A stretch of DNA of 24,040 nt from Candidatus Heimdallarchaeota archaeon (GTDB lineage: Archaea; Asgardarchaeota; Heimdallarchaeia; Heimdallarchaeales; Kariarchaeaceae), in NCBI GenBank assembly GCA_015523565.1, contig WAKA01000155.1:1-24040 (forward strand), read 5' to 3'. The notes under the pieces are model-generated. The model saw only the letters and a list, made by a program, of their open reading frames with translations. It had not been told where the DNA came from and ran no database searches. This document shows positions 1 to 24,040 of the stretch, piece after piece. How positions within the stretch are numbered: position 1 is the first letter of the stretch; each line of letters opens with the position of its first letter. Position numbers and translations under genes: made by a program.

Positions 1-144
1 GAGGATATTGCGGTGTCATTTATGGAACAGGTATTACGTACTGTATCAAACGCAGGTCAAGGATACGATGAAATAAAGAATATTTCTGAAGATTATTTAA
101 ATGGAAACTATCAACTAGTTTTAACTCCCACAAATGTGAATTGA
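1..144 (+). CDS. 3' end of a hypothetical protein truncated by the window edge
   Basis: Frame 1 is open from base 1 (EDIAVSFMEQVLRTVSNAGQGYDEIKNISEDYLNGNYQLVLTPTNVN) to TGA at 142-144. It is followed by the promoter of the next gene. Confidence 0.55.
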   Translation, partial: EDIAVSFMEQVLRTVSNAGQGYDEIKNISEDYLNGNYQLVLTPTNVN

Positions 145-155
145 CAAAAAACAAT

Positions 156-169
156 AAGAAGATTTTAAA
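156..169 (+). promoter_or_regulatory. Putative BRE-TATA promoter of the ACT-domain gene
   Basis: Purine-rich AAGAAGA is followed by TTTTAAA (163-169), ending 22 nt before the ATG at 192. Confidence 0.5.
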
Positions 170-191
170 CAAATTGTAATCTAAAACACAT

Positions 192-881
192 ATGTCTTCA
201 ATTGCTGAAATAGCGAGAGAGCTAGTTAAAAGGAAACCTTTCCTTGAAGACGCTTTAACAAGGGGGATAATAAACTATAATGCACTTGCTGAGGAACTTC
301 TTCCACAAATACAGGAAATGGCTGGATCGAAAGAAGTAAAACTCACAACAGTGTCCATGGCATTAAGACGCTTGGGTGAACAACTAAATGCAAAGCATGT
401 TGTTCAAATTGAAAAAAAATTGAGAGATTTTGTAAGTTCTGATATGATTATCAAATATGATCTATTTGAAATTACTGTTCGTTTGGTTCCAAACATAAAT
501 CTTGCATCTTCTCTTTCGAAAATTTATGAACTAATTCCAGTTACCTCAAAATCATTTCTTTCAGTGACGCAAGGTAGCATGGAGGCAACAATCATCACTC
601 ACATACATTATAAAAGCCAAATTCTGGAAATTTTGAAACAATTTGAGATTATTTCAATAATTGATGATCTGGCGGCCTTAGTTATCCGAATTCCCGAAAA
701 TTCAACTGAAGTCCCTGGTTTGTTTTATTATTTCACTAAAGCCTTAAGCATGGATGGGATAAGTATAATCGAGTTAATCTCCACTTTTTCAGAAATGCAA
801 TTCATTGTAGACGAGGACGATGTTCCGAATGCTTCAAAAACTATTCGCCGTTTGCTCAAGAAGGTTGAGATTGACCAATGA
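192..881 (+). CDS. ACT-domain protein with a helical N-terminal domain (aspartate-kinase-regulatory-like); possible amino-acid-sensing regulator
   Basis: The N-terminus PFLEDALTRGIINYNALAEEL...VSMALRR and the C-terminal ACT module EVPGLFYYFTKALSMDGISIIELISTFSEMQFIV match the widespread archaeal/Bacteroidota ACT family. There is no kinase domain. Confidence 0.8.
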   Translation: MSSIAEIARELVKRKPFLEDALTRGIINYNALAEELLPQIQEMAGSKEVKLTTVSMALRRLGEQLNAKHVVQIEKKLRDFVSSDMIIKYDLFEITVRLVPNINLASSLSKIYELIPVTSKSFLSVTQGSMEATIITHIHYKSQILEILKQFEIISIIDDLAALVIRIPENSTEVPGLFYYFTKALSMDGISIIELISTFSEMQFIVDEDDVPNASKTIRRLLKKVEIDQ

Positions 882-930
882 TTATAACCTAAAAACTAGT
901 GTTCTTAAACCAATGAAATGAATTGAAGCA

Positions 931-2403
931 ATGGGTAAGGAAGATAAAACAAATGAAAAAGAGGATAAACCGATAGAAGAGCCAAAAGAAGAAAAAGTAG
1001 TTACATCTGGGACTGTTGAAATAAACGGTCAAGAAATTAAATATACTGCAACCACTGGAACCCTTATTATCCGTAAAGAGGATGAAAAGAAACAAGAGGA
1101 AGGACTTAAACCAAAAGCAACAATGTTTTATATTGCGTATACGCGTGATGATGTAGACCCTGAAAATCGTCCCTTGACCTTTTCATTCAATGGTGGACCA
1201 GGTTCTTCTTCTGTTTGGTTGCATCTTGGATTGCTTGGACCGAAACGAGTCATTGCAGAAGATGAAGGGAAGGCAGTTCCCCCTCCTTATAGACTTGTCC
1301 CTAATGAATATTCCTTGTTGGATGTCTCAGATCTCGTTTTCATTGATCCAATAAGTACTGGATATAGTCGGACAGTGAAAGGGGAAAAGCCAGATCAATT
1401 TCATGACTACAACAAAGACATTGAAAGTGTTGCAGAATTCATAAGACTCTACACCACTAGAGCTACACGATGGACTTCTCCAAAATTTCTGATAGGGGAG
1501 AGTTATGGGACTACACGTGCCGCTGGTCTTTCTGGTTATTTACAGGATAGATTTGGTTTCTATCTCAATGGCATTATGCTTGTTTCTAGTGTTCTTAATT
1601 TTCAAACGGCTCGTTTCATTCCAGGAAATGACCTTCCCCATTTACTATTTCTTCCAACATTTACAGCCACCGCATGGTACCATAAAAAATTGAAAGAAGA
1701 GTATCTTTCAGACTTGAGAGCAACGTTACGGAAGGTTGAGGATTTTGTCATGAAAGATTATGCCCTTGCCTTGCTAAAGGGCGATTCCCTGACAGAAAAA
1801 GAAAGACAACGGATAATTAGGAGGTTATCTGATTTCACTGGCTTAAGTAAGGAATATATTGACAGAACCAATTTAAGAATAAACATTCACCGTTTCACAA
1901 AGGAATTGCTGAGAACTGAGAAAAAAATCGTGGGTCGGTTAGATAGTCGCTTTATTGGAATTGATCGAGACGCCGCTGGTGAATTCAATACTTATGATCC
2001 TAGTTACGCTGCAATCCAAGGTCCTTACACTGCCACTTTCAATGATTATGTCCGACGTGATCTAGGTTACGAAAACGACATCAATTATGAAATTTTGGCA
2101 AATCTATGGATGACATGGAAATACGAAAAATTCCAGAATCAATTTCTAAATGTTGCAGAAACCCTAAGGGATGCAATGTCAAAAAATCCTTTTCTAAAGG
2201 TATTCGTTGCAAATGGCTATTACGATTTAGCTACACCTTATTTTGCTACAGAGTATACCTTTAATCACATGGGTCTAGATCCGTCTTTAAAGGACAATAT
2301 TAGAATGACTTATTATGAAGCTGGACACATGATGTATATGCACCCTCCATCATTAAAACAATTGAAGGCTGACCTAACAGCTTTCATCAATTGGGCAAAA
2401 TAA
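931..2403 (+). CDS. Serine carboxypeptidase, peptidase family S10 (bacterial type)
   Basis: FNGGPGSSS, FIDP.STGYS, nucleophile motif GESYG, Asp in YYDLATP and His in AGHMMY. Confidence 0.93.
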   Translation: MGKEDKTNEKEDKPIEEPKEEKVVTSGTVEINGQEIKYTATTGTLIIRKEDEKKQEEGLKPKATMFYIAYTRDDVDPENRPLTFSFNGGPGSSSVWLHLGLLGPKRVIAEDEGKAVPPPYRLVPNEYSLLDVSDLVFIDPISTGYSRTVKGEKPDQFHDYNKDIESVAEFIRLYTTRATRWTSPKFLIGESYGTTRAAGLSGYLQDRFGFYLNGIMLVSSVLNFQTARFIPGNDLPHLLFLPTFTATAWYHKKLKEEYLSDLRATLRKVEDFVMKDYALALLKGDSLTEKERQRIIRRLSDFTGLSKEYIDRTNLRINIHRFTKELLRTEKKIVGRLDSRFIGIDRDAAGEFNTYDPSYAAIQGPYTATFNDYVRRDLGYENDINYEILANLWMTWKYEKFQNQFLNVAETLRDAMSKNPFLKVFVANGYYDLATPYFATEYTFNHMGLDPSLKDNIRMTYYEAGHMMYMHPPSLKQLKADLTAFINWAK

Positions 2404-2491
2404 TAAAATTAATCTTTTTCAAGTTTGAAGTAATTTTTCCAAGTGATTAAGACTAATTATTTATTCCTTAAGTCAAGAATAACAATGTCCA

Positions 2492-3364
2492 ATGGTAAAA
2501 ACTATTGCAGTCCATTCTCATAAAGGTGGTACAGGAAAATCCATTATTGCAGTTAATATTGCCAGTTTATTGGCTGTCAAAGGTTATCGGGTTGTCTTAT
2601 TGGACATGGATTTGGCCGCGCCCACCTTGCAAACTTATTTTCCTTATGACCCCTCCAAAAGAACTTTGACTGAATATTTTTTAGGGGAGGATATTCCTCT
2701 TCAAGATCTTATTTATGATGTTTCCAATAAAATTCCTCTTAAAATTGAGGGGAAGCTGTTTGTAGGTTTATCAAGCATTGAGGGTGGTTTGATCTCAAAA
2801 ATTGACCAGCGAGGTAGAACTGCCCCCTTAAATGACCTTTACCGTTTAATTGGACTTGTCCGAAATAAGCTTGTTGAAAAACCATGGAATGTAGATTTCG
2901 TTGTATTGGATACCTCTCCTGGTGTTTCCATGGGGTCTATCAATAATGTTGCAGTTGCAGAGTATCTTTTTATCATACAGAAACTGATTAATGCAGATCT
3001 TGCTGGAACCGTTGAATTACTAAAAATTATCCATCAATCACTTCGCCCAAACACCGCCATTTTAGTAAATCAACTTCCAGAGAAGTTTCTTACACATGAA
3101 GGAATGAACATTCGTGAATTGGTTGAGGAAAAAGTCATCAAACCTTTGAACAGGCCAAACATATGGTTTGGCGGAGTAGTTATACACGATGAGCATTTGA
3201 TTGAACAAGAAATAGAATACGTCTATGAATCTATCAAACAGGACAAAGAAATGATTGGACGGGAGATTTATACCTTAAAATTTCCAGACTTACCATTTAG
3301 TAAATCAATAAAACAGGTGCTTGAAGCTTTTCTTAAAAAAGTAGAAGAAGAGGAGGGAAATTGA
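2492..3364 (+). CDS. MinD/ParA-family (SIMIBI) P-loop ATPase
   Basis: Deviant Walker A HSHKGGTGKS, switch I DMDLAAP, switch II LDTSPG and the ILVNQ strand. The C-terminus is acidic and has no membrane-targeting helix. Confidence 0.88.
   Translation: MVKTIAVHSHKGGTGKSIIAVNIASLLAVKGYRVVLLDMDLAAPTLQTYFPYDPSKRTLTEYFLGEDIPLQDLIYDVSNKIPLKIEGKLFVGLSSIEGGLISKIDQRGRTAPLNDLYRLIGLVRNKLVEKPWNVDFVVLDTSPGVSMGSINNVAVAEYLFIIQKLINADLAGTVELLKIIHQSLRPNTAILVNQLPEKFLTHEGMNIRELVEEKVIKPLNRPNIWFGGVVIHDEHLIEQEIEYVYESIKQDKEMIGREIYTLKFPDLPFSKSIKQVLEAFLKKVEEEEGN
3352..3356 (+). promoter_or_regulatory. Shine-Dalgarno-like GGAGG for the coupled longin gene
   Basis: GGAGG lies 8 nt upstream of TTG 3365, which directly follows the TGA stop of the ATPase. 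Confidence 0.55.
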
Positions 3365-3982
3365 TTGAAACTTCTCTCCCTCTACATAATCCATGAGGAT
3401 GGCAGATGTCTTTATGACGCAAATTTTGTCCCCAATCCTCCTCCAAGTCAATTGGTCACGGGATTACTTACAGCCATGCAAAATTTTGTCGAAGAAATGA
3501 CAGGTAGCTATGTTTCCCATTTTTCTGCGGCAGGCTACACATTTATCCAAAAACCAGTTGGTCCCATTTACATTGTAGTGGCAATATCTGATGAATTTCC
3601 GTTTGATCAACAGATTGAACTGACTGAACTTGGAATAAATTTCCTTAAACGGTATGGTGAATACTTGGAAAACTGGAATGGTGACATGTCCATGTTCTAC
3701 GAATTTGAGACAATCACAAGGGAAATTTTGAAAGTTGAAAAGATTAAAGAAAGAATTGACCCTCAAACCCCATTAAATGCGTTAACATTATTGGAACTTC
3801 CAGAAGAACTACAAGATGTTGCAAAATTCCTTTTGGAAAAAAAGGAGGTAATTCCAACAGAATATGCAAAATCTCGATCCATAAGTGTTGACAAATCCAT
3901 AGAACTTTTTGAAAGACTTGTGAAAAGAGGTAATATTGGCCGAATTTTAAAAGAGACTGAGCCCACTTACTTTATCATCTGA
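3365..3982 (+). CDS. Longin-like domain protein with a C-terminal winged-helix domain
   Basis: N-terminal longin pattern LYIIHEDGRCLY ... LVTGLLTAMQNFVEEM ... IYIVVAI ... LGINFLKRY. C-terminal wHTH pattern LLELPEELQDVAKFLL...PTEYAKSRSISVDKSIELFERLVKRGNI...PTYFI. TTG start. Confidence 0.7.
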   Translation: MKLLSLYIIHEDGRCLYDANFVPNPPPSQLVTGLLTAMQNFVEEMTGSYVSHFSAAGYTFIQKPVGPIYIVVAISDEFPFDQQIELTELGINFLKRYGEYLENWNGDMSMFYEFETITREILKVEKIKERIDPQTPLNALTLLELPEELQDVAKFLLEKKEVIPTEYAKSRSISVDKSIELFERLVKRGNIGRILKETEPTYFII

Positions 3983-4860
3983 GTTTTTTTGATGTAACTG
4001 GAAATAAAGAATTCTCCTGCCCTATATGAGGACCTCACAAGGGGTCCTGATGCAACATAAATGAAACCCAATTTTTCACCAATTTGCCTATATTGATCGA
4101 ACTTTTTTGGATGGATATATTCTTTCACCCGAAGTTGCCTCAATGTTGGTCGCATGTATTGACCTATCGTTAAAAAGTCAACTCCAACATTCCTTAAGTC
4201 TTTCATTGTCTCAATCACTTCCTCTTCTGTTTCTGACAGCCCAACCATGATGCTTGATTTTGTGAGAATGTTGTGATCTATCCTTTTGATGGATTTCAAA
4301 ACGTTCAACGATTGCTCATAACCTGCCCTTTTATCTCTGACTTTTTTCTGCAATCTTCTGACAGTTTCAATATTATGGGCGATGACTTGTGGTTTAGCTT
4401 GCACAATTTTTTTTAATGCATCAAGGTTTCCTTGAAAATCAGGAATCAATATTTCTATTAATAGTTCTGGATATGCATTTTTCAATGCCTCAATACAATT
4501 TGCAAGATGTCTTGCCCCTCCGTCTGCCAGATCATCCCTGTCAACTGATGTCAACACTATATATTTCAAATTAAGATTTTTAATCGAATCCACAAGTGCC
4601 TGAGGTTCATTTGGATTGAGTGGTTTTGGACTTGGTGATGTTTTCACAGCACAAAACCTGCATGCTCTCGTACATGTATCTCCCATCAACATAAATGTGG
4701 CAGTGCCTCCTGACCAACATTCTGTACGATTTGGGCATCTTGCTTCTTCACATACCGTGGCAACTCCTGACTTCTTGACAGTGGCATTTACGACACTTAG
4801 TCTTCGGGAGAATGTTTTCCCTCTATATTTCAACCAATGTGGAACTTCTAATTCAGCCAC
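3967..4860 (-). CDS. lipA: Lipoyl synthase (radical SAM)
   Basis: Auxiliary cluster motif CEEARCPNRTEC, radical SAM motif CTRACRFC, TSVDRDDL, HNIETV, TIGQY and C-terminal VRSSY. GTG start. Confidence 0.97.
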   Translation of the reverse strand: MAELEVPHWLKYRGKTFSRRLSVVNATVKKSGVATVCEEARCPNRTECWSGGTATFMLMGDTCTRACRFCAVKTSPSPKPLNPNEPQALVDSIKNLNLKYIVLTSVDRDDLADGGARHLANCIEALKNAYPELLIEILIPDFQGNLDALKKIVQAKPQVIAHNIETVRRLQKKVRDKRAGYEQSLNVLKSIKRIDHNILTKSSIMVGLSETEEEVIETMKDLRNVGVDFLTIGQYMRPTLRQLRVKEYIHPKKFDQYRQIGEKLGFIYVASGPLVRSSYRAGEFFISSYIKKTQMIK

Positions 4861-4986
4861 ACATTATACTTAATAGTGACTATAAAATCAATGAGGTATT
4901 CACCCGTATAGATTATTTTTTTGTGGAACCACAAATAACGAAGTCAATCCCGATAAATTTTTTAGGTATGAATATGATTTGTTCCT

Positions 4987-6681
4987 GTGCAGGAAGCCTT
5001 AAATGAATTACTTAGTCTTGGCGCCAGCCTTTCAAGCAAACTGTCCACAGGATTCCCTCTCATTTCAGCTCGAACCATGATAAAAAATAGGTATGGTGAG
5101 CTTGAAGAGGAAGTTTTGAAATTTTTGGATAACCCCAATTTTACGGCGAACGACAAATTGCAAAATCTGGTTAAATTAAATGAGTATTTTATTCAATTGA
5201 AAAAAGATTTAGCTGAATATGATCTTGGCTTGGAAGAAAGAAACCAAAAAATTTGGGATAGCATAATTCAAAAGATAGATACAACCAATTTCATTATCCA
5301 AGCGTCTCGTGTTCCTAACCTTCATAATTTGATCTCTGATATTTTTATTAGGGAATACGACATCACTGTTCTAGAGGATGTCAATCCCTTTTCAGAATCC
5401 AAAAAATGGTATGAAATTGTTAGCCAAGCAATGTGGCATGGCTCATTCAATTTAAAAATATTGTATCAATCTCCATTTTTTTCGAAAGAACAGTTTTCAC
5501 GTATTTTTGGACTATCTGTGTACTATTTCAAAAGTATTGACTCAATTTTTGATGATGATGAAATCAAAAAATTTCTTACCGATGCAAACTCCAATGAGAT
5601 AAGAGATGATTTAATTCGAGATTTAATGATATTTTATGTCAACATGATTTCTGGATTGGCATTTCTTCAATATAAGGTGGAATTCCTTGAATATGAAGAG
5701 TACCTTGGATATTGGGAATTTGATCTTGATGGGTTCAATTTTATTGGTGGACTGATATCTCGCTTTCAATCCATGAAAACCAGTCTCTCTACATTATTAC
5801 GTTCTGCAGGTATTACTGGGGATTGCATTGCCCTCTTGAAAGGAGAGCACAAGGCAGTCTATAATGAATTTAAAGATTTAGAGATGGTTGTTCTTTCTCA
5901 AAAGTTATTGAATTTACTGCATGAAATTTCTCCTCCTTATGCGGATCACAAAGGTATCATTGACCAAATGGATTCCGTCATGACAAAAATTGAAAAACTT
6001 ATTTCTGAAATTCCTGAAATAGTATTCAAAAGGGAAAATGTGAATGTTTATACCGTTTTGTTCTCATATATTTTAAGCATCATCAAGCAAATTGAATATC
6101 TCCCCTTCAAATCAAGCCAATTACAGGCTAAGTTGGAATGGGCTTCCAGGCTGATGCAAAATACACAAATAACCTCAATGAAATTTCCATTTTTCATTTC
6201 CCCAATTTTATTGAGCATCGATGCCAATTTGAAAAAAGGAGATTTGGGCTCTTTAGAAAATGATTTGATGTCATTGAAAAGTTTACATTCTGCCGAAGTC
6301 AAATTTGACCCTTATCCACACCTTTCAACTGAAATTCTTTTTAACATCCTTAAATTGGTCACCAACCACTCAAACTTAGATGATACCATTAACATGATTT
6401 TCCAAAATTATCTCAGTAATTCTGCATTTATTTCAAGCTCCAGATTGCTTGAACAAATCGAAAATTTCATTGACTACTTAAGGGAATACAAAAAATCCAT
6501 AGAGGAAAACCAAAAAAAGCCTATCCTGCCTCTTGAGTTAGAACAAATGAATACAGCTCTTCCATTGAATCATGTTTTCAGGCATATTCCAAGCTTGGAA
6601 TTTTATTCAATTAAAGGAAAATACATGGAACTGAAATATCCTATTTTTGGTGATCCTAGCTTTACAATATTTGATAAATAA
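4987..6681 (+). CDS. Hypothetical protein, probably all-alpha, 564 aa
   Basis: Long open frame with helical periodicity and no recognisable motif. GTG start, with an in-frame stop just upstream. Confidence 0.75.
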   Translation: MQEALNELLSLGASLSSKLSTGFPLISARTMIKNRYGELEEEVLKFLDNPNFTANDKLQNLVKLNEYFIQLKKDLAEYDLGLEERNQKIWDSIIQKIDTTNFIIQASRVPNLHNLISDIFIREYDITVLEDVNPFSESKKWYEIVSQAMWHGSFNLKILYQSPFFSKEQFSRIFGLSVYYFKSIDSIFDDDEIKKFLTDANSNEIRDDLIRDLMIFYVNMISGLAFLQYKVEFLEYEEYLGYWEFDLDGFNFIGGLISRFQSMKTSLSTLLRSAGITGDCIALLKGEHKAVYNEFKDLEMVVLSQKLLNLLHEISPPYADHKGIIDQMDSVMTKIEKLISEIPEIVFKRENVNVYTVLFSYILSIIKQIEYLPFKSSQLQAKLEWASRLMQNTQITSMKFPFFISPILLSIDANLKKGDLGSLENDLMSLKSLHSAEVKFDPYPHLSTEILFNILKLVTNHSNLDDTINMIFQNYLSNSAFISSSRLLEQIENFIDYLREYKKSIEENQKKPILPLELEQMNTALPLNHVFRHIPSLEFYSIKGKYMELKYPIFGDPSFTIFDK

Positions 6682-6682
6682 G

Positions 6683-7174
6683 CTATTTTTTTTCTATCAA
6701 GGTTTCCAATGCAAAAGGAGGGTCATTTGTCTCTTTGAATGTTTTCAAAACTACTAATGTCAAACTTGAGCTAATTCCTTCAACTGATTTCAAATCTCTA
6801 ATGACAAAATCACCCAGATTTGTAATGGTATCCGATCTGACTTTACATAAAATATCCCACTGCCCTGCGATGATATGAACTTCCTCAACCTGCGGTAGTG
6901 TTGCAATTTGTCTTGCCGCGTCCTCTTGAATGTAGTTGGTTTTGGTTTGGTCAAATGAAAGAAGCACAAATCCAATAATTCCTAAATTCAGCAGATTCAT
7001 GTCAATGTATGCTCCGAAACTCTTGATGATTCCTGAATTTTGTAGTTTCTTAATACGCGCATGAATTGTGCTTTTTGGATGCGAAAGCTTCTCTGACAAT
7101 ACTGCAAGAGGTTCTTGACTGTTCTCTCTTAAATGTTTCAAGATGCGAAAATCTAATTCATCTAACTTTATCAT
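6683..7174 (-). CDS. Lrp/AsnC family transcriptional regulator
   Basis: N-terminal HTH LDELDFRILKHL...STIHARIKKLQNSGIIKSF and RAM domain VEEVHIIAGQWDILCKV. Confidence 0.95.
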   Translation of the reverse strand: MIKLDELDFRILKHLRENSQEPLAVLSEKLSHPKSTIHARIKKLQNSGIIKSFGAYIDMNLLNLGIIGFVLLSFDQTKTNYIQEDAARQIATLPQVEEVHIIAGQWDILCKVRSDTITNLGDFVIRDLKSVEGISSSLTLVVLKTFKETNDPPFALETLIEKK

Positions 7175-7209
7175 CTAACATATCTTTTACAACCATAATT
7201 TAATAATGT

Positions 7210-7254
7210 TGGACAATTTCCATTTTTTTTCATTATCCGCCATTTTTTTTGGAT
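7210..7254. promoter_or_regulatory. Candidate Lrp operator region (semi-palindromes plus phased T-tracts)
   Basis: TGGA-CAATT-TCCA at 7210-7222, CCATTTTTTTT repeated at 7220 and 7240 (20-bp period), and ATCC-N12-GGAT at 7235-7254. It lies just upstream of the minus-strand TATA box (7196-7203) of the Lrp gene. Confidence 0.3.
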
Positions 7255-7325
7255 GTCTTTTAAACAAGGTTATAATTCATTTCATTTTTGGTATTCCAGA
7301 GGCAATCTAGAGACAAAGAGAAAAA

Positions 7326-8537
7326 TTGAAAGAATATGGATTTAAAATTGGCAATTCTTATTTTCACCAATTACATAATGACATAAGATTGACAAATCCG
7401 GTTATAGTTATTAGTGCATTTGAAAGACTTCACTCATTAAAGAGACTTTTAATCTCCCTCGAAAAAGCATTGGTTGCAATTACTCCAAAAATTTTTATTG
7501 TGGTGGGAAAGAAAGAGGATAACTTTCAAGTCATTCAGCATGCAAAAAAGTTTGTTGAGAAATTCAATAATGCAGAACTTATTCTACCATCTGAGAAAAT
7601 GTCTCTTGTTGAACAATATTATTTTGTTGGTGATAATTTTTCGAAAGAAGATTTTATTATCTTGGAAGATGATCTTTGGGTTTCAGATTCATTTTACCAC
7701 TTCGCATCTGAAGCTTTATCCCATTATTCACAAGATGAAAAGATTGCTGGTATATGTTTAAGCTCAATGTCTTTTAATGGTTATACAAAGTTTCCTTTTA
7801 TTCCGATTGATGATGGCACCGATGTTTATTATGCGCAAATTCCATTTTATCATGGACAGGCATTCACTTCTAAAATGTGGCATGGGTTCAAGAACTGGCT
7901 GGAAAGAAATGAGAATCCCAATTGGCAAACTCCACATTTGCCACATGTCTTCCGTTCATTTCCTCTTGATGAATATTTCCCTATTATGACACTTTATCTA
8001 ATTGAAAGCCAAAAATATTTTGTATTTCCTAGAATTTCCTATTCCGTTAATTTTGGGGATATTGGTCGACACTTTAACAAAACTACTTCCTTATTCCAAT
8101 TTCCTCTTGCTCACAAGCGAAATTCATTCAGTTTTGGAAAATTCTCCACATCTATTTCTGTTTATGATGTGTATCAAGAGCTTCTTCCAGAAATTTTTAA
8201 GAAAGAAAATCCTATGCTCAAAGATTTTGAATTCATTGTCGACATTAATGGTGGCAGGTCAGTCTCGGAATTGGATAACATCCCTGATGAAACATATCTG
8301 CTGACTACAAAACCGTGCAAAAACAAAGTGAACGGCTTTTCGAATCAAATGAAACCATTGGAAGAAAATGTGCTTTCTTCTATGAATGGTGAATTTATTA
8401 GTCTTTGCAGATATGGTAGTCTTTCCAGAAAGTTATGTGAGAGGAAACAAATTGCCAAACTTTCAAGCTATTTCTATCCTTACCATGGAATGGGTTATGC
8501 AAAGCGTCTTCTAAATCGGATAATCGCTGTGTTGTAA
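7326..8537 (+). CDS. GT-A fold glycosyltransferase (GT2-like)
   Basis: VIVISAFERLHSLKRLLISL, acidic motif IILEDDLWVS, IAGICL and FVFPRISYSVNFGDIGRHF. The start codon is uncertain (TTG). Confidence 0.78.
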   Translation: MKEYGFKIGNSYFHQLHNDIRLTNPVIVISAFERLHSLKRLLISLEKALVAITPKIFIVVGKKEDNFQVIQHAKKFVEKFNNAELILPSEKMSLVEQYYFVGDNFSKEDFIILEDDLWVSDSFYHFASEALSHYSQDEKIAGICLSSMSFNGYTKFPFIPIDDGTDVYYAQIPFYHGQAFTSKMWHGFKNWLERNENPNWQTPHLPHVFRSFPLDEYFPIMTLYLIESQKYFVFPRISYSVNFGDIGRHFNKTTSLFQFPLAHKRNSFSFGKFSTSISVYDVYQELLPEIFKKENPMLKDFEFIVDINGGRSVSELDNIPDETYLLTTKPCKNKVNGFSNQMKPLEENVLSSMNGEFISLCRYGSLSRKLCERKQIAKLSSYFYPYHGMGYAKRLLNRIIAVL

Positions 8538-8636
8538 ATTGTTTTTTTCGTTTTAATACATTATTGTCTCTAATTTTTTGGATAATTGCTGAGGTCAAAT
8601 TTCTAAATTCTTTTATTAAATATCAAATTTCGTTAT

Positions 8637-9326
8637 ATGATGGATCCTACGGAAAAAAAAGTCGTTATCATTGGTCTAATTTTTGTCATTTTTGTCTTTG
8701 CGTCTCTTTTTGGCAATGCAATTCTTCAACGGTTTAATCAACCAGAAGTTAATCTATTGTCAAATCCCTATCCCGCAAAAGACTTTACATTGCGAAACTA
8801 TGAAAATGAATCAATTCAATTTAATGCGTACAAGGGAAAAGTTCGGCTGGTCACCTTTGTTTATCAACAATGTCCTGATGGTTGCAGTTTGGTTGCAACA
8901 AAAGTTATCACTGCATTTAACCATTATCAGGACATCGGGAAATCAGATCAAATAGCCACTTTTATCATTGATTTTGATTATGTTCACGATACCGCGGCAG
9001 AATTAAGATCATTTGCAAAGGGTTTAACAGGAACTGATGAAATTTTGCCTAATAGACAATTCCTTTACGGAAATGAAACTGAAATCGTCAAGGTCGCTGC
9101 GGATTGGAATTTTTATTTTGCTCCTGTCAATGAGACAACAAATAGCACAACTACGCAAAATGCATATCTCAATCCTCAACATCAGGGGACTCATAAAGCT
9201 TTATGGATCCACCAATTCATCGTATATGTCGTGGATGAAGAAGGTCTTGTTCAAAGACTTTTTACAGGAACTGATTGGGATAACCAAGAACTTTATGATA
9301 CAATAGATTATTTGCTTGTAAACTGA
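8637..9326 (+). CDS. SCO1/SenC family copper chaperone, membrane anchored
   Basis: N-terminal TM helix, PAKDFTL, the CxxxC motif CPDGC in a thioredoxin fold, and the conserved His region WIHQFIVYVVDEEG. Confidence 0.88.
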   Translation: MMDPTEKKVVIIGLIFVIFVFASLFGNAILQRFNQPEVNLLSNPYPAKDFTLRNYENESIQFNAYKGKVRLVTFVYQQCPDGCSLVATKVITAFNHYQDIGKSDQIATFIIDFDYVHDTAAELRSFAKGLTGTDEILPNRQFLYGNETEIVKVAADWNFYFAPVNETTNSTTTQNAYLNPQHQGTHKALWIHQFIVYVVDEEGLVQRLFTGTDWDNQELYDTIDYLLVN

Positions 9327-9338
9327 TCATTTGTTTTT

Positions 9339-10547
9339 TTATGTATCTTTTCTAACAATTTTTTCAATTATCCATAAAGGTGCGTTCGTTCTTATGGCTT
9401 GTTTTCGAAATGTTGTCTTGCAAGCTTTAAATCCCAGACTATGTAGATCTTCAACAATCTTTTTTGATTTCGGTGTATTCACATGGAGATATGAGCTTAT
9501 CTCTTCGATAGCATAATAATATGGAATGTCATGGGCATAAATTGCTTCATTCAATATTTTCTCAATCCTTTTTGTTGCATGCAAATTTACATTCGGTAAC
9601 AACTCAAGAAGTTGCCTGTTCCAATTCTGATCAAATAATTCTCCTTTCCAAAGTTCTCCAGCTTTTAACAATTTTCCATGTTTTGTGTGTCTTTGCGGGT
9701 ATTCAAACCCAACCCATTGGCACTGTTGGCAAAAAAAGACATTTCCCAGTCTTGAAACTGATTCATTCGCTTTTCCTCTCCCTTCCTGAACCTGTAAGAA
9801 TATCTTGACATAATGGTCTGTTGAGACAGACAATAATGGTTTAATTCCTCTTTCTTGGCGAGCGGCTGATCTTGCCACTAAGCCAATCACTATTCTTATT
9901 GCTGTTTCATGTGTTCTTTCATTGTTCAATGGATAAGCTCCATATTTTCGCAGACATGCTTTTGGGAACACCCCTGCCAGTGCGGTCATATCCGTTGCAG
10001 TTACTGACACTATTCCATTTCTTGCAAGCAACGACCAAATGAAATCAATAAATGGTGCAGGACTTCCAAATGGATCCAAATCAATCATTTGGTATTTGAA
10101 TTTATTTTCCGCCAATTCAAGCATCAGGGCTCTTGCCTCCCTTTTGAATTGAATAAGGCGATTATCTTTCAACTTGCCTCGATTGAATGCCGCTAGCTTT
10201 GTAGATATTTCCCCAAAATCGTTAATTACACTTTCCTCAATTGCTTCATTTGCTTCATTGACAAGGCGAACTCCTCTAGCGCCAATTCCCGCAAGAGGCT
10301 CAAAAAACCTGATTTTCCTTTTCCGTATATTGCTCAAAAGCTTTACAGAAAGAATAGCTAGGTCACGGTTTAATCCCATGGCTGGATTGAAAAAAGCAGG
10401 TGCTTCATAAATGTTTTCAGTATCGGAAATCCAAAATATTGTATCTCCTTCCATATATGTACGTATGGGAATATTTTCTATCCAACGTTCCATAGGGGGT
10501 ACATAGCCTGTTATTTGTTCTTTTGGTTTAATGTTTCTACACCTCAC
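9339..10547 (-). CDS. trm1: tRNA (guanine26-N2)-dimethyltransferase
   Basis: FFNPAMGLNRD, EPLAGIGARGVR, IDLDPFGSP, TATD, HETAIR, DHYVK, a CxxC and RTNAP. The start is either GTG 10547 (GTGA overlap with the rlmE stop) or ATG 10493. Confidence 0.93.
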   Translation of the reverse strand: MRCRNIKPKEQITGYVPPMERWIENIPIRTYMEGDTIFWISDTENIYEAPAFFNPAMGLNRDLAILSVKLLSNIRKRKIRFFEPLAGIGARGVRLVNEANEAIEESVINDFGEISTKLAAFNRGKLKDNRLIQFKREARALMLELAENKFKYQMIDLDPFGSPAPFIDFIWSLLARNGIVSVTATDMTALAGVFPKACLRKYGAYPLNNERTHETAIRIVIGLVARSAARQERGIKPLLSVSTDHYVKIFLQVQEGRGKANESVSRLGNVFFCQQCQWVGFEYPQRHTKHGKLLKAGELWKGELFDQNWNRQLLELLPNVNLHATKRIEKILNEAIYAHDIPYYYAIEEISSYLHVNTPKSKKIVEDLHSLGFKACKTTFRKQAIRTNAPLWIIEKIVRKDT

Positions 10548-11155
10548 CCTTCTGTCTTTTTAAAACCAGTGCAGACATAGTATTCCTCTGCCGATCGTTT
10601 TCGTGTTGCAGGTGGTCGAAATCGCTTTATTTTTTGAAATCGAGGTTTGATTTCCTCATCCAATTCTTGGATTGTTGGTCCACGAAATACTTTTGTAACA
10701 AATGTCCCTCCTTCTTTCAATATCCTGTTGCAAGCTTCCAATGCAAGAAGAACTAAATAGTTTTGCCTATCAGCATCAAGGGACCAATTTCCCGTAACGT
10801 TTCCAGCCAAATCAGAAAGTACCACATCTGCCAAAGATCCAGCAACTTTGAAAATTTGGTCTGCTAAATCTTCTCTTCTCATATCAAGACGTAAAATCTC
10901 AATGTTCTTTTTTTCAAATGGGGCAATTGCCTGCTTGTCAACTGCCACAACTTTTCCTTTCCTTCCGACAAATTCCGAAGCCACTTGTGACCAACCCCCT
11001 GGTGCGGCTCCTAAATCAACCACCACATTTCCTCGTTTGATAATGTAAAACTTTTTCTGAAGTTGCTTAAGTTTATATGAGGCACGCGAACGATATCCTT
11101 CCTCTTTTGCTTTATTGTAATAATATTCCCTTTTCCGCTCATCAATTGATGCCAT
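10544..11155 (-). CDS. rlmE: 23S rRNA Um2552 2'-O-methyltransferase (RlmE/FtsJ/RrmJ)
   Basis: GYRSRASYKL, VDLGAAPGGWSQ, VLSD, FVTKVF and SAEEY supply the K-D-K-E tetrad. Confidence 0.95.
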   Translation of the reverse strand: MASIDERKREYYYNKAKEEGYRSRASYKLKQLQKKFYIIKRGNVVVDLGAAPGGWSQVASEFVGRKGKVVAVDKQAIAPFEKKNIEILRLDMRREDLADQIFKVAGSLADVVLSDLAGNVTGNWSLDADRQNYLVLLALEACNRILKEGGTFVTKVFRGPTIQELDEEIKPRFQKIKRFRPPATRKRSAEEYYVCTGFKKTEG

Positions 11156-11253
11156 TACTATTTCCCATTCATTCTCCAGATATTAAGAGGTATGGATAGG
11201 GTGGCAAAATATTTTTTAATGAAAAAAATTGATTGCTCTTTATCGTCTAATCT

Positions 11254-11270
11254 GAGAAAAGTTTATTAAA
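11254..11270 (+). promoter_or_regulatory. Putative BRE-TATA promoter of the Rpc34/TFE-beta-like gene
   Basis: GAGAAAAG followed by TTTATTAAA. An SD-like GAGG.TGA near 11302-11309 precedes ATG 11316, so this transcript probably has a leader. Confidence 0.45.
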
Positions 11271-11315
11271 ACAAAAATCATTTCCCTTTTTAGAAATTTT
11301 TGAGGATGACATGCA

Positions 11316-11756
11316 ATGTTTGACGGGAATAAGTTTTACTTAGACAAAACTGGGCATGGGAGAATTGAAGCAAAGGTTTCAACCACTTTTGAGGAAAACC
11401 TGGAACAGAGTATAATGGACTTGCTGAACAAGTACAAGGAAACCTCTCTGAATGAGGTGACAAAACATTTTGGTGATTATCCCCAAGTGCATAACAAATT
11501 AAAAGATCTTGTCCTTGAAAACAAAATTTTCATGTATGAAAGGAAAATTGTTGTTGAGGATCATCTAGAAACACAGAAACAAGTTAAAATTGTTGACCCT
11601 AATGCATCAAGCTGGAACCCATTCAATGCACAACCATGTCTTACCTGTCAAATAATCGCGGAGTGTCAGCTTGGAAACCCTGTTTCGCCTGCAACCTGCC
11701 AAGAGTTTCAAGAGTGGCTTGAGTTTGAAATTGAACTTGAAATGGTCGATGAATAA
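11316..11756 (+). CDS. Rpc34/RPC39-like protein (archaeal TFE-beta type): winged helix plus C-terminal 4Fe-4S domain
   Basis: wHTH LEQSIMDLL...SLNEVTKHF...VHNKLKDLVLENKI, then PCLTCQIIAECQLGNPVSPATCQEFQEWL. The latter is C-x2-C-x5-C-x10-C with SP..C and terminal WL, as in RPC39 and crenarchaeal TFE-beta. Confidence 0.82.
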   Translation: MFDGNKFYLDKTGHGRIEAKVSTTFEENLEQSIMDLLNKYKETSLNEVTKHFGDYPQVHNKLKDLVLENKIFMYERKIVVEDHLETQKQVKIVDPNASSWNPFNAQPCLTCQIIAECQLGNPVSPATCQEFQEWLEFEIELEMVDE

Positions 11757-11792
11757 AGGAAAATACATATACCTCTTCTCATATTCTCATTT

Positions 11793-12302
11793 ATGGAAGC
11801 AAGCGAGGAGATTCCTCAAATCAGGTTTACAGACTTCTTTGAAAATGAACGAACGATAAAATATATTGTTTCTTTGACTCTTTTATTTGCAATGTTCATT
11901 CCTGCCGCGACACGAACAGACAATGGCGTCATGATTGAAACCATCTATTATTTTCCTTGGGCTGTTTTTCGTATTTTTAACCCTTCTCCTGCCTATTCAA
12001 CAAGACAAATGCAGGTGCTATTTCCAATTTCAACGATTTTAATAATGCTACCCACATATTATGTTATTTTTGAAACTTTCAATCTGTTAAAAGAAAATCA
12101 AACTCTTTATCTCTCCTTTTTAAAAATATCTGGGGCAGAATTGGCACAAGTACTCCTTATATTTCTGACATTACAATCTGGTGCAAGCAATGAAGTCAAA
12201 GACGAGATATTTTGGGGGCAATTGTTTATTATGTTCTTTTATTTGGTTTCCGCTGCATTGCTTTATCTTGAAAAAGCAAAGTTAGAGCTCTACAAAACAT
12301 AA
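11793..12302 (+). CDS. Hypothetical membrane protein (about 4 TM)
   Basis: Four hydrophobic segments and no recognised motif. Confidence 0.7.
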   Translation: MEASEEIPQIRFTDFFENERTIKYIVSLTLLFAMFIPAATRTDNGVMIETIYYFPWAVFRIFNPSPAYSTRQMQVLFPISTILIMLPTYYVIFETFNLLKENQTLYLSFLKISGAELAQVLLIFLTLQSGASNEVKDEIFWGQLFIMFFYLVSAALLYLEKAKLELYKT

Positions 12303-12366
12303 AAAAAATTGGCTAATCCTTCATTTCCCAATACAAATCTTAATGTAGTGTGAAAAAACAGTTTTC

Positions 12367-12807
12367 ATGACAATGAGTGATCGCCTCAGCAAAATCCTAA
12401 ATCATGAAATTGCCAATGTCAACAAACATTTACCTGTTCGTAGTATTCCTTTGAATATGGCGTTAAAAATGGATATTCCCCAAGTGAGACTAAGAAATAG
12501 AGAATTCATGTCTTTTGACAAAAAGGAGCTTGAATTCATTGCTGATTTTTTCACCCCAAATGAGCAGAGAGAAGTGGAACTTCCAATATTCTTGACAAGA
12601 AGGAGAGACCTAGGTTCTGGTGCTTTTTTTATTGGTGGAAATCCTGCAAATGTTTATGTTATCCAAAAAATATTGAATCCAGATCTTCCTAGATACATGA
12701 TTTGGAAGCTAACTGCAAAAATAGATACAATGCGAATTATTTATCGTCCTCAATACCAAGAAATTCGTAAAAAACTTAAAACAACAACAATTCCCGCATT
12801 TGCATAA
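12367..12807 (+). CDS. DUF61 (UPF0216) family protein
   Basis: EIANVNKHLP...L..AL...P.V.LRN...FDKKEL, LPI and C-terminal YRPQ..EIRKKL.TT match this archaeal family. Confidence 0.78.
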   Translation: MTMSDRLSKILNHEIANVNKHLPVRSIPLNMALKMDIPQVRLRNREFMSFDKKELEFIADFFTPNEQREVELPIFLTRRRDLGSGAFFIGGNPANVYVIQKILNPDLPRYMIWKLTAKIDTMRIIYRPQYQEIRKKLKTTTIPAFA

Positions 12808-12831
12808 GACTTACCTTGTTCTTTCGGAAAC

Positions 12832-12847
12832 CGAAAAAATTTTTATG
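12832..12847 (+). promoter_or_regulatory. BRE-TATA promoter of the LeuA-family gene
   Basis: CGAAAAAA followed by TTTTTATG, about 21 nt before ATG 12868. Confidence 0.55.
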
Positions 12848-12867
12848 TGTATCGAGTAGATTGTCGT

Positions 12868-14094
12868 ATGGACAATGATGACCCGCTTATCTATGACTGG
12901 AATACTGTTGATTTCAAGTTTAAACGTGACAAGCCCATTATGCTGGATGATGAAAGCCTAAGGGATGGTCTGCAGTCTCCTTCTACAAGAGACCCCCCTT
13001 TGGAATATAAACTTAAATTGGTTCGACTAATGGAAAAACTTGGAATTGATGGAGCTGACATTGGCTTTCCTGGATCAACCAAGAAAATGTATGATGATGT
13101 GACCGCGATATGTGAATTAATTCGTGACGAAGGGTTTAAACTGTTTCCTAATTGTGCAGCAAGAACTGTAGAGGCAGATATCAAACCAGTTATTGAAATC
13201 AGCCATAAAGTGGGAATTCCAGTGGAAGTTGCCGCATTTCTTGGCTCATCTCCCATTAGAATGAAAGTTGAGGGATGGACTCCTGACAAACTTGTAAAAC
13301 TCACTAAAGATGCTACACGTTTATGCCTTGACAATGATGTCCCAATCATGTTCGTGACAGAGGATACCACAAGGGCAGACCCACAAATGTTAAAAGATCT
13401 TTATTTAACCGCCGCGGACGAGGGTGCACAAGCTGTTTGTCTTTCTGATACTGTTGGTCATGCAACTCCTCATGGAACTTTTCAACTTGTTTCATATATC
13501 CGCAGGATTCTTGATGAGGCAGGTCACCAAAAGGTTCGAATTGATTGGCACGGTCATCGGGATCGTGGATTGAGTATTCCAAATGCATTGGCGGCAATTG
13601 AGGCGGGAGCTGATCGGATTCATGGAACAGGTCTTGGAATCGGGGAACGTTGTGGGAATACCCCTATGGACATTCTTCTTGTCAATCTAAAGTTGATGGA
13701 GTATCCTGGTTTCAAGGAGAGGGATCTTTCATCTTTGGCAGAATACACTGAGCTTGTCTCTGAAATGGTTCAACTTGATATTCCACCTAACTACCCTGTC
13801 ATGGGCAAAGACGCCTTCAGAACAGCAACAGGGGTTCATGCAGCTGCTATCATGAAGGCTCAAGAAAAGAATGCATATTGGGGAGATATTGTCTATTCCT
13901 CTGTCCCCGCCCAAGATTTCGGAAAAGAGCAAGTAATTGATGTTGGACCACTCAGTGGCCTATCAAATGTGAAATATGTTTTACGTAAAATAAACATTGA
14001 ACCTACTGAAGACAATTGTCTTAAGGTCTTACAACATGCAAAGGAAAACAATGCCGTTTTGTCAATTGATGAAGTCGCTTCACTATTTCATTAA
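12868..14094 (+). CDS. DRE-TIM acetyl-CoA condensing enzyme (2-isopropylmalate/homocitrate/citramalate synthase family), lacking the LeuA regulatory domain
   Basis: DESLRDGLQ, EDTTRA, SDTVG, HGHRDRG, GIGERCGN, GVHAAA and GPLSG.SN. ATG 12868 is preferred because GTG 12847 overlaps the TATA box. Confidence 0.85.
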   Translation: MDNDDPLIYDWNTVDFKFKRDKPIMLDDESLRDGLQSPSTRDPPLEYKLKLVRLMEKLGIDGADIGFPGSTKKMYDDVTAICELIRDEGFKLFPNCAARTVEADIKPVIEISHKVGIPVEVAAFLGSSPIRMKVEGWTPDKLVKLTKDATRLCLDNDVPIMFVTEDTTRADPQMLKDLYLTAADEGAQAVCLSDTVGHATPHGTFQLVSYIRRILDEAGHQKVRIDWHGHRDRGLSIPNALAAIEAGADRIHGTGLGIGERCGNTPMDILLVNLKLMEYPGFKERDLSSLAEYTELVSEMVQLDIPPNYPVMGKDAFRTATGVHAAAIMKAQEKNAYWGDIVYSSVPAQDFGKEQVIDVGPLSGLSNVKYVLRKINIEPTEDNCLKVLQHAKENNAVLSIDEVASLFH

Positions 14095-14145
14095 TAATTA
14101 TGCCACAACCTAATATTGAAATATTCTAATACCATACTAATCTCA

Positions 14146-14667
14146 ATGGCAAAAAAAGTTGCACCTGCATATGACATCTATTTGATAAGAACTTCGGGAA
14201 TCCCTCTTTTTGCAGGCTGTAGTCAAAATGATTATTGCATGGCTCGTATGGGTCAACATGAGTTGCAGGCAGGTTTTCTCGCTGCAATCAATGCATTTTC
14301 CAAAGAAGCATTTGAGAATGAAAAAATTCATACAATTTTTATGGATAATATCCAAATAAATTTCCTTATCAATGAAAATGATGGTTTGATATTTGCGGTC
14401 ATCCATGAAAAAGACCAAGACACTAATTTCATTAAGAAACGTCTGAAGGATGCATATGATGTTTTCATAAACAGGTACCCTGAAGCCAAAGATGAGACTG
14501 TTGTTCAAATGGATCAGTTTTCAGAGATACAAAATATCCTGAAACAACTTGGATTGGTTGAAAACCGTCTTGGTAATACGTTAGAAATGCAGTTTGAAGA
14601 AAAAGTTAGGCATTCCAGAAAACGAAGACTCTTTAACTGGGTTAAAGGGCTAATGTCTGCTTCATGA
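14146..14667 (+). CDS. Longin-like domain protein with a C-x5-C motif and a basic amphipathic C-terminal tail
   Basis: Longin pattern IYLIRTSGIPLF ... LQAGFLAAINAFSKEAF ... IQINF ... LIFAVIH ... IKKRLKDAYDVFINRY. ATG 14146 is preferred over TTG 14116. Confidence 0.68.
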   Translation: MAKKVAPAYDIYLIRTSGIPLFAGCSQNDYCMARMGQHELQAGFLAAINAFSKEAFENEKIHTIFMDNIQINFLINENDGLIFAVIHEKDQDTNFIKKRLKDAYDVFINRYPEAKDETVVQMDQFSEIQNILKQLGLVENRLGNTLEMQFEEKVRHSRKRRLFNWVKGLMSAS

Positions 14668-14763
14668 TTTGGTTATCCAGAATATTTGTTTTGTTAAAGC
14701 TTTACCTTGATATTTTTCAGCATAAAGGCAATGTTTTTTTCTTGGCGTTCCCTATTAATACAC

Positions 14764-15663
14764 ATGAAACGATATAGTCCCATTGCTGGATCATGGTACC
14801 CTGGAGACCCAATTGAACTAACGGCAGAAATGAGAAACCTTTTTGTCGATACAAAATTTGGACCTGGATATGATCCAAAATCCCAACAGAAATCTTGTGA
14901 CCAGAAACTTGTAGGGATTGGTTCTCCTCATGCTGGATATTTCTTTTCTGGCTCTGTTGCAGCAAACAGTTATGCCCATCTTTATGCCCATCACCAAAAA
15001 ATTGACACTGCAATTATCTTAGGTCCCAACCATCAGTTCCCATTTCCTGAAATATCAATATTTCCTGAAGGGACTTGGGAACTTCCCCTTGGCGAGGTAG
15101 AAATTGATACGGAAATTGTGGAAATGGCAAAGACATATGAAAATCCAAAATTTAGAGATATTGTTGAATTTGAAACTGAATCACAACGAGTGGAACATTC
15201 AATTGAAATTCAAATTCCCTTTCTCCAATATTTATATGGGAACAATTTCAAATTTATTCCAATTTGCTACGGGAACCAAGATTTTAGCAAAATTTCGATT
15301 ATAGTTGCTGATTTTTTAAAATATCTAATCGATACACTACATGATCGGACAATTGCGATAATTGCAAGTTCTGATCTTTCACATGAGCCCAACATTGCAA
15401 GACTTGAGAAAAATGACCATACCATGCTTGACCTACTTGTAACTAATAGGCTTGAAGATGCAGTCAATTTTAGAGACAGGGTGGGTATGACAATGTGCGG
15501 TTATGGTCCGTTCTTTACCCTTGCAAAATTAACACAGCTTATGGGGATCCCACACAATCAACTCCTAAAATATGCTCATAGCAGTCAAATCCGCCCTAAT
15601 CACCGTGGACCCTATACTGTTGGTTATCCCTCTGTTGCGTTTGAAGTGGCAAGCAATCAATGA
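14764..15663 (+). CDS. amrB: MEMO1 family protein (AmmeMemoRadiSam system protein B)
   Basis: AGSWYP, PHAGY..SG, GPNH, EHSIEIQIPFLQ, ASSDLSH, TMCG.GP and VGY. ATG 14764 is preferred over TTG 14707. Confidence 0.92.
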   Translation: MKRYSPIAGSWYPGDPIELTAEMRNLFVDTKFGPGYDPKSQQKSCDQKLVGIGSPHAGYFFSGSVAANSYAHLYAHHQKIDTAIILGPNHQFPFPEISIFPEGTWELPLGEVEIDTEIVEMAKTYENPKFRDIVEFETESQRVEHSIEIQIPFLQYLYGNNFKFIPICYGNQDFSKISIIVADFLKYLIDTLHDRTIAIIASSDLSHEPNIARLEKNDHTMLDLLVTNRLEDAVNFRDRVGMTMCGYGPFFTLAKLTQLMGIPHNQLLKYAHSSQIRPNHRGPYTVGYPSVAFEVASNQ

Positions 15664-16773
15664 CTAATCGCGACGCCAATTATACCGTGGAACATCAAAA
15701 AGACGTTCTGCATTTCCCTTTCCTACCAATATGTCATCTTCTATTCTTACGCCAAACTTTCCTTCGATATAAATTCCAGGTTCAATTGTATGTGCCGACC
15801 CTGCCTTTAATGGATCTTGGTTTGTTCCAACTAAATAGGGGTGTTCATGAACCTCTAATCCCAGTCCATGCCCAAGCCTATGTGTAAAATATTTGCCATA
15901 GCCCTTTGTCTCAATATGTTCCCTTGCAATTCTGTCCAATTCTGCGGGAATTGCTCCCTCTTTGTCTGCATCAAATGCTTGTCGATTTGCTTCATATACA
16001 ATATTATATATTTCTTCAAATCCCTCAGGTGGTTTCCCAAACGGCATTGTTATTGTAATGTCTCCTTGGTATCCGTTGACATTTGTTCCTACATCCATAA
16101 GGACGACCTCATTTTCTCTTAACTTTTTGTCAGTCGGATATCCGTGAGGTAAAGCTGAATTACTTCCAAACTGAACCAATGCATAAGTGATTGGATTTCC
16201 TGAACGAGACCCAAGCTCTTCATTAAGAATCGGAACAACCTCACGTTCTGTCATCCCTGCTTTTAACCGTTCAAATGATGCCAGGATACCTTCTGCCGAA
16301 GCCTTTGTCGCCATTCTCAGTTGCTCCACTTCCCATTCCGATTTAATCAATCTCAATTCATCTATTATTTCTCCAACTGACTTGATTTCTCGACTCTTCC
16401 CAGCTTTGTTCAATCGTTCAACTTCAACAATCCATAATTTAGGATCGACTCCGATATGGTTTCCAATACCCCTTTCAGCCAGTTCTTGTTCTAATTTGCG
16501 ATATGGGGACTCTGTTTCTTCCCACACAATAATATCGTCCAATCCTGTGGCACGCGCAAAGTTTGACTTTTCAAAAGCAGGTGTCAACAAAAACGGATCT
16601 GTATCTTTTCCAATTACTCCACACAAAAACCTTTCTGAAGGCTGACCCGCCTTTCCAAAAAAGTACCTGAAATTTACTCCCAATGGAATGATCAGGGCAT
16701 CAAGTCCATGCTTTTCCAACTCCTCTTTTGCTCGTTTCCATCGTTTTTCCAACTCTAATCTTGGAACACTCAT
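15664..16773 (-). CDS. Xaa-Pro peptidase, family M24B (PepQ/PepP-like)
   Basis: Creatinase-type N domain, R.IKS..E, ALPHG, MDVG, YQGDIT, HRLGHGLGLEVHE, TIEPGIY and GVRIEDD. ATG 16773 is preferred and GTG 16782 is the alternative. Confidence 0.93.
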   Translation of the reverse strand: MSVPRLELEKRWKRAKEELEKHGLDALIIPLGVNFRYFFGKAGQPSERFLCGVIGKDTDPFLLTPAFEKSNFARATGLDDIIVWEETESPYRKLEQELAERGIGNHIGVDPKLWIVEVERLNKAGKSREIKSVGEIIDELRLIKSEWEVEQLRMATKASAEGILASFERLKAGMTEREVVPILNEELGSRSGNPITYALVQFGSNSALPHGYPTDKKLRENEVVLMDVGTNVNGYQGDITITMPFGKPPEGFEEIYNIVYEANRQAFDADKEGAIPAELDRIAREHIETKGYGKYFTHRLGHGLGLEVHEHPYLVGTNQDPLKAGSAHTIEPGIYIEGKFGVRIEDDILVGKGNAERLFDVPRYNWRRD

Positions 16774-16934
16774 AAATTTCACTTTATATCTCTATTTTAA
16801 AATAAAACGGATTTCCCTATTTATTTTCAACAAAATTATTTTTCCGTCCAATACCAGAATGTCAAACTAACATTTACTGTTTGAACTAAAGAGGATTGCC
16901 CAATTACTAAATTTACAACAACATCTATGAACAA

Positions 16935-16946
16935 TTTTTTAAAAAA
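16935..16946 (+). promoter_or_regulatory. TATA box of the tRNA gene
   Basis: TTTTTTAAAAAA about 20-30 nt upstream of the mature tRNA 5' end. Confidence 0.5.
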
Positions 16947-16965
16947 TAAATCCTAAGTTAATTTG

Positions 16966-17048
16966 GCCGGGGTCGCCCAGTGGACAACGGCGGGAGGCTT
17001 AAGCCCTTCTCTCTTAGGAGTTCGTGGGTTCGAATCCCACCCCCGGCA
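16966..17048 (+). tRNA. tRNA-Leu(TAA), no intron, CCA not encoded
   Basis: Acceptor GCCGGGG/CCCCGGC with discriminator A. D arm GCCC-AGTGGACAA-CGGC. Anticodon arm GGAGG-CT TAA GC-CCTTC. Long variable arm CTC-TTAG-GAG. T arm GTGGG-TTCGAAT-CCCAC. Confidence 0.96.
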
Positions 17049-17113
17049 TTTTCCAGTTTATTGCTTTCTACTATTTAAAAAAGAATTGAGACAAATCTGC
17101 ATTTTCTTAAATT

Positions 17114-18211
17114 TTAAATTCTTACTATGAATGGGATGTCACTAATCCTTTCTGATGGTTTTTCCCATATCCCTGGTATTTTTGTTAAACAATTCGGACA
17201 TGTACCCTGTTCTGTAATGTTGTATTCGATTACTCTGAACCCTCTTCTTTCAATCAATCGGTTCCCACAATTTGGACAAATGGTGTTTTCCCAATCTTTC
17301 AATCCTGGAAGATTTCCCAAATAAACAAAATTGATCCCTTCTTCTTTGGCGATTCTTGCCGCCTTAAGCAAATCATCTTTTGTAGTATACCTTTTATCAG
17401 TCATTTTATAATCTGGATGGAAAGCAGTAATGTGCCAAGGGATGTCCTTTGAGACTTCTGCGATAAATTGAGCCATTTGCCTAATTTCCTCTTCAGAATC
17501 ATTGAAGTCAGGGATAAGCAAGGTGACAATCTCAAGCCAGAACCCTCTTTTGTAAACCTCTTTGATTCCATTCAAGACATTTTCAAGCTTGGTTCCCAAC
17601 GCTCTGTAATTTTTGTCATTGAATGTCTTTAAATCAATCTTATACATGTCTGTAACTGATCTAATAAAATCAAGAACTTCTGGAGTTGCGTTACCATTTG
17701 ATACATAACCTGTTGCCAGCCCATGCTTTTTTGCCTCAGTAAATACGTCCTTACTCCATTCTGATGTTATCAATGGTTCATTATAGGTTGAAACTATGGT
17801 TCGGGCATTATAGTTGATTGCAGCGTCAATCAATTGTTTTGGAGTTACTTGGATTGGTCGTGTTCCTGCCTGATCATCCCTCAATGTTTGGGAGATTTGC
17901 CAATTTTGGCAGTATGAACAATGCAAGTCACATCCCAGCATTCCATAGGAAAGTGCTGAAGAACCTGGATATGCATGAAAGAATGGTTTTTTCTCAATTG
18001 GGTCGACCTGCCAACTAGCAACATATCCCCAAGGAACCATAAGCTTTCCATCTTTGTTAAATCTCACCCTGCAAATTCCCTTTTTGTTATTTGGAATTCT
18101 ACACTTGTGTGCACATGCAAGACATTGGATATATTCCCTTCCATTGACTTTTAGATGTCTAAAAAGGTCACTTTCTGTAGTCATTTTTGCTAGGGTTGTT
18201 TCGAGATTCAT
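17114..18211 (-). CDS. amrS: AmmeMemoRadiSam system radical SAM enzyme
   Basis: N-terminal C..C...C and GICRVR, DPIEKKP..H, radical SAM motif CDLHCSYC-QNWQISQ, TYNEP, AFHP.YKM, and two C-terminal CPNC knuckles. Confidence 0.93.
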   Translation of the reverse strand: MNLETTLAKMTTESDLFRHLKVNGREYIQCLACAHKCRIPNNKKGICRVRFNKDGKLMVPWGYVASWQVDPIEKKPFFHAYPGSSALSYGMLGCDLHCSYCQNWQISQTLRDDQAGTRPIQVTPKQLIDAAINYNARTIVSTYNEPLITSEWSKDVFTEAKKHGLATGYVSNGNATPEVLDFIRSVTDMYKIDLKTFNDKNYRALGTKLENVLNGIKEVYKRGFWLEIVTLLIPDFNDSEEEIRQMAQFIAEVSKDIPWHITAFHPDYKMTDKRYTTKDDLLKAARIAKEEGINFVYLGNLPGLKDWENTICPNCGNRLIERRGFRVIEYNITEQGTCPNCLTKIPGIWEKPSERISDIPFIVRI

Positions 18212-18236
18212 AGTCGGAATAATATGGATATTTACC

Positions 18237-18250
18237 TATATATATTCTCT
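18237..18250 (-). promoter_or_regulatory. BRE-TATA promoter of amrS
   Basis: On the minus strand AGAGAA is followed by TATATATA (18244-18237), 26 nt from ATG 18211. Confidence 0.55.
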
Positions 18251-18306
18251 GTAAAAGGATATTTTGGAGTGGTTTAATAAAATAATCATCTGGATAAACC
18301 AAAAGT

Positions 18307-19431
18307 TTATTCAAAAACTGCTGGGAGAATACAGAGTCTAATTTTGTTTAACTTTGTATATGTTTTTTTAGTGGGTCTCTTTAAGGGATTCTGCTTGAGA
18401 TTCAGAAAATGTAGGCTGTTAGGTATTTGAATATCATCGGGAATGTTCTTGATTCTATTTTTTTCAAGGTTTAAGTCTCTTAATTCATTTAAGTGAGAAA
18501 TATTTGGAAATTCTGTTAATTCGTTTTGACACAAATCAATAGACTTTATGCTCTTCGGGAAATTGTTAATCTGTTTCAGTTTACAGTTTCTTATGTAAAG
18601 GTGGGTTACATTTTGAGGGCAGTTGAATGTTTTCAGATCCAAATCATCTAATGCGAGGATTTGTATCTTTTGATTCATAATCAATTGAATATCTCCTTTG
18701 CACCCAATAACTTTCAATGTTTTTAACTTAGGAAGAGACTTTATCCAGTTTAATTGCTCCTTGAGCTCAATATTCTTCAATACAATTTCTTTTAAATTTT
18801 TAAATTTTTCTGGATTTTTTACGTAGATATGATGTACTTTTGATAGATGCAATGATTCTAAAAATTTCATTCCTTGTAATTCCACACTTGAACCATGAAT
18901 TGACAGAAATCTTAAATTGTGAAGATGTGGTATTTTTATAGGGTTGTGCGACAAAATTGAAATTGATAAATTTTTCAATTGGGGAAAATTTTCAAGGAAC
19001 GAAAAATCAGTCAAAACCCATGTGTTTATTCCTTCAATACTGAGTGTTTCCAAAAAAAATAGCACTTTTCTTGGGATGTAATTGCTGATAATTTGGTTTT
19101 TGACTTGAATGTTTAGAAAACGTAAATGTTCCAATTCAAAAATTTCTGGAAAAAGTGCTGGAATTGGATTTTTTGTGGTGAACGCGATAATCTCTTTTTC
19201 TTGGTTGACTAAAATATTGAAATGTGAATTTCCAAATTCTTCAATTTCTGTATCATTAAAGACCTGGAACTCAGAAATAATTGAGAACATCATATCTGGA
19301 AAAGTGATCTTTTCACCATTCTCTTCAGTTCTATTGACAAGACGTTCAATTATCTCTACTTTTTTTATTTCTTTTACAGATATGTGGTTCTCTGATGAAA
19401 GGGGTATTAAAACCCCCCCCGCATTGTGCAT
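18307..19431 (-). CDS. Leucine-rich repeat protein
   Basis: Repeated LxxLxL(xxN) units: FPQLKNLSI, LPKLKTLKV, VTHLYIRNCKLKQI, IKSIDLCQNELTEFP, LRDLNLEKNRIKNIP and LHFLNLKQNPL. About 100 N-terminal residues are non-repeat. Start ATG 19431 or TTG 19434. Confidence 0.85.
   Translation of the reverse strand: MHNAGGVLIPLSSENHISVKEIKKVEIIERLVNRTEENGEKITFPDMMFSIISEFQVFNDTEIEEFGNSHFNILVNQEKEIIAFTTKNPIPALFPEIFELEHLRFLNIQVKNQIISNYIPRKVLFFLETLSIEGINTWVLTDFSFLENFPQLKNLSISILSHNPIKIPHLHNLRFLSIHGSSVELQGMKFLESLHLSKVHHIYVKNPEKFKNLKEIVLKNIELKEQLNWIKSLPKLKTLKVIGCKGDIQLIMNQKIQILALDDLDLKTFNCPQNVTHLYIRNCKLKQINNFPKSIKSIDLCQNELTEFPNISHLNELRDLNLEKNRIKNIPDDIQIPNSLHFLNLKQNPLKRPTKKTYTKLNKIRLCILPAVFE
19413..19420 (-). 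repeat. G8 homopolymer in codons 4-7 of the LRR gene
   Basis: CCCCCCCC on the + strand. It is the longest G/C run I saw in this AT-rich window. Confidence 0.6.
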
Positions 19432-19613
19432 CAATTTGTTTTTCTTTATTATCTATAAAAAAAATGTTTGCATTGGATGGATTATTGATTTATTTTTAAA
19501 TAAATTATTGCGCAAATACATCCATTGATGGTTTCACACTAATGGCTTTGAAATAAAAAAAAGCATATTGATCTGCGAAAATTATCATCTATCGGGCAAA
19601 TAATTTTAGAAAG

Positions 19614-20753
19614 ATGGCAAAATTGGCAATTATGATTGATGCACCTACCTCATTGTGTCTAAAAATTTATGAAATTGTTGTAATTGTAATATTGGGCATT
19701 GTGTATGTATTCTTAAGGGGAAGTGAAGCAAATCCCATTCTTGTAGCATCTTTAGGTTTTATTATTGCTTTATGGCTGATACTTAAACCAAGTGAATGGG
19801 CTGTTGAAGGTTTAACCATGCTTGCAGAACGTTTAGGCATTGGAACATATGCCGCAGGCATTGTTGGATCAATTATGGCTAACCTTCCAGAACTTATCCT
19901 TGCCTTGTTGCTTATCCTTAAGGGGCAAAGCAACATTGCAATTCTTACCGTTCTAATTGTTGCAGGTGCCAATACACTGCTCTTCGGTGTTGTTACTGTT
20001 ATGCAAACCAAGAATACAGGTCATATAAAGGTTCCAACAACAACATTAAGATACGAATCAGAGCTAATGATGTTTGCTTTTGTCACATCCCTTTTCCTAT
20101 TGGTTTTCAACTTTGCCGAAAATGTCCGACTTGGTACTCAGGCAGAAGGGGTTAAGATTCCTCTGCTTTTTTCAATAGGGACTGTTGCAATTTATATTGC
20201 TTATATGATTTTTGTGGCAAGTGACAAAGAACTTAATCCAAAGCAAAGCGAGGAATTGAAGGCGGAAATCAGAAAATCCCCTGGTCTGAAATGGGGAAAC
20301 ATTGGTAAATTCCTAATTCTAGGTGTTTTAGGCATTGTCTTGGCAGGTGAACTAATGGCCAATGGTGCGGAATTGTTAATACATGAGGCTGAAATCTCTG
20401 GTCTTAAACTTAATGAAGGTCATATTGCCCTGATTGTGGGTGTTCTAGGTTCCATTCCAGAGTGGGCTGTTGCTCTCAAAGCAAAAGAGGATCCTGAACT
20501 GGTTTTTGGAAGTGTTCTTTCTTCAATTTCTGCAACTATTTTATTCATGATTGGGCTTGTCTCCATTTTTCTCTATGTCCTTGGTCGTGAATTTATTCTT
20601 GATCCTTATGGTCTTGTCCAAATAATGCTATCTGGTGCAATTCTTCTTTTTGTTCAATCATTGATGAAGGATGACCTGAAACTAGATCTTTTTGAAGGTG
20701 TCTGTATCGTCATCTTACAGTTGATTGGATTTGACATTCTCATTTCTGTGTAG
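19614..20753 (+). CDS. Cation/Ca2+ exchanger (CaCA superfamily; Na+/Ca2+ or Ca2+/H+ antiporter)
   Basis: About 11 TM helices in two repeats around a charged loop, with alpha-1 GSIMANLPE and alpha-2 LGSIPEW. Confidence 0.82.
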   Translation: MAKLAIMIDAPTSLCLKIYEIVVIVILGIVYVFLRGSEANPILVASLGFIIALWLILKPSEWAVEGLTMLAERLGIGTYAAGIVGSIMANLPELILALLLILKGQSNIAILTVLIVAGANTLLFGVVTVMQTKNTGHIKVPTTTLRYESELMMFAFVTSLFLLVFNFAENVRLGTQAEGVKIPLLFSIGTVAIYIAYMIFVASDKELNPKQSEELKAEIRKSPGLKWGNIGKFLILGVLGIVLAGELMANGAELLIHEAEISGLKLNEGHIALIVGVLGSIPEWAVALKAKEDPELVFGSVLSSISATILFMIGLVSIFLYVLGREFILDPYGLVQIMLSGAILLFVQSLMKDDLKLDLFEGVCIVILQLIGFDILISV

Positions 20754-20840
20754 TGTTGTTTCGCCTCAATTGAAAATGAAGAGGCATTCACTTTACTGTG
20801 TACATAGTGTTAAATACCTGCTCTGATTATATGTTATATA

Positions 20841-21764
20841 ATGTCGATTCGGAAAGCGGCAAATGAAAAACTTATCTCATCCATTACATTTTATCTTGGA
20901 ACCATATTCTTCCTGTTTTCAGTTTTTTATTCCTCATTTATCACGTCCAACATCATTCTGGTTTCTACATATATGCTAATAATTTCTGGTTTGCTACTGG
21001 TATTTGCCTTTATAAACAATTATAGAATCATACTCCCCTTACTTATTGGCATGGTTGCATTCTCAAGCATCAATTTGGGAATAATTCTTGCGGGGATTGC
21101 AGGATTGGGAAGTCATGAGCCCAATGTTGTATCAGGACTTTCCCGCATTGTCCTTGCTGTTTTCATCATCTGGAAATTAACGGCAGAAATGAGGCATTTG
21201 ACATTGGAAATTGATCCTTTTGCACCTAAAAGGGGGTTCATTGGAAATCTACTTTATGGTATTGTCTTTCCAAAACGTGAATTTTTCAGACTTGTCAAGG
21301 TGATGGTTTTCATCATTGCTGGGTTTTATTTTGTAATGACTGGATTGTCCTTAATCAGTACATCCTCAGTCAATATTGCCTTCTTCCAAAAAACGGAAAG
21401 AATTTCACTTAACATTCTCTTTCTTGGAATGCAAACTCCCATGATGATGGCTTCTAGGGCATCTGTCAGCAGAACCTTTTCAGAGTATCTGAAAAACCTG
21501 CAATGGCTTGATGATTCAATACTTCAGGATGGGTCTGAAGAAATAACAAAAGCTTACAGTGAAATTGCCAATTCATCAGAAATCTCTTTTGACTCCATTA
21601 ACTCAAATGGCAAACACCTATGGATTAGCGTATTCCTTATTCTCTTACTTCAAGCATATGAATCCTATATTTTAAACTGGGATGTTGTTCAAACCATTAA
21701 GTCAATTAATTTAACTGAATTTCTTGCACAAATCATCAATTTTGTTCTGAGTCTTATTGGTTAA
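20841..21764 (+). CDS. Hypothetical polytopic membrane protein
   Basis: About 6-7 hydrophobic segments. TTAAATA lies 25 nt upstream of the ATG. No recognised family. Confidence 0.7.
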   Translation: MSIRKAANEKLISSITFYLGTIFFLFSVFYSSFITSNIILVSTYMLIISGLLLVFAFINNYRIILPLLIGMVAFSSINLGIILAGIAGLGSHEPNVVSGLSRIVLAVFIIWKLTAEMRHLTLEIDPFAPKRGFIGNLLYGIVFPKREFFRLVKVMVFIIAGFYFVMTGLSLISTSSVNIAFFQKTERISLNILFLGMQTPMMMASRASVSRTFSEYLKNLQWLDDSILQDGSEEITKAYSEIANSSEISFDSINSNGKHLWISVFLILLLQAYESYILNWDVVQTIKSINLTEFLAQIINFVLSLIG

Positions 21765-22125
21765 TCCATTTTAACGCTTCATTCCTGTCAGTAAACATTC
21801 TTCGTTTTTTTATCACGTCCGTATTGGCTTCCTTGGACACATGTTTTATCTGCAATCCTCCAATTGCCGATCTAGGGCGTAAAACTGCGGCTTTTCTCAA
21901 CTTTGGAGATCCACTTAATTTTTTCACAACCCTTGTAAAATGATTGCGATCTGCTGTAACCTTGAATTCACTAAGATCCGCAAATAAATCAAATCCCTCT
22001 TCCGCTTCCGATAATATTTTTTCAATATCTTTTTCATAATCTATTATTTCCTCATCATTTAGGAAACCTACAAGCCTTATTGTAATTCTATTTGATAATT
22101 TATCATACGCGACATGATATGTCAT
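21754..22125 (-). CDS. STAS/SEC14 (SpoIIAA-like) domain protein, 123 aa
   Basis: NRITIRLVGFLNDEE...FDLFADLSEFK...LRKAAVL...RMFTDRNEALKWI matches the SpoIIAA-like pattern. The real start is ATG 22125. The longer ORF to 22389 overlaps the opposite gene. Confidence 0.78.
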   Translation of the reverse strand: MTYHVAYDKLSNRITIRLVGFLNDEEIIDYEKDIEKILSEAEEGFDLFADLSEFKVTADRNHFTRVVKKLSGSPKLRKAAVLRPRSAIGGLQIKHVSKEANTDVIKKRRMFTDRNEALKWINQ

Positions 22126-22242
22126 ACTATACTTTTTTAATTTCAAGCAGTTAAGATTTAACTTCAAAAAAACAAACAAAATACTTATTGTAAATTTCAT
22201 AACTGATGAATAAAAAAATAGGACATCAAAACTCCAAGGTTC

Positions 22243-22256
22243 AAGAAGGGTTATAT
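22243..22256 (+). promoter_or_regulatory. BRE-TATA promoter of the second MinD-like gene
   Basis: AAGAAGGG followed by TTATAT, 23 nt before ATG 22280. Confidence 0.5.
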
Positions 22257-22279
22257 GTGTCAAAAAGAACTTTTTGTCA

Positions 22280-23311
22280 ATGGCTGTAGAACGGATTATA
22301 GTTATTACAGGGTCTAAAGGTGGTGGTGGCAAGACCCCTGTGGCAATTTCACTTGCACTGTCCCTTGAAAAACTCAAAGTACCTGTCATGATGAGTGATT
22401 TTAATTTTAATAATGCAGATAGTTTTTCTATTCTTTATGGAACCAATGTCTCACAAAGAAAAAAGAAACGTTGGTTGGGGGAACAAGTAATTAATGGTGA
22501 GGCGGTTTGGCGTATCAGTGAACATCTTTGGTTAACAAAGTGGAAAAGTGTGATAAATCTTGGTTTACCCAGTACAACTGAATTTTGGGAAAAAATCAGA
22601 AAGCTTTCACAGTTGGAATTGGGGGAAAATGGACCTAAAGTAATGGTAATCGACACAAATATGACCATGCCCCTGATTTGTCTTCCAGAACCCAAGGTTC
22701 AAGAGTTCCAAAATCTTCCGATAATTGAGGTCTGGCATCTTTGGTCTCCTTCAATTATCCTACAATTGGGAGAACAGGAACGATTTATTCGTGCCATAAC
22801 CAATCTTAATCGTTTTAGTCAAGGATTTGAAGAGCGTATGGTTCATATTTTTACTCCAAGACATTATACCGCGATTTCCCTAAAAAATACCATGTCTACA
22901 TTATTAAAAGGAGAGTTTTCAATAGGCAAGCAAGTCAAATTCAAACAGACAAATCCAAAACCGATAAAATTCAATGAACTAAAAGATGTCCTGTTTGCCA
23001 ATTTCCTTCCGAATATTCTGAATTATTCCACTTCCAACAAATCAATAGAAGATTTGCTTAATGACTGGTTAAAAAATATCACTAAGAAAATTGAAGAACG
23101 CGAATATAGAACAAATAACATAATCATGGTTCCGACTGTTGTTAACAGTATTGCCTTGCTTGTTGAAGAATTAACACTCAAACCCCGAAAAACATTGAAA
23201 AGCATATCTGAAGACATGGGAACTCTTTTCGAGATTATATTTCAATTCATTGTCACAAATAGGGAGGAATTTGCCGCTTTCAGCTTGTTACCTACGTTGT
23301 TTCAAGAATAG
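22280..23311 (+). CDS. Divergent MinD/ParA-like P-loop NTPase
   Basis: IIVITGSKGGGGKT is a deviant Walker A. Switch I-like MSDFNFNNAD and Walker B-like MVIDTN follow. The C-terminal half is not MinD-like by eye. Confidence 0.72.
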   Translation: MAVERIIVITGSKGGGGKTPVAISLALSLEKLKVPVMMSDFNFNNADSFSILYGTNVSQRKKKRWLGEQVINGEAVWRISEHLWLTKWKSVINLGLPSTTEFWEKIRKLSQLELGENGPKVMVIDTNMTMPLICLPEPKVQEFQNLPIIEVWHLWSPSIILQLGEQERFIRAITNLNRFSQGFEERMVHIFTPRHYTAISLKNTMSTLLKGEFSIGKQVKFKQTNPKPIKFNELKDVLFANFLPNILNYSTSNKSIEDLLNDWLKNITKKIEEREYRTNNIIMVPTVVNSIALLVEELTLKPRKTLKSISEDMGTLFEIIFQFIVTNREEFAAFSLLPTLFQE

Positions 23312-23367
23312 TGCCTATCATTGTTTGTATAACTGTTTTTGTCTTTTTAAAATATCATAATTTCTGC

Positions 23368-24018
23368 TTAAGGCAGAATTAGATTTCTTCTTAATTCAAC
23401 AGGGAGTGCAAATCCCTCTCCCTGCAATTTTTGCAATGCACTTTCCACTGCCTCCTCCATAATTTGTTTCAAAAAACTTTCATGTTCTTCGCGATGAAGT
23501 ATTTGCTTTACCAAAGGATCAGTCAATTCTTCATCCAAAATGAGATATACCTTTCCTCCTTCATTGGTCTTTTGCAATAAAAGTTTTCTTGCTTTTGTTT
23601 TTTCAATATTGCAATCCAATGACACTGTATTCCCCTTATCAACTTTATTCAATAACTTTCCTTGTTCAATTAATTTTTCAAATAAATTGTCGAAATATGG
23701 TATTATGCTTGAGATTCTTGCTTGACTGATCTCTAATGCAACTTCTGCTTCAATTTGCATTGATTTGGTGAAATGATCCAATAATTCCATGATTTTTTGT
23801 ATTCCCTCAAGAGGAATTCCCATGATACGTATCTTTTCAATTTCTATATTGTTATTTTGATGTAACTTAAGAAAAAAAACCTTGAACTTTCCTATTCCTT
23901 TCAAATTTAACTGCCATTCTGTATCTCTAACCTTGTCCAAAATTTTTTCAATGTTTCCACTGCATTCACTTGCATTTGATTGTAAATTCAAAGCTTCGAT
24001 GATGATTGAAGCAGTTAA
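23368..24018 (-). CDS. Hypothetical protein, 5'-truncated at the contig end
   Basis: Open frame of more than 215 codons that runs into the adapter. The apparent start MCIRDR is adapter-encoded. Confidence 0.7.
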   Translation of the reverse strand, partial: LTASIIIEALNLQSNASECSGNIEKILDKVRDTEWQLNLKGIGKFKVFFLKLHQNNNIEIEKIRIMGIPLEGIQKIMELLDHFTKSMQIEAEVALEISQARISSIIPYFDNLFEKLIEQGKLLNKVDKGNTVSLDCNIEKTKARKLLLQKTNEGGKVYLILDEELTDPLVKQILHREEHESFLKQIMEEAVESALQKLQGEGFALPVELRRNLILP

Positions 24019-24019
24019 C

Positions 24020-24040
24020 CTGTCTCTTATACACATCTGA
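24020..24040 (+). other. Untrimmed Nextera/Tn5 mosaic-end adapter (sequencing artefact)
   Basis: Exact CTGTCTCTTATACACATCT followed by GA, at the very end of the sequence. Confidence 0.97.

Follow-up and report, generated by a model that had tools for sequence, protein, structure and literature searches.

Genes for a MinD/ParA-class ATPase and for a protein that joins a longin domain to a winged helix lie side by side in Candidatus Heimdallarchaeota archaeon, and they belong to a two-gene module that was duplicated and inherited as a unit, with the winged helix as the constant neighbour of the ATPase. We give an even chance to the proposal that the two genes encode a dedicated nucleotide-switch pair, in which the ATPase has the winged helix as its cognate and the longin domain is a platform, and which serves a stably inherited housekeeping function. 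The pair was analysed in the window, that is, the whole 24,040-nt stretch of contig WAKA01000155.1. Direct support was obtained for the coupling of the genes, the folds of their products, the intact catalytic motifs, the co-duplication, the constancy of the winged-helix neighbour and the housekeeping context. A sequence-only reading had drawn attention to the locus. Its two-gene module, longin-winged-helix layout and intact ATPase stood, whereas its claim of novelty did not, and its use of the longin domain as the coupling element and its link to NPRL2/NPRL3 and SR-alpha were weakened.

The positions of the features are collected in Table 1. The open reading frame coordinates confirmed that the ATPase stop codon (TGA, 3362-3364) directly abuts the TTG start of the partner gene at 3365. 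This start is consistent with the N-termini of homologues, which begin MK..LSLYII, and the partner gene ends with a TGA at 3980-3982. The Shine-Dalgarno-like GGAGG is found, as had been noted, 8 nt upstream of the TTG within the ATPase tail, and the T7 tract is likewise present just past the partner stop. The convergent lipA gene, whose 3' end includes this tract, shares 16 nt (3967-3982) with the partner gene. The AT-rich TATA-like box, ATTATTTATT, is located ~26-35 nt upstream of the ATPase ATG and, judged from its letters and position, is a possible archaeal promoter for a leaderless or short-leader operon transcript. The view that the two genes form a self-contained module is supported by this exact layout and by the conservation of the pair in 31 Asgard loci.

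Table 1. Features of the ATPase-partner locus, in positions of the window
Feature	Position	Strand	Basis
AT-rich TATA-like box	2455..2466	+	read from sequence
MinD/ParA-class (SIMIBI, deviant Walker A) ATPase gene, 290 aa	2492..3364	+	Pfam, AF2, fold comparison
Deviant Walker A KGGTGKS; signature Lys K11, P-loop Lys K16	2522..2542	+	sequence and alignment
Switch I / sensor-1 DMD, then AAPTL	2603..2611	+	sequence and alignment
Walker B / switch II DTSPG	2909..2923	+	sequence and alignment
GGAGG, Shine-Dalgarno-like site of second gene	3352..3356	+	read from sequence
Partner gene, longin + winged helix, 205 aa, TTG start	3365..3982	+	open reading frame, AF2
Longin domain, residues 1-126	3365..3742	+	AF2 fold comparison
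Winged helix-turn-helix, residues 138-205	3776..3979	+	AF2 fold comparison
T7 tract, possible archaeal terminator signal	3984..3990	+	read from sequence

The adjacency of the two genes is conserved across many Asgard genomes. In all 31 loci an ATPase homologue was found directly upstream of the partner homologue on the same strand, in the same order and with tight spacing (gaps of -40 to +38 nt, with a single exception of 200 nt). This adjacency is far beyond chance. On its contig C1 this genome has another such pair, with identities of 38% and 34%, and paralogous pairs of this kind occur in housekeeping contexts in 2-4 copies per genome. Trees of the ATPases and of the partners from 31 pairs had 18 of 28 splits in common. 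Random permutation of the labels gave a mean of 0.25 common splits (maximum 5), and swapping of the partner labels among the paralogous pairs of one genome gave a mean of 9.9. The 18 common splits indicate that the pairs duplicated and diverged as units; they are old paralogues that were vertically co-inherited within the family. The ATPase is present in 10 of 10 other genomes of the window's own family. Over the phylum it is patchily distributed: at E<=1e-40 it was detected in 74 of 301 genomes and in none of the 29 genomes of the sister family, f2, which belongs to the same order. An accessory function would fit this distribution too.

The KGGTGKS, DMD and DTSPG motifs that had been read in the ATPase are intact and in place. 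In 24 aligned family ATPases, S9, G12, G13, G15 and K16 of the Walker A region are invariant and K11 is present in at least 90%; D40 and P44 are invariant and D38 and A43 are found in at least 90%; D140 and G144 are invariant. The switch I pattern of the family, D-x-D-[LF]-x-[AG]-P-[ST]-L, resembles that of Mrp/NBP35. All features that define the ParA/MinD superfamily are present in the window protein, namely K11 together with K16, D38-x-D40 and D140. Pfam matches were to AAA_31 (1.5e-16), ParA/NUBPL (5.5e-12) and CbiA (1.5e-11). The best NCBIfam match was to NF047398, a KGGVGR-variant ATPase model, at 51 bits against a cutoff of 90; minD_arch (43.8 against 201.75), minD_bact (37.6 against 212.9) and ParA_partition (49 against 180) were also below their cutoffs. 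The AF2 model of the ATPase had a pLDDT of 92.2. The top match by sequence was FleN (E 8e-9), and the modelled fold was most similar to MinD, FlhG and FleN (PDB 3q9l, 4rz3 and 5j1j; Z 26-27 with ~240 residues aligned): FleN gave Z 27.2 with an rmsd of 2.3 over 242 aligned residues, and E. coli MinD and FlhG each gave Z 26.1. Soj, pNOB8 ParA and SegA were matched at Z 20-24, with pNOB8 ParA (Z 22) and SegA (Z 20.2) structurally farther from the ATPase than MinD and FleN.

The ATPase has the signature lysine, the DxD switch I and the Walker B in common with MinD, FlhG and FleN, and by analogy with them partner binding is expected to depend on its dimerisation. Unlike those systems, it has no MinE, MinC, FliY or FleQ-type partner. 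The earlier statement that it is devoid of a membrane-targeting helix is supported: in the AF2 model, the C-terminal helix (residues 268-289) aligns with the one that closes the core of FleN and MinD, and only an acidic tail (EEEEGN) comes after it. The family is acidic as a whole, with a median net charge of -7 and a pI of 5.5 (-5 and 5.8 for the window protein). An assignment as MinD proper was rejected on the grounds that the protein is without the extra C-terminal helix, that MinE was not found in the 90%-complete assembly and that the minD scores are far under the curated cutoffs. Together, these results support an intact MinD/ParA-class enzyme of the deviant-Walker-A type that has neither a membrane helix nor a classical partner.

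The partner itself had no Pfam or NCBIfam match. Its relatives numbered 131 among 1.84 billion representatives, and a single-protein scan of genome contigs returned one close relative. The predicted structure (AF2, pLDDT 92.8) matched known folds over both domains, in agreement with the longin and winged-helix assignment made from sequence. The longin domain has the topology beta-beta-alpha-beta-beta-beta-alpha-alpha (DSSP order of the AF2 model) and aligned with CPLANE Fuzzy at Z 13.4, with TRAPP and Sec22 at Z 12.6 and with VAMP7 at Z 12.2. Foldseek matched it to COPI, BLOC-3, TRAPP, AP2 sigma and MglB, and the Pfam family Fuz_longin_1 was matched by 6 of 50 partner homologues (best 2.7e-6). 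Among the matches listed, the closest longin folds and profiles were the first longin of Fuzzy/Mon1/HPS1, TRAPP Bet5, Sec22/VAMP7 and coatomer delta. Residues 138-205 consist of three helices with a beta-hairpin wing, as a winged helix does, and aligned with TFE-alpha and the ArsR-type AntR at Z 9.4-9.5 (rmsd 1.4-1.6). TrmB (Pfam) was matched by 13 of the 50 homologues, and profile matches in the PDB were to AspA (2e-4) and TFE (3e-4). DNA binding by this domain is plausible. Family members have a slightly acidic winged helix (median net charge -2, pI 5.2), and no basic residue is conserved among them in the recognition helix (helix 3), which weakens the reading of DNA as the cargo.

The proposed relation to NPRL2/NPRL3 and to SR-alpha was reduced to an analogy of layout; among the matches listed, the nearest longins are those of Fuzzy/Mon1, TRAPP, Sec22 and coatomer delta. 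Liu et al. (10.1101/2020.10.19.343400) had catalogued an abundance of NPRL2-like longins in Asgard archaea. In NPRL2 and NPRL3, as in the partner, the longin is N-terminal and the C-terminal part is small and either helical or a winged helix. They differ in having a GP before strand 2 and a Rag GTPase, where the present system has a D-G-R loop and a SIMIBI ATPase. No NPR2/NPR3 match was found in the 50 partner homologues among the 25 Pfam families listed, and no NPRL2/3 chain was among the structural or profile matches listed for the partner.

Which of the two domains is tied to the ATPase is indicated by its more distant relatives. ATPase relatives scoring 140-220 bits (families f5, f6, f7, f15, f17 and f18) adjoin winged-helix proteins that have no longin domain. 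These neighbours match the winged-helix profile of the partner with E values of 5e-5 to 1e-15, and in place of the longin they have a long helix, a Cys/His segment or another domain. The winged helix is thus the constant partner, and the longin appears to have been added later. The longin as the element that couples to the ATPase, as the sequence-only reading had it, is therefore unlikely. A complex prediction run without controls, with two ATPase copies, ATP, Mg and one partner given as alignments, returned an ipSAE of 0.00 in two runs and is neutral on binding.

The surroundings of the pair are of a housekeeping kind. Its neighbours in the window encode LipA, an S10 peptidase, Lrp, Trm1, FtsJ and SCO1, and two relatives retain the synteny around the pair. 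Identity to the counterparts there is 64-67% for the partner and 77-79% for the ATPase, and the syntenic neighbours are 45-80% identical (56-80% for the named housekeeping genes and 45-51% for two unannotated genes). The partner has thus not evolved fast relative to its syntenic housekeeping neighbours. A search across clades for a third conserved gene that might point to the cargo found only lineage-specific synteny. No defence, integrase or transposase genes were found within the 24 kb window. PADLOC had no match for the partner and matched the ATPase at the level of the P-loop only (PDC-M28B, 28 bits). A tblastn search with the partner gave no match in plasmid and phage records, which include few Asgard elements. 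A scan of 2.9 million viral contigs with the ATPase alignment found no close match and three weak ones, with 25% and 28% identity and with 51% over a 43-residue P-loop stretch. Pfam searches of the window found no MinE, MinC, ParB or SegB, as had been stated, and a search of the whole assembly, at 90% completeness, gave no MinE (PF03776) either. ParB_N-like genes occur in the assembly on contigs C219 and C9 only, outside the window. The assembly also encodes a Vps28 homologue, which supports its Asgard identity together with the Atlas taxa assigned to related clusters. Repeats around the operon that might serve as a centromere or an operator were limited to short two-copy matches, as expected by chance.

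The module is not undescribed, contrary to what had been suggested. In an October 2026 preprint, Li, Burroughs and Aravind already describe archaeal pairs of ParA and winged-helix genes (bioRxiv 10.64898/2026.10.19.760177). As set out there, this ParA-wHTH system (ConB2) consists of a ParA gene and one or more wHTH genes, is mainly archaeal, and has a simple form with a long N-terminal helix as well as some wHTH proteins fused to a profilin-longin-like domain. Its hallmark is an Arg in place of the second Walker A Lys (KGGVGR). Its immune role is a computational prediction, and this is the sole published reading of the architecture of a ParA with a longin-wHTH protein. Applied to our pair, the winged helix would recognise invading DNA, the ParA together with the winged helix would coat or intercept it, and the longin-like domain would add multimerisation. 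We consider such an anti-selfish-element function unlikely here. The architecture is close to the one described, in that a ParA gene is coupled to a wHTH gene with a longin-like fusion in some cases, and both forms occur around the present ATPase clade. The best NCBIfam model of the ATPase is of the ConB2 type, the distribution over the phylum is patchy and family f5 has tandem duplications of the partner, all of which fit immunity. Against it, the hallmark Arg is absent: the Walker A Lys is invariant, with GK[ST] in 24 of 24 aligned ATPases, and is present in 14 further ATPases inspected. The present family has an [AG]-P three to four residues after the DxD, which may or may not correspond to the PG motif that ConB2 has downstream of sensor-1. 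The rapidly evolving wHTH and conflict context described for ConB2 have no counterpart here, given the pace of the partner relative to its neighbours, the absence of defence and mobility genes in the 24 kb, the P-loop-limited PADLOC match and the vertical co-inheritance of the pairs as old paralogues. Nothing in the present lineage points to an immune role.

Longin and roadblock domains serve as GAP or GEF platforms for small GTPases, as in MglB, Mon1-Ccz1, GATOR1 and FLCN, and the longin itself might be an activating or GAP-like element of the ATPase, acting for instance through its Asp-Gly-Arg loop, so that the logic of longins and small GTPases would have moved to a SIMIBI enzyme. In GAP longins, which have a GP motif, the loop that precedes strand 2 is used together with a nearby arginine (PMC12290439). 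In the partner, the Asp-Gly-Arg loop lies between strands 1 and 2, with an invariant G13 and a frequent R14, and ParA domains replace MglA beside MglB in some systems (Li et al., 10.64898/2026.10.19.760177). We nevertheless regard this role as quite improbable: the relatives of the ATPase keep a winged-helix partner without a longin, the GP motif is not at the site, and the nearest longins among the matches listed are of GEF or adaptor types (Fuzzy, Mon1, TRAPP and Sec22) rather than NPRL2 or FLCN. R14 is found in only 33 of 50 homologues and was set aside as a weak candidate for an arginine finger. MglA-MglB resembles the present pair in that a roadblock/longin-superfamily protein is encoded beside a P-loop NTPase switch; it differs in that the conserved neighbour of our ATPase is a winged helix, the NTPase is of the SIMIBI class and the topology is that of a longin and not a roadblock. 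A link to the archaeal Dip/Arco division oscillators was rejected, as those consist of a Ras-superfamily GTPase and unrelated partners. DNA partition, in which the ATPase would move a centromere-like site, chromosomal or part of an integrated element, to which the winged helix binds, is distinctly improbable. Type I partition loci classically have a ParA gene ahead of a gene for a small DNA-binding protein, as do SegAB and pNOB8 ParA-ParB-AspA; the best PDB match of the winged-helix profile is AspA, the centromere-binding protein of Sulfolobus pNOB8, and the ATPase fold extends its matches to Soj, pNOB8 ParA and SegA. However, the match to AspA is marginal and of a kind common to archaeal winged helices, the winged helix is acidic, and the ATPase is acidic and resembles FleN, MinD and FlhG more than it does the Soj/ParA group. 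SegB is a ribbon-helix-helix protein, while the present loci have neither a ParB nor centromere repeats near the operon, are chromosomal with several paralogous pairs per genome in housekeeping contexts, and gave no match on plasmids or phages. An assignment to ParABS or plasmid partition was rejected on the missing ParB in the window, the missing repeat arrays near the operon and the ParA_partition score below its cutoff. FleN acts on a DNA-binding regulator, and control of transcription of this kind, in which the ATP-bound ATPase dimer would bind and modulate a winged-helix transcription factor, is consistent with this precedent, with FleN as the top match of the ATPase in sequence and fold, and with the resemblance of the winged helix to TrmB, MarR, ArsR and TFE domains. 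It is highly improbable all the same: FleN, MinD and FlhG are tied within 1 Z unit, so FleN is not singled out, searches for a conserved target gene and for operator repeats were negative, and the winged helix is without conserved basic recognition residues.

In the mechanism that we propose for the nucleotide-switch pair, we infer that the two proteins bind each other, which domain makes the contact with the ATPase, what the cargo is and what role the pair has in the cell. By analogy with MinD, FleN and FlhG, the ATPase would form an ATP-sandwich dimer. Its cognate partner would be the winged-helix module of the downstream protein, which is kept beside the ATPase in every branch of the clade. 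In the present branch, this winged helix would have gained the N-terminal longin domain, most likely a dimerisation or recruitment platform for further factors rather than the part that contacts the ATPase. ATP binding and hydrolysis would govern how the winged-helix protein and its load, possibly DNA, are assembled, placed or made available. The module would be a stably inherited chromosomal housekeeping function and not a mobile defence or plasmid-partition cassette.

Three points go beyond the published computational note: the two genes were duplicated and passed on together, the winged helix rather than the longin is the constant partner, and there is no sign of an immune role in the present lineage. 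A more specific proposal, which we hold to be unlikely, is that a eukaryote-type longin platform is wired through a winged-helix adaptor to a MinD/FleN-type ATPase as an Asgard housekeeping switch for positioning or assembly that has no bacterial or eukaryotic counterpart. If this were true, the ATPase cycle would set a site to which the longin recruits further factors, for example membrane-remodelling proteins or the small GTPases that abound in Asgard archaea, and it would be the first longin domain to work with a ParA-class ATPase in core cell biology and not in defence. Eukaryotic membrane traffic and nutrient signalling are characterised by longin and roadblock platforms that serve small GTPases, and ParA/MinD ATPases are the prokaryotic means of placing things in the cell. 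A stably inherited module that joins both in the archaea most closely related to eukaryotes could reveal what use such components had before eukaryotes arose.

Re-reading of the open reading frames and of the sequence showed that the layout, motifs, GGAGG, TTG start and T7 tract described in the sequence-only reading were all correct. A convergent lipoyl synthase gene, lipA (3967-4860, minus strand), shares 16 nt with the partner gene (window 3967-3982).

Coordinates of the ATPase-partner gene pair and its sequence features
Feature	Position	Strand	Remarks
ATPase gene	2492-3364	+	290 aa; TGA 3362-3364
KGGTGKS of ATPase	2522-2542	+	
DMD of ATPase	2603-2611	+	
DTSPG of ATPase	2909-2923	+	
GGAGG	3352-3356	+	8 nt upstream of TTG 3365
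Partner ORF	3365-3982	+	TTG start; 205 aa; abuts ATPase TGA
T7 run	3984-3990		3' of partner stop; within convergent lipA

The partner itself matched no Pfam or NCBIfam model. Its close relatives number only four among 5.8 billion clustered proteins, and 131 relatives were found among 1.84 billion representatives. Pfam searches of 50 full-length homologues detected TrmB-type winged-helix (wHTH) models in 13, Fuz_longin_1 in six (best 2.7e-6), and Longin and Sybindin in one each. In the AF2 model (pLDDT 92.8), strands and helices in longin order span residues 3-122 and are followed by a winged helix at 139-203. When searched without Foldseek prefiltering, the N-terminal domain matched CPLANE Fuzzy (Z 13.4), TRAPP and Sec22 (12.6) and VAMP7 (12.2), with further matches to AP mu/sigma, Mon1-Ccz1, BLOC-3 and SRX, while the C-terminal domain matched TFE-alpha and an ArsR repressor (Z 9.4-9.5, rmsd ~1.5); Foldseek was consistent with these results. 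Profiles compared with PDB sequences retrieved AspA (2e-4), TFE, eS25 and Lrs14 for the wHTH, and coatomer delta, TRAPPC1/Bet5, MON1 and SRX for the longin domain. These matches bear out the earlier assignment of the second protein as longin plus winged helix. The comparison made there with GATOR1 holds for this layout but not as demonstrated kinship, because neither NPRL2 nor NPRL3 was among the fold and profile matches listed.

The ATPase matched AAA_31, ParA/NUBPL and CbiA in Pfam and reached no curated NCBIfam cutoff; the top score was to the KGGVGR-variant ATPase domain (51 bits, cutoff 90), and minD_arch and ParA_partition scored far under theirs. A confident AF2 model built from 24 family members (pLDDT 92.2) was closest to FleN (Z 27.2), E. 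coli MinD and FlhG (both 26.1) and Pyrococcus MinD (25.9), followed by Soj (~24), pNOB8 ParA (22) and SegA (20). In this model the terminal helix, 268-289, superposes on the last core helix of FleN/MinD-type structures, with an acidic tail beyond it, suggesting, in agreement with the sequence-only reading, that the ATPase carries no extra membrane-targeting helix. The family alignment revealed conservation of the signature and P-loop lysines, DxD, Walker B and an [AG]-P-[ST]-L following switch I, and the family's ATPases are acidic (median net charge -7). One ATPase clade (families f11 and f28; loci L022-L030, L036 and L038) conserves Pro-Cys-Tyr-Cys at the position of MinD 'GVIPED' and lacks a 13-residue insert; this motif may bind metal or serve a redox function.

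With the partner as query against 301 genomes of the phylum, full-length matches were recovered in many families, and the longin part alone was matched in many other proteins. In nearly all fetched loci with a full-length partner match, tblastn placed an ATPase homologue directly upstream on the same strand. The pair thus recurs: 31 complete pairs were assembled, with gaps of -40 to +38 nt and one of 200 nt. The window's own assembly holds a second pair on another contig (38% identity for the ATPase, 34% for the partner, gap 2 nt). Downstream of this paralogous pair lies a 430-aa protein (L002:2054-3346) with a hydrophobic C-terminal segment and no Pfam match, which a third-gene comparison across clades did not find conserved beside other pairs. 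Three f5 loci (L031, L033 and L040) have the order ATPase-partner-partner, with tandem longin-wHTH paralogues, whereas the window has one partner. Maximum-likelihood trees for the 31 ATPases and for their 31 partners agreed in their three clades and in the sub-clades, and had 18 of 28 splits in common. Random relabelling yielded a mean of 0.25 common splits (maximum 5); when partner labels were exchanged solely among paralogous pairs of the same genome, the mean was 9.9. The pairs therefore duplicated and diverged as units, as a specific two-protein relationship predicts.

To the surroundings of these pairs we added those of more remote ATPase matches, scoring 140-220 bits. In f5 (second paralogue), f6, f7, f15, f17 and f18, the ATPase neighbour matched the partner wHTH profile (E 5e-5 to 1e-15) and had no longin domain. 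These neighbours, mostly encoded upstream of the ATPase, bear instead a long helix or coiled coil, a Cys/His segment or another domain. Because distant ATPases adjoin wHTH proteins without a longin domain, the winged helix is the constant companion of the ATPase clade, the longin domain being an addition made in one branch. Consistently, loop arginine R14 of the partner, a possible catalytic finger, is found in just 33 of 50 homologues; the adjoining G13 never varies, probably because the turn requires it. At two f17 loci (L050 and L051), a Cys/His-rich N-terminus (C-x2-C ... H-x-H-x-H) replaces the longin domain and could be a zinc-binding module. A 'split' form occurs in an f18 genome (G012, L052:2011-4767), in which the ATPase comes first, next a 327-aa protein with a C-terminal homologous wHTH and last a separate 176-aa longin protein.

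The wHTH has a TrmB/MarR pattern, and in the window's copy several of the residues around helix 3 and the wing are basic. In the family as a whole, however, the domain is slightly acidic (median net charge -2, pI 5.2), only the wing start being often basic, and no centromere- or operator-like repeats were found near the operon. DNA is a possible cargo of the pair; the domain that would contact the ATPase, a possible stimulation of ATP hydrolysis and the target are matters of inference.

Whether the pair serves defence or housekeeping was considered from its neighbourhood and distribution. The 24-kb window encodes LipA, S10 peptidase, Lrp, Trm1, FtsJ, SCO1, an HMGL-like synthase, Memo and M24 peptidase, and lacks integrases, transposases and known defence genes. 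The partner had no match in PADLOC or in plasmid or phage records, and the ATPase had no close match in viral contigs. Gene order around the pair is kept in two relatives, with identities of 77-79% for the ATPase and 64-67% for the partner. The partner is not unusually fast-evolving, since its value falls within the 45% to 80% of its syntenic neighbours (Trm1 56, SCO1 62, LipA 71-75, S10 80). The fastest-evolving genes of the neighbourhood encode two syntenic proteins without family assignment (4987-6681, 564 aa; 7326-8537, 403 aa; 45-51% identical). A patchy distribution in the phylum counts against a purely housekeeping reading. At E<=1e-40, a profile search found the ATPase family in 74 of the 301 genomes, including 10/10 of the window's own family, 20/21 of f5, 14/19 of f17 and 15/76 of f11, and in none of the sister family f2 (0/29) or f14 (0/68). 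The window also encodes a 183-aa ORF without Pfam match (14116-14667), a 375-aa leucine-rich repeat protein (LRR_4, LRR_8; 18310-19434, minus strand) and a second, degenerate MinD/ParA-like NTPase with weak CbiA, AAA_31 and ParA matches, which overlaps the 5' end of a divergent SpoIIAA-like ORF as called (22274-23311 and 21754-22389). A Vps28 homologue is present in the 3.57-Mb assembly (233 contigs, 90% complete), and ESM Atlas clusters of related proteins come from Thorarchaeota and Promethearchaeota, both in keeping with an Asgard archaeon.

Asgard archaea have abundant NPRL2-like longin proteins, in an account that does not mention ParA (Liu et al., 10.1101/2020.10.19.343400), and two further papers treat Asgard longins only alongside small GTPases (Tran et al., PMC10933270; Traffic 2025 survey, PMC12290439). 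Archaeal Dip/Arco division oscillators were rejected as related, being unrelated GTPase systems. We found no experimental work on the ATPase-partner pair in the literature. The pair had been proposed as undescribed; by description, however, the same architecture is already present in the mainly archaeal 'ParA-wHTH system' of the ConB2 assemblage, for which interception and coating of invading DNA was proposed (Li, Burroughs and Aravind, October 2026, bioRxiv 10.64898/2026.10.19.760177). The sequence-only interpretation as a whole is partly supported. The stated ConB2 hallmark, replacement of the Walker A Lys by Arg (same preprint), is absent in all 38 ATPases inspected. The Asgard pair is of the computationally predicted ParA-wHTH kind, here with lysine in the Walker A motif and housekeeping genes around it.
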